From an uncultured delta proteobacterium (GTDB taxonomy: Bacteria; Myxococcota_A; Polyangia; Fen-1088): 64,000 nt of DNA. Position 1 is the first letter of the stretch. Each line of letters opens with the position of its first letter. A program made the position numbers and the translations under genes. The DNA is taken from NCBI GenBank assembly GCA_963737265.1, contig CAVTRY010000006.1, forward strand, positions 75,752-139,751, read 5' to 3'. Positions 1 to 64,000 of the stretch are shown here, piece after piece. Below the pieces are notes generated by a model, which worked only from the letters and a program-made list of their open reading frames with translations, searched no databases and was not told the origin of the DNA.

Positions 1-294
1 AAGGCCGGTAGCGTGATCTCGCAGAGCGTGACCGAGGGCGGAGAGATCCGGGTGGGAAACGCCATCGACCTCGTCGTCTCCAAGGGCGCGGCGATGATCC
101 CCGTGCCAAGTGTGGTCGGCCGCTCGCTCGCCAAGGCAAAGGACGAGCTGCAAAAGACCGGCTTCACCGTGGGAAACCTGCGATCACGGGAAGATGACGA
201 CCACAGTGACGGCGTGATTCTGGAGCAGAATCCAGCCGCCAATCAGCGGGCCGCCAAGGGCTCGGCCGTGGACTTGGTCGTCAATAGGACCTAG
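1..294 (+). CDS. PASTA-domain protein, C-terminal part (5' end outside window)
   Basis: Frame open from base 1; PASTA pattern VPSVVGRSLAKAKDELQKTGF...GVILEQNPAAN...GSAVDLVV, preceded by a second partial repeat. Confidence 0.85.
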   Translation, partial: KAGSVISQSVTEGGEIRVGNAIDLVVSKGAAMIPVPSVVGRSLAKAKDELQKTGFTVGNLRSREDDDHSDGVILEQNPAANQRAAKGSAVDLVVNRT

Positions 295-312
295 ATCCGT
301 CCGGCGGCGGCG

Positions 313-1824
313 TCACGCCGGGTCCTGGCCTGCGACGACGAGATTGCGCCCGCCGCGCTTGGCTGCGTAGAGCGCTGCATCGACATTCGCCAGCAGAGCT
401 TCGCCGCTCGCCTGGGAGCCAGGCTGCAAAGTGGCGTGGCCGGCGGAAGCGGTAATGTGCAGCACCGAGCCATTGCCGATGTCGTGGATGGCTTCAGCCA
501 AGCGGCGGCGCAGGCGCTCGGCAACCACCGCCGCGCCGGGCGCGTCGGTGTCGGGCAACAGCAAGACGAATTCCTCGCCGCCGTAGCGTGCGGTGATGTC
601 GCTCGGTCGCATGCGGCCGCCCAGCGCCTTGGCAACCCCGGCCAGCACCTTGTCGCCGGCCTGGTGACCGTAGTTGTCGTTCACCAGCTTGAAGTGATCG
701 ATGTCGAACAGAATCAGACTTAGCGGCGATCCCTTGAGCTTCGCCTGCGCCATCTTCTCGGCGAACATCTGATCGAAGTACGCGCGGTTGTAAAGCCCGG
801 TCAGTCCATCGCGCTGGACCTCCTGTTCGAGATGTCTCGTCTTGGCTTCGAGCGAGCCGATGGCCTCCTGGGCGTCGCTGGCCTGCCGGTTGGCGGCCAG
901 GGCGAGAATCAGCAGGGTTTCCTTGGCCTGATCCAGTATGGCTGACAGATCCTCGGGCGAACCGATATCGAGGTCGAAATAGGCGGCGACCTCTTCGCTT
1001 TGCTTCGCCACCCGCCGCAGGGTCGCATCCAACTTCTGGTCGTCGATTTGCAGCAGCCGCGAGGACGAGCGCCGCAACGTCCGGGTCGCGCCGGCCGCGT
1101 CCTCCTCGATCCACACGTCTGCAACCGCGCCCGAAACCGCCACCAAGCGCGCAAGCTGCGCGACGTCCCGGTGGGTACCTTCAGGCAGGCTCTCGGGCGC
1201 GTGGCTCGCGGCGATGGCGTTGCACAGGGTCGCGGGGAGCTTCCAACGCTCGGCCATCCAGGCGCCGATGGCGGCATGATCTTCGCCGAACATCTTGTGC
1301 TCGCTCTCGGCGAGCACGGCGTGGCTTGCGCCAGGCCGCGCGATGGCGGCATAGTCGGAGCCCGCCAGCTGGCGCAGCGCCAGGACGCCAATGTCTTGCA
1401 AAAGCGCGCCCATAAACGCCTCCTCGCCGAGGCGAAAATTCGTAGTCAAGGCCAGCTCGCGCGCCGCCACCGCCGAGAGCAACGAGCGCTTCCAAAACCA
1501 TGTGAGTGCCTTCTTGTCGCGGGTCTGCAAGCCCTTGACCAAGGAGAACGACAGGGCCAGCGGACGCACCGCCGACAGGCCGAGCAGACAAATGGCGTGA
1601 GAAACCGTGCGCACCTCGCACTTGAGACCGTACATCGGCGAGTTGGTTAGACGCAGAATCTTGGCCGACAGCGCCGGGTCGCTGGCGATCAGCTTGGCGA
1701 TCTCGCCCATGTCCGGTTCATCGCGCTGGCACAGGTCCAGAATCTGGATGGCAACCGCCGGCATGCTGGGCAGATCGGCACACCTCGCGAGTTTTTCCCG
1801 GATGGCGCTACTCATGGCAGTCAC
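313..1824 (-). CDS. HDOD-GGDEF diguanylate cyclase
   Basis: N-terminal HDOD (LPSMP, DPALSAKILRLTNS, WKLP); DGLTGLYNR; intact GGEEF with RxxD I-site (RPSD); alternative ATG at 1815. Confidence 0.93.
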   Translation of the reverse strand: MTAMSSAIREKLARCADLPSMPAVAIQILDLCQRDEPDMGEIAKLIASDPALSAKILRLTNSPMYGLKCEVRTVSHAICLLGLSAVRPLALSFSLVKGLQTRDKKALTWFWKRSLLSAVAARELALTTNFRLGEEAFMGALLQDIGVLALRQLAGSDYAAIARPGASHAVLAESEHKMFGEDHAAIGAWMAERWKLPATLCNAIAASHAPESLPEGTHRDVAQLARLVAVSGAVADVWIEEDAAGATRTLRRSSSRLLQIDDQKLDATLRRVAKQSEEVAAYFDLDIGSPEDLSAILDQAKETLLILALAANRQASDAQEAIGSLEAKTRHLEQEVQRDGLTGLYNRAYFDQMFAEKMAQAKLKGSPLSLILFDIDHFKLVNDNYGHQAGDKVLAGVAKALGGRMRPSDITARYGGEEFVLLLPDTDAPGAAVVAERLRRRLAEAIHDIGNGSVLHITASAGHATLQPGSQASGEALLANVDAALYAAKRGGRNLVVAGQDPA

Positions 1825-1924
1825 TTAGAGACTTCGGTGGTATTGCGAGGGTTCTAAAGCAGGTGGGGAGCCGGTGGGACAGCCCACTGTGCGCGTCGGC
1901 GCAGGCGAGCTATGCTCCACCCCG

Positions 1925-3175
1925 ATGACCAACCCACAGATCAACGCCGAGCAGATTCACTTCCTGCGTCAGCTGCGCCTGTTTCTCGAAGAGATCTGCT
2001 GCGAGATCTGCCGGTTCGAGGTCGTCGGCCATCACGACTTGGGGGCCGAGAACGTGGAGATCTCGCGCGAAGTCGATCTGGGCGTCACCGGCGCGTTCGC
2101 GGATGTGGTGGTGCGCGCGCCTGGTCGTGCCCCATTCTTCGTCGAGGTCAAGTTCGGCTACGCCAGCGACCGCATGGTGGAACACTTCACCCGCAAATAC
2201 CACCAACCATCGCCCACGGTGCCGGATGCGGATCGCGTGATCGTCGTCGTCGACCGCACCGACCGTTCTGATTGGTCGCTGCTGGAATCCCGCCTGCGCA
2301 AGGTCACGCGCAGGGAGTTGAAGCTCGAGTTCTGGGATGAACACCGCCTGCAGGAGCTCGTCGCCGCTTGCTTCGGCCTGAAACTCGGCGCAATGACCAC
2401 CGGCGGTTTGTCCGAGCTGCGCAATGCCATCGACGATATCAAGTGGAAATGGGCGTTCGGCGAGAGTCACGTCGAAAGCCCGCTCAAGACGTCGCTGCTG
2501 TGGCACTTCGGCTACTCGCGCCTGCTGCAATTGCACAAGGTGCACAAGTTTGCGCCCGAACAAATCCTTCCGCCACGCCGCTTTCGCAACGCCGTGGTCA
2601 TGCTGGCCGACCTGTCGTCGTTTTCGAGCTTCGTGCGCGACACGCGCGACGACGAAGTCATGCGCAACGCCTTGACCACGTTCTATTCCAATTCGCGCTA
2701 CGCCGTCATCAACTCGGGCGGCATGATGTCGCAGTTCGTGGGCGACGAGGTCGTGGCCCTGTTCGGCGTGCCCGACGTGCAGGACGGTTACGGCAAGCGC
2801 GCCCTCGATTGCGCACGATCCCTGCTGCAAATCGGCAGCTCGGTTTCGAACCGCTGGCAGCGCGAGATCGATCGCATTCAACCTTCGGGTGGCGTGCACA
2901 TCGGCATGGCCATGGGCGACATCCAGTCCGTGCTCTACCGGCCCTTTTGCAGCAGCCACGTCGGCATCGTGGGCGACGCCGTCAATCTGGCCGCGCGCCT
3001 GCTCGCCCAGGCGTCGACCCACGAAATCGTCGTGTCCAACACCTATCTACAGACGCTACCCGATCGCGACCAGAGCGGCTTTCAGGAAATGGAGCCGCTC
3101 GAGGCCAAGAACGTCGGTCTCATCAAGGCGTGGAAGCTGCATCAACAGTCGAGCTACTCCACACGCGGGGCGTGA
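1925..3175 (+). CDS. Class III nucleotidyl cyclase with N-terminal PD-(D/E)XK/Mrr-like domain
   Basis: Cyclase motifs VMLADLSSF, FVGDEVVALFG, GDAVNLAARL; N-terminal ADVVV...FVEVK and EFWDEHRLQELV; ATG 1925 preferred over GTG 1874. Confidence 0.85.
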   Translation: MTNPQINAEQIHFLRQLRLFLEEICCEICRFEVVGHHDLGAENVEISREVDLGVTGAFADVVVRAPGRAPFFVEVKFGYASDRMVEHFTRKYHQPSPTVPDADRVIVVVDRTDRSDWSLLESRLRKVTRRELKLEFWDEHRLQELVAACFGLKLGAMTTGGLSELRNAIDDIKWKWAFGESHVESPLKTSLLWHFGYSRLLQLHKVHKFAPEQILPPRRFRNAVVMLADLSSFSSFVRDTRDDEVMRNALTTFYSNSRYAVINSGGMMSQFVGDEVVALFGVPDVQDGYGKRALDCARSLLQIGSSVSNRWQREIDRIQPSGGVHIGMAMGDIQSVLYRPFCSSHVGIVGDAVNLAARLLAQASTHEIVVSNTYLQTLPDRDQSGFQEMEPLEAKNVGLIKAWKLHQQSSYSTRGA

Positions 3176-3184
3176 CGAGCCCGG

Positions 3185-3706
3185 CTATTTCGCCTCTTTC
3201 GCAATCACGCCGCAGGCGATGCGTTCGCCTGCGTTGCCGGCCGGGTCGGTCTTCATATCGTCGGCCTTGGCGTGAATGACCAACGCGGTTCCGCCGTTGC
3301 TGTAGAGCGAATGGGCGTCGGTCCCGAGATTCACGCTCTTGTTGACAATGGTCGCCTTGGCATTGCCCTTGTCGTCCGCAGTGAAGTTGAGCATGTCCCC
3401 GGCGTGACAGCCCTCCGGATTCTCCAGCCCGTGCTTCTTCCCGTCGGGATTGAAGTGCGGGCCAGCGGACTTGAAATCCGGAGCGTCGCATTTCGCGTTC
3501 TGATGAAAGTGAATGGCGTGCTCGCCGGGCGTGAGCCCGCGAAGATTCAGCTTCAGCTCCACGCCGGTGGCGATGGATTTGATCTTGACGGTTCCCATGC
3601 CCTTGCCCTTGGCGTCTTTGACATCGACCGTGATTGCACTTCCCTTGGCCATGCTTGTGGCTGACACAAGAGAGAATAGAGACAACAGCAGGATGGTTTT
3701 GCGCAT
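3185..3706 (-). CDS. sodC: Cu/Zn superoxide dismutase, secreted
   Basis: Signal peptide; HAIHFH, SAGPHFNP, HAGDMLN, ALVIHAKADD, GNAGERIACG. Confidence 0.93.
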   Translation of the reverse strand: MRKTILLLSLFSLVSATSMAKGSAITVDVKDAKGKGMGTVKIKSIATGVELKLNLRGLTPGEHAIHFHQNAKCDAPDFKSAGPHFNPDGKKHGLENPEGCHAGDMLNFTADDKGNAKATIVNKSVNLGTDAHSLYSNGGTALVIHAKADDMKTDPAGNAGERIACGVIAKEAK

Positions 3707-3777
3707 GATGCGCGATTTTAGCGCCGATAGTGCCCGCGTCCACCGCGGCACTGCCAAGCTACCTTCCGGAGACAGGC

Positions 3778-6168
3778 TTATTCGACGACCAAGGCGTTGA
3801 ACGTGGCCAAAAGCCCACGGCAGGCATCTAGGGCGGCGAGCTCACTCGGCCGCCTGACCGCCGCCCGACCGCCGCCCTGCGCCGCGAGATCCCGCGCGGC
3901 TCGCATGAAATCGTTCGCCCCTGAAATGCGCCCGATTTCCTGCGGGTTACGCCCGGCGTAGTCGAGAAACGCTTGCTGGTATTCATCGAGCTTGGCGCGG
4001 CGCTGGTCGATGCCCAACCCGCCGGGCGCCCTGAGGCCGCGGACCCAAGACTGCCCCGCCAAGGCCAGCCTGCGCATGTGCCACGCCGCCCGGCGTCCGT
4101 CGCCGGTTCCTTCTTGCGCCAGCTCTTGCATCTGCCACGCCGTGCGCGCCGCGAGAAATTCGCCGCGAAACGTCGCCGTCGTCCGGCCGACAGACTCGAT
4201 CTTTTGGCCGGCCTGAATCGCCGCGAGGTACGCTTCAGCCGCCGCCTGCAACCCGGCCATCGCGGGCTCCGTCGCCGCCGCCTCGCGCACCAGGCGCTGA
4301 CACTCGGCGAACTCGCCTCCGCGCAGACGGGCGCGACCGCCTTTCTTGGCTTCGCCATTCGCATCGGCGATGAGGCCAAGGCACGCGGCGAAGCCGGCGA
4401 GCTTGGCAAATGCGCGATCGATTTCGCCGGCTGGGCGCGCAACGTCGGGGAAGCCGGCGGCCAGCTCGGCCGGCAACGGCTCGGGATCGGCGGGACTCGG
4501 CAACGGCAGAATGTGGCCAAGGCGGACCGACAATTTCAAGTCGGCCTTGGCGGCGAAGGAAAAGCGCCGGGTCACCCGTCCCGTCGCCGCGGCGTTGAGC
4601 ACATGCGGCACTCCGGACTCCAGCGAGAGCTCGCCCTTCGCGACCGGGATGTGGTCGATCTGCACGCTGGCATCGGCCGGCTCCACCGTCAGAAGCACCC
4701 TGGTGGCTCCGCCCCGCCGCGCGAGCAGGCGGCTGCCCTCGCCGCCTGGATGCAAGGTGCTGTACGCAACCCGCGCACCGACGAGAAGTACCAGCAGAAT
4801 GCCTGCCTTGACCAGCCGCGATCGCGTACGCCGCGAAAATACCTGTTCCGGTGCCAGCGTGCCCTCGTTCGGCGCCACCACGTGCGGCCGAGGCGGCGCG
4901 TCCAGCTCGAGCGGAGGCGGGTCGGAGCTGGCGGGCGTCCAAGGGTGAGCCACGGGAGATCCTGCCGCTCTCGGCCAGTCGGTATCGTCGGCCAGCGAGG
5001 GCGACATCGCTCTATCCGGCGGCGGCGCGAACGGATCTTCGCCCGGCAAGACGCGTCGCGTCCTGTCTCCGGCTGGCCTGCTGGGCGGAGCGACTTCGAG
5101 CAAGCCAATCGGCGCGGTCCCGTCGTCGCCCTGGTCGCTTGACGACGACGAAACACGCAGCGGATCCCCGATGGAGGCGGAGGCGAGCATGGGCGCCGGG
5201 GTCGCATCCTCGCTGCCACCTGAAATCGCCTCGCGCATCGCGGCCGCGGTCGGAAAGCGCTTCGCGATGTCGCGGTCGAGCGCGCGTACGATGGCGGCCT
5301 CCAGTGCGGCCGGAATGTCGGGTCGCAGACTGCGCGGCGGCGGATACTTGCCATCGAGTAGCCCGCACAGGATTTGCGCACACCCCTCGCCGACGAAGGG
5401 CGTGCGGCCACACAGCATCTCGTAAAGAACGACGCCGGCGGAATAGATGTCCGTGCGGTGGTCGATGAGCGACGCTTGGCCGATGGCTTGCTCGGGCGAC
5501 ATGTAGAGCGGCGTGCCGAGGATCGCGCCGACCATGGTGCCGGCAACCTTCGCCGTCGCCGCCGGACTGGATCCCTGCGGTCGCATCACCTTGGAAATGC
5601 CGAAGTCGACGATCTTGACGAAGTTGGGTCGGTCGTCGCTGTTGATGACGAAGATGTTGTCGGGCTTGAGATCGCGATGGACGATGCCGTTCTTGTGCGC
5701 GGCCGACAGCCCGCCCAGCACTTGGGCCATGAGGTGAACCGCGAGCGGAACAGGAAGGCGTGGCGTTTTCTGGAGGATGGAAGCCAGCGGCTCGCCGTCG
5801 AGCAACTCCATCACCATGAAGAGAAGACCATCGGAGGTGCGGCCGAGGTCGAAGACGTCGACGATGTGGGGATGGCCGATGGCACTGGCGGCGCGCGCCT
5901 CGCGCTCGAAGCGAGCCCCGAGCTGGGGGTCGGCGAGGATCTCTTGCAGCAGGGTCTTGATCGCTACGCGCCGGCCGAGCGCCACATGCAGGGCTTCGTA
6001 AACCACGCCCATGGCTCCGCGACCCAGCTCGCGCCCGATCTGGTACTTGCCATCCAGCAGCTCGCCGATGGCAAGCGCGGCCGGGCGATTGGTCGCCATC
6101 GCCAGTCCCGTGATGGGACAGACGCTGGTTTCCCTGGGGTGCGGGTTACCGCAATGCGGACATGCCAC
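3778..6168 (-). CDS. Membrane Ser/Thr protein kinase (N-terminal Zn-ribbon, TM, PEGA-like and helical extracellular domains)
   Basis: CPHCG...CPITG; [31 protein letters not shown]; hydrophobic AGILLVLLVGA segment. Confidence 0.92.
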   Translation of the reverse strand: MACPHCGNPHPRETSVCPITGLAMATNRPAALAIGELLDGKYQIGRELGRGAMGVVYEALHVALGRRVAIKTLLQEILADPQLGARFEREARAASAIGHPHIVDVFDLGRTSDGLLFMVMELLDGEPLASILQKTPRLPVPLAVHLMAQVLGGLSAAHKNGIVHRDLKPDNIFVINSDDRPNFVKIVDFGISKVMRPQGSSPAATAKVAGTMVGAILGTPLYMSPEQAIGQASLIDHRTDIYSAGVVLYEMLCGRTPFVGEGCAQILCGLLDGKYPPPRSLRPDIPAALEAAIVRALDRDIAKRFPTAAAMREAISGGSEDATPAPMLASASIGDPLRVSSSSSDQGDDGTAPIGLLEVAPPSRPAGDRTRRVLPGEDPFAPPPDRAMSPSLADDTDWPRAAGSPVAHPWTPASSDPPPLELDAPPRPHVVAPNEGTLAPEQVFSRRTRSRLVKAGILLVLLVGARVAYSTLHPGGEGSRLLARRGGATRVLLTVEPADASVQIDHIPVAKGELSLESGVPHVLNAAATGRVTRRFSFAAKADLKLSVRLGHILPLPSPADPEPLPAELAAGFPDVARPAGEIDRAFAKLAGFAACLGLIADANGEAKKGGRARLRGGEFAECQRLVREAAATEPAMAGLQAAAEAYLAAIQAGQKIESVGRTTATFRGEFLAARTAWQMQELAQEGTGDGRRAAWHMRRLALAGQSWVRGLRAPGGLGIDQRRAKLDEYQQAFLDYAGRNPQEIGRISGANDFMRAARDLAAQGGGRAAVRRPSELAALDACRGLLATFNALVVE

Positions 6169-6348
6169 GAAGCGAGAATATCAGCAGGCTGCGCACCTGT
6201 CAGGAAGCCGCCCGCCATTGCACCCACCTTTGCACCGTCTTTGCGAGCGTTCAAAGCCCAACACTTGAGGTGGTGAAATCTCAACACTTACCGATTTCCC
6301 CCCGCGGTCGGGCGAGTGTTTCCGTCTAGTTAGGCCAGGATCTCCGTC

Positions 6349-6364
6349 TGGCGCGCGCCTTGCT
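6349..6364 (+). promoter_or_regulatory. Putative sigma54 (-24/-12) promoter
   Basis: TGGCGCG-CGCC-TTGCT matches TGGCACG-N4-TTGCW with exact spacing, just upstream of the HAD gene. Confidence 0.5.
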
Positions 6365-6380
6365 GCATTGCCTGGCTGTC

Positions 6381-7142
6381 ATGGAAGCCACCCTCGAAGC
6401 CGGTAGCGAACACACGACGGCACTACGGCAAAGCAATCGAAGCACCGCCGCCTCGCGGCAGCGCGAGATGTCGACCCTGGCTCTGCCCAAGGTTCTGCTG
6501 TGCGACCTCGATGGAACGCTAGTCGATACCATGCCCGTGCTGGCCGACCTGGCGACGGAAGTCATGGTTGGGTTGTATGGCATTCCCAAGCCGCTGGCGC
6601 GCGAGCTGTACCTGGCCACCTGCGGCCTGCCTTTCATCGCCCAGCTTGAAGACATTTTTCCGGGCGATGTTCGCAATCGCGAGGCCTCGGATTTGTTCGA
6701 GGACAGCAAGCCGGCCCGCTGCGGCTCCGCGCGCATGCCGGCCGACACGCTAGCGGCCCTCGCCGATCTCAAGCGGCGCGGTGTGCGCATCGCGGTTTCA
6801 TCGAACAACGGCCGCAAGAATGTCGAAGCCTTCGCCAGCGGCGCCGACTTCTCGTTCGATCTCGTCATGGGCTACGGCAACGGCCTGTCCAAGGGCCGGC
6901 CGCACGTGCAAATGGTCGAGCGCGCCTTTGGCGTGGGTCGCGGCGAAATGATGTTCATCGGCGACTCGCTCCACGACGGCGAGATCGCCATCGTCGAGGG
7001 TTTGGCCTTCGTGGGCGTGGCCGGTACGTTCTCGAAAGAGAGTTTTCTGCTCCGCTTTCCGGGCGTTGCGGTGGTGCATCGCTTCGCCGAGCTGCTCGAT
7101 CTGTTCGAGAGCAAGGTGGCGGTGGCCACGGCTGGTTACTAG
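6381..7142 (+). CDS. HAD-superfamily hydrolase/phosphatase
   Basis: Motif I DLDGT, motif II SSNN, K in LSKG, motif IV GDSLHD; start could be 6381 or 6468. Confidence 0.88.
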   Translation: MEATLEAGSEHTTALRQSNRSTAASRQREMSTLALPKVLLCDLDGTLVDTMPVLADLATEVMVGLYGIPKPLARELYLATCGLPFIAQLEDIFPGDVRNREASDLFEDSKPARCGSARMPADTLAALADLKRRGVRIAVSSNNGRKNVEAFASGADFSFDLVMGYGNGLSKGRPHVQMVERAFGVGRGEMMFIGDSLHDGEIAIVEGLAFVGVAGTFSKESFLLRFPGVAVVHRFAELLDLFESKVAVATAGY

Positions 7143-7162
7143 GCCGCACCCCTGGGCGCAGC

Positions 7163-7891
7163 ATGGACGTCGTTCTGCTGGCAGCCGGGCTGGGAAGCCG
7201 ACTCGGCTCGCTCACTCGGGATCTGCCCAAGGCTCTGATCGAGGTGGGTGGGCGGTCGCTGCTGCTCCACGCCCTATCGTTCGCGCGCAGGCTTCGTCCT
7301 TCGCGCATCGTCGTCGTGGGTGGCTTCTGCTTTCCCTTGCTGCGCCTGGCGCTGGCCGAGTTTCGCGGCGGCGATACGCCGCCCATCGAATTGGTTGAGA
7401 ACACCCACTTCCGCGACGGCAATTTGGTTTCGCTCTTGACCGCCAAGCCGCTCGTTTCCGAAGGCTTTCTCGTCATGAACGTGGACCACATCTACCGGCC
7501 CAGCATCGCCGCCGTGGTGGCTCCGGAAGTCGCCGAGGTGACCGCCTTTATCGACACCGACCGCAAGCTCGGCGACGACGATATGAAAGTCGAGCGGGGC
7601 GGCGACGGCCGGGTCGTGGCGATCGCGAAGACGCTGGCCAAATTCGACTGTGGCTATGTGGGCATGACCCGCGTGCCGGGCGCGCTGCTTGAGCGCTATT
7701 TTCTGGAAGCCGATCGCGCGCTGGCCGAAGAAGGCCCCGCCATCCACGTTGAACGGATCTTGGCCCGCTTGGCGAAGACCGTCGCCGCCCCCAGTTGCCG
7801 AGACATCAGCGGCCACGGCTGGCTGGAGGTCGACACCCCAGTCGAGCGCGCGGCCGCGGAAGCCAGGCTGGCTTCGGCCGGTTGGGCGTAA
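7163..7891 (+). CDS. Nucleotidyltransferase (phosphocholine cytidylyltransferase/LicC-like)
   Basis: LLAAGLGSRL...PKAL, MNVDH, DDMKV, WLEVDTP. Confidence 0.85.
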   Translation: MDVVLLAAGLGSRLGSLTRDLPKALIEVGGRSLLLHALSFARRLRPSRIVVVGGFCFPLLRLALAEFRGGDTPPIELVENTHFRDGNLVSLLTAKPLVSEGFLVMNVDHIYRPSIAAVVAPEVAEVTAFIDTDRKLGDDDMKVERGGDGRVVAIAKTLAKFDCGYVGMTRVPGALLERYFLEADRALAEEGPAIHVERILARLAKTVAAPSCRDISGHGWLEVDTPVERAAAEARLASAGWA

Positions 7892-7921
7892 GGCGCCGCG
7901 CGTGGTAATCCACGCTCACGC

Positions 7922-9196
7922 ATGAACGTGCCTTCGCAAACGCTCTGGTATCCCTACGCGCAGATGCTCGGCCTCGAGATCCAGAACGAGGTCGTGCGCG
8001 CGCACGGAGTGGAGCTCCACCTTCGCGACGGGCGAATTCTCATCGACGCCATCGCGAGCTGGTGGTGCGTGATCCACGGCTACAACCATCCCGAGCTGAA
8101 TGCGGCGCTGCAGGCGCAAATGGACGATTTCGCCCACGTCATGCTCGGCGGCCTCACCCACGCGCCCGCGCAGCGTCTGGCCGATCGATTGGTGGCGCTG
8201 GCGTCGCCGGGGCTGGCGCACGTATTCTTTGCCGACTCGGGGTCCGTGGGCATGGAAGTGGCCATGAAAATGGCGGTGCAGTACTGGAAGAACCTCGGCG
8301 TGCCGGGCAAACACGCCTTCCTGTCGCTCCGCCACGCCTACCACGGCGACACCACCGGCGTGATGAGCCTCGGCGATCCCGACGATGGCATGCATCGGCT
8401 ATTCGCCGGCTTTCTGCCCCGACAACACTTCGTTGCGCCGCCGGAAGGAATGGGCAAGGGACGCGGTGAAATCCGCCGCTCGGTCGACGAAGCCCTCGTC
8501 GAGCTGCGAACCACACTGGCCCAGCGCGGGCACGAAATCGCCGCCTTCGCCTGCGAGCCCCTTTTGCAAGGCGCCGGCGGTTTCAATTTCTATCCGCCGA
8601 GCTATCTGACCCAAGCACGCCGCCTGTGCGACCAGCACGACGTGCTCCTCGTCTGCGACGAAGTGGCGACCGGGTTCGGCCGCACTGGCACCCTGTTCGC
8701 CTGCGAGCAGGCCGGCATCACCCCGGACATCCTGGTGTTGGCCAAGGGCCTCACTGCCGGCTACCTCGGGTTGTCGGCCACCCTGGCCACCCATCGCGTG
8801 TTCCAGGCGTTCCTGGGTGACGGCCAGGCCAAAGCGTTCATGCACGGGCCGACGTTTATGGGCAATGCCCTGGCCTGCGCCGTGGCCCTGGCGAGCATCC
8901 ACATTTTCGAGCGCGACGGCTATCTGGCCAAGATCCACCGCATCGAGGACATTCTGCGTGAAGAGCTGCTTGATCTGCGCGCGCCCGCCATTCGCGAAAC
9001 ACGCGTTTTCGGAGCATGCGGCGTCGTCGAGGTTCACGACCCGTCCGCGTGGCAAGGCATTCAAGACTTCGCAGCCAGGCGCGGGGTGTGGCTGCGCCCC
9101 TTCGACAAAGTGGTCTACACCATGCCCGCGTATGTGATTGACGAGCCCAGTCTGCGCCGCGTTTGCCAAACCATGCGCGCCTGGTTTGGCGGCTAA
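7922..9196 (+). CDS. bioA: Adenosylmethionine-8-amino-7-oxononanoate aminotransferase
   Basis: LWYPYAQM, DAIASWWCVIHG, YHGDT, DEVATGFGRTG, PLP Lys in LAKGLTAGY, FMHGPTFMGN. Confidence 0.93.
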   Translation: MNVPSQTLWYPYAQMLGLEIQNEVVRAHGVELHLRDGRILIDAIASWWCVIHGYNHPELNAALQAQMDDFAHVMLGGLTHAPAQRLADRLVALASPGLAHVFFADSGSVGMEVAMKMAVQYWKNLGVPGKHAFLSLRHAYHGDTTGVMSLGDPDDGMHRLFAGFLPRQHFVAPPEGMGKGRGEIRRSVDEALVELRTTLAQRGHEIAAFACEPLLQGAGGFNFYPPSYLTQARRLCDQHDVLLVCDEVATGFGRTGTLFACEQAGITPDILVLAKGLTAGYLGLSATLATHRVFQAFLGDGQAKAFMHGPTFMGNALACAVALASIHIFERDGYLAKIHRIEDILREELLDLRAPAIRETRVFGACGVVEVHDPSAWQGIQDFAARRGVWLRPFDKVVYTMPAYVIDEPSLRRVCQTMRAWFGG

Positions 9197-9215
9197 TGAT
9201 GGCGATCTCCAGACG

Positions 9216-9587
9216 CTATCGCTTCGGGGAGAAGCGTCTAACGATGCGATCCAGATCCGAGCTGTGGAACAGGTCAATGCACTTCATCGTCTGCAGGGGC
9301 TGCCCCGACAAGCTGAGATACTTGTGGACCAGAAATTCGTCGGCGAGCTTCGCGATCTCGGCGTAGGCGTCGGCACTCACGGATCCGCGTTCGAGATATC
9401 CTGCCGCGCTCGCGCTAGCATCGGGGTCCAGCGGCGACCCCGGGAAGGCCTGGCTGAGGCACCTCGCAAGGGCGTAGTTTCTGAGAAGATCCGCCTGCGA
9501 GTACTTCCGAGCGACGAACCGTTCCACATCCGCCGGTGCCGTCGCCATCGAAAAGACGAAGGCCATCGCCGCGACCAAGGCCCGCAT
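9216..9587 (-). CDS. tai4: Type VI amidase immunity protein (Tai4 family)
   Basis: Signal peptide; YALARCLSQAF...DASASAAGYLE...KY...TMKCIDLFHS; ATG overlaps the tae4 stop (TGATG). Confidence 0.85.
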   Translation of the reverse strand: MRALVAAMAFVFSMATAPADVERFVARKYSQADLLRNYALARCLSQAFPGSPLDPDASASAAGYLERGSVSADAYAEIAKLADEFLVHKYLSLSGQPLQTMKCIDLFHSSDLDRIVRRFSPKR

Positions 9588-10057
9588 CACGGCAGTGCCC
9601 AAAAGAGGAGCCGTTTCGCCTCAAGAAAATAGCAATGATCGGAGCACGTCACGCCATCCCACAGCGTGGCGTGCCCGGATGCATCTCCCCAGATGGCCAC
9701 CTCGAACAAAAGGATTCCCCTTTTTTCCATGAGGCCGAGGCCTCCCGCGCTTGGACCCATCAGGATTCCGTCGGGCTTTCCCAGGCTATGGCGAAGAAAC
9801 GCAGCGAGATCCATCAGCCGAAAGAAATACTGATAGTGGTCGCCGCCAGAAACGGTCTCACCCTCAAGCCGCGGAATCGGAAGCCCCGCACGATTCAAGA
9901 CGTAACTCATCCTGAGGGCGCAAGCGTTGGTGAATATATGGGCATCGATATTCGCCTTGACCTTGCCGCCTATTTGATTGCCAACGGTCGCCAGGGTTCC
10001 GTCGCCATGGATAGTCTGAAATAGGGCCCATGTTTGCGTAAACTGTGGTCGCCGCAT
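9587..10057 (-). CDS. tae4: Type VI peptidoglycan amidase effector (Tae4 family)
   Basis: IGGKVKANID, catalytic Cys in NACALRMSYVLN, catalytic His in WGDASGHATLWDG, CSDHCYF; RBS AGGAGAGG upstream. Confidence 0.9.
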   Translation of the reverse strand: MRRPQFTQTWALFQTIHGDGTLATVGNQIGGKVKANIDAHIFTNACALRMSYVLNRAGLPIPRLEGETVSGGDHYQYFFRLMDLAAFLRHSLGKPDGILMGPSAGGLGLMEKRGILLFEVAIWGDASGHATLWDGVTCSDHCYFLEAKRLLFWALP

Positions 10058-10254
10058 TTGATCCTCTCCTATTCACGGATAGTGCCCTCAAATGCTCGGA
10101 CCGACAACATGGTTCGACCGGTGAGAGGAGGCCCCGTCACCTCATAAGCGTTAAGCGGGGCGTGCCCCAGAAATCCGCACCCCTTCTCCCCGGTCCGCAT
10201 CCGGTCCGCCGGGGGGAGTCGGTACAAGCGCCATTTCCTTTTCACCGAATCGTA

Positions 10255-10430
10255 TCTGTTAGGCAAAGACTCGGCTTGGCAGGCCTTGCTATTGCCTGCC
10301 TTGCGTATTCCTTCTGGCCGCGAAACGCGAGCCTGCGCGAGTTTTCTCCCGACGCCATGGGCCGGCTCGAAACCGCGATGTGGCGAGACTACTACGATTG
10401 GACATGATTGAACCTCTGGCTGTGATACGA
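10255..10430 (+). pseudogene. Remnant of an uncharacterised membrane-anchored protein gene
   Basis: Hydrophobic segment then SLREFSPDAMGRLETAMWRDYYD, followed by two in-frame TGA codons and no convincing start. Confidence 0.4.
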
Positions 10431-10702
10431 ACCAGAGTCGAATTCGGATCGCCCTGCTGGTTCGCCCGTCTCACTCCAACGCCGCAAGCCCGTGCATCGT
10501 CGCGAATTCGGTCGTGACAAACACAAGGCGATAAACACAGCCAGGTGCCAGCGATGGTTTGCGCGCGCAGGTGGCGAGATCACGGACTGCCGCAACTGAA
10601 GCGTCAACACGAGATGAATCAACCCAAAATTCCACACGCCAGGTTCCACCCGGTAGGGTTTTCCATCGCGGGCGGCGCGTCGGGGCCTTCGCGGGAGACG
10701 CG

Positions 10703-11335
10703 GTGATTAGTTGCAAGCTGTGCCAAGCAACTGCGTGCGTGCGCGTTTGCCCGCGTGCGCGGCGAACCTTCCTTCACTGTCCGGCGTGCGGTCTCGTCTT
10801 CGTTCCCGACAGGGAATACCCGACTGTCGCGGCCGAGCGCTCGCGCTACGATCGGCATGACAACACGCCGACCAATCTCGGCTATCGGCGCTTTCTTTCC
10901 GAGGTCGCTGATGCGGTGGACCGGCTGGACTTGGGTGCTGGAACCATCCTCGACTTCGGCGCGGGCGAGCACGCCGTGCTCACGCAGTTGTTGCAAGAGC
11001 GGGGACGGCGCGCGCGGGACTACGATCCTCTTTACGGCCGGGGGCTGAATGCGCTCGCCGAGCGCTACGACCTAGTCATCGTGTGCGAGGTCATCGAGCA
11101 CTTGCGCGACCTTACCGGCGAATTGACGAGACTTGAGTCCTGTCTGCACCCGGGTGGCCGCGTGCTGTTGCGGACGCAGATTCACCCATCCGTCGACGAT
11201 ATCGCCGATTGGTGGTACAGCCGCGATCCGACTCACCTGAACTTTTTCGCCCGCGACACCCTCGCGACCGTCGCGGCGCTCTTGCGGAAGACCGCGGTCA
11301 CGGCGCTAGCGGCCGATCTGTTCCTCATTGCGTGA
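10703..11335 (+). CDS. Class I SAM-dependent methyltransferase with N-terminal Zn-ribbon
   Basis: CKLC...CPACGLVF, LDFGAG, CEVIEHL, WWYSRDPTHLNFF; GTG start chosen. Confidence 0.85.
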   Translation: MISCKLCQATACVRVCPRARRTFLHCPACGLVFVPDREYPTVAAERSRYDRHDNTPTNLGYRRFLSEVADAVDRLDLGAGTILDFGAGEHAVLTQLLQERGRRARDYDPLYGRGLNALAERYDLVIVCEVIEHLRDLTGELTRLESCLHPGGRVLLRTQIHPSVDDIADWWYSRDPTHLNFFARDTLATVAALLRKTAVTALAADLFLIA

Positions 11336-11442
11336 TGGTGTGGCGCGACGATTTCCTCAGCGGCCGTTTCATGAGGGATGAGGCTGCAGGCTCAGGCTAG
11401 GTGAATGCAGTCTGGCTCAAATGAAGCCTGTTTCCGATGCCT

Positions 11443-12453
11443 CTACTTCCGCGCCGGAAGTCCCACCCGGCGAGCGAGGCCGCGCATGCGCTCGGCCGCT
11501 TCGGTGGTAAACACGCCCCAGCGGTTGGAGAACGGCAGCGACGTGCGCACCATGCAGTCCACCCCGCAGCCGTCTTCGCAACCCTTGGCTTTCCGGTTGG
11601 CCTTGATTTGGGCCAACGTCACGTCGGCGAGCTTGCCCACCGGATCGGTGTGATTGCAGTAGTGAAAATTGCCTTCGGGCGAGACGTAGAACGCCTTGCT
11701 TCCGCCCATGCAGGTCCACGAGAGCGGCTTGCCCGACAGAATGCGCTCGTAGTAATCGATGAGGTAGTAGGGATTGGAAACCGGCTTGCCCTCACGCTTC
11801 TGCTGTTTGAGCCAGCGGACCTTTTCGAGGTAACGGGCGCTGTTCGGCCCGAAAACGATGCGCCCGCGGTCGTGGACCACGGCGAGGAAGATCGGGACCC
11901 CGAGGTCGAAGCAGAATTCGGCTAGCGCCTGAATTTCGTCCAGGGTTGCTTCGCAGATGCACGCCGCAACGTAAAACCACAAACCGCGCCGCGCGACCAT
12001 TTCGATCTTCGAACGCAGCGTCTTGAGCGACTTGGGCGTGGCGGGCGTGGGGGAAAGGCCATCCACCGAGATCTGAATGCGCCCCATGCCGGCGTCGATG
12101 AGCTCGTCGAGCTTTTCTGGCGTGAGCAAGAATGCGTTGGTGGTCATGCCGGTGGTCATGCCCTGCTTGCGCACGTGGCGCATGAGCGGAACGATATCGG
12201 GATGCAGCAGCGGCTCGCCGCCGATGAGATCGGCGTGCAGTACGCCTAGCTCTTTGCACTTGTCGATCCTCGCCACCACGTCGGCGAAGGGAACGTGACC
12301 TTTGGCGTTGTCATACTCGGTGCAATAGCCACACGTCAGATTGCACTTCCACGTCACGTTGAGCTGCGCCCACAGCGGCCGGCCGTCGAAGCCACGGGGC
12401 ACGCCGCGCAGGAAACCGGCGACCGACAGGGGATTTTTCACCTTGGGTTTCAT
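11443..12453 (-). CDS. Radical SAM protein with C-terminal Cys-rich (Twitch/SPASM-like) domain
   Basis: CNLTCGYC, GGEPLLHPD, TNAFLL, ISVDG; C-terminal CMGG...HYC...CEDGCGVDC; ATGA overlap with MATE. Confidence 0.9.
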   Translation of the reverse strand: MKPKVKNPLSVAGFLRGVPRGFDGRPLWAQLNVTWKCNLTCGYCTEYDNAKGHVPFADVVARIDKCKELGVLHADLIGGEPLLHPDIVPLMRHVRKQGMTTGMTTNAFLLTPEKLDELIDAGMGRIQISVDGLSPTPATPKSLKTLRSKIEMVARRGLWFYVAACICEATLDEIQALAEFCFDLGVPIFLAVVHDRGRIVFGPNSARYLEKVRWLKQQKREGKPVSNPYYLIDYYERILSGKPLSWTCMGGSKAFYVSPEGNFHYCNHTDPVGKLADVTLAQIKANRKAKGCEDGCGVDCMVRTSLPFSNRWGVFTTEAAERMRGLARRVGLPARK

Positions 12454-13871
12454 GACGAGGTCACACCGGCACTCTGCCACACCCCGCTCTTCCAGCGCCA
12501 TCCGTTGGCCAGCGCGCGCGTCCATTCGTCGACGGCCATGCCGGCCCAAATGCCCACCACGCCCCAACCCATGCCGAACGCCAGTCCCACGGCGGAGCCT
12601 AAACCGACGGTCCACATGAGCGACGTGCCGGCGATGGCGGGGAAGCGCGAATCGCCGGCCGCGCGCAGCGAGAAGGTGAGCGCGAGGTTGGCCGCCTTGG
12701 CCGGCTGAAGCAGGACGTCCAGCCACAGCAGCGACGCGCCCAGCGCCGCGATTCCGGCATCGTGGGTGAAGAGGCCAAGCAACCTATGGCCCGCCAGGGC
12801 TAGCGCAAGCGACGCGAGAAACGCGAGGCCCGCTCCCCACGCCACCGCGGTTCGAAGACGGCGATCGGCGGTGGCAAATCGGCGCGCCCCAACCAGGTGT
12901 GCAACCAGAATCTGCGCGCCGAAGGCCAGACCGTAACTGAAGAGGACGGGAAGATTGGCGAGGTTGGCCGCGTAGACACGGGCGGTGAGTGCGAAAGCGC
13001 CCAGACGCACGACCTGGCTGGCCAGCACCACTTGAAACAGTTGGTAGGAGATGGGCTCAACGGCCGAAGGCAGGCCAATGCGAATCAGGTGGCGCAGGAT
13101 GCGCTTCCAGCCCAAGGCCAGCAGCATCCACGACGGATGAAAGTCGAGCCGCCGCACCACCAAGCCCAAGGTCGACAGGCCGACGATGCCCCACGAGAGC
13201 ACGGTCGCGACGGCCACGCCTTGTACGCCGAAACAGGGCAGACCAAACAGGCGGCCCACCAGCAGCAGGTTGAAAACGGCGTTGAGTCCCACCATGGCTA
13301 CCGACACCCACAGGTTCCAGCGGGTAAGCCCGCGCGCCGCCAGCAAATTGGTGAGACCGGCGATAAGGGCGCGGCCGACGAACCCAGCGCCGATAATGCG
13401 CAGAAATTCGACCGAATGTTCCGCGATGGCCCCGCGCAGTCCCAGGCCCCACACCAGCCAGGGGCTGGACAAGCTCAGCAATGCCCCCAGCACGAGACCA
13501 CTGCCGCCCAGCACGGTGAGCACGAGAGCGAAGGTAGCTTGCGCCATGCGTGGCCGGCCAGCCCCGAGGTACTGCCCCGCGATGGCGGCGCCCGCCTGCC
13601 CCATGGCGCCGAGGACGGTCTGCGTCAGCATGAACACCGGCAAGGTGGCGCCCACGCCCGCCGCGGCGTCATCGGAAATGCGCGACAGAAACCACGAATC
13701 GAGAATCGGGCCGGAGATGCCCGCCGCCATGGTGACCATCACCGGCCACGAAATCGCAATCAGGGACTGCTCGTGCACCGGCGGCGCTGCGCTAACTGGG
13801 CGAGGCTTGGGAGCCGGCGAGTCTGCGGCACGCGAGGTGCCGGTAGCAACGAGGTTGAGATCTGAACGCAT
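12450..13871 (-). CDS. MATE family transporter
   Basis: About 12 hydrophobic segments; ISWP, DSWFLSRISDDAAAGVG, RIGLPSAVE, SLRAAGDSRFP. Confidence 0.9.
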   Translation of the reverse strand: MRSDLNLVATGTSRAADSPAPKPRPVSAAPPVHEQSLIAISWPVMVTMAAGISGPILDSWFLSRISDDAAAGVGATLPVFMLTQTVLGAMGQAGAAIAGQYLGAGRPRMAQATFALVLTVLGGSGLVLGALLSLSSPWLVWGLGLRGAIAEHSVEFLRIIGAGFVGRALIAGLTNLLAARGLTRWNLWVSVAMVGLNAVFNLLLVGRLFGLPCFGVQGVAVATVLSWGIVGLSTLGLVVRRLDFHPSWMLLALGWKRILRHLIRIGLPSAVEPISYQLFQVVLASQVVRLGAFALTARVYAANLANLPVLFSYGLAFGAQILVAHLVGARRFATADRRLRTAVAWGAGLAFLASLALALAGHRLLGLFTHDAGIAALGASLLWLDVLLQPAKAANLALTFSLRAAGDSRFPAIAGTSLMWTVGLGSAVGLAFGMGWGVVGIWAGMAVDEWTRALANGWRWKSGVWQSAGVTSS

Positions 13872-14000
13872 GGGTACTTCAGGCGGCTCCGCCCGCGTCG
13901 GCGATAGCACAGATCAGGCAAGCGCGACACCAATCAGCGAAGACGTGTGCGCCGAACGCCGCATCGTCTTTTTCCAACAGAAGGGGTATTCTCCTGCCCC

Positions 14001-15464
14001 ATGGGCGACGGGGAGAAGAGCCGTCGGGCTCTCGACGCAACCATTCTCGTCAGCGGCGCGTCCGAGGACGGAGCCGCGGCCATCGCCGATGGGTTGGCGG
14101 GCACTCGTTTGCAGCACTTCGCGCTGGTGCGCCTGCTTGGCCGCGGCGGTATGGGCGCGGTCTACTACGGCACCGACCTGTCGCTGGATCGGCCGGTGGC
14201 CGTCAAGGTGCTAGCCATCGAAATCGCGGGCGATCCCGAGATCGTCACGCGCTTCGAGGTCGAGGCCCGCGCCCAGGCGCGCGTGCGCCACCCCAACATC
14301 GCGCAGATCTATTTCATCGGCGAGGATCGCGGGTTTCATTTCTTCGTCATGGAATACCTGGAGGGGCCGGCGCTCGATGCCTTGCTCGCGCGACCTCGGC
14401 CCCTGCCGGTAACCGAGGCGCTCGACTACGCCCTCGCCGCGGCCCGTGGCCTGCGTGCGGCCCTGGCCCACGGCTTCGTCCACCGCGACGTCAAGCCTTC
14501 CAACCTCATGCTCGACCACGAAGCCGGGCTCAAGATTCTCGACTTCGGCCTGGTCAAGAGCATGCACGGCGATTCCCAGCTCACCCAGGCGGGCGCCATC
14601 ATCGGCTCGCCGCTCTACATGTCGCCCGAGCAAGGGCGCGGCCTCATCGTCGATCACCGCTCCGACATCTATTCGCTCGGCTGCACGCTCTTCCACATGT
14701 TGGCCGGCCGCCCGCCCTTCAACGGGCCGTCTCCGGTCGGCATCATCACCATGCACGTGACGGATCGCCCGCCGCCTTTGCGCGATCTCAATCCGGCGGT
14801 GCCGCACAACGTGGCTCGTATCGTCCTGCGCATGATGGCCAAGAAGCCAGAGGATCGCTACGGCGACTACGACGAGTTGATCGCCGCCCTCGATGCCGAA
14901 CGCACGCCCCACCGCGAGCTGGGCGGCCTCGGCAGGCGCGGCATCGCGCTCGGCATCGACGCCGTCCTCCTGCTCGCGGCCGCGTTCTTCCTGCACTTGT
15001 GGGTCGTTCCGGTGGCCGTGGCCTACTTCATTCTGTGCCATCGCCTGCTCGGCCAGACACCCGGCAAATGGCTCCTCGGCATCCGCGTCGAGAGCAGCGC
15101 GGGTGGCCGTCTCGGCTGGAAGTCCGCCCTTATTCGCTTCCTCGCCTTCGCCTGGGGGCCGGTGGCGTGGACCCTGCTTGCCGTGCTCGTCTATACCCTG
15201 CACAGCAACGACCGCGTGGCCTTCCGGCTATCGCGCTTGACCTTGTCCGATCTCGCCGTGCCCATCGTCTACATCGCCCTCGCTACCATCATCCTGGTCG
15301 GCTACCTGGCCGGCTTTCTCCTGGTCGCCTTTCATCCCAAGCGCCAGGCCTTGCACGACTTGCTCGCCCACACCCTGGTCTACTTCAAGTCCCGCGTGCC
15401 CGCCGGCGAGGTGGTCGAGGCGGTCAAGTCCACCGCCAGCGCCGCGTTGTCGAGGCATCGCTAA
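14001..15464 (+). CDS. Ser/Thr protein kinase fused to RDD membrane domain
   Basis: [27 protein letters not shown]; RDD motifs [33 protein letters not shown]. Confidence 0.9.
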
Positions 15465-15619
15465 CAGGCCCCCACCGACACCGAGTTACGAGCATCGGCG
15501 AATCCCGCAGCTTCGCCGATGCTCCGCCGAGCGATCGTGGAACATCCAAGTGACATAGGGCCTTCCGCCGAGATCGATCACGGATCGGCCAAGCAAGGGA
15601 CACATGCCAGAGAAAAAAA

Positions 15620-16096
15620 ATGTACATCCGTCGTTCCGCGGTCCTCACATTTGCCGCTTGTTTTGCGTGCTCAAGCAACCACAGTGCTGGGCAGGGGGAC
15701 GCGGGTGGGACGGGAATCGCGATCCTCCTTGGCGATGCACTCTGTCTTGGCAGCTCGGCCGCGCCACCTGACGTGGACGCCGCTACCGTCGATCCTCTCT
15801 GCACAACGACGATGCCCACGGTCTCTTTCGCCAAAGACGTCGCGCCCATCCTCGTCGGATGCACCGGCGAAATCTGCCACGCGTCCTGGACCTACAACAC
15901 GCTCGTCGGACGAGAATCCACCGCCTGTTGCGACCACCGCTGGCTCATCCTGCCCGGTCAAGCTTCGTCGAGTCATGTGGTGCAAGCCTTGAATGGCATC
16001 GGCTGCGTCCCGCGAATGCCACTCGGGGGCGAGCTTCCGGAATCGAGTATTGCGACCATCACCGCCTGGGTATGCCAGGGCGCGCTCGACAATTAA
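15620..16096 (+). CDS. Lipoprotein with planctomycete-type cytochrome c-like domain (atypical CX4CH)
   Basis: Lipobox-like FAC; VSFAKDVAPIL, CTGEICH, PG..SSS, RMP, ITAWVCQGA. Confidence 0.65.
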   Translation: MYIRRSAVLTFAACFACSSNHSAGQGDAGGTGIAILLGDALCLGSSAAPPDVDAATVDPLCTTTMPTVSFAKDVAPILVGCTGEICHASWTYNTLVGRESTACCDHRWLILPGQASSSHVVQALNGIGCVPRMPLGGELPESSIATITAWVCQGALDN

Positions 16097-16102
16097 GCGG
16101 CG

Positions 16103-17938
16103 TTACTGCAGAGGCGCACAGGTTGAGACGCCCGCGCCGACGATGTAGCGACCATTCGTGTCGCCGACGGGAATGAGGACGGCCGGATTGTCGCGCGCCG
16201 CTTTATAGATCGACGTGTTGACGAAGATCCAGAAATAGCCGCCCCAGAATTTCATGGCCCAATCGCCGTTCTCGGTGAGCGTCGGGTAAGTGTAGGTATC
16301 GAGGGTCGCTCCGCTGGTGGGATCTATTCGCAGCAGCGAGGCCAGGCCCGACGCACTGGCCCCCCCGGGGAAGAACCCCCACAAGCTACCGTCTCCCGTC
16401 CCGGACAGCTCGGGCGAGCCAGCCTTGATAGGGCCGACCGGTGTGACCACCAGGGAAGGAAAAGACACGGTGGCGAGCTCGGACGGCATGGAGGAGGCGG
16501 AGACGCCGCCAGCGATGTACAGGGTGTCTAGGCCCGTCGACGGATCGAACACGAAGCCCATGCCGAAGACATTCAAGCCATGTTGCCCGGGCAGAAACCC
16601 CGTCGCCTGGCACTGTCCGGTGCTGGTGTCCACCTTGAACAGATTGCCATCGCTGTAGGCGACCCAGGCCACTGCATTCTGGTCCACGGCCATGGAGAAA
16701 GGCGAGTAGCCGGTCGGGCAGGCAAGCTTCTGGATGATGTCGGTGAAGGTCAAGGTTGTCGGATCGAAGCGCGAAAAAATGCCAAATTGATCCACGGTGT
16801 AGATCCACTGACTCGCTTCAACGCAGACCGTGTTGACGTTGGCCGACAGCGGGACCGACGCTTGCGGCGCCTTCGGGTCGCCGGTTTGCAAGACCAAGGT
16901 CCCGTTCTTTTGGTGCGGCGGCGTGCTGTCGGACGCGACGAACTGGACGGCGACAGTTTGGCTGAACCCGGGCGCGACGGTGAAGGCGACGGCCTGCCCG
17001 GCGCCAAGCGTGAAGCCAGGATCGCTGCCGGGATCGATCCCGACGCCCGAGACCTGGCAGGCATCGGTGCCGGTGTTGGCGAGCGTGACGCTGGCGCTGG
17101 CGGTGTTGTTCAGGATGACGTTGCCGAAGCTCACGCTGGCCGGCGAAATCGTTAGGATGCAGCCGGTGTCGACGTCGGCCGACAGCGGGATGGCGACGGA
17201 CGCCTGCTTCGTGTCCGTGGTGGCGAAGACAAGCTGGCCGGTGCGATGGTGGGGCGCCGCTGAAGCTATGGCGTCGAAGGCAATTGGAATCACTTCCACG
17301 GCAAGCGGAGCCAGCGTGAATTTATTCGCCTGCCCCGCGCCGATCGAGAATTCCGAATCGCTGCCCGGTGCGAGGGCGAGGCCCGCAACCTCGCACGAGC
17401 CGCTGCCGACGTTGGTAACTACGACCGAGCCGGTGGCGGTATCACCCAGCTGGACTTGCCCGAAGTCGTAGGAGGACGGGTAGATCGAAAGCGTGCAGCT
17501 TGTCTGGATGGTCGCGCTGAGCGGAACTTGGACGGTGCCTTGGTTCGGATCGTCAGTCTGGAAAATCAGGGCTCCCGTGCGCTGGAGCGGCACCGACGCG
17601 CTGGCCGGGCTGAACGTCACGGTCAGCGTAGCGGAGTCGCCCGAAGGAATGACTAAGGTCGGCGTCTGCGCGGCGGCAGCGAAGCCGGGGTCGGAATTGG
17701 GTCCAAGAACCACGCCGGAGATGTGGCAATCCCCGCCGCCGTGGTTGGCCACGCTAACACTCCTCGTCGCCGAGCTGCCCGGAGCAACTGCGCCGAAGTC
17801 GAGCGCCGAGGGTGCCACCTCGATCAAACACATTGGGGGCAGCAGCGGCGTCCGGTAGCATGCGAACAAGAAAAGTGGTGCGCACAGGATCCACGGAAAC
17901 GGAATCTTGTGCGTCACGGTCGCGTTCGCGCATTTCAT
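16103..17938 (-). CDS. Lipoprotein with three Ig-like (choice-of-anchor D/ASH) repeats and C-terminal propeller-like domain
   Basis: LFAC lipobox; three repeats of P..(L/Y/V)(D/S)FG.V...V.N.G...C...G.LV..T.D...VPLSA; C-terminal IVGAGVSTCAP. Confidence 0.8.
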   Translation of the reverse strand: MKCANATVTHKIPFPWILCAPLFLFACYRTPLLPPMCLIEVAPSALDFGAVAPGSSATRSVSVANHGGGDCHISGVVLGPNSDPGFAAAAQTPTLVIPSGDSATLTVTFSPASASVPLQRTGALIFQTDDPNQGTVQVPLSATIQTSCTLSIYPSSYDFGQVQLGDTATGSVVVTNVGSGSCEVAGLALAPGSDSEFSIGAGQANKFTLAPLAVEVIPIAFDAIASAAPHHRTGQLVFATTDTKQASVAIPLSADVDTGCILTISPASVSFGNVILNNTASASVTLANTGTDACQVSGVGIDPGSDPGFTLGAGQAVAFTVAPGFSQTVAVQFVASDSTPPHQKNGTLVLQTGDPKAPQASVPLSANVNTVCVEASQWIYTVDQFGIFSRFDPTTLTFTDIIQKLACPTGYSPFSMAVDQNAVAWVAYSDGNLFKVDTSTGQCQATGFLPGQHGLNVFGMGFVFDPSTGLDTLYIAGGVSASSMPSELATVSFPSLVVTPVGPIKAGSPELSGTGDGSLWGFFPGGASASGLASLLRIDPTSGATLDTYTYPTLTENGDWAMKFWGGYFWIFVNTSIYKAARDNPAVLIPVGDTNGRYIVGAGVSTCAPLQ

Positions 17939-18139
17939 GATCCTGGACTCCTGTTATGACCCGGCGGAGGATGCCTCCGACGAGGCGGACAAGCCCGAAC
18001 GGTCGTCAGCATACCGCAGGCGCACTGGGAAATCGATGGCGGCGCAGCGCCAGTCGGCGGACGGACAGGAAATGTTACTATCCAAAACATGGCAACACGG
18101 ATCAATGTCACCGCAACCTGCATCCTCGCGATCTAGACG

Positions 18140-18604
18140 ATGCCGCTGCCGACCGTACCCTCCATTCCGCCGCATCCTGAAGCCTCGCAGGCCAAGCTCG
18201 ACGCCCTTCGCGACAGGCTGCACCGTCGCTGTGTTATCACCGGGCCCGACAATCCGGTGGGGCTCAAGCTCAAGTTCAAGGTGCTGGAAGACGGCTCGGT
18301 GCGGGCCATGTTTCCCTGCGGTCCTCATCTCGAAAGCTATCCCAACACCGTGCATGGCGGAATCATCGCGGCGGTGCTCGACTCGGCCATGGTGAACGCA
18401 CTGTTCGCCGTCGGCATTGTCGCCGTCACCGCCAGCCTCGATTTGCGCTACAAGGCCCCCACCGTGCCCGACCGCTTCGCCACCGTCCACGCCTGGATCG
18501 AAAATGACGACGCCCGTCCGCTGTACCGAATGCGTGCCGAACTTTCCCAGGACGGAACCCCGCGTGTGCAGGCCAGCGCGAATTTTCTCGTGAACGAAAG
18601 CTAG
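18140..18604 (+). CDS. PaaI-family hotdog thioesterase
   Basis: CVITGPDNPVGLKLKF, HGGIIAAVLDSAM, VTASLDLRYKAP. Confidence 0.88.
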   Translation: MPLPTVPSIPPHPEASQAKLDALRDRLHRRCVITGPDNPVGLKLKFKVLEDGSVRAMFPCGPHLESYPNTVHGGIIAAVLDSAMVNALFAVGIVAVTASLDLRYKAPTVPDRFATVHAWIENDDARPLYRMRAELSQDGTPRVQASANFLVNES

Positions 18605-18633
18605 CTAGCTCCTTCCACCCAGCCCGAGCTTCC

Positions 18634-19512
18634 GTGGCAAACTGGCGTCCGATGCCCGCTGCACAGCCGTTCTTGAAGCTCCTCGGCCGCTTTGCCACGA
18701 TGGAGATCCGACGCTTCGGCAGCCCGGGCGCGTTTCTTGTCGAGAAGGAGGCCGGCGCCGAGGCCACCACGCTGCTGCTCCTCGGCGCGGAGATCCCCGC
18801 AGGCGCGATCGAGGGCGACGAGATTTCCGTCTTCGTCATGCTCGATTCCGAGGGTCGCCCGCTGGCCACGACCAGGATCCCCAAGCTAGAGTTGGGCGAG
18901 GTCGCCTTTCTGACGGTCACCGCATGCACGGAGTTCGGTGCGTTCGTGGACTGGGGCCTGCCCAAGGAATTGCTAGTGCCGTTCGCGGAGCAGACCACGA
19001 AGCTGCGCGTGGCTGAACGGCAGCCGATTGGTCTTTACATCGACAACAGCGGCCGCCTGGCTGGCACCATGCGGGTGAGCGAGCTTCTCAGCACGACGAG
19101 CGGCACCTTCGTGCGCGGTGAACGGGTCGAGGGCGAGGCTTGGCGCGACGACCCTGAGATTGGCCTATTCGTAATTGTTGAGCGGCGCTTTGTCGGGCTC
19201 GTTCCCAAGCACGAGCCGCACGCCCTGGCGCGCGGCGAGGCGGCGCGGTTTCGCGTGGCACACGTGCACCCGGACGGCAAGATCGAGCTCTCGCTGCGCG
19301 GGCACGCGCATGAAGAGCTGGAACGCGACGCACAAAAGATCCTGCTCCTGCTCAAGCGCCCGGGCGCGCCCAAGCTCGGCGATCGTTCGGATCCCGAGCA
19401 GATCCGCGCGCTCTTTGGCCTGAGCAAAAAGGCGTTCAAGCGCGCAGTGGGAAGACTGCTCAAGGAGCGGATGGTGGACATCGACGACCAAGGCTACGTG
19501 CGCGTCTTGTAA
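18634..19512 (+). CDS. cvfB: CvfB-family S1-domain RNA-binding protein
   Basis: FGAFVDWGLPKELLVPFAEQ, DGKIELSLR, C-terminal FGLSKKAFKRAVGRLLKE; start may be ATG 18652. Confidence 0.85.
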   Translation: MANWRPMPAAQPFLKLLGRFATMEIRRFGSPGAFLVEKEAGAEATTLLLLGAEIPAGAIEGDEISVFVMLDSEGRPLATTRIPKLELGEVAFLTVTACTEFGAFVDWGLPKELLVPFAEQTTKLRVAERQPIGLYIDNSGRLAGTMRVSELLSTTSGTFVRGERVEGEAWRDDPEIGLFVIVERRFVGLVPKHEPHALARGEAARFRVAHVHPDGKIELSLRGHAHEELERDAQKILLLLKRPGAPKLGDRSDPEQIRALFGLSKKAFKRAVGRLLKERMVDIDDQGYVRVL

Positions 19513-19699
19513 GACCGCAATCATGCACACAGGGGATCGACGTTGGAATCGCCGCGCCCACTGACATCGCCACGGTGCTAACAGTGAACACGGCCAACTG
19601 CACGCAATAGCCATCCCACGCGGACGCCGTCGATCGTCCGCGAAAACCCCGCGGGCAATCGCCGCCAGCCTCCTTGGCGGCGGATTGCCCGCGCTTGCC

Positions 19700-20326
19700 T
19701 TAGCCGCCAGTGCGGGTGGCGGCCAGCATGAGGACTTGCATGGCCAGGGCTTTGTCGCCGTCGACGCGCAGGCGACCGGCCAGCAGGGCCTGCAACGGGT
19801 TCACGGCGCGCGCGGCGAGCTTTTCGCACGTTCCAGCGTCGACGATGACCGTGGTGCGCGGCCGGCCGGCCATCATGCCGGAACGGCCGAAGGCGATGTC
19901 CACGCACCAGCGCCGCCGGCGCTTGCCTTCGAGCTCGAACTTGATGCGGCCTTCGAGTCTTTGCAGCAGCTCCATTTCCTGCGCTTCCGCGCACAGCAGA
20001 TCGACCATGTCGACCGAGGCGGGCAACAGTTCGAACAAGTCGTCACTGGGGAAAATCACGGCGAGGAAGTCGGCGGCGGGCTGGCGGACCCAGATGTCGG
20101 GATCCTCGCGCCGGACGCCGATGGTCGCTTGGCATCGATTCACAAACAAGGCGCCATCGGAGACCCGCAAGTCCCATTCGCCGCCCTCCGGCCCCGAAAG
20201 GGAAAGGCGCACATAGGGCGAGGAGCCTTGGCAGGTCTTGACCGCGTCCGAAAAAACTCCCGGCAGCCACGATTCGATGATGGCAACCGCTCCCGAGCCC
20301 GCGGGAGGCCGACTTGCTCTCGGCAC
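19700..20326 (-). CDS. SCP2 sterol/lipid-binding domain protein
   Basis: C-terminal NPLQALLAGRLRVDGDKALAMQV; second SCP2-like segment GPEGGEWDLRV...PDIWV. Confidence 0.75.
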   Translation of the reverse strand: MPRASRPPAGSGAVAIIESWLPGVFSDAVKTCQGSSPYVRLSLSGPEGGEWDLRVSDGALFVNRCQATIGVRREDPDIWVRQPAADFLAVIFPSDDLFELLPASVDMVDLLCAEAQEMELLQRLEGRIKFELEGKRRRRWCVDIAFGRSGMMAGRPRTTVIVDAGTCEKLAARAVNPLQALLAGRLRVDGDKALAMQVLMLAATRTGG

Positions 20327-20328
20327 GG

Positions 20329-22441
20329 CTACTTCCTTGCTTTGGCAGGGCGCTGGTTCTTTTTGCGAGGCTCATGGCGGCGCTCCTGGCGACCGGGCTT
20401 CGACCGATCCTTGCCACGCGCGGGCTTCGCCTGCTTGTCGCGCTCGGGGCCCGCCTTGGGATCGTGCAGGCGCAATTCGATACGCCGGCGGGCGACGCTG
20501 ACCTGCAAGACCTCGACTTTTACGCGATCGCCGAGCGAAAAGGTGCGGCCGCTGCGCCGGCCGACCAGACGGCAGGCGGTGTCGTCGTAATCGTAGAAAT
20601 CGTCCGGCGAAAGATAGTCGGTACGCACCAGACCTTCGACGAATGGCTCGTCGGCCACGACGAAGACGCCGAAGGCGGTGACGCCGGAAATGGCGCCGTC
20701 CAGAATGTCGCCCACGCGATCGCGCATGAAGAAGGCGCGGTAGAGATCCACGACCTCGCGTTCGACCTCCATGGCCTTGCGCTCGCAGAACGAGGCGCTG
20801 GTGGCCGCTTGCTGGATGACCTCGCTGGTCGGCATGGGCGCATTCGCCATGGGAGTAAAGCCACCCGCGGGCTTGCCTAGACTTGCCAGGCGGCGTTTGA
20901 GCAGGCGATGCACGATCACGTCCGGGTAGCGGCGGATGGGCGAGGTGAAGTGCAGGTAGGCCGGCGACGCCAGGCCAAAGTGGCCCACGTTGACGACATC
21001 GTAGGTCGCCTGTTTGAGTGTGCGCAGGAGCAGAAACGACAGTGGCTTTTCCGCCGGATGCCCGCGCAGGCGTTTCAGGACGGCGGCCAAGCCGAGAGGG
21101 GTGGCCGCCTCGGTCGAAATCGATCTTGATGCCGTAGCGCTCGGCCAGGGCCGCGAACGTCGCGAGCTTTTCCTCGTCGGGCACGTCGTGGATGCGCCAG
21201 GCGGTGTCTTCCTTGCGATCGCGAAAGCTTTCAGCCACCGCCTCGTTGGCTGCCAGCATGAATTCCTCGATCATGGCGTAGGCGTGGCGTTCACCGGGGT
21301 CGCGCCGCGCGCGCCGCACGTCGCGCACCAAGCGAGGGTCGTCGTTGTCGAGCTCGACCACGGCCTGCGGCAGATCCAAGTCCATGGCGCCGCGTTCTTG
21401 CCGGCGCAGGCGCAGCTTGCGGGCGAGCGCATCCATCGCGCGCAGCGTGGGCAGGAAGGACTCGTAGTGCTTGCGCTTGCCGCGCACGTCGCCGGCCAGG
21501 GCAGCGGCAACGCCGGGATAGTCGAGGCGACCGTGCGAGTGAATGACTGCGGCACAGAAGTCCGTCTCGACGATAGCCAGGTTGCGGTCGTAGTCGATGC
21601 GCGCCACCATCGCCAGGCGATCTTCGCCCGGCAGCAGCGAACACAGATTCCCGGACAAAACCTCGGGCAGCATGGGAATCGCGCGATTGGGCAGATACAC
21701 GCTCACGCCGCGCGCCTGGGCTTCGTGGTCGAGGGCGGTGCCTTCGCGCAGGTAGTGCGAGACGTCGGCGACCGCGACCCACAGCCGGTGCCCGCCGCGC
21801 GGCAGGGTCTCCAAGGCCACCGCGTCGTCGAAGTCGCGCGCGGTTTCGGGATCGATGGTCGTGAAGGCAATCGTGCGCAGATCCGTTCGGTCGCGAAAGT
21901 CCGCGGGCTCGACCGCACCTGGCGCGAGCTCCGCCTCGCGCACGACGGCGGCGGGAAATTCCTCGCTGATGTCGGCACACGCCAGGGTCTTCTCGACCTC
22001 GGTGCGCGGGTCATCGGGATTGCCCAGGACCTTGAGCAGGGAAACCTCGATGGGCGCATCGGGCGTGTCGGGATAGCCGACAATCTCGGCCACCACGGAC
22101 TGGCCGGGACGCGCGCTGATACCGCCGCGCACGACCACCGGCGAGCTGATGCGTGGGTCGTCGGGCTCGAAGCGAAGCTTGTTGCCATGTCCTTCAAGCT
22201 GGCCCGTTATTTTCCCGCGTCCGCGCTCGAGAACCTTGTCGACCCGGCCCTCCAAGCCGCGGCCGCCCACCCACCACTCGACTTCGACGCGATCGCTGTC
22301 CATGGCCGAGCCGCGGTTACGCGCGCTGATGTGGATGTCTTCGGAATGATCGTCCGGAACCACGAAGCCGTAGCCGTCGGGGTGGACCTTGATCCGGCCC
22401 GCCACGATGCGCGGCGAGCGACGGTCAAAAGATGTGTTCAT
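20329..22441 (-). pseudogene. rnr: Ribonuclease R (RNB family) split by a single-base frameshift near 21112
   Basis: HPDGYGFV, TIDPETARDFDDA, IEEFMLAANEAVA in one frame; HFTSPIRRYPD and S1 domain in the other; deleting one G of GG at 21112-21113 joins them as FDEAATPLGLAAVLK. Confidence 0.88.
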
Positions 22442-22513
22442 GGTTGCCGAGCAGCATACACGGGAACCAGGGTGTCGGCCTGGGGGCGGGAGAATCGTTT
22501 GGATTCGCGCCGC

Positions 22514-23050
22514 TCACTTCTGCGCCGGGGGGGCCTCGTCCGGGTCCGCCGTGGCCAACTCGAAGATGGTACGCAACTCGGGTGTTTCCAGCGCGGGCGT
22601 CAACTGAATGTCTGGCCGAATCTGCTTGGCTTGGGTGAATCCTTGCAAAGCCATCGATTGATTGTGAAAGCCAGTCCAGTACACCGCGCCCAGATGCAAA
22701 TAGGTGCGCGCAGTGAGCTTGTCTTCGCGCAGTCCCGCCTCCCGGGCTTTCTTCAAAGCCGCAGCCAAGAGCTCCAACGCTGCGTCGAAATCCGCCGCCG
22801 CGTACTTCTCCAGCGCTTTCCTGTTAAGATCGATGATCTTCTCCCGCACATCCTTGCCCTTCTTGCCTGCCGCCCGCGCCGGGCTGGAAGACATCGCGCC
22901 CACGCCCACGCACAGCACGAGCGCGAGGGCGCGAAGCGAATGGAGCCCAGCCAGCGATGACGTCACCGTTCCGCGGACGCTTCCGGCATTCCCACTGGCT
23001 GAATTAAACGGTGGGTCACTAGGCGCTGCTAAACTGCTCGCAAAACGCAT
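22514..23050 (-). CDS. Secreted TPR-like helical protein
   Basis: Hydrophobic signal then LNRKALEKY...ARTYLHLGAVY...FTQAKQIRPDIQL; start uncertain. Confidence 0.65.
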   Translation of the reverse strand: MRFASSLAAPSDPPFNSASGNAGSVRGTVTSSLAGLHSLRALALVLCVGVGAMSSSPARAAGKKGKDVREKIIDLNRKALEKYAAADFDAALELLAAALKKAREAGLREDKLTARTYLHLGAVYWTGFHNQSMALQGFTQAKQIRPDIQLTPALETPELRTIFELATADPDEAPPAQK

Positions 23051-23252
23051 GAAATTCACCCCGTCTGAGCGGTGGGTTGTCTGTCGGCTGCCGACTCTCC
23101 ATCCTACACGTTTCAATGCTTCTAGGGAAACCGCTCATGCGCTCGCCGCACGCTCGTCCTCGCGACGCAATTGCCACCAGTCCAGCTCCCATTCTGCTGC
23201 CCTGTGGACATCGAAAGGCTCGCGGCTGCGTTGCTGGATGATCCCGCAGTAG

Positions 23253-23288
23253 CGCACAAGCCACGGGCTAGCCGCCGCGGCTTGTGCG
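23253..23288. terminator. 14-bp inverted repeat (possible terminator or REP-like hairpin)
   Basis: CGCACAAGCCACGG-N8-CCGCGGCTTGTGCG, one mismatch, in the intergenic gap downstream of the PQQ gene. Confidence 0.5.
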
Positions 23289-23392
23289 TGGCTTTGGCTC
23301 GGCTGAAAGACCTTGGCCGCCTTGGCCGCGTAGTAGGCGACGCGCAGGCTGTCCCATGGCGAGAAACCAAGACGTTCTCGATCCCGACTAGC

Positions 23393-24760
23393 CTAGGGCG
23401 TGCGCAGGGCGTACAGCTTGGCGTCGTCGGAACCCACGAAGATCGTGCCGTCGGCGGCCAAGATGGGCGAGCTGTCCACGTCGCCGCCGAGCTCGACCGA
23501 CCAGCGCAGTTTTCCATCGGACTCGACGGCGTACAGACGATCGTCCTGCGAGCCGACCAGAATGGCGCCACTGGCATCGACCAGCGCCGAAGAAAGGATG
23601 CGGTCGCCGGTGCGGAAGGACCACAGCAAGGTGCCGTCGCGGCGGATGGCGTAGAGCAGACCATCGAAGGATCCGATGTAGACGGTTCCGTCATGACCGA
23701 TGGCGGGCGAGGCGCGCACGTCGTCGCCCGTGGTGAAGGCCCACAGGAGTTGCCCCTGCGGACTTAGGGCATAGAGGCGATTGTCGTCGGATCCGATGTA
23801 GATGGTTCCGTCCTCTTCGATGGCGGGGCTCGAATCGACGTCATCGCGGGCGCGGAATTCCCAGCGTTTGCGACCATCCGAATTGATGGCATAGATGGCG
23901 TTGTCTTGGCTGCCGGCGATGACGGTGCCGTCGCCGGCCAGGGCGGGCGCACTAGTAACATGGCCGCCCGTGGCGAAACGCCAGCGCAGCGTGCCGTCGG
24001 GGTTGACGGCGTAGATGCCGTCGCCGCCAGTGTAGATGGCACCGTCCGGACCGATAGTGGGTCCGGCGTCGACGTCGCAGCGGGTGGCTTCCGGTCCGAT
24101 GCCCACCGTCTGCCGGCAATTGCCGACCCGGTACTTCCAGCGCAGCGTGCCGGTCTGGCCGTCGAGCGCGTAGAGATTGTCGTCATCCGACCCGATGTAG
24201 ACGGTACCGTCAGCGGCGATGGCGGGCGAGCTCCACACGAGATCCGTCGTCGCGAACGACCATGCCGACTTGCCGGCCTTGTCAGCCGCGTACAGCGTGC
24301 CGCTGTGACTTGCGACCATGACCAGCCCGTTAGCCGACAGCACCGGCGAGGATGTCACAGGTGCGCGGGTATCGACCGTCCACGCGATCTCGGGTTTCTT
24401 TTGCGGCAGGAGGAAGGGCGAGCGGCCACGATGCTGAGGCTCGAAGCGAAACATGCCCTGCGCCGGCGGTCCGGCCGGCACCAATGGCTGCGCGGATCCG
24501 GGCGACGAAATTGGGTGCGCGACAGGAGCTTTCTCTGCAGGCCGTTCGGGCCATACGCAATGACCGGCTTCGCATACGCGGTCGAGCTTGCAGTCCTTGT
24601 CGGATCCGCACCCGTCGGACGCCGGCGTGTGATGAGCCATGCAGGAAGGCAGAACAACGCCCAGCCAGAGTGGGATTGCCGAGCGTCGTCCTAGCGTGTA
24701 GCGCGCCAAGCGCTCCAAGGTCGGAGGTAGCTGAGAAAACTGCCCTCGGCGGTTCGGCAC
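23393..24760 (-). CDS. PQQ-like beta-propeller repeat lipoprotein with Cys-rich N-terminal module
   Basis: About 8 repeats SSPAI..DGTIYIGSDD..LYAL...G...W.F; CGSDKDCKLDRVCEAGHCV. Confidence 0.88.
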   Translation of the reverse strand: MPNRRGQFSQLPPTLERLARYTLGRRSAIPLWLGVVLPSCMAHHTPASDGCGSDKDCKLDRVCEAGHCVWPERPAEKAPVAHPISSPGSAQPLVPAGPPAQGMFRFEPQHRGRSPFLLPQKKPEIAWTVDTRAPVTSSPVLSANGLVMVASHSGTLYAADKAGKSAWSFATTDLVWSSPAIAADGTVYIGSDDDNLYALDGQTGTLRWKYRVGNCRQTVGIGPEATRCDVDAGPTIGPDGAIYTGGDGIYAVNPDGTLRWRFATGGHVTSAPALAGDGTVIAGSQDNAIYAINSDGRKRWEFRARDDVDSSPAIEEDGTIYIGSDDNRLYALSPQGQLLWAFTTGDDVRASPAIGHDGTVYIGSFDGLLYAIRRDGTLLWSFRTGDRILSSALVDASGAILVGSQDDRLYAVESDGKLRWSVELGGDVDSSPILAADGTIFVGSDDAKLYALRTP

Positions 24761-24769
24761 CGGTCGAGA

Positions 24770-25657
24770 CTAGAACAGATTGAGAACGAAGTTTACGCCT
24801 ATCGTGCCGTCGTTCTTGCTGTTGGTGAAGTCGGTGTTTTGGTAGTGGCCAAGGGTGGCCGCGGCCTCCAGGCCAACCGACGAATGATACGATTGCAGGA
24901 ATTCGAACCCCAGGGCCGCGGTCCAACCCAGCCCTGAATCGGAGTATCCGTTGCCGTAGTAGGTGGAATCGTAATAGTTCGAGTTGTTGTCCACCGACTT
25001 GGTGGCCACGCCGATCCCAGCCCGTGCATAGAGGTGGCGCGTGATGAAGACCTGGGGGCCAATGCTCCACACGCTTTGGTCGATGTTGTAGCCATCAAAA
25101 TAGGAAAAGGCACCGTCGCCGGAAAGGACGAGCGACCAGCGCGGGGAAACTCCGAAGCCGAAATGGAGGTTGTAGGCCACGCCGGTTCGGGTGGACGTGC
25201 TGCCGGAAACGGGGAAAACGCCGACCCCGCCGATGCCCAGGCCGAAACCGACAAAGAACGGACGGAAGGTCGTAGGCTCCGGGTAGTAGCCAACTGGCGC
25301 GGGCGAATAGTAATGCGGCCGATAGTACCGGGGCGGCGGAGGCGGCGGATATCCTGGAGGTCCATAGTAATCAGGGGCGTAGTACGGGCCATAACCCGGT
25401 GCTTGTTCATAACCGGGGTGGGGCGGCGGGACAGGGTAGCGATAGCCGGGCGGTGGAGCGTATTCGGGCGGCAAGTCTTGCGGCGGCGCTTGCTTTGCCT
25501 CGGACTCGGCCGCCGGCTCGGACGGGGCTTTTGCGGCGTCCGGGGGCGGAGCCGGCTGTTGCGCCAGCGCGGCACTGTGAAAAACCAACACAGATGCTCC
25601 AGCGACGGAAAAGGCGAAAAATGCCGGAAGCATGCCAGTTATCGCGGGTGACCTCAT
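24770..25657 (-). CDS. Outer-membrane beta-barrel protein with Pro/Tyr-rich N-terminal linker
   Basis: RBS AAGGAG; signal peptide; PPPGY-type repeats; amphipathic strands ending GVNFVLNLF. Confidence 0.75.
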   Translation of the reverse strand: MRSPAITGMLPAFFAFSVAGASVLVFHSAALAQQPAPPPDAAKAPSEPAAESEAKQAPPQDLPPEYAPPPGYRYPVPPPHPGYEQAPGYGPYYAPDYYGPPGYPPPPPPRYYRPHYYSPAPVGYYPEPTTFRPFFVGFGLGIGGVGVFPVSGSTSTRTGVAYNLHFGFGVSPRWSLVLSGDGAFSYFDGYNIDQSVWSIGPQVFITRHLYARAGIGVATKSVDNNSNYYDSTYYGNGYSDSGLGWTAALGFEFLQSYHSSVGLEAAATLGHYQNTDFTNSKNDGTIGVNFVLNLF

Positions 25658-25773
25658 GGTAACTCCTTGCAGTTGGTGAAAAGCATACTCCGACTTTTCA
25701 AGAACGGTGCCAGCTTTGGTTCCGGCCTTGAGCCGGCCATGCCGTGAACCAAAGCGCATCTTCAGCCCGAGCC

Positions 25774-26115
25774 CTACGGCCTGGTCGCCCGGCCCTTCGA
25801 GCGTTCGACCGGGTAGCGCTGACGGTTCCGCGCCAGTTTTTCGCGCATCGCCGTCTGCAAATCGATCCCGGTGCGGTCGCACAGCAAGAAGAGAGCGATG
25901 CCGACATCGCCAATTTCGTTGGCGATGCGCTGGCGGGCGTCGGGATCGCGCGAAAATTCATCGGCTTTGTCGCTTGGCACCCAGCGGTACTCCGCCAGAA
26001 GCTCGCCGGCTTCCGACGCCAGCAGCATGGCCAGATTCTTGGGATCGTGGAACTGGCTCCAGTCGCGTTCGGCGACGAAATGGCGCAGCTCCTCGACCAA
26101 CGATGGCGTTTCCAT
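25774..26115 (-). CDS. MazG-like nucleotide pyrophosphohydrolase (dCTPase 1-like)
   Basis: FVAERDWSQFHDPKNLAMLLASEAGELL, EIGDV, KLARNRQRYP. Confidence 0.9.
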   Translation of the reverse strand: METPSLVEELRHFVAERDWSQFHDPKNLAMLLASEAGELLAEYRWVPSDKADEFSRDPDARQRIANEIGDVGIALFLLCDRTGIDLQTAMREKLARNRQRYPVERSKGRATRP

Positions 26116-26173
26116 GGCACCGTCTATACCAGGACGCTGGTCAATCGGTAGCCGAGATGGCAAGTCTTCGCCC

Positions 26174-27103
26174 ATGAATCAGTCGAAGGGATCGCGCGGT
26201 GAATTCGACGCCTCGCCGTCCATGACCCTGGCCGCGGCGTTGCGCGAGCGCATGCCGGAACGGAGCTGGCGGCAGGTGCGCGAGCTGTGCGCGTCGGGAA
26301 AGGTGATGGTGAACGGCGACCGCGTGGTCGAACCAGCGCATCGCCTGGCGGGCGGCGAGCGCATCGCCTGGAACATGGGCACACCCGATCCGCGGCGGCT
26401 GGTCATGCGACGGGGATTTCGCATCGTGCACGAAGACGGGCACCTTGTGGTCATCGAGAAGCCCGAGGGGGTTTCGACCGTGCCCTACGAGCGCAAGGAA
26501 AGCGGCACGGCGCTGGATCTGATTCGCGAGGCGTGGCGGCGGCAAGGCAAGCGCGCCACGGTCACGCCGCTTTACATCGTTCACCGCATCGACAAGGACA
26601 CCTCGGGCCTGGTTTGCTTCGCCAAGACGAAACTTGCCGAGCGCGGCCTGCACCGCGTGTTCAAGGAACATCTCGCCGATCGCGAGTACGTCGCCGTGGC
26701 CAATGGCCAGGCGCGCCCTGGCCGCATCGAATCGCGCTTGATCGAGAACCGCGGCGACGGTCTGCGCGGCAGCACGCAGCGGACGCAGGAAGGACAACAG
26801 GCAGTCACGGAGGTCGAGGTGATCGAGCGTCTGCGGGGCGCCACCCTGTGTCGCGTGCGCTTGCAAACCGGCCGTACCCACCAAATCCGAATTCACCTAT
26901 CCGAGCAGGGAAATCCCCTGGTGGGCGAGACGGTGTACATCCGCGATCTGCTGCGCCGGGGCGGCAAGCCTATCCAGAGCGAGCGCTTGCTCCTGCACGC
27001 GGCAACTCTCGGGTTCGACCACCCGGTCACCGGCGAGCACCTCCATTTCACGGCCGAGCTGCCGCCCGAATTCATCGCTGGGGTGGAAAAGCTGCGCGAT
27101 TGA
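26174..27103 (+). CDS. RluA-family pseudouridine synthase with S4 domain
   Basis: GKVMVNG (S4), VIEKPEG, HRIDKDTSG, TGRTHQIRIH, LLHAATLGFDHP. Confidence 0.92.
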   Translation: MNQSKGSRGEFDASPSMTLAAALRERMPERSWRQVRELCASGKVMVNGDRVVEPAHRLAGGERIAWNMGTPDPRRLVMRRGFRIVHEDGHLVVIEKPEGVSTVPYERKESGTALDLIREAWRRQGKRATVTPLYIVHRIDKDTSGLVCFAKTKLAERGLHRVFKEHLADREYVAVANGQARPGRIESRLIENRGDGLRGSTQRTQEGQQAVTEVEVIERLRGATLCRVRLQTGRTHQIRIHLSEQGNPLVGETVYIRDLLRRGGKPIQSERLLLHAATLGFDHPVTGEHLHFTAELPPEFIAGVEKLRD

Positions 27104-27155
27104 AGCCTGCGACCTTAAAGCCCGTTGCAACCCACTTTTGCCCCCTCCTTGCACC

Positions 27156-28043
27156 CTACTTGCGATACGCGGGCAGGAGCACCTCTTTGACGAAGGTCTC
27201 GAAGGTCGTGGCGGTGGCCACCACGGTCCCTCCCGCCTCGGGCGCGAGCAGCCCCTGGGCGGCGCCTCGGTTCATCTCGACAAAGAGAGCCGCAAGCGAC
27301 GGCTTGAGTCCCGCCTGCTTGAGCCCTTGTTCGAGATCTTCAAGCGAAATCTGGACGTAGCGAATCGGCTTCTCGATCGCCTGCCCGATAATGGCGACGA
27401 CTTCGGCATTGGTGACGCCGCGCGGACCAATCAGGTGGATAGCGCTCTTGCCGGAAAAGTCCAGGCGTTCGAGGCGAAGAGCGGCGTAGGCGCCAATGTC
27501 GGACGAGGCAATGATGGGCATGGGAACCGCCCCGGGCATGGCGGCGCCGTAGATTCCCTGCGCCTTAATGGTGCTGAGTCCCATCAGGATGTTTTCCATG
27601 AAGAAGCCAGCGCGCAAGAAGAGCGCGGAAAGCCCAGCTATCTTTTTCAGCCGACTCTCGAAGTGGTGAAGGGCGACGATGGGACCGGTGCCTTCGGGGT
27701 GATGCGCCCCGATGCTGCTGAGGAGAACGACGTGGCGCGTGGCCGCGGCCTCGATGCCACTTGCCAGGGCTTCGGCCACGCGCGCTTGATAGGCGCGAAA
27801 ATCATCGACGGCCGTGTTGGGCGGAATCAGAACGTACGCCGCCTCCGCGCCCGCCAGGGCTTCGCGCACGAAGCGCGCATCTTCGATGTCGCCGACGCAA
27901 CCTTCGGCGCCGGCCTGGGTCAGCGCCGCCAGCTTTTCGCGCTGGCGACCGACCACGCGGACCTTCTGGCCGCTCTTGAGCAAGCGTGCCGCGGCCACAC
28001 CCCCAGTATTTCCCGAAGCTCCAAAGACGGTAATCATGGGCAA
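27156..28043 (-). CDS. NmrA-family NAD(P)-binding protein
   Basis: VFGASGNTG, LSSIGA, LRAGFFMEN; RBS AAAGGAGG. Confidence 0.88.
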   Translation of the reverse strand: MPMITVFGASGNTGGVAAARLLKSGQKVRVVGRQREKLAALTQAGAEGCVGDIEDARFVREALAGAEAAYVLIPPNTAVDDFRAYQARVAEALASGIEAAATRHVVLLSSIGAHHPEGTGPIVALHHFESRLKKIAGLSALFLRAGFFMENILMGLSTIKAQGIYGAAMPGAVPMPIIASSDIGAYAALRLERLDFSGKSAIHLIGPRGVTNAEVVAIIGQAIEKPIRYVQISLEDLEQGLKQAGLKPSLAALFVEMNRGAAQGLLAPEAGGTVVATATTFETFVKEVLLPAYRK

Positions 28044-28153
28044 TCCTCCTTTTGAAGAACAGCGAACACCCTGCCACGCAAATGAGGACTCGGCAAAGCC
28101 GGTTTTGTTGCGACGCCTATCGCTGGCGCGTGGCGATGGTTAGAGGTTAGACT

Positions 28154-29197
28154 TTGGCGGTGCGTATCGGCTTCCTCATCGGCGGCATGTCCGCCCTGCA
28201 ACCGACCTTCGCGGGAATTCACTTGGCGTGGTCGGCCCATCGCCGCGGCCATGAGGTCTGCTTCGTTTCGGCCGACGATCTGTCCTTCCTCGACGACGGC
28301 AACGTCTTCGCCGCCACCTTGCGCGTGCGCGCCGGCGACTACGCCAAGCCGTCCGACTTCCATCGCGCGCTGGTGTCTAGCGACGCCGTCCGCGAGGAAG
28401 ACTCGCTATCGGGCTTCGACATCGTGTTCATCCGCTACAACCCCCTGCGCGAGCCGCACACCACGCCCGCGTCGCCGATCCTCGACTTTTGCTGGCGCCT
28501 GCGCCTTGGCGGCACCTTCGTGATCAACGATCCCGAGGGCATGTTTCGCGCCTGGGGCCGCCTGTACCTCGCCGACCTACCCGCCGACACCCATGCGCGC
28601 ACCCTGGTGTCGCGGTCGCCCGAAAAGATCAAGGCCTTCTTGAGCGAGCTCGACGGGCACGCCGTGCTCAAGCCGCTCGCGCACGCCGGTCACGAAAAGG
28701 TATTTCGCGTGCGTCGCGGCCAGGTCAAGAACCTGAACACATTCATCACCGCCATCACCAGGGATGGCTACGCCATGGCCCAGGAATACTTGCGCGAGGC
28801 CGAGGAAGGGGAAACGCGCCTGCTGCTGCTCGGTGGCGAACCCATTCGCGTCGAGGGGCAGGTTGCGATCTACCGGCGACTGCCCGGCCTAGCCGAAGGC
28901 GAAAACGGCAAAATCGATCCGCGGCAGCGCCGCTGCAAGTTCGGCACGACCGAAGAACGGATCTGCGACCTGCTTCGCCCCAAGCTGCTGGCCGACGGTC
29001 TCTATTTCGTCAGCGTCGATCTCGCAGGGGGCAAAATCCTCGAGCTCAATGCCTTTGCGCCCGGAGGAATCCACTCGCTGCGGGAGATCTACAAAATCGA
29101 CGTGGCCGAGGCCATCATTTGCGACCTCGAACGCCGCGTGCGCCTGCGCGCGGCCTATCGCGGCACCCGCGATCCCGAAGCCGCTGGCGTCGTTTGA
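28154..29197 (+). CDS. Glutathione synthetase-like ATP-grasp protein (divergent)
   Basis: DIVFIRYNP, VINDPEG, VLKPL, MAQEYL, LYFVSVDLAG...ELNAFAPGG. Confidence 0.75.
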   Translation: MAVRIGFLIGGMSALQPTFAGIHLAWSAHRRGHEVCFVSADDLSFLDDGNVFAATLRVRAGDYAKPSDFHRALVSSDAVREEDSLSGFDIVFIRYNPLREPHTTPASPILDFCWRLRLGGTFVINDPEGMFRAWGRLYLADLPADTHARTLVSRSPEKIKAFLSELDGHAVLKPLAHAGHEKVFRVRRGQVKNLNTFITAITRDGYAMAQEYLREAEEGETRLLLLGGEPIRVEGQVAIYRRLPGLAEGENGKIDPRQRRCKFGTTEERICDLLRPKLLADGLYFVSVDLAGGKILELNAFAPGGIHSLREIYKIDVAEAIICDLERRVRLRAAYRGTRDPEAAGVV

Positions 29198-29476
29198 GCT
29201 GGCCGGTTCACGGCAATCCCGCGACAAGCGCAGCGCCGTCGCGGAAGGCGGCAGAAAAAGGCGCATTTCCAGGATGGACGCGCCACCCAGTTGGAGCGAT
29301 GAATGGTGGTCGCAAACGTCGTCGTGGTCGTGGCTCTGGCCCTGGCGACGAAGATCACTCCGGCCCCGGCCACGACCTTCTGCGCCTATCACGGGAGTAC
29401 GGGGTTCATTGGGGGTTCATTGGGCGGTAGACCTGACGCGAGAGTATGAGTAACCTTGACTGACCAGAGAATGTGA

Positions 29477-30718
29477 GTGATGGACCTGAACCTCAAAGCC
29501 CGGAGAACGAGCGAAGGCATGCCCGGCCTGACCACCGATGACAAGTCCGGCATCCCCCAGGGTCCGCTCGGCGACGATCTGTCCGTCCCGAATCCGCCGG
29601 CCGAGCCGGGCCCCATTTTGACCTTGTCGGCGGAAGAGATTACGCGTTTCTTCGTGCGATCGCGCCGCGACCAAGACACCGAGCGCTGGGACGTGCGTCT
29701 GGACGCGGCCTTGCGCGAGATCCTGGAACGCGCCAACGAATTCGTGCCTTCCGAAGCGGGCGGCATCCTGCTCGACGATCCGCGCGCCACCCTGGCGGGC
29801 GTGCGCACGCCGCGCTTGACGTTCATCGCGGTTTACGGACCCGATTCTGGGCAGCTGCTCGGCAAGCGCATGCCTTCGGATCGGGGTTTCGTCGGCCAAA
29901 TCTATCGTTCCGGCAATTCCTACCGTAGCGACCACTTGGACGCGGAGGATCCACTGCTGACAGTGCCAGCCCGCGCTTCCGGTTCAGCCGTGGTCTCGGT
30001 CATCGGCGTTCCGGTGTTGGTTGGGAATTCCATCTGCGGCGTGCTCGAGCTGACCAATCGGCGTTCGGGCGGACCTTATTCGGCGCGCGACAACGAGCTT
30101 TTGCGCATCTTCGCCGCTTACATGTCGTCGTCGATCCAAAACGCCCTCGACGCCCTTCGCGCGCGCGCCCTGGCCCGCCTCGATCACCTGACCGGGCTAT
30201 TCAACAGCCGCTATTTTCACGTTCGCCTGCAGGATGAAATCGCTCACGCCGATCACAACGGCACCGACCTGTGCCTGCTTTTCATCGACCTCGACTATTT
30301 CAAGGTCGTCAACGATCGCTTCGGACACGTGGCGGGTAGCTGGACCCTGCGCGAGGTGGCGCGCCTGCTGTCCGAAAACGCTCCACCGGCAACCGTGCTT
30401 GCCCGCTACGGCGGCGACGAGTTCGTGGCCATCTTGCCGGGCGCGGATTTGCAGCGCGCTCTGCAGACCGCCGACCTGCTTCGCCGGGTTATCCAAGAGG
30501 CGTCGTTCTTCGACGCGGACACCGAAGCCGCCGAGGCGGTGCAACCCCTGCCCGGCGTGCGCGCCTCGATTGGCGTGGCCTCGTACCGCGACCACCTGGC
30601 GCCAAGCGGAAACCAGCGCCGTCGCGAAAATCTGCTACTTCGTCTGGCGGACACGGCCATGTATCGCGCCAAGGCCAATGGCCGCAACCGCGTCGAAGTG
30701 GCGGAGGCGGAGGATTAG
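29477..30718 (+). CDS. GAF-GGDEF diguanylate cyclase
   Basis: GAF (GFVGQIY, VIGVPV, GVLELTNR); DHLTGLFN; intact GGDEF; no RxxD I-site. Confidence 0.92.
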   Translation: MMDLNLKARRTSEGMPGLTTDDKSGIPQGPLGDDLSVPNPPAEPGPILTLSAEEITRFFVRSRRDQDTERWDVRLDAALREILERANEFVPSEAGGILLDDPRATLAGVRTPRLTFIAVYGPDSGQLLGKRMPSDRGFVGQIYRSGNSYRSDHLDAEDPLLTVPARASGSAVVSVIGVPVLVGNSICGVLELTNRRSGGPYSARDNELLRIFAAYMSSSIQNALDALRARALARLDHLTGLFNSRYFHVRLQDEIAHADHNGTDLCLLFIDLDYFKVVNDRFGHVAGSWTLREVARLLSENAPPATVLARYGGDEFVAILPGADLQRALQTADLLRRVIQEASFFDADTEAAEAVQPLPGVRASIGVASYRDHLAPSGNQRRRENLLLRLADTAMYRAKANGRNRVEVAEAED

Positions 30719-30719
30719 A

Positions 30720-31187
30720 ATGCGCAGCTCTCGGTGGGTGCTGATTGCCATATGCTTGCTGCTTGGTGCCTGCTTCCAGGACAGCACTCCTCAGGTCAGC
30801 ACGTATTTGCCGCTCAACTATCAGCCTCTATTCCAGACCGTGCGCACCTGCCGCCTGCTCGCGGCAGCGCCGCACAACAATAGCTATCAGGTCGTGCTTG
30901 CCAATGACGTGGCCTACGACCCGTACACGAATGCCGACTATCCGCTGCCCCAGGGCAGCGTCGTCGTAGCCGAAGAGCACGGCGGCGACTCAAGTTGTAG
31001 CAGCGGCGGCGTTACCGGATTTTATCTCATGTCCAAGCAGCAGCCGGGCTACGACAGCGCGGCAAACGATTGGCGCTGGCAACAGCTCGATGCCAACCAG
31101 CGCCTGCTTGCGGACGGCCATCTGAAGACGTGCTCGACCTGCCACGCGAACTGCGCGGTCTACGACTTCCTCTGCTCGCGCCCCTGA
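30720..31187 (+). CDS. Cytochrome P460/c'-beta family lipoprotein
   Basis: LGAC lipobox; PQGSVVVAEE, MSKQQPGYD...DWRW, C-terminal CSTCH. Confidence 0.75.
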   Translation: MRSSRWVLIAICLLLGACFQDSTPQVSTYLPLNYQPLFQTVRTCRLLAAAPHNNSYQVVLANDVAYDPYTNADYPLPQGSVVVAEEHGGDSSCSSGGVTGFYLMSKQQPGYDSAANDWRWQQLDANQRLLADGHLKTCSTCHANCAVYDFLCSRP

Positions 31188-31193
31188 GAGACA

Positions 31194-33110
31194 GTGCCGG
31201 CCAAACGCCCAGCCCCGTGTGGAACCTGGCCGTCGGCACTGACGGCCGACTTGGTCGCCACGGGCGGCGTCCGCCCGCAAGGGCTGTGGCTCGACGGCGA
31301 GGACACGTACTGGGTGGAAAGTCGGCCGGCCGAGCAGGGCCGCCTGACTCTTCTTCGCCGGCGTCCCTGGGGCGATACCGAGGAAATTGTCCCTGCGCCT
31401 TTCAGTGTGCGCACGCGGGTTCACGAGTACGGTGGCGGCGCCTTCGCGGTAGCGGACGGCGTCGTGGTCTTCGCCAACGACGCCGACCAGCGCCTGTATC
31501 GCACAGACGCCACCCGGCCCACGCCGTGGCAGCCTGTGGCGCTGACCGCGCCCGCTGCGATCCGCTATGCCGATCTCCAGCTCGATCCTGGGCGCCCGCG
31601 CTTGCTCTGCGTCGCCGAACACGCGCGCCAACGGCACGAGCCAGAGAATTTCATCGCCAGCGTGGCACTCGCAACCGGCGAAGTGCAACCGCTGGTGCGC
31701 GGCGCCGACTTCTATGCATTTCCCCGCCTCGATCCGGCCGGGCGTCGGCTGGCCTTCATCGCGTGGAATCACCCGGCCATGCCGTGGGACGAAAGCGAGC
31801 TTTATCTGGCCGAGATCAGCGCCGACGGCTCGCTGACACCGCCGGTGAAGGTGGCGGGCGGCGCCGGCGAATCCATCTTCCAACCCGCGTGGTCACCGTC
31901 GGGCGAGCTGCACTTCGTTTCGGATCGCAACGGCTTTTCCAACCTGCACCGATTGACCTCCAACGGAGGCGTCGAGTGCCTGGCCGCGATGGAGGCGGAC
32001 TTCTCGTCACCGCTGTGGGTGTTTGGTCTTTCGACCTACGCGTGGCTCGATGAACGAGCCATCGTTTGTCTGTTTCAGAAATCGGGCATGTGGCATCTGG
32101 CGACGCTGGAGAATGGTCGGCTTGCGCTGGTGGACACCGCGCTGACCGAGCTCGGGCTACTTCACGCCCGCGCCGGTCGCGCCGTGTTTGTCGCTGGCTC
32201 GGCCGCAAAGCCATCCGCGCTCTACGCCTTCGACGGCGGGAGCCGCGAGGTCGCGCTTCTTCATCGTCCGGCCTTCGCCCCTGTCGCCGCCGACGCCATC
32301 GCGCACCCTCAAGCCATTACTTTTTCGACGTCGGGCGCCGCGGTCGCCCACGCGCTTCTGTACTTGCCGATCCATCCTGACTACGCGCCGATGCCCGACG
32401 AACGCCCGCCGCTGCTGGTGGTTTGTCACGGCGGCCCGACCGCATCGACCTCCACCGCGCTCAACCTGAACACGCAGTTTTGGACCAGTCGCGGGTTCGC
32501 CGTCCTCGACGTCAACTACCGCGGCTCGACCGGCTACGGCCGCGCCTATCGCAAGGCGCTCGACGGACAATGGGGCGTGGCGGACGCCGAGGATTGCGTG
32601 GCTGGCGCGCGCCTGCTGGCCGAGCGGGGCATCGTCGACGGCGCGCGCATGGCCATTCGCGGTTCGAGCGCGGGCGGGTTGACGGTGCTGTGCGCGCTGG
32701 CTTTTCATCGCGTGTTCGCCGCCGGTGCCAGCTACTACGGCGTGTGCGATCTGGAGGCGCTGGCGCAGGACACGCACAAATTCGAAAGCCACTACCTCGA
32801 ATCCCTCATCGGTCCTTACCCGGCGCGAGCCGATCTTTACCGCGCGCGCTCGCCCATCCATGCCGCCCTTCGCCTGTCGTGCCCGGTCATTTTCTTTCAG
32901 GGTCAGCAGGATCGCGTGGTGCCGCCCGCGCAGGCCGAGCGCATGGTGGCGGCCCTGCGCGGCCGCAGCTTGGCTGCCCCGCTCGTGTTATTTCCCGACG
33001 AGCAGCACGGTTTCCGGCGCGGCGAAAACATCCGACGCGCCCTCACCGACGAGCTTCGTTTCTACTGCGAGGTCTTCGGAATTCGTTCGGACGATGCCCG
33101 CGGCGCCTAG
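31194..33110 (+). CDS. S9 family serine peptidase (prolyl oligopeptidase/acylaminoacyl peptidase)
   Basis: HGGPT, VNYRGSTGYG, catalytic GSSAGG, QDRVVP, EQHGF. Confidence 0.93.
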   Translation: MPAKRPAPCGTWPSALTADLVATGGVRPQGLWLDGEDTYWVESRPAEQGRLTLLRRRPWGDTEEIVPAPFSVRTRVHEYGGGAFAVADGVVVFANDADQRLYRTDATRPTPWQPVALTAPAAIRYADLQLDPGRPRLLCVAEHARQRHEPENFIASVALATGEVQPLVRGADFYAFPRLDPAGRRLAFIAWNHPAMPWDESELYLAEISADGSLTPPVKVAGGAGESIFQPAWSPSGELHFVSDRNGFSNLHRLTSNGGVECLAAMEADFSSPLWVFGLSTYAWLDERAIVCLFQKSGMWHLATLENGRLALVDTALTELGLLHARAGRAVFVAGSAAKPSALYAFDGGSREVALLHRPAFAPVAADAIAHPQAITFSTSGAAVAHALLYLPIHPDYAPMPDERPPLLVVCHGGPTASTSTALNLNTQFWTSRGFAVLDVNYRGSTGYGRAYRKALDGQWGVADAEDCVAGARLLAERGIVDGARMAIRGSSAGGLTVLCALAFHRVFAAGASYYGVCDLEALAQDTHKFESHYLESLIGPYPARADLYRARSPIHAALRLSCPVIFFQGQQDRVVPPAQAERMVAALRGRSLAAPLVLFPDEQHGFRRGENIRRALTDELRFYCEVFGIRSDDARGA

Positions 33111-33608
33111 CTAGCCCGGTTCGGGGCCGCCCGCCTGTCGCATGTGCGCGATCACGCTCTCTTCCATGAGGTCTTCCATGGTCTGTCCGCCGTAGCGAGC
33201 GGCGATGCGATCGTCGTACTCGTCGGCCACGAAGGCGAAATCGCGGATGGTTTCCAGGAACTGGTTGCGGTCGCCAAGATCGCGGTCTAGCAGTGTATGG
33301 CACAGAACAATGGCCCGCCCTTCGGGAACGAAGGCGAACGCGCCAAAACGCAGGACCGCGTTGAGCTGGAGCAATTCCACCGCGAGGGTGCACTCCATGG
33401 TCACGCCTTTGACGAGCTGGGCAACCAAACGCACCAAGGAGTGGTCCTTCCACGGATGCACCTTGATCATGATCATCGACGTGCCTTGTTTCACCGCGTA
33501 AAGGCCATCCTCGACCTTGCGGTAGGCATGGCTGTCGCCCAGCATCTTCTCGATTTTCTGGCTGGAGGCCTGGACTGCTGCGCGGGCACGCGCCTTTCTT
33601 TCGGGCAT
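33111..33608 (-). CDS. YbjN/CesT-type chaperone-fold protein
   Basis: QGTSMIMIKV, LLQLNAVLRFGAF, HTLLDRDL, ADEYDDRIAARYGG. Confidence 0.7.
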   Translation of the reverse strand: MPERKARARAAVQASSQKIEKMLGDSHAYRKVEDGLYAVKQGTSMIMIKVHPWKDHSLVRLVAQLVKGVTMECTLAVELLQLNAVLRFGAFAFVPEGRAIVLCHTLLDRDLGDRNQFLETIRDFAFVADEYDDRIAARYGGQTMEDLMEESVIAHMRQAGGPEPG

Positions 33609-33677
33609 TCATGATCGGTATCACGAAGTTGGCCTCTTGCGAAGCCCACGCTTGCGTTACGGTTCGTTACTTTCTCG

Positions 33678-35108
33678 TCACGTGTCTTGGCGATCGTGCC
33701 GGGCGATACCCAAGGTGCGCATTTTCTTGTGCAGGTTCGTGCGCTCGAGGCCGAGAACCTGGGCGGTGCGCGAGATGTTCCAGTCGTTTTCGTCGAGCTT
33801 GGCGCGGACGTACTGGCGTTCGACCATGTCGCGCAATTCACGCAAGGGCAGATCCTTCGCCTCGGCCGGAAGGTCGAAATTTCCCACGGCAGGCACGGGC
33901 CGACCTCGTCGCGACACCTCGGCCACTATTTCCTCGGGTAAATCCTCAACGCCGATCTTCTCGTCCGAAAGGATGACCAAGCGTTCGATCACGTTGCGCA
34001 GCTCGCGCACATTGCCTGGCCAGGCGTAGCCCGTGAGAATTTCAACGGCCTCGGGCGCGATGTCCTTGGCGTGCAGTCCGTTTTCGCGCGCAATCTGGGT
34101 CACGAAGGACTTGCACAGAAGGGGAATGTCGAGCGTACGGTCACGCAGCGGCGGCGCGCGCAAGGGAACGACGGCCAAGCGGAAATACAGATCCTCGCGA
34201 AATTGTCCCGCCGCCACGGCGGCCTGCAAATCGCGATTGGTCGCGGCCAGCACGCGCACGTCGACCTTCAAGCTGGTCTCGCTGCCGACGCGGGACAACT
34301 CGCCCGATTGCAGCACGCGCAACACCTTGGCCTGCGCCGACAGACTCATGTCGCCAATCTCGTCGAGGAAGATGGTGCCGCCGTCAGCCAATTCGAACAG
34401 TCCTTTTTTGCGCGCGGCCGCGCCGGTAAACGCCCCACGTTCGTGCCCGAACAATTCGGACTCGATGAGCTCGGGCGGGATGGCCGCGCAATTCACCTTG
34501 ATGAAGGGCCGGTCGCGCAGCGGGCTCTCGCGATGGATGGCGCGCGCGATCAGCTCCTTGCCGGTGCCCGATTCGCCCGTGATGAGCACGCGCGTGCGGG
34601 TAGGCGCGACCTTTGCGATCTGCGCGTACAGCGCCGCCATCACCGGGCTCTGTCCGACCATTTCGAATCGACCCTCGGCCAGTGCGCGCAGACCAACCAC
34701 TTCGCTCACCATCGCCCGGCGTTCGAGGGCGTTGCGCAAGGTGACCATCAGGCGTTCACGGTCGAGCGGCTTTTCCAAAAAATCGTAGGCGCCGGCCTTG
34801 GTCGCCCGAACCGCGTCGGCCAGGGTGCCGTGTCCGGAAATCATGATCGCAATCGGCTCGGGCTGGGTCCGGCTTCCTTCTTCCTCTTGGCTGCGCGCCT
34901 TGTGCAACGACTCCAGCACCTCGTGCCCGGAGACGCCCGGCAGTTGGACATCGAGGAGAATCACATCGGGCGCGATATCGGGCAGCCTCGCCAGGGCTTC
35001 CTCGCCGCTCGACGCCTCGTCGACCGTGTAGCCCTCGCCCTCAAGAACCATGCGCACGGTTCGCCGGATGTTCTTCTCGTCATCAACGATGAGGATCGTA
35101 GTCGTCAT
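33678..35108 (-). CDS. Sigma54-dependent response regulator (REC-AAA+-HTH)
   Basis: IVDDE, LLDV; GESGTGKE, GAFTGA, FLDEI, WPGNVREL; Fis-type HTH. Confidence 0.94.
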   Translation of the reverse strand: MTTTILIVDDEKNIRRTVRMVLEGEGYTVDEASSGEEALARLPDIAPDVILLDVQLPGVSGHEVLESLHKARSQEEEGSRTQPEPIAIMISGHGTLADAVRATKAGAYDFLEKPLDRERLMVTLRNALERRAMVSEVVGLRALAEGRFEMVGQSPVMAALYAQIAKVAPTRTRVLITGESGTGKELIARAIHRESPLRDRPFIKVNCAAIPPELIESELFGHERGAFTGAAARKKGLFELADGGTIFLDEIGDMSLSAQAKVLRVLQSGELSRVGSETSLKVDVRVLAATNRDLQAAVAAGQFREDLYFRLAVVPLRAPPLRDRTLDIPLLCKSFVTQIARENGLHAKDIAPEAVEILTGYAWPGNVRELRNVIERLVILSDEKIGVEDLPEEIVAEVSRRGRPVPAVGNFDLPAEAKDLPLRELRDMVERQYVRAKLDENDWNISRTAQVLGLERTNLHKKMRTLGIARHDRQDT

Positions 35109-35118
35109 GCGTGCACCA

Positions 35119-36018
35119 TTAGAGCAGCGATCCAAGACGAGTCAACGCGCGCAACGAGGAGACGCAGGAGCCGACCCAGGGTTCGAGCCCCGTTTCGGGC
35201 AGAATCTGTGCGGGCAGGAACACGCGGTAGTCGACGACGCGGATGGGCTCCGCGCCGTCGTGCGCGGCACGCGCGTTCTCGCCGTCGACGAAATCGAGAA
35301 TGCGTCCGAGGGCGTGCACGGCGGCCAGGTTCTTGTCGTGCAGAAGCAGGATCACCGGACCCTGGGCGTGGCCGAGGACATGCGTGGCGTACTTGACGAT
35401 GGCGTCCTCGTCCCCGCCGCGCCATTCCTGCGGATCCATGTTCCAGCCCACCTGGATCACGTCGCGTTCGGCCAGCGCGCGGTCGAGCTCGCGGCAGCGC
35501 GCACCGTAAGGCGAACGAAAAAGCAAAGGCCGCACACCGGTCGCGTAGGCGATGATCTCGGAAGCTCTGTCGATCTCGGCCGCCATCGAATCGCGCTCTT
35601 GGCAAAGATTCTTGTGATTCATGGTGTGGTTGCCCACCAGGTGGCCGTGGGTGGCAAGCTTGCGCAGAAGATCGCGCCGAGCCACGTCCTCGGGTCGCCC
35701 GCGCACGATGTGGTGTCCGTTGACGAAGAACACCGCCTTGAGCCCGCGTCGGGTAAGCTCGTCGAGAAGTAGCGGCGTGCCCACCAGATCGGGTCCGTCG
35801 TCGAAGGTGAGCAGCAAGCTGCGGCCTTTGTGAAGGGCCCTGGGGTCACGCGCGGACGCCGGATCGCTCGGGAGCGGTCGGAGAAATCGTGGGAAATTCG
35901 CAACGCCGTCTTCGTGGCGCGGTTCGGACCGCACGTCGACCGGGCCCGCGAGCGCGTGCGGGACGGAGCTCTCGCTGCCGCCGAGCCCAGGCGGCGGCAG
36001 CGAGATACACGCGGCCAC
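35119..36018 (-). CDS. Polysaccharide deacetylase (CE4/NodB)
   Basis: LTFDDGP, GNHTMNH, FRSPYG, DPQEW, LLLHD; start uncertain (in-frame GTG at 36018 used). Confidence 0.85.
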   Translation of the reverse strand: MAACISLPPPGLGGSESSVPHALAGPVDVRSEPRHEDGVANFPRFLRPLPSDPASARDPRALHKGRSLLLTFDDGPDLVGTPLLLDELTRRGLKAVFFVNGHHIVRGRPEDVARRDLLRKLATHGHLVGNHTMNHKNLCQERDSMAAEIDRASEIIAYATGVRPLLFRSPYGARCRELDRALAERDVIQVGWNMDPQEWRGGDEDAIVKYATHVLGHAQGPVILLLHDKNLAAVHALGRILDFVDGENARAAHDGAEPIRVVDYRVFLPAQILPETGLEPWVGSCVSSLRALTRLGSLL

Positions 36019-36128
36019 AACGACAACGGCAAATGGGCGTCCGACGAGCACGATGGTCGGAAGTCTAACAGAAGCCGGCGGAGCCAGTTTCGCCGGGCTG
36101 TGTTTTCCAAGAGGAACGCGGTCTAGAT

Positions 36129-36599
36129 CTAGAATGGGATATCGTCGTCGCCGGGGGGTGGCGACGGGCCGTCTGCGGCGGCGGGGGCGGGGGCTTGCGC
36201 GTCCTCGCTCCAACCGCGCTTGGAGCGCGCGCCGCCGCCGGCACCGCCCTCGGCAGCGCCGGGACCTTGGCCACCGCCGAGGAAGACCACGCGATCGGCG
36301 ACCACCTCGGTGCTGTAGCGCTTTTTGCCTTCCTTGTCGTCCCAGGAACGCGTCTGGATGCGCCCCTCGACGTAGACCATGCGGCCCTTGCTCAGGTACT
36401 TCGAGCAGTGCTCGGCCTGCTCGCCCCACACATTCACCCGGTGCCACTCGACGCGCTCTTGCTTCTGGCCGCCCTTGTCTTTCCACACCTCGTTGGTGGC
36501 AATGCTGAGATTGCACACCGGCCGGTTGCTTGGCGTGTACTTCAGCTCGGGATCGGCCCCGAGGTTTCCAACCAGAATGACTTTGTTGACACTACCCAT
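36129..36599 (-). CDS. ssb: Single-stranded DNA-binding protein
   Basis: [33 protein letters not shown]-terminal DDDIPF. Confidence 0.97.
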
Positions 36600-36784
36600 G
36601 GTGACTCGGCCTCCTTGCCAGCGTGATGTTGTTTTTGCCACCTTCCCGCCGGCTTATCAATCCCAGGTTGTCCGCCGGCCGGCGGTGGCGACTAATCGGT
36701 TATCGGAAACGCCGTCGCGGAAGTTGCGTTCAGGCGGGATGGAAATGCATTCCACCACGGCGCGCGCGTTATAGTCGTCGGGCC

Positions 36785-38890
36785 ATGTCGCTCGCACCGC
36801 TTGCCTTGCTCGCCCTGACCGCCTCCGCCCCGGCAAAGGCGCGCGAACCGGCCGGCGCATTCGCCGACGCCATGGCCGCGTTCCGCGCGGGCGATTACGC
36901 GAAAGCCGCGCGCACCCTGCCAGCGCTCGGCGATGCCTTGCCTAGGAACAGGGACTACTACCTCCATTTTCTCGGCGAAAGTCAGTTCTACGCCGGCGCC
37001 TATGCCAGGGCCGGCACCACGTTTTCCGAGCTCGGCAAATTGCGCGATTCGCGTTTTGCCGCCGGGGCGCCCTGGCGCGCGGCCGATTGTCTGTGGATGG
37101 AAGACAGGCGCGCGGAGGCGGCCGCGGCGTACGGCAAGCTCCTGGCTGGCAAGTCGGCTGGGGACACCGCGGTGGCGCGCTTCCATTTGGCCGAAGTGCA
37201 GGCCGAGGCAGCGGCTCACGCGGGCGGCAAGCGCGGCGCGATGGAAGCCGCCGCGCGCGCCTTCATGCATATTCACATCGATTTTCCCGCACATCCTCTG
37301 GGAATCGAGGCCGGCAAGCGCGCCGCCGCGCTGGCTCCCGCTGCGACCGCGGCTGAGGCGAAGACCGGGCCCGCGCCTCAAGAGCGCTTGCAGCGTGCCG
37401 CGACGCTGTCGCAGGGACACCACTGGCAAGAAGCGCTCGACGAGCTTTTGCGCCTGCCGGCTGTGCTGCCCGCGGATCTGGCGGCCCAGCGCGCCCTGGC
37501 CATGGGCATGGCCAGGTATCACGCCCGGCGCGACTATGCCGGGGCCGCCGAGTTGCTGCTGGCGGTGGCGGCCAAGCTGCCGGCGGACAAGGCAGCGTTT
37601 GCCACTTTCCACGGCGCGCGCGCCCTGTCGCGCATCGATCGCGATGACGAGGCCATCGCCAACTACCGCATGGTCGTTGCCAGGTATCCCGGTGCGAGCT
37701 GGGCCGCCGAAGCGCAATTTCGCGCCGGCTGGCTCGAAATCAACCGCGGCCATTTTCGCGAGGCCTTGCCCGATTTGCGCCAGACCCTCGCCCGCTACCC
37801 GAAAAGCGCGTTTGCCGACGATGCCGCCTGGTATCTCGCGCTCGCGTACGACTTGCTCGGCGATTGGGCGCAGGCGCTCAAGGCCATCGCGACCTACGAG
37901 CAGGTCGCGCCGAGAAGAAACGAGGATGTGGCCATGCGCGTGCTCTACTGGCGCGCGCGCATCCTGGCGCAAGCTGGTCAGGCCGATGAAGCCAGGCACC
38001 TGCTGCGCGACTGCGCCGTTCGTGCGCCTTTTCACTACTACGCCTTGCTCGCGCGCGCGCGCCTTCGCGAGTTGGGCGAATCGATCCCCCTGCCGCCGAT
38101 TCCCGGTCAGGCTGCCGAGCCCGCGCCCCTGCGCGATCCTGTGGTCTTGCGTGCCCTGGAGCTCGACCGGGCGGGCCTGACAGTTGAGGCCGGGAGCGAG
38201 CTTGCGCGCGGCGAAGCGGGCATCGTCAAACGGAACGGCAAGGCGCGCGCCCTGCCCTACCTGCTTGCCGCTTACCCGCGCTTGGCAGCCTTTCACCGCG
38301 CCTACAAGCTCGCCGAAGCCAACGGCGACGCCGGGCTGGGCGCGGATGCGCGCTGGTTCTGGAAAGCCGACTATCCTCGCGCTTATGCCGACGCTGTCGA
38401 GACTTACGGTCGGGCCGCGGGGAATCCTGACCTCTTCGTCTACTCCATCATGCGCAAGGAATCGGGCTACTTTCCCTTCGCGGTTTCCTCGTCCGATGCT
38501 CGTGGACTCTTGCAGCTCATCCCATCCACCGGCGAGTCGGTCGCCCACAAGCTCGGACTTGCATCGTATTCCGACGAGCTGTTCGATCCCGATACCAACA
38601 TCCACCTCGGCGCGACCTACCTCGGCGATCTTCTGCGCCGCTTTAGCGGCCAGGAGGCCTTGGCGGCAGGCGCTTACAACGCCGGCGCGCGCGCCATGAT
38701 CCGCTGGTGCGACCAGTGGGGCGGGCGGCCGCTCGACGAGTTCGTCGAGCTTGTCACCTACGATCAGGCCCGCGAATACATCAAACGCGTGCTCGGCATC
38801 TATGCACGCTACCGCCAAATCTACGGCCAGCCGTTCGAGCTGTCTCTAACCGTGAACCCGCAGTATCTGAAAGACGGCCCGGACTTTTAA
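36785..38890 (+). CDS. Soluble lytic transglycosylase with TPR repeats
   Basis: Signal peptide, TPR helices, IMRKESGY (catalytic Glu), ARGLLQLIP, AYNAG, YIKRV. Confidence 0.9.
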   Translation: MSLAPLALLALTASAPAKAREPAGAFADAMAAFRAGDYAKAARTLPALGDALPRNRDYYLHFLGESQFYAGAYARAGTTFSELGKLRDSRFAAGAPWRAADCLWMEDRRAEAAAAYGKLLAGKSAGDTAVARFHLAEVQAEAAAHAGGKRGAMEAAARAFMHIHIDFPAHPLGIEAGKRAAALAPAATAAEAKTGPAPQERLQRAATLSQGHHWQEALDELLRLPAVLPADLAAQRALAMGMARYHARRDYAGAAELLLAVAAKLPADKAAFATFHGARALSRIDRDDEAIANYRMVVARYPGASWAAEAQFRAGWLEINRGHFREALPDLRQTLARYPKSAFADDAAWYLALAYDLLGDWAQALKAIATYEQVAPRRNEDVAMRVLYWRARILAQAGQADEARHLLRDCAVRAPFHYYALLARARLRELGESIPLPPIPGQAAEPAPLRDPVVLRALELDRAGLTVEAGSELARGEAGIVKRNGKARALPYLLAAYPRLAAFHRAYKLAEANGDAGLGADARWFWKADYPRAYADAVETYGRAAGNPDLFVYSIMRKESGYFPFAVSSSDARGLLQLIPSTGESVAHKLGLASYSDELFDPDTNIHLGATYLGDLLRRFSGQEALAAGAYNAGARAMIRWCDQWGGRPLDEFVELVTYDQAREYIKRVLGIYARYRQIYGQPFELSLTVNPQYLKDGPDF

Positions 38891-38893
38891 GAA

Positions 38894-38925
38894 GAAGGGT
38901 CCGGAGCTTTCGCGCCGAACCCTTC
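38894..38925 (-). terminator. Intrinsic terminator between convergent slt and ompA-like genes
   Basis: Minus strand GAAGGGTTCGGCGC-GAAA-GCTCCGGACCCTTC followed by TTCTT; T-rich tract also follows on the plus strand. Confidence 0.65.
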
Positions 38926-38982
38926 CTCTGTTTTCTCTCTGTTTTCTTTCGTCACCGCACCGGGCGGCGCGATCCCATTGAC

Positions 38983-40359
38983 CTACTTCGGGGCACCGAC
39001 TAGCTGGAACTCGGTGCGGCGGTTCTTGGCCTTGTCGGCGGCCGTCTTGTTCGACGTGATGGGCTTGTCCATACCGTACCCGACCGCGGTCAGGCGATCG
39101 GAGTTGATGCCCTTCCTGACAAAGTAGGCCTTCACCGACTCGGCCCGTTTCCGCGACAATTCCAGGTTGAACTCGGCCTTGCCCACGTTGTCGGTGTGCC
39201 CGCTGATTTCGAGCTTGATGTCCGGGTAGTCGTTGAGCACCTTCACGCCCTTGTCGAGCAACGAGTGCGAGTCCTTGGTGATCTCGGCCGACTTGGTCTT
39301 GAAGTTGATGCCTTGAATGACACCGGTGAACTTTTTGACGGCGGCGGGAACCTCGTCGGGGCAGCCGTCTTCGTCCTGGTAGCCGTTGAAGGTTTCAGGC
39401 TCGTTGGGGCACTTGTCGAGCTTGTCGGGAATGCCGTCGTTGTCGTTGTCCGGATCCGGGCAGCCGTCCTCATCCTGGAAGCCGTCGAAGTCTTCGGGCT
39501 CGTTGGGGCACTTGTCGAGCTTGTCGGGAATGCCGTCGCCGTCGTTGTCCGGATCCGGGCACCCGTCGTCGTCCTGGAAGCCGTCGAAATCCTCAGGCTC
39601 GCTCGGGCACTTGTCGGCATCACCCAGAATGCCGTCGTGATCTGGATCGAGATTCACCTTGGCAGCCGGCGGCGGCGCGGGCGGGGGTGGCTCGGGCGGC
39701 GGGCTTCCGAACAAACCGAGGTAGGCCGTCAGCAGGATTTCCCAGTCTGGACCATCGTAGTGGGTTTCGTTGCCGACCTTGGCGATGCCGGAAGCAATCG
39801 CGGGCGGCGCCATCACGCGTCCGTCGAGGCGCAGGCCGAACCTATCGGTGATGGGGAATTTGGCGCCCACGCCGATATGGAAGAAGTCGTCGGTGTCGCG
39901 CGGGACGATATCGGTGTTGCCGGGAAACGAGCTGAGCGCGCCCCAGCCGACGAGCACGAATGGCCGCACGTAACCCGTGTGAATGAAGGTGCCGATGATT
40001 TGGGCGCGGTAGCCGAGGATGATCTCGCGCGTGCTGTTGTCACGCGTGCGAGTCGGTGAAATCAGGGCTTCGCCTTCGGCCCCTATCCACTGGTTTAGGT
40101 TGTAGCTCAGGCGAAAACCGAAGGCGCCGCCGGTGTCGGGCGAAATCCCCGTGGGACTATCCGAGAAGCGGCCGAGGCCGCTCTTCTTGTTGTAGAAGTG
40201 AACGCCGCCGAAAACGCCGATTTCGAGCGGATTGACTTGTGCGCTGGGCGCCTCGCCCTCCGAAGCATGGGCGGCATTTGCGCCCGATAAACCTACGAGC
40301 GTAACCGCCAAGAGCGTGGTCAGGCGTCGTGCCACCACGAAACGTCGGGTTCTCCTCAT
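38983..40359 (-). CDS. OmpA-family protein: beta-barrel + thrombospondin type 3 repeats + peptidoglycan-binding domain
   Basis: RBS AAGGAG; barrel strands; DPDNDGDGIPDKLDKCP repeats; GHTDNVG, LSRKRAESV, NRRTEF. Confidence 0.92.
   Translation of the reverse strand: MRRTRRFVVARRLTTLLAVTLVGLSGANAAHASEGEAPSAQVNPLEIGVFGGVHFYNKKSGLGRFSDSPTGISPDTGGAFGFRLSYNLNQWIGAEGEALISPTRTRDNSTREIILGYRAQIIGTFIHTGYVRPFVLVGWGALSSFPGNTDIVPRDTDDFFHIGVGAKFPITDRFGLRLDGRVMAPPAIASGIAKVGNETHYDGPDWEILLTAYLGLFGSPPPEPPPPAPPPAAKVNLDPDHDGILGDADKCPSEPEDFDGFQDDDGCPDPDNDGDGIPDKLDKCPNEPEDFDGFQDEDGCPDPDNDNDGIPDKLDKCPNEPETFNGYQDEDGCPDEVPAAVKKFTGVIQGINFKTKSAEITKDSHSLLDKGVKVLNDYPDIKLEISGHTDNVGKAEFNLELSRKRAESVKAYFVRKGINSDRLTAVGYGMDKPITSNKTAADKAKNRRTEFQLVGAPK
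39357..39650. repeat. About 3 tandem 99-bp coding repeats (33-aa TSP3 Ca-binding units)
   Basis: Near-identical GGGCACTTGTCGAGCTTGTCGGGAATGCCGTCG... units with a 99-nt period. Confidence 0.85.
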
Positions 40360-40474
40360 GTGCTCTCCTTGTGGTTGTGGACAGGCAACACATAGCACAA
40401 TAAACGTCCTCGCGGACATGGAGCACGAATTCCATCAGGCGAAGGCCCGAGGCCGAGCGAGGGTTAATCCGAGG

Positions 40475-41008
40475 TCAACCGGTCGCCGTGGCGCCGGCCT
40501 GCTTCTGGCGCAGCGACGATCGAATCTCGGTGGCCACGACATCGCAAACCACGGTCTCGATTTTCTCGCGTGCGTCCGCGGGCAATCCTTCGAAGGCGAC
40601 GCCCATGAGAATGCTTCCCTGCTTGGATATGATCTTGACCACCTGGCAGCGCCCCACGATGACGGCGCCGCCACCAATTTTGAGGCGCATCCACACCACG
40701 GTCCCGGTCGGGGGCGACTCCGCAACCAGCGCGGAAAGCCCACTGGTGCTGATATCATGGGTGATGGAAGACACGGCGCCGGCGGGAAAGCCGAACTCGA
40801 TCTGGTAGGCCCGTGCGACGCGCAGAGCACCGCGCGCGGCAGCACCAGGTTCGATGGCCAGGCGCTGGGACATGAGCAGAACGGAGCACAGGTCATGCCT
40901 CGCTTGCATGTAGGGTTCGGTCGACTCCGCAGCGAGGGTTCCCTTCTTGAAGCCGTCGTGCCACTCGCAGAACTGTGCCAGCCATTCGTTGAGATTTGTC
41001 GCCACCAT
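40475..41008 (-). CDS. PilZ-domain protein (c-di-GMP receptor candidate)
   Basis: RxxxR (RGALR) and DxSxxG (DISTSG), MGVAF. Confidence 0.82.
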   Translation of the reverse strand: MVATNLNEWLAQFCEWHDGFKKGTLAAESTEPYMQARHDLCSVLLMSQRLAIEPGAAARGALRVARAYQIEFGFPAGAVSSITHDISTSGLSALVAESPPTGTVVWMRLKIGGGAVIVGRCQVVKIISKQGSILMGVAFEGLPADAREKIETVVCDVVATEIRSSLRQKQAGATATG

Positions 41009-41104
41009 TTGCGCTTTTCCTGGTTAAGGTGCGTCCACTTGCAGTGGTTAGATCGGTCGGCAGATGTGCCGCAGTTCTTTACCTCTACAATGTAGAGTTG
41101 TCCC

Positions 41105-41890
41105 ATGGATCTCAAAGAGCTACCATCCCACGCCTTTGCGCGTCACCCGTGGGAGGTCGTTCGCGCGGATTTCTTCCTGCGCATTCTTCGCGATCGCGTA
41201 ATGGGAAACGATCTTGCCGCGCTGGATCTCGGGGCCGGCGACGCCTTTTTCGCCCGGCGTCTGGCGAGCGCGTTGCCGTCGCTATCCCGCATGACCTGCT
41301 TCGATCTTGCCTACGACACGCGCTGGCTGACCGACCGAGTAGTCTCGGAAAACGCGGCCGACAAGCCGATCCGGTTTACCTCCACCAAGCCCGACGAACG
41401 ATTCGATCTGGTGCTCATGCTCGATGTCTTGGAGCATACCGCCGACGACCGGGCCACCCTGCGCGAGGTGACTTCGTCCCTGCTCAAGCCCGGTGGTTGG
41501 CTGTTGCTCAGCGTTCCGGCCTGGCCGGTGCTCTTTTCACGCCACGATGAAGTCCTCGGCCATCATCGTCGCTACTCGCCGGTGCAGCTGCGCGCCCTGG
41601 TTGCCGAGGCGAACTTCATCGAGGTGGCCCACGGCGAGTTGTTTGCCAGTCTGATTCTTCCGCGCGCCTTTGCCAAGCTCGGTGACCTTGCCTTGGGTGG
41701 CGGCGGACCTGCGCACGCGACGGCGCAAGCGCCAGCGGATACTTCGCTCGGAGCATGGAAACAGGGCACGCTCATCACCGCAGCGGCAACAGCCGCGCTG
41801 GCCCTGGATGCGACGTGCTGCCGGATCGCCGCACGGTTGCGCCTTCCCTTCGTGGGACTCTCCACCTGGGTGCTGGCTAAAACGCCATGA
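41105..41890 (+). CDS. Class I SAM-dependent methyltransferase
   Basis: LDLGAGD, MLDVLEH, SVPAWPVLFSRHDEVLGHHRRY. Confidence 0.85.
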   Translation: MDLKELPSHAFARHPWEVVRADFFLRILRDRVMGNDLAALDLGAGDAFFARRLASALPSLSRMTCFDLAYDTRWLTDRVVSENAADKPIRFTSTKPDERFDLVLMLDVLEHTADDRATLREVTSSLLKPGGWLLLSVPAWPVLFSRHDEVLGHHRRYSPVQLRALVAEANFIEVAHGELFASLILPRAFAKLGDLALGGGGPAHATAQAPADTSLGAWKQGTLITAAATAALALDATCCRIAARLRLPFVGLSTWVLAKTP

Positions 41891-42636
41891 CCCAAGCTTC
41901 GATCGCACTGGTCGTGCCCTGCTTCGACGAGGAAGCCCGTCTCGACCGCGCCGCATTTCTCGCCTTGGTCGATGATGCACCAGCCCTTGGTCTCGTGTTC
42001 GTCGACGACGGTTCGCGCGACCAGACTCTGGAAATCCTCCACGCGCTGGCGCGCGAGCGACCGGGACGCATCGAGGTCGTCGCCCTACCCAAGAATCAAG
42101 GCAAGGCCGAGGCGGTGCGACGCGGGCTTCTCCATGCGGTCGCAAGTCCGGTTGCCATCGCCGGCTTCATCGACGCCGATTCTTCGACCCCTCCGGCCGA
42201 GATCCTGCGCCTCACCGAGCTCGCCCGCAGCGGGCCGCATGACATCGTAATGGGCTCGCGCGTTCAGCTTCTCGGCCGGGCCATCAACCGCAAATCCGCG
42301 CGCCACTATCTCGGTCGTATTTTCGCCACCTGCGCCAGCCTCAGCCTCGGTCTGTCCGTCTACGACACCCAATGCGGCGCCAAGCTTTTCCGTCGCACCG
42401 ATGCGCTCGCGGCAGCGCTCGCCGAGCCATTTTCGTCGCGCTGGGCGTTCGACGTCGAGCTGCTGGCGCGCCTGATTCGCCCGCGTGCAGGCGTCCCCGC
42501 GATTCCCGTGGCCAGCATCTGGGAAGAGCCCTTGCTGACCTGGACCGACGTTCCCGGCTCCAAGATGCGTCTGGCAAGCGCACTGTGGACCGGGCTAGAG
42601 CTCGTGCGCATCGGCTGGAAGCTGCGTCGCCGCTAG
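41887..42636 (+). CDS. GT2 glycosyltransferase (polyprenyl-phosphate glycosyltransferase-like)
   Basis: VVPCFDE, VDDGSRD, NQGKAEAV, DAD, DTQCGAKLF, FDVELL; ATGA overlap. Confidence 0.9.
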   Translation: MTQASIALVVPCFDEEARLDRAAFLALVDDAPALGLVFVDDGSRDQTLEILHALARERPGRIEVVALPKNQGKAEAVRRGLLHAVASPVAIAGFIDADSSTPPAEILRLTELARSGPHDIVMGSRVQLLGRAINRKSARHYLGRIFATCASLSLGLSVYDTQCGAKLFRRTDALAAALAEPFSSRWAFDVELLARLIRPRAGVPAIPVASIWEEPLLTWTDVPGSKMRLASALWTGLELVRIGWKLRRR

Positions 42637-42802
42637 TTCCGCCCGTTAGATCGCGCCTGCTGTGCAGCGAATCCGAGGCGACGCCGCAAGAGCCGGGCGC
42701 CCGGCTGCGCAAGGTTGTCGACAGCGGCGACCAAGTGATGGAGCGCCGACGCAAGGCCGCAGTGCGCGCGGCGATCATCGGGTGCGCTCGATTGTGACGC
42801 TC

Positions 42803-43319
42803 ATGGACGACATCAATAGCGCGCGGCAATCCCTCTTTGGGACTCGATAAGAAGGAAGCGGTCAAAGCTGCCAACCACTACGAAGTGTGGAAGAGCGCGA
42901 TGGATCTATTGAAGGGTCAGTTCAGGCAGACAGCAGAGATGCTTACTGCATCGGCTGCAATGAGTAATGTCTATCTCAAGGACTTCGGTACGCTCGAATT
43001 GGAGAAATACCTCTCCCTGAAGAAGGAGGGATCTGCAAAGCGCACCTGGTTCTTCAGGCTCGACATTCGCAGCGGCGAACAGACTGCGCGATACCTCTGC
43101 TTCTTTGGCTTCGGAAGCCAACGAATGAGCACAGACCCGCAGATCGATGTTACTCTTCATGTCGCTCGTGAGGATCCTCCAGGTTCTTTCCAATATACGA
43201 GGTGCAACGATGCTCCCAGCTCGAAGGATCCCGACATTGTGGAAATTGGTTACAGCTCGAAAAGGGAGGCGTTTCTGGTCCGGGAATTGTGGAGCGCAAT
43301 TTCGGCGGCTAAGGGCTAA
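42803..43319 (+). pseudogene. Fragment of an unidentified, AT-richer gene
   Basis: Protein-like 160-aa frame (HYEVWKSAMDLLK...RTWFFRLDIRSG...YLCFFGF) lacking a proper start, with a frame break near 42837; visibly lower GC than flanks. Confidence 0.5.
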
Positions 43320-43367
43320 AGCCGTTGCAGCTCTCGTAGCTGAACGGCAAACCGTTCGCCGGGCCCT

Positions 43368-43461
43368 CAGTGAACGGTACGCGTGTCGAGCCTGGTTCTG
43401 AACTTCCCCCGGGCAGTTGGCGAAACGGCTCCCAGAACCGAGCGTTTGGCCGGGACTTCAC
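43368..43461 (-). pseudogene. RelE/ParE-like toxin remnant (frameshifted, truncated)
   Basis: MKSRPNARFWEPFRQLPG / EVQNQARHAYRSL across the C5 run at 43406-43410; GTG overlaps the antitoxin TGA. Confidence 0.65.
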
Positions 43462-43675
43462 ATCTTGTCGGGATCGAGGGTGCTCGTTCGACCGGCGGCC
43501 TCATCGGCCACGGCCCCGTCGGCCAATGCGTTCAGGACTTCTTGGAGCCGGCGAATCGGCGCGTCCATTCTCCTTCGGATGCGAGCTCGGACTGCAGCCA
43601 TCCCGCGATCCGATCCTGCTCGTCTGCAGGAAGGGACGATATCCTGGAGAAGACGCTTTCGAGAGCCCGAGTCAT
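43458..43675 (-). pseudogene. Type II antitoxin-like gene with 1-nt frameshift
   Basis: MTRALESVFSRISSLPADEQDRIAGWLQSELASEGEWTRRFAGS / QEVLNALADGAVADEAAGRTSTLDPDKM; break near 43544. Confidence 0.7.
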
Positions 43676-44034
43676 GCGCCAAGCATACTGCCCAGGGGGT
43701 TGCCCAACAACTGGGCGCTCGCAAGCAGCTCAAGCAAAAGGAACAGGGACTGATCGGGCTTCTGTGGGCTCACGAGATCCGTTCCGCGGTGAGGAAGATG
43801 CCACCCTCGCGCAACGTCCGTTGATCGCCGCCCGCGCGTGTGCAGGCGCCCTGCCCACCCCTCGGGCTTCGCCCGCAAGCAGGTCCCGAAGCTCCCGAAG
43901 GGGAGGTCGGATGGTGAGCGCCAACAGTCCACTCGAAATCCGCTCCTGAAATCCGGAAGACGGTCGACTTTTGCGCCAAGACGTCCGACAATGCAGCCTG
44001 CTTCGCTGTGATGGCTTTCACGAAAGAGACCACG

Positions 44035-44145
44035 ATGAAAAAGACGGAAAAGACCGCCAACCCCGCCCCCTTCGGACTCGTGGGTTTCGGGATGACGACC
44101 GTTCTGCTCAACATCCACAACGCGGGCTTTTTCCGAGCACGGTGA
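44035..44145 (+). pseudogene. satP: N-terminal stub (36 codons) of GPR1/FUN34/YaaH acetate transporter
   Basis: [26 protein letters not shown] then stop; family signature NPAPLGL. Confidence 0.8.
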
Positions 44146-44170
44146 GTGGTTGCCCGGAGCGGAATCCATC

Positions 44171-44512
44171 ATGGCAATCAGAAAGCGGACCAGGTCGCTC
44201 GCTCTCGTTCTGCTGGGCGCGCTCGCTTTCGCCTCTGCGTCGGTGTTGGCCGTGCCGGCTGAGGTGCGCGTTCCCATCGTCAAGGAGCATGGCAGGGCCG
44301 ATCCGCCCAGCCCCGGTGTTTTTTCGCACTGGCAACACGATCAATACATTTGTGTCACCTGTCACCCGGCGCTGTTTCCCCGCGCACGCGTGGGATTCAC
44401 CCACGATCAGATGGACGAGGGTAGGTTCTGCGGCGCTTGTCACGACGGCCGGACGGCTCCCCCGACCAGTGGCGCGCGCGCAACCTGCAAATCCTCGTGT
44501 CACGCTCAATGA
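44171..44512 (+). CDS. Periplasmic c7-type triheme cytochrome c
   Basis: Signal peptide; FSHWQH, CVTCH, CGACH, CKSSCH (CX3CH). Confidence 0.85.
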   Translation: MAIRKRTRSLALVLLGALAFASASVLAVPAEVRVPIVKEHGRADPPSPGVFSHWQHDQYICVTCHPALFPRARVGFTHDQMDEGRFCGACHDGRTAPPTSGARATCKSSCHAQ

Positions 44513-45717
44513 GGAAAGTCGTCAGTCGCATGCTTGCCATCTTTGTCGTGACCGCGGTCGTGACCGTGGCCGCGACGTCGCCCTTGGCCGCGTCCGAAGA
44601 GGGCGGCACCGAAGTCGGTCCGGCGGAAGGTCAGGCCGCCAGCCCGACCGAGCCGACACCCGCGCCGGCCAAGCCGCCGGCGAAGGATGATGCCGAGGAG
44701 CATGGGGGCCAGGCGTTGGCACTGCCAGGCGGCGTCCGCCTCGGCGGCATGTTCGACGCCGCCTACGAGCGCGCGGGTAGATCGGCCGACTTCGGCAGCG
44801 GGCAGAACGAGTTCCACAGCTATCACCATTTCTTGTTTCTATCCCGCCAGGGCGATGATGTGCCCGTGGGGTTCAACGCAGAAGTGCTGGGCCTTTACTT
44901 CTACGAACTCACTGCGCGCCTTTCGGACAAGGGATCGCCCGTGCGCGTGTCCGCCCACGCGGGAAAGATCCTGGTGCCCTTCGGGCCGGATCCGCTGTTT
45001 CACAAAAACTACGGCGGGCTAAGCGGCGTCGACCAGAGGACGCTGCCCGTGGTCTGGTCGGCCATCGGCGGTGGCGTCCGCTTCGCCCTGGTGTCGCGGG
45101 GGCTGTCCGCCTCCGACGAGGTTTACAGCGTGCAAGGGTTCGACCTCCCAGCGCGCGACCAGACGCTCGACATGCAACGCGACCTGGTTGCTTACGACGG
45201 TGCGCGCGTGGCGCTGGGCAACCGGCTGGCGCTCTCGAGCGGTCCCTTCACGCTGTGGTACTCGTTCTATTGGAACCCGATGCGTTTTGGCCGCCAGCTC
45301 ATCATGCAGGCCGTGGATATGACGGTGTGGCGGCCCGACTGGCCGCTTCTGAACCATCTGGCATTGGGCGTTGGCGCCGTACGCGCGTTCGTTTCTGCCG
45401 ACGAGAGCTACGGCCGGCCGAACGCCGTGCCGGATGCTGGTTCGTATTTCCACTTCGCCGACTACGTCTGGTTGCGTGCCTATCTGGGCCAATGGATCTA
45501 CCTGCAGGCGCGCAGTGGTCTGGCGACCTTCGACAACCGGGCCGGGCTCTTTTACGACGCAAGCCGGGCCACTGCGGACGATGGCTCGCACCACAACGTG
45601 GCGTTGGTGGTCGAATACGCGGGCGCGCAAGCCAGTCTGGCCTATTTCTGGAACTTCGAGAAAGTCGACGAACGACCGGACGATCTTCTGCGGCTGACGG
45701 TGACCTATGCGTTCTAG
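44509..45717 (+). CDS. Outer-membrane beta-barrel (porin-like) protein
   Basis: Signal peptide, Pro-rich linker, amphipathic strands, GKILVPFG, C-terminal LTVTYAF; ATGA overlap with the cytochrome. Confidence 0.75.
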   Translation: MRKVVSRMLAIFVVTAVVTVAATSPLAASEEGGTEVGPAEGQAASPTEPTPAPAKPPAKDDAEEHGGQALALPGGVRLGGMFDAAYERAGRSADFGSGQNEFHSYHHFLFLSRQGDDVPVGFNAEVLGLYFYELTARLSDKGSPVRVSAHAGKILVPFGPDPLFHKNYGGLSGVDQRTLPVVWSAIGGGVRFALVSRGLSASDEVYSVQGFDLPARDQTLDMQRDLVAYDGARVALGNRLALSSGPFTLWYSFYWNPMRFGRQLIMQAVDMTVWRPDWPLLNHLALGVGAVRAFVSADESYGRPNAVPDAGSYFHFADYVWLRAYLGQWIYLQARSGLATFDNRAGLFYDASRATADDGSHHNVALVVEYAGAQASLAYFWNFEKVDERPDDLLRLTVTYAF

Positions 45718-46093
45718 GTTGCTCTTGGCATCAGCGGTCGCCGCCTTGGTCAGCTGCGCCGATTTTCGGCGCGGGCCCGCGCCTCGCGACGGGAGCGCGG
45801 ATGGCTCCGAGGTCGTGGATGTCGCGTTCGAAGGGTCGGTGTATCCCATTCTCGACCTCGAGTGCGTCGAGTGCCATTCGGCCAGCGGCCAAGCCTCCAA
45901 CACCAACTTCGTGCTCACCGGCAACGCCCGCCTCGATCGCGCCATGGTCGTGGCCCTGGTGACGCCAGGCAATCCCAGCGAGAGTAGGTTGCTGGTTCAG
46001 GCCACCAGCGACAGTCATGGTGGCGGGCAACGGTTTGCCACGGACAGTTCGGAGTACCAGACTATCTCCGCTTGGATACTCGGTCTTCCGTGA
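45707..46093 (+). CDS. Monoheme cytochrome c lipoprotein
   Basis: LVSC lipobox; VYPILDLECVECH, PGNPSESRLL, SHGGG, ISAWI; overlaps the porin stop by 11 nt. Confidence 0.78.
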   Translation: MRSRLLLASAVAALVSCADFRRGPAPRDGSADGSEVVDVAFEGSVYPILDLECVECHSASGQASNTNFVLTGNARLDRAMVVALVTPGNPSESRLLVQATSDSHGGGQRFATDSSEYQTISAWILGLP

Positions 46094-46206
46094 ACCTGGG
46101 CGGATGCGCGGCGGCCGCATCGCCTCGCCCCGTCCCATCGGCTGGAAACTGCGTCGCCGCTAGCTCCTAGTCGCCGGGCGAGATTCTGATATGGTTGGAC
46201 GTTCCA

Positions 46207-47406
46207 ATGTCCTTGTCCGAAGAACTACTCGCAACGGGGCGAAGGCTCCTCATCAACAACTACGGCCGCGCGCCCATCGTCATGTCGCGCGGCGAAGGCT
46301 GCGAGCTGTGGGATGTCGACGGCCGTCGCTACCTCGACATGACTGCGGGCATCGCCGTGTGCGTGCTCGGCCACGGCCACGCCGGGCTGGCGCAGGCCAT
46401 CGCCACCCAGGCTGCCCGTTTGCACCACACCTCGAACCTGTACTTCATCGAAGAACAGATCCGGCTCGCCGAAGCGCTCAGCCGCCGCGCCTTTGCCGGC
46501 AAGTTCTTCTTTTGCAACTCGGGCACCGAGGCCAACGAAGCCGCCCTCAAGCTCGCCCGGCGCTACCAGGCGGTGGTGCGGGGCAGGCCCAATCGCGTGG
46601 AGCTCATCGCCTTCGAAAATAGTTTTCACGGCCGCACCATGGGTGCGCTGTCGGTGACCGGCCAAGCCAAGTACAGGCAAGGCTTCGGACCTTTGCTGGC
46701 CGACGTTCGCTTCATCCCGTTCGGCGACGCCGAAGCCGCCCGCGCGGCCATCAACGACCGCACCTGCGCGGTCATCGCCGAGCCCATCCAAGCCGAAGGT
46801 GGCATCAACCTGCCGCCGCCGGGATATTTGCAGGAATTGCGCCGCGTGTGCAGCGAACGAGGCGCCGTCTTGATCTTCGACGAGATCCAGACCGGCGTCG
46901 GGCGCGCGGGAACCTTCTACGCGTTCGAACGGGAGGCCATGGTTCCGGACATCGTAACCTTGGCCAAGGGTCTGGCGGGCGGCGTGCCCATGGGCGCGAT
47001 GCTGGCAAGCGACGAGGTCGAGCGCGCCTTCGAGCCGGGAACGCACGCGTCCACCTTTGGCGGCAATCCTCTGGCGTCGGCTGCCGCGCTTTACATCCAG
47101 CAAACCATCGACGAGCAGAATCTGCTCGGTCGCTGCCAAGACGCCGGTGCCTATCTCGGATCTGCCCTTTCCCGCATGGCGGAACGGCGCAGGCCGAAGA
47201 CACGCAGCGCGCGCGGGCGCGGGCTTTTGCAGGGGCTCGTGCTCGACGGCGACGCGGGCGCAGTGGTGGTCAAGGCGCGCGAGCGGGGGCTGCTGCTGTC
47301 CGTGGCGGGCGGTTCGGTCGTGCGTTTCGCGCCGCCGCTGGTGGTGGGCAAGGACGAGATCGACGAAGCCGTTGCCATCCTGGACGCGGTGCTGGCCGAC
47401 AGCTGA
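46207..47406 (+). CDS. argD: Acetylornithine aminotransferase
   Basis: YLDMTAGIAV, NSGTEANE, SFHGRT, FDEIQTG, LAKGLAGG, HASTFGGNPL; adjacent to argF. Confidence 0.92.
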   Translation: MSLSEELLATGRRLLINNYGRAPIVMSRGEGCELWDVDGRRYLDMTAGIAVCVLGHGHAGLAQAIATQAARLHHTSNLYFIEEQIRLAEALSRRAFAGKFFFCNSGTEANEAALKLARRYQAVVRGRPNRVELIAFENSFHGRTMGALSVTGQAKYRQGFGPLLADVRFIPFGDAEAARAAINDRTCAVIAEPIQAEGGINLPPPGYLQELRRVCSERGAVLIFDEIQTGVGRAGTFYAFEREAMVPDIVTLAKGLAGGVPMGAMLASDEVERAFEPGTHASTFGGNPLASAAALYIQQTIDEQNLLGRCQDAGAYLGSALSRMAERRRPKTRSARGRGLLQGLVLDGDAGAVVVKARERGLLLSVAGGSVVRFAPPLVVGKDEIDEAVAILDAVLADS

Positions 47407-47426
47407 GAAAGTTTGCGAGAACGAAG

Positions 47427-48404
47427 ATGACGACGACGAAACGCGATTTCCTGAGCTTGTTTGACGTGAGCGACGTGGAGCTGGCCGCGCTCATCCGCCG
47501 CGCCGAAGAGCTGCGCTTTCTGCGGCGGATGGGTGAAGCGCACGCCACGCGCCCGGGACGCATGCTGGCCCTGATTTTCGAGAAAGCCTCGACGCGAACG
47601 CGCGTGAGCTTCGAAGTGGCGATCACCGAGCTCGGCGGGCACGCCGTCGTGCTCGGTCGCAACGATTCGCAGCTCGGCCGCGGCGAGCCCGTGAGGGACA
47701 CGGCGCGAGTCATGGCCCGCTACTGCCACGCCATCATGGTGCGCACCTTCGGACACGAGGGCGCGCAAGAGCTGGCCGCCTATGCGTCGGTTCCCGTCAT
47801 CAACGGGCTCACCGACCTTTTGCATCCCTGCCAGGTGCTCGCCGACTTGCAAACGGTGTACGCGCATATCGTGGAGCGCGATAGCGGCGCCGCTGGATCC
47901 ACGACAGGTTCGGCCGCGGACGTGCTCTCCGTGCTGCGCGGCGTGCGCTACGCCTGGGTGGGCGACGGCAACAACATGGCCAACACCTGGGTCGAGGCCG
48001 CGGGCCTGCTGGGACTCGACCTGGCGCTCGCGTGTCCCAAGAGCTACGAACCCAATCAAGACGTCGTGGCGCGGGCCAAACGTACGGGCAAGGGCGCGAT
48101 CCATATCACCCACGATCCACGCCAGGCCGTGGCCGGCCGCCATGTGATCTCGACCGATGTGTTCGCGTCCATGGGCAAGGAAGAAGAGACCGAGGCGCGG
48201 CGCCGCGCTTTCGTCGGGTATTGCGTCGATCAGGCGCTGGTCGCCACGGCGGATCCCAAAGCCATCGTGCTTCACTGCTTGCCCGCGCACAGGGGCGAAG
48301 AAATCACCGATGAAGTGATCGAGGGGCCGGCGAGCGTCGTCTGGCAGGAGGCGGAGAATCGCCTGCACGCGCAGAAGGCTCTTCTCGAATGGCTTTTGCG
48401 CTAG
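47427..48404 (+). CDS. argF: Ornithine carbamoyltransferase
   Basis: FEKASTRTR, NGLTDLLHPCQ, GDGNN, SMG, HCLPAHRG, AENRLH. Confidence 0.96.
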   Translation: MTTTKRDFLSLFDVSDVELAALIRRAEELRFLRRMGEAHATRPGRMLALIFEKASTRTRVSFEVAITELGGHAVVLGRNDSQLGRGEPVRDTARVMARYCHAIMVRTFGHEGAQELAAYASVPVINGLTDLLHPCQVLADLQTVYAHIVERDSGAAGSTTGSAADVLSVLRGVRYAWVGDGNNMANTWVEAAGLLGLDLALACPKSYEPNQDVVARAKRTGKGAIHITHDPRQAVAGRHVISTDVFASMGKEEETEARRRAFVGYCVDQALVATADPKAIVLHCLPAHRGEEITDEVIEGPASVVWQEAENRLHAQKALLEWLLR

Positions 48405-48433
48405 CAAGCGCGACGCGAGGGAGGCGACCTGCG

Positions 48434-49171
48434 GTGGCACCACGCGACGAGATTTCCGGGCTCGGCGGCAAGTCCGATCGGCCGCATTTGAATGTGTCCG
48501 TCGAGCTATCGCGGCTAACGCTTACGCCCACCGAGGGTTTCGTTCTGTCGCGCGTCGATGGTCGCGCAAGCTACGACGAGATTTGCCGAATGTCGTCGCT
48601 CGGCCGCGAGGAAACCCTGGCCATCCTGCGCAGGCTGAAGGAGGCCAAGGTCATTCTGGACCCGGGCGAACCCGCCGCTGCACCCGTCCCGCCGCCCAGG
48701 CGCGAAAATTCAAGAGCGGCGAGTGCGCCCTCGTTGTGGCGCGAGCCCAAGACGCCGGCGCCGGTGATGGTCACCGACGAGATGCTGCGCAAAGCGCACG
48801 AGCAGACCAACGGCAAGGCCGCGGACGCCACCGCGGAGCCTGGCTCTGCGCTCGAACGCTTGGACGACGGCGGGCCGGTCGATCCGGGCGATCTCGTCGA
48901 CGGCCACGATCTTCCGCCCGACACCAAAAAGCGCATCGTGCGGCTGCACCGTCGCCTGCGCCGGCTGGCCCCGCACGAGCTTTTAGGGGTCGCCGAGGAC
49001 GCGGATGTGGCCACGGTCAAACGCGCCTTCACCGCGGCCTCGAAAGAGCTTCACCCCGACCGCTACTTCGGCAAGGATCTCGGCAGTTTCAAGGAAAAGC
49101 TAGCGCAGATTTTCGCTCGCCTGACCGAGGCCGCGCAGGCGATGGAAAAGGCGCGCAAGCGGAAGAAGTAG
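48434..49171 (+). CDS. J-domain (DnaJ-like) protein with N-terminal winged-helix-like segment
   Basis: LTPTEGFVLSRVDG; HELLGV...VKRAF...LHPDRYF. Confidence 0.8.
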   Translation: MAPRDEISGLGGKSDRPHLNVSVELSRLTLTPTEGFVLSRVDGRASYDEICRMSSLGREETLAILRRLKEAKVILDPGEPAAAPVPPPRRENSRAASAPSLWREPKTPAPVMVTDEMLRKAHEQTNGKAADATAEPGSALERLDDGGPVDPGDLVDGHDLPPDTKKRIVRLHRRLRRLAPHELLGVAEDADVATVKRAFTAASKELHPDRYFGKDLGSFKEKLAQIFARLTEAAQAMEKARKRKK

Positions 49172-49319
49172 CTTGCGTGCCGCCCGCAGGGCCGGCTGGC
49201 GGGCCGCGTGGGCGCGAGCGGTAACGTGTTCGTGTGGGGCACGCGAGACTGCGACGTGGGTGGCAAGGGGAGCCGCGCGGCGGCTATGCCGCCTATCTTA
49301 GTGTGCTACGTTCGAGAGC

Positions 49320-50441
49320 ATGCGACGGCGCCTGGCGATTGGCCTGGTTGTGCTTCTGTCCGCGGGCCTGCTTGCGGCGCGCGCCCTGCCCTTGCCCAGG
49401 CGCAGCGTGCCGGCGAGCCCGGCGGAGTCGGCGGAGCCTTCTTCGGCGCCGATGATCGCAGCCCATCGCGCGCCGTCGGGACCACGCCAGCGCGGGGTGG
49501 CGCTCGGGCTCTTCGCCGAAGATGTGAGCTTCTCGTACGCGCCGATGCTCGATGAAATCGTGGCTCTCGGGGCAAGTCACGTGGCGCTGGTGGTGCCGCT
49601 TTACCAGGTCAATGCAGCCTCGACCAAGCTCGGGCTGCACACGCGCTTTTCGCCTACGCTCGAAATGGTAGCGGACACCATTCGCCAGGCCAATCGGGCG
49701 GGGCTGGAAGTGACCGTGTTTCCCATCGTACGCCTGTCTAATCCAAGGTCGCCGAAAGAGTGGCGGGGAACCTTGGCGCCGTCCAACCGAGACGCCTGGT
49801 TCGCAAGCTACGGCGAGCAACTCGGCGACCTGGCGTCGATCGCCATGCTGACCGGTGCCACGCGCTTGGTGGTGGGCAGCGAGCTCTCGTCGCTCGACGG
49901 CGATCTCGAACGCTGGGGCAGGCTCATCACGCTCATCCATGCGGTATTTTCCGGCACGCTCGTCTATTCGGCCAACTGGGATCACTACCAGGACGCGCGG
50001 TTGTTCGACCTGGTCGACGAGATCGGTGTGGTCGGCTACTTCAACTTGCGCGAGCCGGCGGGAGTCTCCGATGTCCAAGCGCTGGCGAAGCGCTGGCGAA
50101 CCATTGCGCGCGACATCGAAGCCAGCCTGGCCAAGTACGACAAGCCGCTTGTCTTCACCGAGGTGGGCTACCGGTCGCGCTGCGGCGCCACCGCAGCGCC
50201 GTGGGATGAAGCCTCGGGCGGAACGGCCGATGCGGCGGAGCAGCAGCGCGGGTTCGAAGCCTTTCGCCTGGCCTGGACCGCGCACGAAACCAGTCACGTT
50301 CGCCTCGACGGGCTTTACATCTGGAACTGGTACGGCTACGGCGGGCCGCAGACCACGAGTTACACCCCGCGCGGGAAGCCCGCGCTTGTGACCATCAAAC
50401 AAATCATGGCCGACCTGGAAAACCCGGGGAGCGGCCCGTGA
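49320..50441 (+). CDS. Glycoside hydrolase family 113-like TIM-barrel protein, secreted
   Basis: WRG, VGSEL, YSANWD, PLVFTEVGYRS, GLYIWNW. Confidence 0.8.
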   Translation: MRRRLAIGLVVLLSAGLLAARALPLPRRSVPASPAESAEPSSAPMIAAHRAPSGPRQRGVALGLFAEDVSFSYAPMLDEIVALGASHVALVVPLYQVNAASTKLGLHTRFSPTLEMVADTIRQANRAGLEVTVFPIVRLSNPRSPKEWRGTLAPSNRDAWFASYGEQLGDLASIAMLTGATRLVVGSELSSLDGDLERWGRLITLIHAVFSGTLVYSANWDHYQDARLFDLVDEIGVVGYFNLREPAGVSDVQALAKRWRTIARDIEASLAKYDKPLVFTEVGYRSRCGATAAPWDEASGGTADAAEQQRGFEAFRLAWTAHETSHVRLDGLYIWNWYGYGGPQTTSYTPRGKPALVTIKQIMADLENPGSGP

Positions 50442-50444
50442 ATC

Positions 50445-52829
50445 CTACGCTGCCTTGCCGGTGTCCGCCGGCGGCGGCGACTTGGTGAACGGCGCCAGGG
50501 TCAGCGATTCCCAGGCCAAGAGAGCCAGGATGACGACGAAGCCGATCAGCAGCAGGAAGCTCTGATAGGTGTAGCGCAAATCCGTCCACCCCTCGGCCAG
50601 GGTGAAGTATTGCCCCACGCACATGGCGGCCAGGACAATGAAGACCCAGGCGAAGGTCGAGTCGTGATCCTCGCGCGGGCTTGCCACCGCCATGGGTAAC
50701 AAGAACACGAAGTGGCAATAGTAATTGGATGGGTAGAAGTAGAATGGAATCAGCAGAAGGCCGATGAGCGCGACCTGATCCAGTCGGCGACCGCGGCAGG
50801 CGACAAGCGCCAGCGCGGTCGCGATGAGGAGGATGCCGTAGAAGAGCGGGCGGCGCGCGGCGAAGGTCGTGCGCTGGGTGGTGTCCCAGTCGCCCCATGC
50901 CCCCGCGTGATGGTTGTTGCTGAGGCTCTTGGCCGACAGCTCGGGGCTGAAGGCAAGCACGTTGCGGAGGCCCACGTTGTTGGTGCTAGGGCCGGTGGCG
51001 TGAATCTCGATTTTCTGTTTCCAGGCGATCCAGGAATCGCGGAAGCCGAATAGCGCCGAGGTCAGCGCGACGAGTGCGACCACACAGATGGCGGCGCCGG
51101 TAAACGCACGCAGCGCGGGCCGCTGACCGCTTCGCCATTCCGCCTTGGAGGGCAACCGCCGCCTCGACCACCAGCTGTCGAATGCGAACCACGCCATGGG
51201 CACGACGAAGAAAAACGTCGCCATGGCAGGAAAAGCGCGAATGAGCCCGCCGTACGCGATGAGCACGCCGCCCAAGAAGGGCCGACCTTTCTTGATGGCG
51301 CAGGCGCCGAAGCCCAGCGCCACCAGCCAATCCTGGCGCAGGGTCGAGCCCATCAGGTTCGAGCCGAAGTTGTAAAAGTCGCTCGCCCCCCAAATCACCA
51401 TCACATACAACATCACCCGGATGCCGAAGGTCCGCGCCAGCACGAAGAAGAAGAGCAGCACCAGCGCCGGATCGATGAGCCCGGCGAGCGAGATGGACAG
51501 CTCGCTGGCGGGCGTTCCCTTGAAGATGAAATAGGCGGGCAGGACCCACACCGGCGTGGCGTTGCCGCCGTGATCTTGCATGCTGCCGAGGTAGTCGGTG
51601 CCGCCCATCGTGTCGGCGAAATACTTCATGTCGCGCTTGAATTCCTCCCAGCGCTCGGGCGTGAAGCGCGCGCGGATCTTGGGCAGCTCGCTCTCCACCT
51701 CGGTGCCGCTGCGGATCTCGGCGTCGCGCAGGTCGCGCAGGTGAACCTGCGCAAGCTGGTCGCGCGTGAAGCTGGGGGTGATATCCTGGTACGCCGCCAG
51801 GCTGGCGAGATAAAGGCCGTCGAAGCGCAGCTCGCGGAAGTACTTGGCGACCGGATAGTAGTGGCGCATGTCCCAGGTGTGCACCAGCGTGCGCCGGCCC
51901 TTGGCGTGGTCGAAGAATTGCGGCATGCCGAAGTGGTAATAGGTTCCGAAGGCGGTCACCGCACACAGGGCGAGCGTTGCCAAGGTCACCGCGCGCTCGG
52001 GCGCCCAGCGCTTGGATAGAAACGCCTCCTTCACCACCACCACCGCCGCCAGCGCCGCCACCATGGCGCGCAGCTCCGGCTCTTGATCGAAGAAGGGATA
52101 AAGATCGATGAGATCCCGGGTCAGCATCCAGGCCGCGCTGAGGACGGGCAGAACCAACACGTACTGCCACTTCGAGGCCGATCTTCGGTGGAACAGGACG
52201 AAGATGCCGGCCAGGGCGCCAAACAGCAGCACCTTGACGTCGGTGGAATCGCCCACGGGAACGCCGCGCGCGCGCGGCAGATCGGCGGGCCAGGGCACGG
52301 GGCACTCGGAATAGACGGCGATTTCACCCACGCTGTAGAGCGCGTCGCCTCCGGTAGCGGAGAGGCGAAGGTAGCGCACCGAGGTTTCGAGCTTGGTGCT
52401 GCGCACGCGCATGCCGGCGCCGCTCTCGGCACCGACCCGCCACAGCGGCTGCCAGTTTCGACCGTCTTGCGAACCAGACAGGAAGTAGACGTCGTTGTTG
52501 TCGGCCTGAACCAGCACGCAGCGTAGCGGTTGCACTTGGCCGAGGTCGTATTCGACGAAGGACGTGGCCGAGGAAAAACGCGACGTCAGATCGGTCAGCC
52601 AGGAGTCGCCTTCGTTGCTGAGGAGACTGTCGGTGAGGCGATCGGTGTTGGTCACGCCGTCGCTGCGCGATGGGCGCTGGCCGGCAATTAGGCTCTGCGG
52701 GTCGGCCGCGGCTGCCGTACCGCTCGCCACAGCGGCAACCGCGAGCGCGGCGAAAAGGAATTTCGGCCGACGGGCAATCCGGCGACTCGCTCGAGGTGTG
52801 ACAGACAGCACGTCATAGCTTGCAGGCAT
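50445..52829 (-). CDS. Discoidin (F5/8C)-domain multi-pass membrane protein, GT-C-like
   Basis: N-terminal FVEYDLG...QADNND.Y..SGSQDG..W...RYLRL; then many TM helices with WDMRHYY and DHGGNATPVW loops. Confidence 0.65.
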   Translation of the reverse strand: MPASYDVLSVTPRASRRIARRPKFLFAALAVAAVASGTAAAADPQSLIAGQRPSRSDGVTNTDRLTDSLLSNEGDSWLTDLTSRFSSATSFVEYDLGQVQPLRCVLVQADNNDVYFLSGSQDGRNWQPLWRVGAESGAGMRVRSTKLETSVRYLRLSATGGDALYSVGEIAVYSECPVPWPADLPRARGVPVGDSTDVKVLLFGALAGIFVLFHRRSASKWQYVLVLPVLSAAWMLTRDLIDLYPFFDQEPELRAMVAALAAVVVVKEAFLSKRWAPERAVTLATLALCAVTAFGTYYHFGMPQFFDHAKGRRTLVHTWDMRHYYPVAKYFRELRFDGLYLASLAAYQDITPSFTRDQLAQVHLRDLRDAEIRSGTEVESELPKIRARFTPERWEEFKRDMKYFADTMGGTDYLGSMQDHGGNATPVWVLPAYFIFKGTPASELSISLAGLIDPALVLLFFFVLARTFGIRVMLYVMVIWGASDFYNFGSNLMGSTLRQDWLVALGFGACAIKKGRPFLGGVLIAYGGLIRAFPAMATFFFVVPMAWFAFDSWWSRRRLPSKAEWRSGQRPALRAFTGAAICVVALVALTSALFGFRDSWIAWKQKIEIHATGPSTNNVGLRNVLAFSPELSAKSLSNNHHAGAWGDWDTTQRTTFAARRPLFYGILLIATALALVACRGRRLDQVALIGLLLIPFYFYPSNYYCHFVFLLPMAVASPREDHDSTFAWVFIVLAAMCVGQYFTLAEGWTDLRYTYQSFLLLIGFVVILALLAWESLTLAPFTKSPPPADTGKAA

Positions 52830-52878
52830 GGCGGCCGGACGCTACGTGTGAGGAGCCCGATCCGTCAACATCCGTCGA

Positions 52879-52907
52879 CTAGCCGGGTGCCGCGAAGGCC
52901 CGGCTAG
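52879..52907 (-). terminator. Hairpin downstream of the small protein gene
   Basis: CTAGCCGGG...CCCGGCTAG perfect 9-bp stem about 10 nt after the TAG at 52917. Confidence 0.5.
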
Positions 52908-52916
52908 CCGCGCCAG

Positions 52917-53093
52917 CTACGCCTGCGGCTTCGGGGCCTCGGGCTCGGACGGCGCGACCTTGTCGGCTGCGTCCCCCAACGATTTCAGGAACCGTTCGTA
53001 TTCCTTGCGAGTGACGAGCCCGCGCTTGATGTTGCGCTCGACCGTACGGAGATCGAACAATCGGAGATCCTTGGCATCTTCCTCGCGACTCAT
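52917..53093 (-). CDS. Small 58-aa protein (absent from ORF track)
   Basis: MSREEDAKDLRLFDLRTVERNIKRGLVTRKEYERFLKSLGDAADKVAPSEPEAPKPQA; GC3-biased codons, fills the intergenic gap, hairpin after stop. Confidence 0.75.
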   Translation of the reverse strand: MSREEDAKDLRLFDLRTVERNIKRGLVTRKEYERFLKSLGDAADKVAPSEPEAPKPQA

Positions 53094-53168
53094 GGACGGA
53101 AGTGGTTAGCGAAGACCGGCCGACAAGTCAAGTCCCGTGCGCCGGCCGTGTGGCCACGAGAGCACCGT

Positions 53169-54998
53169 CTAGGGTGCAAGTCTGGCCAGATGTTCCGCTA
53201 TTCCCGACGAGCGATTTTGGCTGCTAGCCACCCCGGCCGCAAACATATCGGCCGTGCCGCACAGAATGACGCTGCTGCGGGCACGCGAGATCGCCGTGTA
53301 GAGCAGCTCGCGCGTGAGCAGCGGGCAGGGCGAGTCGGGGAGCAGCACGACCACCTCGTCGAGCTCGGAGCCCTGCGCCTTGTGGACCGTGAGCGCGAAG
53401 GCGAGGCTCAAGGCGTCGCCCAAGGTCCGCGGATCAACCGGCTGCCAGCCCTCGCGCGAGCGAAAGACGACCGAGATGGTCACGGGTTGCCCGGGCCGCT
53501 GCACGCGCACCGCCACGCCCTGATCGCCGTTCCACAGTCCGCGCTCGTAGTCATTGCGCAACACCATGACCGGCTCGCCGGGCGAGAACAGCGGCCCACC
53601 GCCGCACAAATCGTGCAAGACGGCGTTGGTCCGCTCGACCCCGGCGGCGCGCTGTCGGGTGATGGCCAAGATTCGCGTGCGGCCGAGCTGCGCCGAAAGA
53701 GCGTCCAGCGCAAGCGTGTCCTCGACGTCGAAGGCGCCGTCGCGAAAGGCGTAGACGCGCTCGACGAGAGCTCGAATCGCTTCATCGGCGAAGATCCTGG
53801 CGTGGTGGTGGCGCAGGAGCTCTTCGCGTTGATCGGCCGGCAGCAACTCAACCCCGCGGTGAGTGAGTGCGCCCGGCTGCTGGCGAAGCGCCCACAGATC
53901 CTTTCCCGCGTCCGCCTCGCCGGCGCGCACGGCGCTTGCCAGGGCGGCAAGCTGTCTTCCCACGGCTTGGGACGCGTCGGTGCGAAAGCCATGCCCGAGG
54001 CGAACGGCATAGCCGCCGAGATCGCGAAACACGGCGCCCGCCGACACCGACGGCAGCTGATTCGCGTCGCCGAGAAGGACCAGCAGGGTGTCATCCGCCA
54101 GCGCGGCGAGCAGACGGTCCATGAGCGCAAGGTCGATCATGGACGACTCGTCTACGATCACCGCGCTGTGGGGCAGAATGGTTGGAACAGCGACGGGAAA
54201 GCCGCCTCGCGAGCGCACGGCGCCGAGCAGGCGGTGTAGGGTTTGCGCCTTGGGGCAGTCGGCCAGCAAGGTCCGATCCGCGGTCGGAGGGTTCTTGAGC
54301 AAGCTGAGACGGCTGCGAAAGTCGTCTTCCAAGCGACTCGCCGCCTTGCCGGTCGGGGCGCATAAGGCGATGCGCGCGGGCGTTATGCCCAAGCGCACTA
54401 GACTGCGCACCAGCGCGAGCGCGGTGGTCGTCTTGCCGGTGCCAGGACCACCCGAGATGACGCCGAGGAAGCAGCCCAGCGCTGTCAGGATCGCGACCTT
54501 CTGTTCGTCGCTGGGCGCGCCCGGACCGGTGGCCACGACGTCGTCGAGTGCCGCCGCCGCGGCCGACTTGGCAAACGGTTCGGGCCTGGCCAAACGTGCC
54601 GCCAGCGCGGAGGCGACACGGCCTTCGCGGGCATGAGCTCTCTCGATGTAGAGTTGGTTTCCGTCGAGAATGAGCGGTGTGCGGCCGGGCGCCGGACCCG
54701 CGAGCTCGGGCACTTTGGCGAGCAGAGATCGATCGTCTTCGCTGGTGGGCAGGCGCGTGCCACCCAGTGCCTGCGCCACGAGCAGGCGCCCCACGAGCAG
54801 CATCAAGGCGTCGCGTTCAGCGGGCGTGATACCGGCCGCGAGATGCGCGAGCTGCCAAGCCAGGAAGGCATCACCCTCGTCAAGGTCGTTGTCGCGCGCG
54901 AGGTCGAGCAGGGCCTCGGGATAGGCGCGGGTTGGGGCCAGCCGCTGGCGAGCCGTTCCGTCGGGCGAGAGCGGTGGCAGGGTCCGGAAATTCTTCAC
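53169..54998 (-). CDS. recD: Exodeoxyribonuclease V alpha subunit
   Basis: ISGGPGTGKTT, APTGKAA, TLHRLLG, VDESSM, GDANQLPSV, TVHKAQGSE, RELLYTAISRAR; GTGA overlap with recB. Confidence 0.93.
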   Translation of the reverse strand: MKNFRTLPPLSPDGTARQRLAPTRAYPEALLDLARDNDLDEGDAFLAWQLAHLAAGITPAERDALMLLVGRLLVAQALGGTRLPTSEDDRSLLAKVPELAGPAPGRTPLILDGNQLYIERAHAREGRVASALAARLARPEPFAKSAAAAALDDVVATGPGAPSDEQKVAILTALGCFLGVISGGPGTGKTTTALALVRSLVRLGITPARIALCAPTGKAASRLEDDFRSRLSLLKNPPTADRTLLADCPKAQTLHRLLGAVRSRGGFPVAVPTILPHSAVIVDESSMIDLALMDRLLAALADDTLLVLLGDANQLPSVSAGAVFRDLGGYAVRLGHGFRTDASQAVGRQLAALASAVRAGEADAGKDLWALRQQPGALTHRGVELLPADQREELLRHHHARIFADEAIRALVERVYAFRDGAFDVEDTLALDALSAQLGRTRILAITRQRAAGVERTNAVLHDLCGGGPLFSPGEPVMVLRNDYERGLWNGDQGVAVRVQRPGQPVTISVVFRSREGWQPVDPRTLGDALSLAFALTVHKAQGSELDEVVVLLPDSPCPLLTRELLYTAISRARSSVILCGTADMFAAGVASSQNRSSGIAEHLARLAP

Positions 54999-57900
54999 GT
55001 CAGCCCCCAGAAATCCTGGCCCAGCATGGCCGTCTCCCAGGACAGGACTTCTTCCCACTCCGGCTTGCGGAAAAAGATCCCGGCGCGGTCGTCATTAGCA
55101 CGCCGGCCACGCAGGAATAGAAATAGCACGCCGCCTGAGCGCCGTTCGTAGTCGTCGCGTGTGGCGATTCCACACAGACGCAGGACAGCGATGGTGTAGA
55201 CGCGCGCTTGGACATCGTAGTTCAAGGCGCAGTGGCGGGCGACGGTCTCGGCCTCCCAGCTTGGTAAACGATCGCTCTTCCAGTCGCACACGAAGACCTT
55301 GCCCTCGTGCTCGAACATGAGGTCGACGAAACCCTTCACCAACCCGCGCTCGACCCGCCACGGAATCGGATCGTTCCCCCCGCCCGACCGCGACAGCAGC
55401 CGGTGGTTTTGCTCGGGAATAGGGAAGAGAAATTCCATTTCTCGCCGGGCTTGCTTGACCGAAGCCAGGCGGGAGATAACGGCGCGGCCCAGCCTGACGG
55501 GCGTCGTGTAGGCGGCGTGGACCAGGCGCGCGGCAAGCGGCCCGTGACGCTCCGGTCTCCCGTGGCGACGGCGCAGGCTTTCTACCAACTCTGCGACGCT
55601 CGGCTGGGACAACCAGTCGGCGAAGGACGGCCCACGCCCGAGCTCGGGAAGCGAAACGCGCTCCAGCATCTCGTGCAGGAAGACGCCGGTCTCGGGTCCG
55701 CCCGGCAGGTCATCGTCCGCCGCGGGCGCGGCGACGACAAGATCGCCGGCCGGCTCGCTCGCGCGTGGAAAATCGGTAGGGTCCTCGACCGGCACGAAGC
55801 CACCGTGAGCGCGTTTGATGGCCGTGTACGAAGTCACTAGGAAACCGTGGCGACGTTTCTTGATGGCGGCGGTCTCAGCCGGCGCGACGACGTCAGCCAG
55901 GAGCTCGGAGGTCGGCCCGATGGGGCCGAGATCGGGCGCGGCGCCGGCTTCCGTCGCCAGCAAAGCTTGCGGCGAATCGTCGACGGGGATCACGTCGAAC
56001 AAGGGATGGCATAGCTCGCGCCCAAGGATTTCGTCCAGCCGTTGGTTGACCCTGCGGTAACGGCCCGAGAGTGACTTTAGCTGCGGCGGGTAGTGGGGAA
56101 GGTACAAGCGGTAGCGGGCGCGCGTCATCGCAACATAGAGAAGGCGACTATTTTCATCCTCGTTCTCTTCGTCGACCCGCTGTCTTTCGGCCGCTGCGAG
56201 CGGGCCGATGTGCACCACGCGCCGTCCGTGTTCGCGAAAGGTGTGAATCGTCTTGCCTGGTTTTTCGCCCGTGCCGCCGTAAAGAAAAACCACGCCGGCT
56301 TCGAGCCCTTTGGCCTTATGCACAGTCAAGATCTGCACGGCGTCCTTGTCGGTCTCGAGGCGCTGCAGGTCGCTGTCGATGCCCGGCGGCCGGCGGGCAC
56401 CGCGGATGAAGGCGTCCAAACTATCGGCCAACTCCAGCACCGAGGCGCGCGTGCGCATCCATTCCGCCTGCAGGATTTCGAAAACGTGCAGGATATTGGT
56501 CAGGGCGCGCTCGCTCCCGTGGGCGAAGACCTCGCGGCGCACGATGCCGCTATCGTCGATGATGGAAGCGAAGAGCACCGGGATGTTCCCGGCTCGCGCC
56601 AAAGCGGCCCAATGCAGGAGAAGCCGCGCGGGTCCTTCGCCCGATCCCAACTCCGCACCCGCAGCCACGTCGACCAGGTCCAAGCCGAAGAACCCGGTGA
56701 GCAGCGCCAAAGAGCGCAGGTTGCGATCCTCGGGACAAGCCACGGCACGCAAGAGCGCCAAGGCATCCGCCGCCTCGGGTGAGGCGAACAGGTCGCCCAG
56801 CTTGTAATAGGCGAAGGGAATGCCGGCCCCGGCGAGCGCGCGGCCCATGTCCTGGCACTCGCTATTGGTGAAGGTCAGAAGGAAAATGTCGCGGGCACGA
56901 AGCTTGGCATCGCCATCGCCCAACAAGCGCAACGAGCTTGCCGGAGCCAGGACGGCGCGAAGCTCGTCGACGATGGCCGCCCGGATTGCGGCGCGGGCAG
57001 GGGCCGCGTGCAGCAAGGGATGCGCGGTCGCAAGGGCGAAGACAACCACCGGAGCGGCCGCACCGCCCGCCCCGTCCACCAACGCGAGCTCCGGGCGGCC
57101 GCACAGGGCGGGTTGCTGGTAGCCGATTCCGCTGTCGCGACGAAAGAAGCCCGCACCCTGGTCGAAGATGAGGTTGCTGGCCTCGATGATCCGCGTACTG
57201 GAGCGAAAATTGCGATCGAGAACCAAGCGAACGAAGCGATTTCCCCCCGCTGCTCGCAACACTTCGCAGGCCTCAAGGTAGGTTCGCACGTCCGCGCCGC
57301 GAAAGCCGTAGATGGCCTGTTTGGGATCGCCGATGACGGTGAGCGCGTGCTCGTCGTTTGCGTCGACGAAGATGCGGCGGAAAATTGTCCACTGAATCTC
57401 GTCGGTGTCCTGGAACTCGTCGATGAGGGCGTGGCGGTAGCGCTGGCGCAGCGTCGACAGCAGGGCGAGACCGGCCGGGCCCGGGTCGGCGAGGGCGCGG
57501 GCCACCAGCTTCAGCATGTCGGCGAAGTCGAAGAGGCCAGCGGCGCGCTTGCGTTCATGGGCGCGCTGCTGGGCCCATGGCAAAAGCATTTGGGTCAAGA
57601 CCGCAGCGAGGGGAGCGACACCTTGGTGGAGCTCGCGAACGGCGTCGGCGAGCCGCTCCAGCTTCGGGTCTGGAAGGGCTTTTTCCAAGCGTTCCAAAAT
57701 CCATGTCAGGTCGTCCGGAGATCGCTGCATGGCCACCACAAAGCGCATGCCGTCGCCCGCGCACGCGGCCACGATGTCGGACACGCGGGCCAGGCGACCG
57801 AGCATCGGGGAGGTACTGTTGCCATGGATGCCGGCAACCTTCATGCGCTGCTTGAGCACCGCATCCGTGCCAGCCACTGGTTGCCACTTGCCGAGCGCCG

Positions 57901-58122
57901 CTGCCAGGCGTTGCTCATCAAACAAGGGGTGCACCGTCGTTGCCCCGGCGTGGTTGCATTCGCGCACAAGCCGCTCGAGTCGCGCCATGGATTCGCCACT
58001 CGCAAGCCAGCCCTCGATGCCCGCGGCCAGACTCTCGTTCGTGGCGACTTTCGTGCGCAGCACCTCGTGGAATGCGGCGGCGAAGGTGTCCTCCTCGCCT
58101 ACCAATTCTTCGTCGAACAGGC
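54995..58122 (-). pseudogene. recB: RecB helicase/nuclease, 5'-truncated (Walker A region missing)
   Basis: LIDEFQDTD, GDPKQAIYGFRGAD, NFRS, TVHKAKGLE, LLYVAMTRA, nuclease GFVDL...DWKS; no GTGKT motif; homology breaks near 58122. Confidence 0.85.
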
Positions 58123-58213
58123 GAGAACGCGGCTCCACCAAGCCCTGCTCGCCTTCGATCGCGCCAGCATCTTCACCATCCACGGTTTCTGCCAACGCGT
58201 CCTGCGCGAACAT
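58113..58213 (+). other. Inverted segment of recB coding sequence
   Basis: Plus strand reads EQARTRLHQALLAFDRASIFTIHGFCQRVLREH, the RecB/UvrD TIHxFC motif that normally precedes RLFDEEL on the minus strand. Confidence 0.85.
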
Positions 58214-58290
58214 AAGAAATCTCGCCGCGGCTGCGCCTCGGCTGGTCATTGTAAGAAATCTCGCCGCGGCTGCGCCTCGGCTGGTCATTG
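58213..58290. repeat. Two exact tandem 39-bp copies with internal REP-like hairpin
   Basis: TAAGAAATCTCGCCGCGGCTGCGCCTCGGCTGGTCATTG at 58213-58251 and 58252-58290; degenerate third start AAGAAAATCCGCCGCG. Confidence 0.95.
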
Positions 58291-58800
58291 AAGAAAATCC
58301 GCCGCGCCGAGGGCCGTCTCGAAGAGGGGGGCGGGCAGGAACACGGGTTCAAGGGCTCCATGTGATGGACTCGAACGCCGAGCAGGTACAGGCTCACTGA
58401 GAGCACGCGCTCGGTGGCGCCCGCGGTCGCCTCGCGCGCCATTCGAACCACCACCGCGCGCAGCGCGGTCTGATCGTAGGACGACAGCACCGCCGCGAGA
58501 AAGGCCTCGGCGCGTGGCGCCTGCCAGAACGGCTCGTGCCCGTCGCCCGGAAACAAGACATTGACGTGAGGCGCGTCACGCAGTCGCACACGCGCCGAAG
58601 CTCGGGCACGAGGATGCGTCCGTTCTGGAGATCCGGCGCGAACATGTTCCAGGTTTGACTGAGCGCCAGAGTGCGACGACGGGCGCGAGCAGCGCGCGCA
58701 CCGGCCGGAGCGGCAGAAGCGCCGGCGGAATGGCCCAGACCGAGATCAACGCAACGAGCGACGCCAGGAGCACGCGACCCAAAGGGCTTATGTGGCTCAT
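58291..58800 (-). pseudogene. Frameshifted membrane-anchored protein gene (QxWxMFAP motif)
   Basis: Hydrophobic N-terminus, LSQTWNMFAPD and C-terminal part are spread over three frames. Confidence 0.5.
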
Positions 58801-58907
58801 CTGGCTTAGGCCTGCCTCGCAACGAGCGTGTGGACTCCCATGAGCCAGTGAGTGTATCATTGACCGGCCAGTGAACACCAACCATCACTCACTCGCACTT
58901 TCACGCG

Positions 58908-60337
58908 ATGCTTTTTAATTCCGCTCATTTCGCCGTCTTTCTTCTGGTGGTTCTTCTCGGGTTCTTCAGCCTCAAGGAAGCGTGGCGGCTGCCCTTGCTT
59001 TTCCTGGCCAGCTGTTATTTCTACATGGCCCTCGTTCCCGCCTACATTCTGATCCTGCTCGCGCTGATCCTGCTCGACTACGGGGTGGCGCTGCTCATGC
59101 AGCGAAAAGGCCGCAGCGAGCAAGGGCGGCGGCTGCTTCTGGTCGCGAGCGTCGTCGGCAATCTCTCGTTTCTGGCGGTCTTCAAGTATTTCAATTTCTT
59201 TATCGAGAACATCGACGCGCTGGCGCGCGCCGGCGGCGCGAGCGGATCGGATTTCGCCTCTCGATGGCGCTTCCGATCGGCCTGTCCTTCCACGTCTTTC
59301 AATCGATGGCTTATACGATCGAGGTCTATCGACGGCGCGTGGCCGCCGAGAAGAATCTTCTGCGCTACGCGCTTTACGTTCTTTTCTTCCCCCAGATGGT
59401 CGCCGGCCCGATCGAGCGGCCCCAGCACCTGCTGCCCAGTCCGCGAAGCTCAAACCCTTTGAGGCGCGCCGCGCGGCTGACGGACTTCGGCTGGTGCTCT
59501 TCGGGCTTCTCAAGAAGGTGGTCATCGCCGACGGGCTCGCCGGCTACGTCAACTGGGTCTACTCCGACACGAGCCAGCAGTCGGGGGGGCCGCTGCTGGC
59601 CGCCACGATCAGCTTCGCGTTCCAGATCTATTATGACTTCGCGGGTTACACCGACATCGCGCGCGGCGTGGCCCAAATCCTGGGCTTCGAGCTCGTCAGG
59701 AACTTCGATCATCCCTACCTCTCAACATCCGTGAAAGAGTTCTGGAGACGCTGGCACATTTCACTTTCCAGTTGGTTCAGGGACTATCTTTACATCCCGC
59801 TCGGCGGGTCGATGACCTCGCCCGCGCGTTGGGCGGTCAACGTTTTGGTCGTCTTCGTTCTCAGCGGGCTCTGGCATGGCGCGAGCTGGACCTTCGTCAT
59901 CTGGGGCGCGCTGCATGGCACGCTCCTCATTGTCGAAAGAGGGCTCGCCCGCGGGCTCAAGGCGATGCCGGCGCTGCAGGGCCGGCTGCGCGTCGTCTTG
60001 GGACGGGTTTGGACCCTGGGCTGGGTCACGCTGGCGTGGATTTCTTTCGCGCGCAAAGCGTGCCCGAGGCGCTGGCGATCATCGGCAAGATCGGGGGAGA
60101 TGTGTTTCACGCCGGGATGTGGACCTGGGGGCAGGCTCTCCTGACGCAGCTGAAAGGCGCGCCGCCTGACTTTCCGGTGGCCATGGCCGTGCTCATGGTG
60201 CTCGGGCTCACGGGGCTGGATGGAAAAATCGCTCAGGCGGCGGCGCCGCTGCGCTGGACCGTCTACGTTCTCAGCATGACCTTTTTCTCAACTTCGGCGC
60301 GATCGATCGGATACCCTTTGTCTATTTCCAATTCTAA
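58908..60337 (+). pseudogene. MBOAT O-acyltransferase (AlgI/DltB-like), at least 4 frameshifts
   Basis: MLFNS, LPIGLSF, FFPQMVAGPIER, DFAGYTDIA, FWRRWHISLSSWFRDYLYIPLGG, GLWHGA, terminal FVYFQF in successive frames. Confidence 0.88.
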
Positions 60338-60356
60338 CGCAAACCGATCGCTGGCC

Positions 60357-61300
60357 ATGAAGGCTGTGGCGCTCCTCGCCGCGGCGCTCTGCCTTCACCT
60401 CGCGATCAATTGGAAATGGGGCCTCTTGTCGATCGGTTCTTCCGAACCCCGTTCTTACCTGGGGCTGCCGCGCCTCCTGGTGCAGACGCCCACGGTCCTC
60501 TATCTTGGCGACAGCGTGCTGAGCGCCACCGACCGGAGAGACCGTGACCTACGGGCATTCCCGAAATGCTCAAGAACAAGCTCGGCGTGGGATACTCCGT
60601 GGCCGCGGTGACCGACGCGGCCTTCCATTATGGCGTGTTCGACGCCATTCTGGAGTACCTCGAGAACCATCGATTCCACGGCCCTTCGATCGCGGTCATC
60701 CCGATCAATCTGCGGGGCTTTTCGGTGCCTTGGATCACCGGACCCTACTGGCAGTTCGTGCTGGAGACCGAGGTTCTGAGACACGAGCAGGAGTGGGGCT
60801 ATCGGTATTTTCTCAAGCCGCTTTTCCTCTACAAGGTCATCGATCCAAACCCGATCAGCGCCACGAAGTCGAGCGAGGCGGTCAGTCCGGGAACTCGACC
60901 GCATCGGCGCGCGGCTGGGTCTAGAGGGCGGACTCGAGGGAGCTCGGGCGGCGTTCGCCGGCGATTATCTCTATGAGCTCGGCGCCGATAACCCGCGCCT
61001 TCGAGAGCTGCTCTCAGGTGGTGACAAGGGCCCGGCGCATGGGGTTCAAGCCTTTGCTCTATTACACGCCCATCGATGACGAGATGGGAACCCGGCTGCT
61101 GGGTCCCGCTTTCGAGCGCCAGGTCAGGGCGACATCAAGATGATCGACGGCGAGCTGGCAAGGTCGGCGTGAGGACATGGGATTACAGCTTCGCGCTTGG
61201 CCACTCTGATTTCAGCTGGCGGGCCGACAATGTGAACGAGCACATCGACGCCGACGGCCGCGGCTTCGTCGCCAGCCAGCTCGCCCGGGTCATCCGCTAA
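60357..61300 (+). pseudogene. SGNH-type acyltransferase partner (AlgJ/DltD-like), frameshifted
   Basis: N-terminal TM, LYLGDS block, C-terminal NVNEHID...G; directly follows MBOAT. Confidence 0.6.
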
Positions 61301-61426
61301 CGGCGCGGTTTTTGGCCGCCGGCTTTCGGCCGCGCGGCTGATCGCCGAGCACCTGCTTCAAAGGGCACACCTGAAGAGCGGACATTTCTTGCAGCCGGCA
61401 ACGATCGCGATCGGGCAAAGTGTCAT
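61290..61426 (-). pseudogene. Small Cys-rich protein (about 45 aa) with 1-nt deletion
   Basis: MTLCPIAIVAGCKKCPLF / xVCPLKQVLGDQPRGRKP...; one base near 61372 restores the frame. Confidence 0.6.
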
Positions 61427-61514
61427 GTGCCTCAGTATACCTTAGATGGCCGGCGGCGATCGTTAAATAAAAAGTCGTGAGAAATGCGGTGGGGCGCCCG
61501 ATACAATCGAAATC

Positions 61515-62110
61515 ATGAAGCGCGCGTTCTTGCTCCTGGCCCTGGTTCTGCCCGCGTCGGCTCACGGCCGGCAGTTCCGCTACACGTGCGTGAGCCCCGA
61601 TCGGGGCGTCTTACGTCGTCGAGGAGCGCCAGGGGGCGCACCGCGCCTACGTGCACCGGGTCGACCTGAGTCTGACCGGCCTGATGTGCGCGACGATGGG
61701 TCCGCAGGGCGCCGAGATCGGTCTTGTGTGGACGTCGTTCGAGCTCAGCGCGGCGCGACTGGACTCTGATGATCCGAACATCGTCGATTTCGATTTTCAG
61801 GCCGAAGAGCTCGATCCGGCCTGCGCGGGCCGGCCGAGCAAAGCTGCGCAATTCATGCTGGAACTACCGCATGATCACGCAGGACGTGCGGGTGGATGTC
61901 GCCCGACCCTCGGAGTCTGAAGTCGTGCTGCGCGACTATGGGCGCAAGGTCGTGAGCCGCGTCGCAGTCGAGTGTTCCCTGGGATTCACCGATGCGGCCT
62001 ACGGTGCGATGCTCAAGGCGGCCGTCGCCCAGACGGGCCCGTTCTGCAGACTGCCGGCCGCGCTCAGCCCGAGCGCGCAAGCCACGCCTTGCCCCGTTTC
62101 AGCGCTGTGA
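61515..62110 (+). pseudogene. Secreted hypothetical protein, frameshifted
   Basis: Signal peptide MKRAFLLLALVLPASAHG; protein-like pieces in three successive frames. Confidence 0.45.
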
Positions 62111-62162
62111 TGCCCCAGTTCGCCCTTGCGGCGCGAGGCTCGGCGAACTTAAAATCGGCCAA

Positions 62163-63720
62163 GTGGGTGGCACGCGCGCAAAAGCAGGGCCGTGGTCTGA
62201 GATCGCGATCGTCGCCGCCGCGCTCGCGCTCGCGCTCGTTTTGCTGACCGCGCACCTCGGCACAGTACTCATGATGCACGGAGACGAGTGCTGGTTCGCC
62301 CTGCGGGCCCGCGAGATCGCCGGGGCGCGCGCCCGCTCATCGGAATGAACGAGTACACCGGCCCTCAATATGAATATGCGCTCGCCCTGATCATGCGCGT
62401 GTTCGGCCACGAAGCGGTCGCGATGAGGTCGCTCGGCTCGGGGCTCAACACCGGGGCCGCCTGCTCTTCTGGCTCGCCACGCGGCGCCTGTTCGGCGCTC
62501 GCGCGGCGAGTCGCGCTGGTCGTGCTCGTCTCAGCGCCGTTCTTCCACGCTCGATGGCAGGATCGTCGGCGAGAATTTCGCGCTCAATCCGGTGCTCGCC
62601 ATGGCATCGGCCGTGCTCTTGCTGAAAGGGCCGTCTCGCGTGCCGGCGCGGCGGCCCGGCGGCTTGCTTGCCGCTGACCTCGGCGCGGGTTTTCTTCTCG
62701 GAATGGGCGTCTGGAACCATATTATTTTTCTGCCGTGGCCCCTGGCCCTTCTGGCCTATGCCACAGTCGCGACCGGGCGGGCCGTGGCGCGGTCTGGCCG
62801 CATTGCCTGGGTCGTTGCCGGTTTCGTCGTCGCGCAGGTTCCTCACGCCCTTCATCTGCTCGCTGGTTCGCCGCGCACGCCCGAGGAGGTGTTCTACTGG
62901 CCGCGGCTGCTGGGCCGGTTGCCCGGGCGGCTGGTCGATTGGATTGAGCTTTACGGGCGGTTCCTGGACGGCGGATTGCTTTTTCGCAGCCAGGTCGGCC
63001 AGGAGCGCCTGGTGTCCGCCGCTCGCGGGTCTGGCTTTCGCGGCGGCGATCGTCTTCGTGGCGTGGCTGGCGTTTGGCCCGCGCGCGCGGCGCGACCGGG
63101 GGCTCAACCTCTGGGGCCGCTGTGCGCGGCGTTCGCGACCTGCTTTCTGCTCACCCTCGTCATCACGCTCGACAACGCCGATCGCTATTTCATCCTGCCG
63201 CTGTGGTTCGCGCCCGTCTTCATCGGTGTGGCCATCGATCGCGCCCGCGCCCGCGGGCTGCCGCGGTGGCTGGCGACTGCCGTCGTGGCGGCGCTCGCGG
63301 CCTTCGGTCTCGTGCGCACCGGCGTGAATTATTTCGCCACCTATCTCGAGACCGGCGGCCGCGCGACCTCTTTTATGCTGGGCGACATGCCCGAGACCAG
63401 CGCTCCCGCCATTCGCAATGACCGACTCTAATGCCGAACTGGTCGCGCTCGGCGCGCGCGACATCGTGACGGAGCGATCGATCGGTCTGCAGCTCAAGTA
63501 CCAGGACATCGATCACCAGGCGTTTCGGACCGTCGCGACGATCGATTCGGTCGTGCCGGGCCAGCCGCTCCGCGTGCGGCCCGGCACGCTTTTCGTCGCC
63601 TACCGCGAAGGTCCGCGCCAGTTCGCGCCCGAATCGCTCATCGGGGGGCGGGTGCTCAAGGAGGTGGCGATTGGCTTCGCGATCTGGACGGGGCCACCGG
63701 CGCCAAGGACGAAACGATGA
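62163..63720 (+). pseudogene. GT-C fold (ArnT/PMT-like) glycosyltransferase, frameshifted
   Basis: TM followed by HGDE loop, GMNEYTGP, many TM segments, DRYFILP; pieces in several frames. Confidence 0.6.
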
Positions 63721-64000
63721 CCCGCGATCGACGCCAGTCTCGCCGTCGTGAAGCCGCCACCGTCGCTGAGACGGCGGCGGCGAAAGCCGTCTCAGCGGCA
63801 GGAAGGGCAGCCGGACGTTCAGTCTCGGCTTCGGTCATGCGGGCGAACTGACGGCAGATTCTGCCGGCTCGAGCGCGGGCCCGCGGCGTGCCGAAACGTG
63901 GATATGGGAACAGCGGCGAGTCTGCGTAGGGGAGCGGCATGGGTTCTGGCACTGGCCTTCGCGGCGTCGGGATGCAATAGCGCGCAACGCCAGCCGGGGC

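Follow-up and report, generated by a model that had tools for sequence, protein, structure and literature searches.

The outer-membrane electron conduits so far known are either sheaths of 20 to 26 strands around many-heme cytochromes or, in iron oxidisers, the Cyc2 fusion with its single heme. MtrB is a barrel of 26 strands, and cytochromes of the OmcA/MtrC family serve as surface reductases in Shewanella. The conduits of Geobacter have periplasmic and surface cytochromes of 5 to 12 hemes and larger porins; the c7 genes of Geobacter are not known to lie within the conduit operons. FoxE, also of relevance, is a diheme cytochrome that oxidises Fe(II) in the periplasm. The barrels of PioB and MtoB have 26 strands and that of Cyc2 has 16, with OprO (4RJX) as its best template, according to PMC13741234. 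The diversity of clusters of porins with lipoprotein cytochromes is described in PMC10553843.

The locus considered here is in a stretch of 64,000 nucleotides of DNA from an uncultured delta proteobacterium, the whole of which is termed the window. Its three genes specify a c7-type triheme cytochrome, an outer-membrane barrel and a lipoprotein with one heme. The chance that this trio is the conserved core of a new, mainly myxobacterial, porin-cytochrome electron-transfer system is put at about one half (roughly 0.5).

All three genes are on the + strand. The stop codon of the c7 gene (44171..44512, ATG to TGA, 113 aa) overlaps the ATG, at 44509, of the barrel gene (44509..45717, 402 aa) in the sequence ATGA, and the end of the barrel gene overlaps the lipoprotein gene (45707..46093, ATG start, 128 aa) by 11 nt (45707-45717). 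These overlaps are just as the original prediction had them, and the three genes are translationally coupled and co-inherited. The longest open reading frame of the barrel gene starts at TTG 44437 and would give 426 aa.

Directly 5′ of the module is the remnant of a gene of the GPR1/FUN34/YaaH (acetate transporter) family, 36 codons at 44035..44145 on the + strand, recognised from its translation and PF01184. The match extends over PF01184 positions 8-41 with 23.7 bits against a cut-off of 25 (E 1.3e-4), and is placed at G000:C6:119777-119878 (44026-44127 in window numbering). Contig C13 has a full-length copy. The remnant is outside the module and marks a rearrangement at its 5′ edge. Nine flanking window proteins (PilZ, methyltransferase, GT2, hypothetical, yaaH fragment, argD, argF, OmpA-like and a J-domain-like ORF) were looked for by tblastn at 25 related loci (L059-L083), and at none of these was any of them found next to the trio. 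Genomic context gives no hint of function. Nothing matched in an Rfam scan of 42500-46500 at E ≤ 0.1, a sigma-70 promoter scan of 43200-46400 gave 0 sites, and the 3 terminator-like sites, with 2.8 expected, are uninformative. In a sampled-word search of public sequencing runs, the best DNA run shares 0.41 of the words and every other at most 0.17, with no RNA run among those listed.

The features foreseen for the first protein, Sec export and three hemes with CX3CH as the third motif, can all be read in the sequence. Its signal is of Sec type (MAIRKRTRS, a hydrophobic run, then ...VLA/VP) and the motifs, on the + strand, are CVTCH (44351-44365), CGACH (44429-44443) and CKSSCH (44486-44503), the last being the CX3CH. 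It scores above the cut-offs of both PF14522 (40.8 bits, cut-off 24.8) and TIGR04257 (46.3 bits, cut-off 40), and its nearest solved relatives are the c7-type domains of the Geobacter dodecaheme 3OV0 (E 6e-50) and PpcA; 1RWJ is a further PDB relative. Among 27 homologues, C61, C64, H65, C87, C90, H91, C106, C110 and H111 are invariant, and so are three further histidines, H53, H56 and H78, which are possible distal ligands. Heme attachment by CX3CH is known from other cytochromes. The third motif has this form in 18 of 18 loci of the minimal type to which the window belongs, and its fixation there argues that it is not a random lesion; in relatives outside the minimal clade the site is CXXCH.

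The third protein is, as proposed, lipid-anchored with a single CXXCH. After the lipobox LVS/C, with Cys17 at 45755-45757, come a conserved segment, ADF.RG, then a linker that is disordered and last the heme domain, which is helical. The heme motif CVECH is at 45863-45877 and the invariant His104 at 46016-46018, both on the + strand; all of 28 homologues have C17, R22, G23, C53, C56, H57, S93, H104 and W123. The match to PSCyt1 (PF07635, ‘Planctomycete cytochrome C’) covers profile positions 1-50 of 59 and, at 21.8 bits (E 3e-4), is marginally under the cut-off of 22. Against PDB sequences there are weak matches to the heme domain of hydrazine synthase alpha (E 0.0087) and to FoxE (E 0.014), a Met of FoxE being aligned with His104.

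The middle protein had been taken for a barrel of about 400 aa ending in Phe and having several histidines, and it is one of 402 aa, with a signal peptide, a disordered Pro/Ala-rich stretch (approximately residues 29-68), the histidine clusters HSYHH (residues 103-107) and SHHN (360-363), and the C-terminus ...TYAF. There is no heme motif within it. That it is a barrel is borne out by its AlphaFold2 model (mean pLDDT 70.6, pTM 0.69), the best structural matches of which are 16-strand porins; DSSP also gives 16 strands on this model and on that of a fused relative. With VIA-align, Z is 21.5 against OprP 2O4V (rmsd 3.3 over 281 residues), 20.1 against PorB and 19.3 against Omp32, but only 10.4, with rmsd 9.9, against MtrB (6R2Q_B), and the best Foldseek matches are PorB and Omp32. 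In sequence, there is no Pfam match at E ≤ 0.1, including Porin_O_P (PF07396), Porin_4 and PF11854, no NCBIfam family, and nothing at E ≤ 1 when its profile is compared with PDB sequences. A search with the profile of 1.84 billion representatives returned only 159 matches. The named clusters nearest to it in a protein atlas are Porin_O_P families. Its likeness to these and to general porins is one of modelled fold and language-model features only.

An alignment of 55 sequences has 83 invariant columns. A conserved loop at 44977..45051 on the + strand (residues 157-181, PFGPDPLFHKNYGG...DQR.LP) is placed between strands 5 and 6 by DSSP of the two models. P157, F158, G159, D161, P162, F164, H165, Y168, G169 and G170 of the loop are invariant; the motif is also invariant in the fused relatives (P494...G507) and retained in the distant homologues P0237 and P0196. 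In the models, the loop occupies the site of the constriction loop L3 of classical porins and, L3-like, probably folds inward and narrows the lumen. Two histidines, His106 in strand 2 and His165 in the loop, are kept even in the most distant homologues. With such a 16-strand, OprP/PorB-like fold and an L3-like loop, insertion of the whole c7 domain into the barrel, which the original prediction contemplated, is geometrically doubtful.

Whether the trio forms a complex was addressed by structure prediction. With c7 as scored partner the score is 0.54 (runs 0.77, 0.54 and 0.53), and it is 0.00 for the best of three controls and 0.00 when the barrel is replaced; at least 75% of contacts agree between runs, and partner pLDDT is at least 82. 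Of 157 solved complexes, 116 attain the mark set for this prediction, as do 2 of 215 mismatched pairs, but at scores of at most 0.60 it is attained by only 18 of the 157 and by both of the passing mismatches, and as alignments and heme ligands were custom-supplied this calibration is only rough. The prediction gives weak support for a complex, and no interface was returned.

Conservation of the triplet across genomes is better attested, the same trio in the same order being found in relatives. Among 59 related loci, 54 have the c7 gene, 55 the lipoprotein gene and 51 both; four of the five without c7 start less than 250 nt from a contig end. This recurrence of order, together with c7 HMM scores above curated cut-offs, argues against chance. 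Within the genus, 8 of 12 other genomes have a barrel homologue; for the family the figure is 22 of 36, and for a phylum sample 12 of 400 others. The system is found in cultured Corallococcus and Myxococcus, neither of which is known for extracellular respiration; carriers are Corallococcus coralloides, C. exercitus and Myxococcus dinghuensis (loci L111, L092 and L096), and the cluster of such cultured carriers comprises five genes. Barrel identity of 54-92%, with many invariant residues, points to purifying selection.

Most relatives have a larger cluster. A gene for a membrane tetraheme protein of NapC/NirT type is present in 32 of the 59 (NapC-like genes of relatives match PF03264 with 50.1 and 34.1 bits), and a decaheme lipoprotein, counted as a protein with at least 9 CXXCH motifs, in 30 of the 59. 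Four of 15 decahemes scanned pass TIGR03507 for OmcA/MtrC (340-454 bits, cut-off 209), with the members in the clusters of L045/L077, L080 and L081 at 424-454 bits; the other 11 are not OmcA/MtrC, and most decahemes of the fused-barrel type are outside that family. Nor do trio and OmcA/MtrC always go together in the genus: the trio of G406 is unaccompanied by a decaheme above the cut-off, and G407 and G412 have a decaheme but lack the trio. This larger myxobacterial cluster looks to be built for moving electrons to or across the outer membrane and is apparently undescribed. In line with the suggestion that the system may be new, a literature search, confined to main texts and to journals open without subscription, found no paper describing the cluster, and the main text of the MtrCAB survey PMC8805035 does not mention Deltaproteobacteria, Anaeromyxobacter or any term beginning with Myxococc.

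The 18 loci of minimal type form one clade (support 100/100). The sister of this clade (100/99) is L077 plus L080, which have NapC, a class-I cytochrome c and OmcA/MtrC. None of the 18 minimal loci has NapC or a decaheme within 7 kb. The small trio is real, as the notion of a minimal module had it, but the tree shows it to be derived, by reduction, from a larger cluster: the minimal clade has lost the NapC, the class-I cytochrome c and the decaheme that were linked to it, and the module has been relocated. The barrel is a single ORF in 17 of the 18 minimal-type loci; it is split into two ORFs in L061/G408 and into five fragments in G434.

Relatives also show the barrel and heme domain joined. 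Some barrels are 700-850 aa long and have two heme domains at the N-terminus, and P0237 is a 413-aa fusion of one such domain to the barrel. The heme domain of the lipoprotein is homologous to those fused to the barrels of relatives (hhalign 99.8%, E 8e-28 and 96.2%, E 2.7e-9). Heme domains at the barrel N-terminus make for a Cyc2-like cytochrome-porin layout. In an AF2 model of a fused relative the heme domains have pLDDT of about 90, but with disordered linkers and a pTM of 0.48 their placement relative to the barrel is not given by the model; Foldseek on it returned only porins, OprO 4RJX first.

The genome of the window organism, 99.5% complete, has no match to MtrB/PioB (PF11854) and none above cut-off to MtrA/DmsE (TIGR03508). 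An OmcA/MtrC-family decaheme (TIGR03507) is absent from the window locus, but two stand-alone ones, unlinked to the trio, are elsewhere in the genome. A count of only four hemes consequently holds for the locus and not necessarily for the pathway. The NapC of the clusters has no close homologue in this genome (best tblastn 28% identity, E 5.6e-5), and their class-I cytochrome c was not found at E ≤ 1e-3. A pair of genes on contig C14, for a 9-heme and an 11-heme protein, was considered as a Pcc-type conduit and rejected; no barrel-like ORF is between them, and both tails are hydrophobic.

If the trio does transfer electrons, the barrel and monoheme domain may cooperate as a split Cyc2-type cytochrome-porin with c7 as a PpcA-like periplasmic relay. 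The route would lead from the quinol pool, by way of c7 and the heme associated with the barrel, to surface cytochromes or to an external or pore-accessible acceptor such as Fe(III) or Mn(IV). In the window organism the trio may serve the two unlinked OmcA/MtrC decahemes, for which there is no MtrAB. The all-bis-His ligand sets and the NapC and OmcA/MtrC partners favor an outward, reductive direction. Transfer across the outer membrane, as first proposed, gains from the NapC/NirT genes and the OmcA/MtrC or other decahemes of relatives, and is held back by the weak support for a complex.

Several features tell against a conduit. In its modelled fold the barrel resembles an ordinary diffusion porin of 16 strands, and its lumen is probably narrowed by the L3-like loop; four hemes, none of them placed inside the barrel, may not bridge the outer membrane; and NapC or decaheme genes are absent within 7 kb in the minimal clade. 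The main alternative, possible though on balance not probable, is that the barrel is a specific channel, OprP/OprO-like, that feeds periplasmic cytochromes without protein-borne electrons crossing the membrane. A small soluble redox substrate, for instance Mn, Fe(II), an oxyanion or chelated Fe(III), would enter, and the lipoprotein, in the inner leaflet close to the pore, would together with c7 reduce or oxidise it in the periplasm. The solute porins (OprP, PorB, Omp32) as best structural matches, the Porin_O_P neighbours in the atlas, the loop at the L3 position, the weak FoxE match of the lipoprotein domain and the lack of a surface decaheme in minimal loci all accord with this, and an eyelet selective for metal could well be lined by the invariant His106 and His165. 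However, a mere channel would not usually have heme domains fused to its N-terminus, an arrangement that mirrors Cyc2; decaheme lipoproteins, some of the OmcA/MtrC family, are linked in just over half of the related loci, and the conservation of the barrel (83 of 402 columns invariant) is far above that typical of diffusion porins. The fall of the c7 score to 0.00 on replacing the barrel is weak support in the same direction.

The same parts could be run inward, for electron uptake or for the oxidation of Fe(II) or Mn(II), in the manner of Cyc2 or FoxE; electrons from reduced metal, either outside the cell or bound in the pore, would then pass by the monoheme domain and c7 to the periplasm. 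The layout of monoheme domain plus 16-strand OprO-like barrel matches that of Cyc2, His104 stands opposite a Met in the weak FoxE match, and no terminal-reductase decaheme adjoins the minimal trio. But this is quite unlikely, for the invariant ligand sets are all His, and all-His ligation gives low potentials that suit reduction over accepting electrons from Fe(II); the full-cluster partners, NapC/NirT and OmcA/MtrC-type, usually go with outward transfer, although in principle they could work in reverse. Very improbable is that the trio is a decaying or function-less remnant of the larger cluster or has a non-respiratory role (such as heme or iron acquisition or periplasmic redox stress), despite the loss of linked partners, the relocation, the lack of window neighbours beside the trio in the 25 related loci, the truncated gene at the 5′ edge and the barrels broken up in L061/G408 and G434. 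The three frames of the window are intact and coupled, the barrel is one ORF in all but one of the minimal-type loci and under purifying selection, CX3CH is fixed there in every case, and each heme motif and axial His is invariant across the clade. An electron-transferring core is the preferred reading.

An improbable extension of that reading is that the barrel is itself redox-active, with His106 and His165 holding a cofactor within the 16-strand porin, either a metal ion or a heme bound non-covalently. Were it so, barrel, one PSCyt1-like domain and c7 would be the smallest trans-outer-membrane wire known, a split and reductive counterpart of Cyc2 that could feed OmcA/MtrC decahemes without MtrAB.

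A 16-strand porin with c7 and a one-heme lipoprotein, having CymA- and MtrC-like parts in its full form, would add a third type of outer-membrane wiring to the two known. Its split, singly fused and doubly fused forms would be a natural series for the study of how cytochrome-porins work. The family is common in Myxococcota genomes from peat, fen and soil, where iron cycling affects carbon turnover, and as its carriers include cultured, genetically approachable myxobacteria, the hypothesis is directly testable.

Among the described systems, MtrCAB/PioAB/MtoAB also has a periplasmic multiheme cytochrome, an outer-membrane barrel and a lipoprotein cytochrome, and the likeness extends to the OmcA/MtrC-family decaheme and CymA-like NapC/NirT in the clusters of the nearest relatives. 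Nevertheless, the barrel of the window has no PF11854 and 16 strands in place of 26, its fold match to MtrB is only Z 10.4, and beside it is a 3-heme c7 rather than an MtrA/DmsE decaheme. The Mtr/Pcc-type logic that had been predicted stands for the unit of periplasmic c7, barrel and lipoprotein cytochrome, but not for the barrel, which is unlike the MtrB sheath. With the Geobacter Pcc/Ext/Oet systems and PpcA there are in common the c7-type periplasmic triheme (PF14522/TIGR04257) and clusters of a porin with lipoprotein cytochromes, the difference being the translational coupling of c7 and barrel genes in the present module. OprP/OprO, PorB and Omp32 share the 16 strands (Z 19-21.5, rmsd 3.3-3.5 over some 280 residues) and a long loop at the L3 position, but the window barrel is not a member of their sequence families, is obligately linked to cytochrome genes and has relatives fused to heme domains.

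By layout and fold, the likeness is to the Cyc2/Cyt572 of iron oxidisers, a monoheme domain with a 16-strand barrel of OprO/OprP type, and barrel relatives are N-terminal fusions with one (P0237) or two heme domains. The Pfam and NCBIfam scans, made with libraries that include no Cyc2 model, brought up no Cyc2 profile. As distinct from Cyc2/Cyt572, the cytochrome of the window is the product of a separate lipoprotein gene instead of part of one polypeptide, the PSCyt1-like heme domain of the family probably has His at both ligand positions, a c7 triheme gene precedes that for the barrel, and the NapC and decaheme genes of full clusters point to reduction and not to Fe(II) oxidation. A cytochrome-porin of Cyc2 type is a better analogy than the MtrB sheath.

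The three genes are on the forward strand of the window (G000:C6:75752-139751; the genome, G000, is 6.55 Mb in 25 contigs, with 99.5% completeness and 7.6% contamination), and their layout is as originally predicted, with the overlaps, the c7 motifs, the barrel and the CVECH lipoprotein all present in the sequence. The c7 gene extends from an ATG at 44171 to a TGA at 44512, and its product carries a signal of Sec type together with the motifs CVTCH, CGACH and CKSSCH. The barrel gene, whose ATG at 44509 overlaps this stop as ATGA, continues to 45717 and encodes 402 amino acids ending ...TYAF. Starting at 45707, 11 nt ahead of the barrel stop, the third gene extends to 46093 and encodes a lipoprotein with the lipobox LVS/C and a single CVECH. 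Also in the window, on the minus strand, is the gene for an OmpA-family protein (38983-40419) with a small barrel (PF13505) at the N-terminus, an OmpA domain at the C-terminus and thrombospondin type 3 repeats (PF02412); the gene for a PilZ-domain protein (40475-41008, minus strand) adjoins it.

The c7 protein scores above the curated cut-offs of PF14522 (40.8 versus 24.8 bits) and TIGR04257 (46.3 versus 40 bits), and its nearest solved relatives are c7-type domains from a Geobacter dodecaheme (3OV0, E 6e-50; 1RWJ, E 8e-16) and PpcA. The hemes of PpcA have bis-His ligation. The 27 aligned homologues share without exception the three attachment motifs and three more histidines (H53, H56 and H78), enough for three bis-His hemes of the kind that c7 cytochromes have. 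The lipoprotein has an invariant Cys17, then a conserved segment (ADF.RG), and after a disordered linker comes a helical domain. Among the lipoprotein's homologues C53, C56, H57 and His104 are invariant and no Met is; His104 is the likely distal heme ligand. It scores 21.8 bits for PSCyt1 (cut-off 22), and has weak matches to the heme domain of hydrazine synthase alpha (E 0.0087) and to FoxE (E 0.014), with His104 opposite a Met in the weak FoxE alignment. At one locus of a relative (L046:7493-7984, minus strand, genome G324) the lipoprotein has CX4CH (C-TSSG-CH) in place of CXXCH, the second case of a widened heme-attachment motif in the family.

The barrel belongs to no Pfam or NCBIfam family and has no relative among PDB sequences at E <= 1. 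A search of 1.84 billion representatives gave 159 members at E <= 1e-3, a small family, and conservation within it is unusually high: 83 columns do not vary across 55 sequences. An AlphaFold2 model from 55 homologues (pLDDT 70.6, pTM 0.69) has 16 strands, a count helped by the better-resolved model of a relative. On exhaustive structural comparison the top matches are 16-strand porins, OprP (Z 21.5, rmsd 3.3 over 281 residues), PorB (Z 20.1) and Omp32 (Z 19.3), with which Foldseek is consistent. An MtrB-type sheath was considered and rejected, as MtrB of the Mtr complex matches far less well (Z 10.4, rmsd 9.9). Conservation peaks at PFGPDPLFHKNYGG...DQR.LP (residues 157-181), between strands 5 and 6, the position of constriction loop L3 in classical porins. 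We infer that this loop folds inward, and it probably narrows the barrel. His106 and His165 are retained even in distant homologues. The window's barrel has no heme motif. A bolder possibility is that these two invariant histidines hold a cofactor within the pore.

Barrel homologues are present in 8 of 12 other genomes of the genus, 22 of 36 of the family and 12 of 400 others in the phylum sample; none was found in the other sampled families of the same class. A scan with one genome per species gave 59 barrel loci, whose genes were typed by HMMs from our own alignments and by phmmer. The triplet is conserved: c7 is at 54 loci, the lipoprotein at 55 and both at 51. Four of the five loci lacking c7 start less than 250 nt from a contig end; of the four lacking the lipoprotein, L072 ends right after the barrel, L105 is broken, and L107 and L114 are from other phyla. 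A NapC-like gene is at 32 loci, a protein with at least 9 CXXCH motifs at 30, a class-I monoheme cytochrome c at 5, a barrel ORF of at least 560 amino acids at 27, and c7 with CX3CH as third motif at 18. Frameshifts or truncated ORFs make the labels of L109, L110, L113, L116 and L117 artefacts, and likewise the "unfused" typing of L091, L095 and L102.

Three cluster types are distinguished. Type A, the window's form, has c7 with CX3CH, a barrel of ~400 amino acids and the lipoprotein, with no other cytochrome-like gene within 7 kb (18 loci, barrel identity 54-92%, in MAGs labelled as from fen, permafrost and soil). In type B an unfused barrel is accompanied by NapC, a class-I cytochrome c and a decaheme. 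In type C the order is NapC, c7, a 700-850-aa barrel carrying two CXXCH domains at its N-terminus, lipoprotein, decaheme. The NapC-like proteins pass PF03264 (50.1 and 34.1 bits). Four of 15 scanned decahemes, including those of the window's three nearest type B clusters, pass TIGR03507 (OmcA/MtrC; 340-454 bits, cut-off 209), and the remaining 11 represent another kind of decaheme lipoprotein, which has c7-like and Big_2 domains. Cultured carriers of type C include Corallococcus exercitus, C. interemptor, C. carmarthensis, C. coralloides, C. terminator, Myxococcus dinghuensis and Myxococcus sp. 1LA. Their full cluster of five genes (NapC-like, c7, diheme-fused barrel, monoheme lipoprotein and decaheme lipoprotein; L084, L091-L093, L095, L096, L100, L111, L115) is unexpected for aerobic predatory myxobacteria.

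In a maximum-likelihood tree of the barrel domain (55 rows; L061, L105, L110, L113 and L116, with the barrel split over several ORFs, were left out) type A is a single clade with support 100/100. Its sister (100/99) is L077 plus L080, carriers of NapC, class-I cytochrome c and OmcA/MtrC, and below both are further type B lineages and sequences from other phyla. With a midpoint root, which served for drawing only, the simplest reading is that the minimal form is derived by reduction, and CX3CH, present in c7 at 18 of 18 type A loci and nowhere else, is on the same root the shared derived character of type A. The module has also been relocated: none of nine flanking window proteins was found beside the trio in 25 related loci, and a remnant of a GPR1/FUN34/YaaH acetate-transporter family gene (44035-44145, plus strand, 36 codons) adjoins the c7 gene upstream. 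The remnant matches positions 8-41 of PF01184 at 23.7 bits, under the cut-off of 25, and a full-length copy of the gene is at G000:C13:97519-98049. Probable pseudogenes of the module are L061 (G408:C8, same genus), with the barrel in two ORFs of 133 and 285 amino acids, and G434:C2:30196-31303 (same family), with five fragments in different frames. Distant homologues outside Myxococcota (31-35% identity) are L107 (Candidatus Calescibacterium), L108 and L114 (Candidatus Eisenbacteria). The c7 gene still precedes the barrel in L107 and L108, which suggests that the two together form the most ancient unit or were acquired by transfer.

Elsewhere in G000 are two stand-alone OmcA/MtrC-family decaheme lipoproteins (G000:C13:128269-131310 and G000:C11:15973-19011; TIGR03507 401 and 369 bits), adjoined by neither a barrel nor a periplasmic multiheme; one is ~25% identical to a cluster-linked decaheme of a relative. 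The genome has no match to MtrB/PioB, no MtrA/DmsE above cut-off and no homologue of the clusters' class-I cytochrome c at E <= 1e-3. It has a NapC/NirT-family pentaheme on contig C22 (39.5 bits), and of the cluster-type NapC a weak homologue (28% identity, E 5.6e-5). On the minus strand at G000:C14:132887-137183, ~1.9 kb apart, are 9-heme and 11-heme cytochromes with C-terminal hydrophobic tails, which may form an inner-membrane cytochrome complex. Within the genus the trio and OmcA/MtrC are together in 8 genomes including G000; G406 has the trio only, G407 and G412 OmcA/MtrC only, G409 neither and G411 fragments only. Since these genomes are related and incomplete, little weight attaches to the co-occurrence in either direction.

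Present twice, the heme domain of the lipoprotein makes up the N-terminal extension in type C barrels (hhalign 99.8%, E 8e-28; tblastn 41% and 33%), and in a distant family member, P0237 (413 amino acids), a signal peptide and a single domain of this kind precede the barrel. These fusions are independent Rosetta-stone evidence that monoheme domain and barrel act together. A complex of barrel 66-402, lipoprotein 17-128 and c7 28-113 (the scored partner) with four hemes was predicted at 0.54 (runs 0.77, 0.54 and 0.53; best of three controls 0.00), graded "weak support" and, through the use of our own alignments and ligands, outside calibration. The mark is reached by 116 of 157 solved complexes and 2 of 215 mismatched pairs, though at 0.60 or under by only 18 of the 157 and by both passing mismatches. 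Contact agreement between runs is at least 75% and partner pLDDT at least 82, and with the barrel replaced and the lipoprotein kept the score is 0.00. No interface is reported, and so the prediction is silent on c7 entering the barrel. The trio has four hemes in total, few for crossing the outer membrane. The main rival, that the barrel merely lets a soluble redox substrate in to periplasmic cytochromes, is judged less likely than a conduit.

That the trio is the core of a new conduit-type system is given a probability of about 0.5. Judged by its genes, the parts list of the full cluster is that of an extracellular electron-transfer pathway, in which electrons would pass from a quinol dehydrogenase-type NapC to periplasmic c7, the barrel with its attached or fused heme domain, and the decaheme lipoprotein. 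Outward flow would be favoured by ligand sets made up of His only and by having NapC and OmcA/MtrC as partners. Barrel and monoheme domain would together be a Cyc2-like unit in split form, partnered in the periplasm by c7, a reading based on the barrel's likeness to the OprO/OprP template. The original interpretation, an unusually small and possibly undescribed four-heme system, is supported in part: the trio is conserved and may be the core of a new porin-cytochrome system; the barrel is not of MtrB type, and the minimal form looks like a derived reduction.

A literature search, with subscription journals and supplements outside its scope, found no paper describing the cluster, and the main text of an MtrCAB survey (PMC8805035) has no mention of myxobacteria. 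Several other porin:cytochrome conduits exist, and none of those described in passages of PMC10553843 shares the composition of the trio cluster. The barrel differs from that of MtrCAB in not being a sheath of MtrB type; its likeness is to the 16-strand OprO/OprP template, which a 2026 review (PMC13741234) reports as the best one for the fused cytochrome-porins Cyc2 and Cyt572, each with a single heme, of iron oxidisers. The cluster is a variant within porin-cytochrome systems, new as far as the search reached, with the window copy a reduced member; its value is mostly in the wider family, which cultured myxobacteria also carry, and less in that copy.
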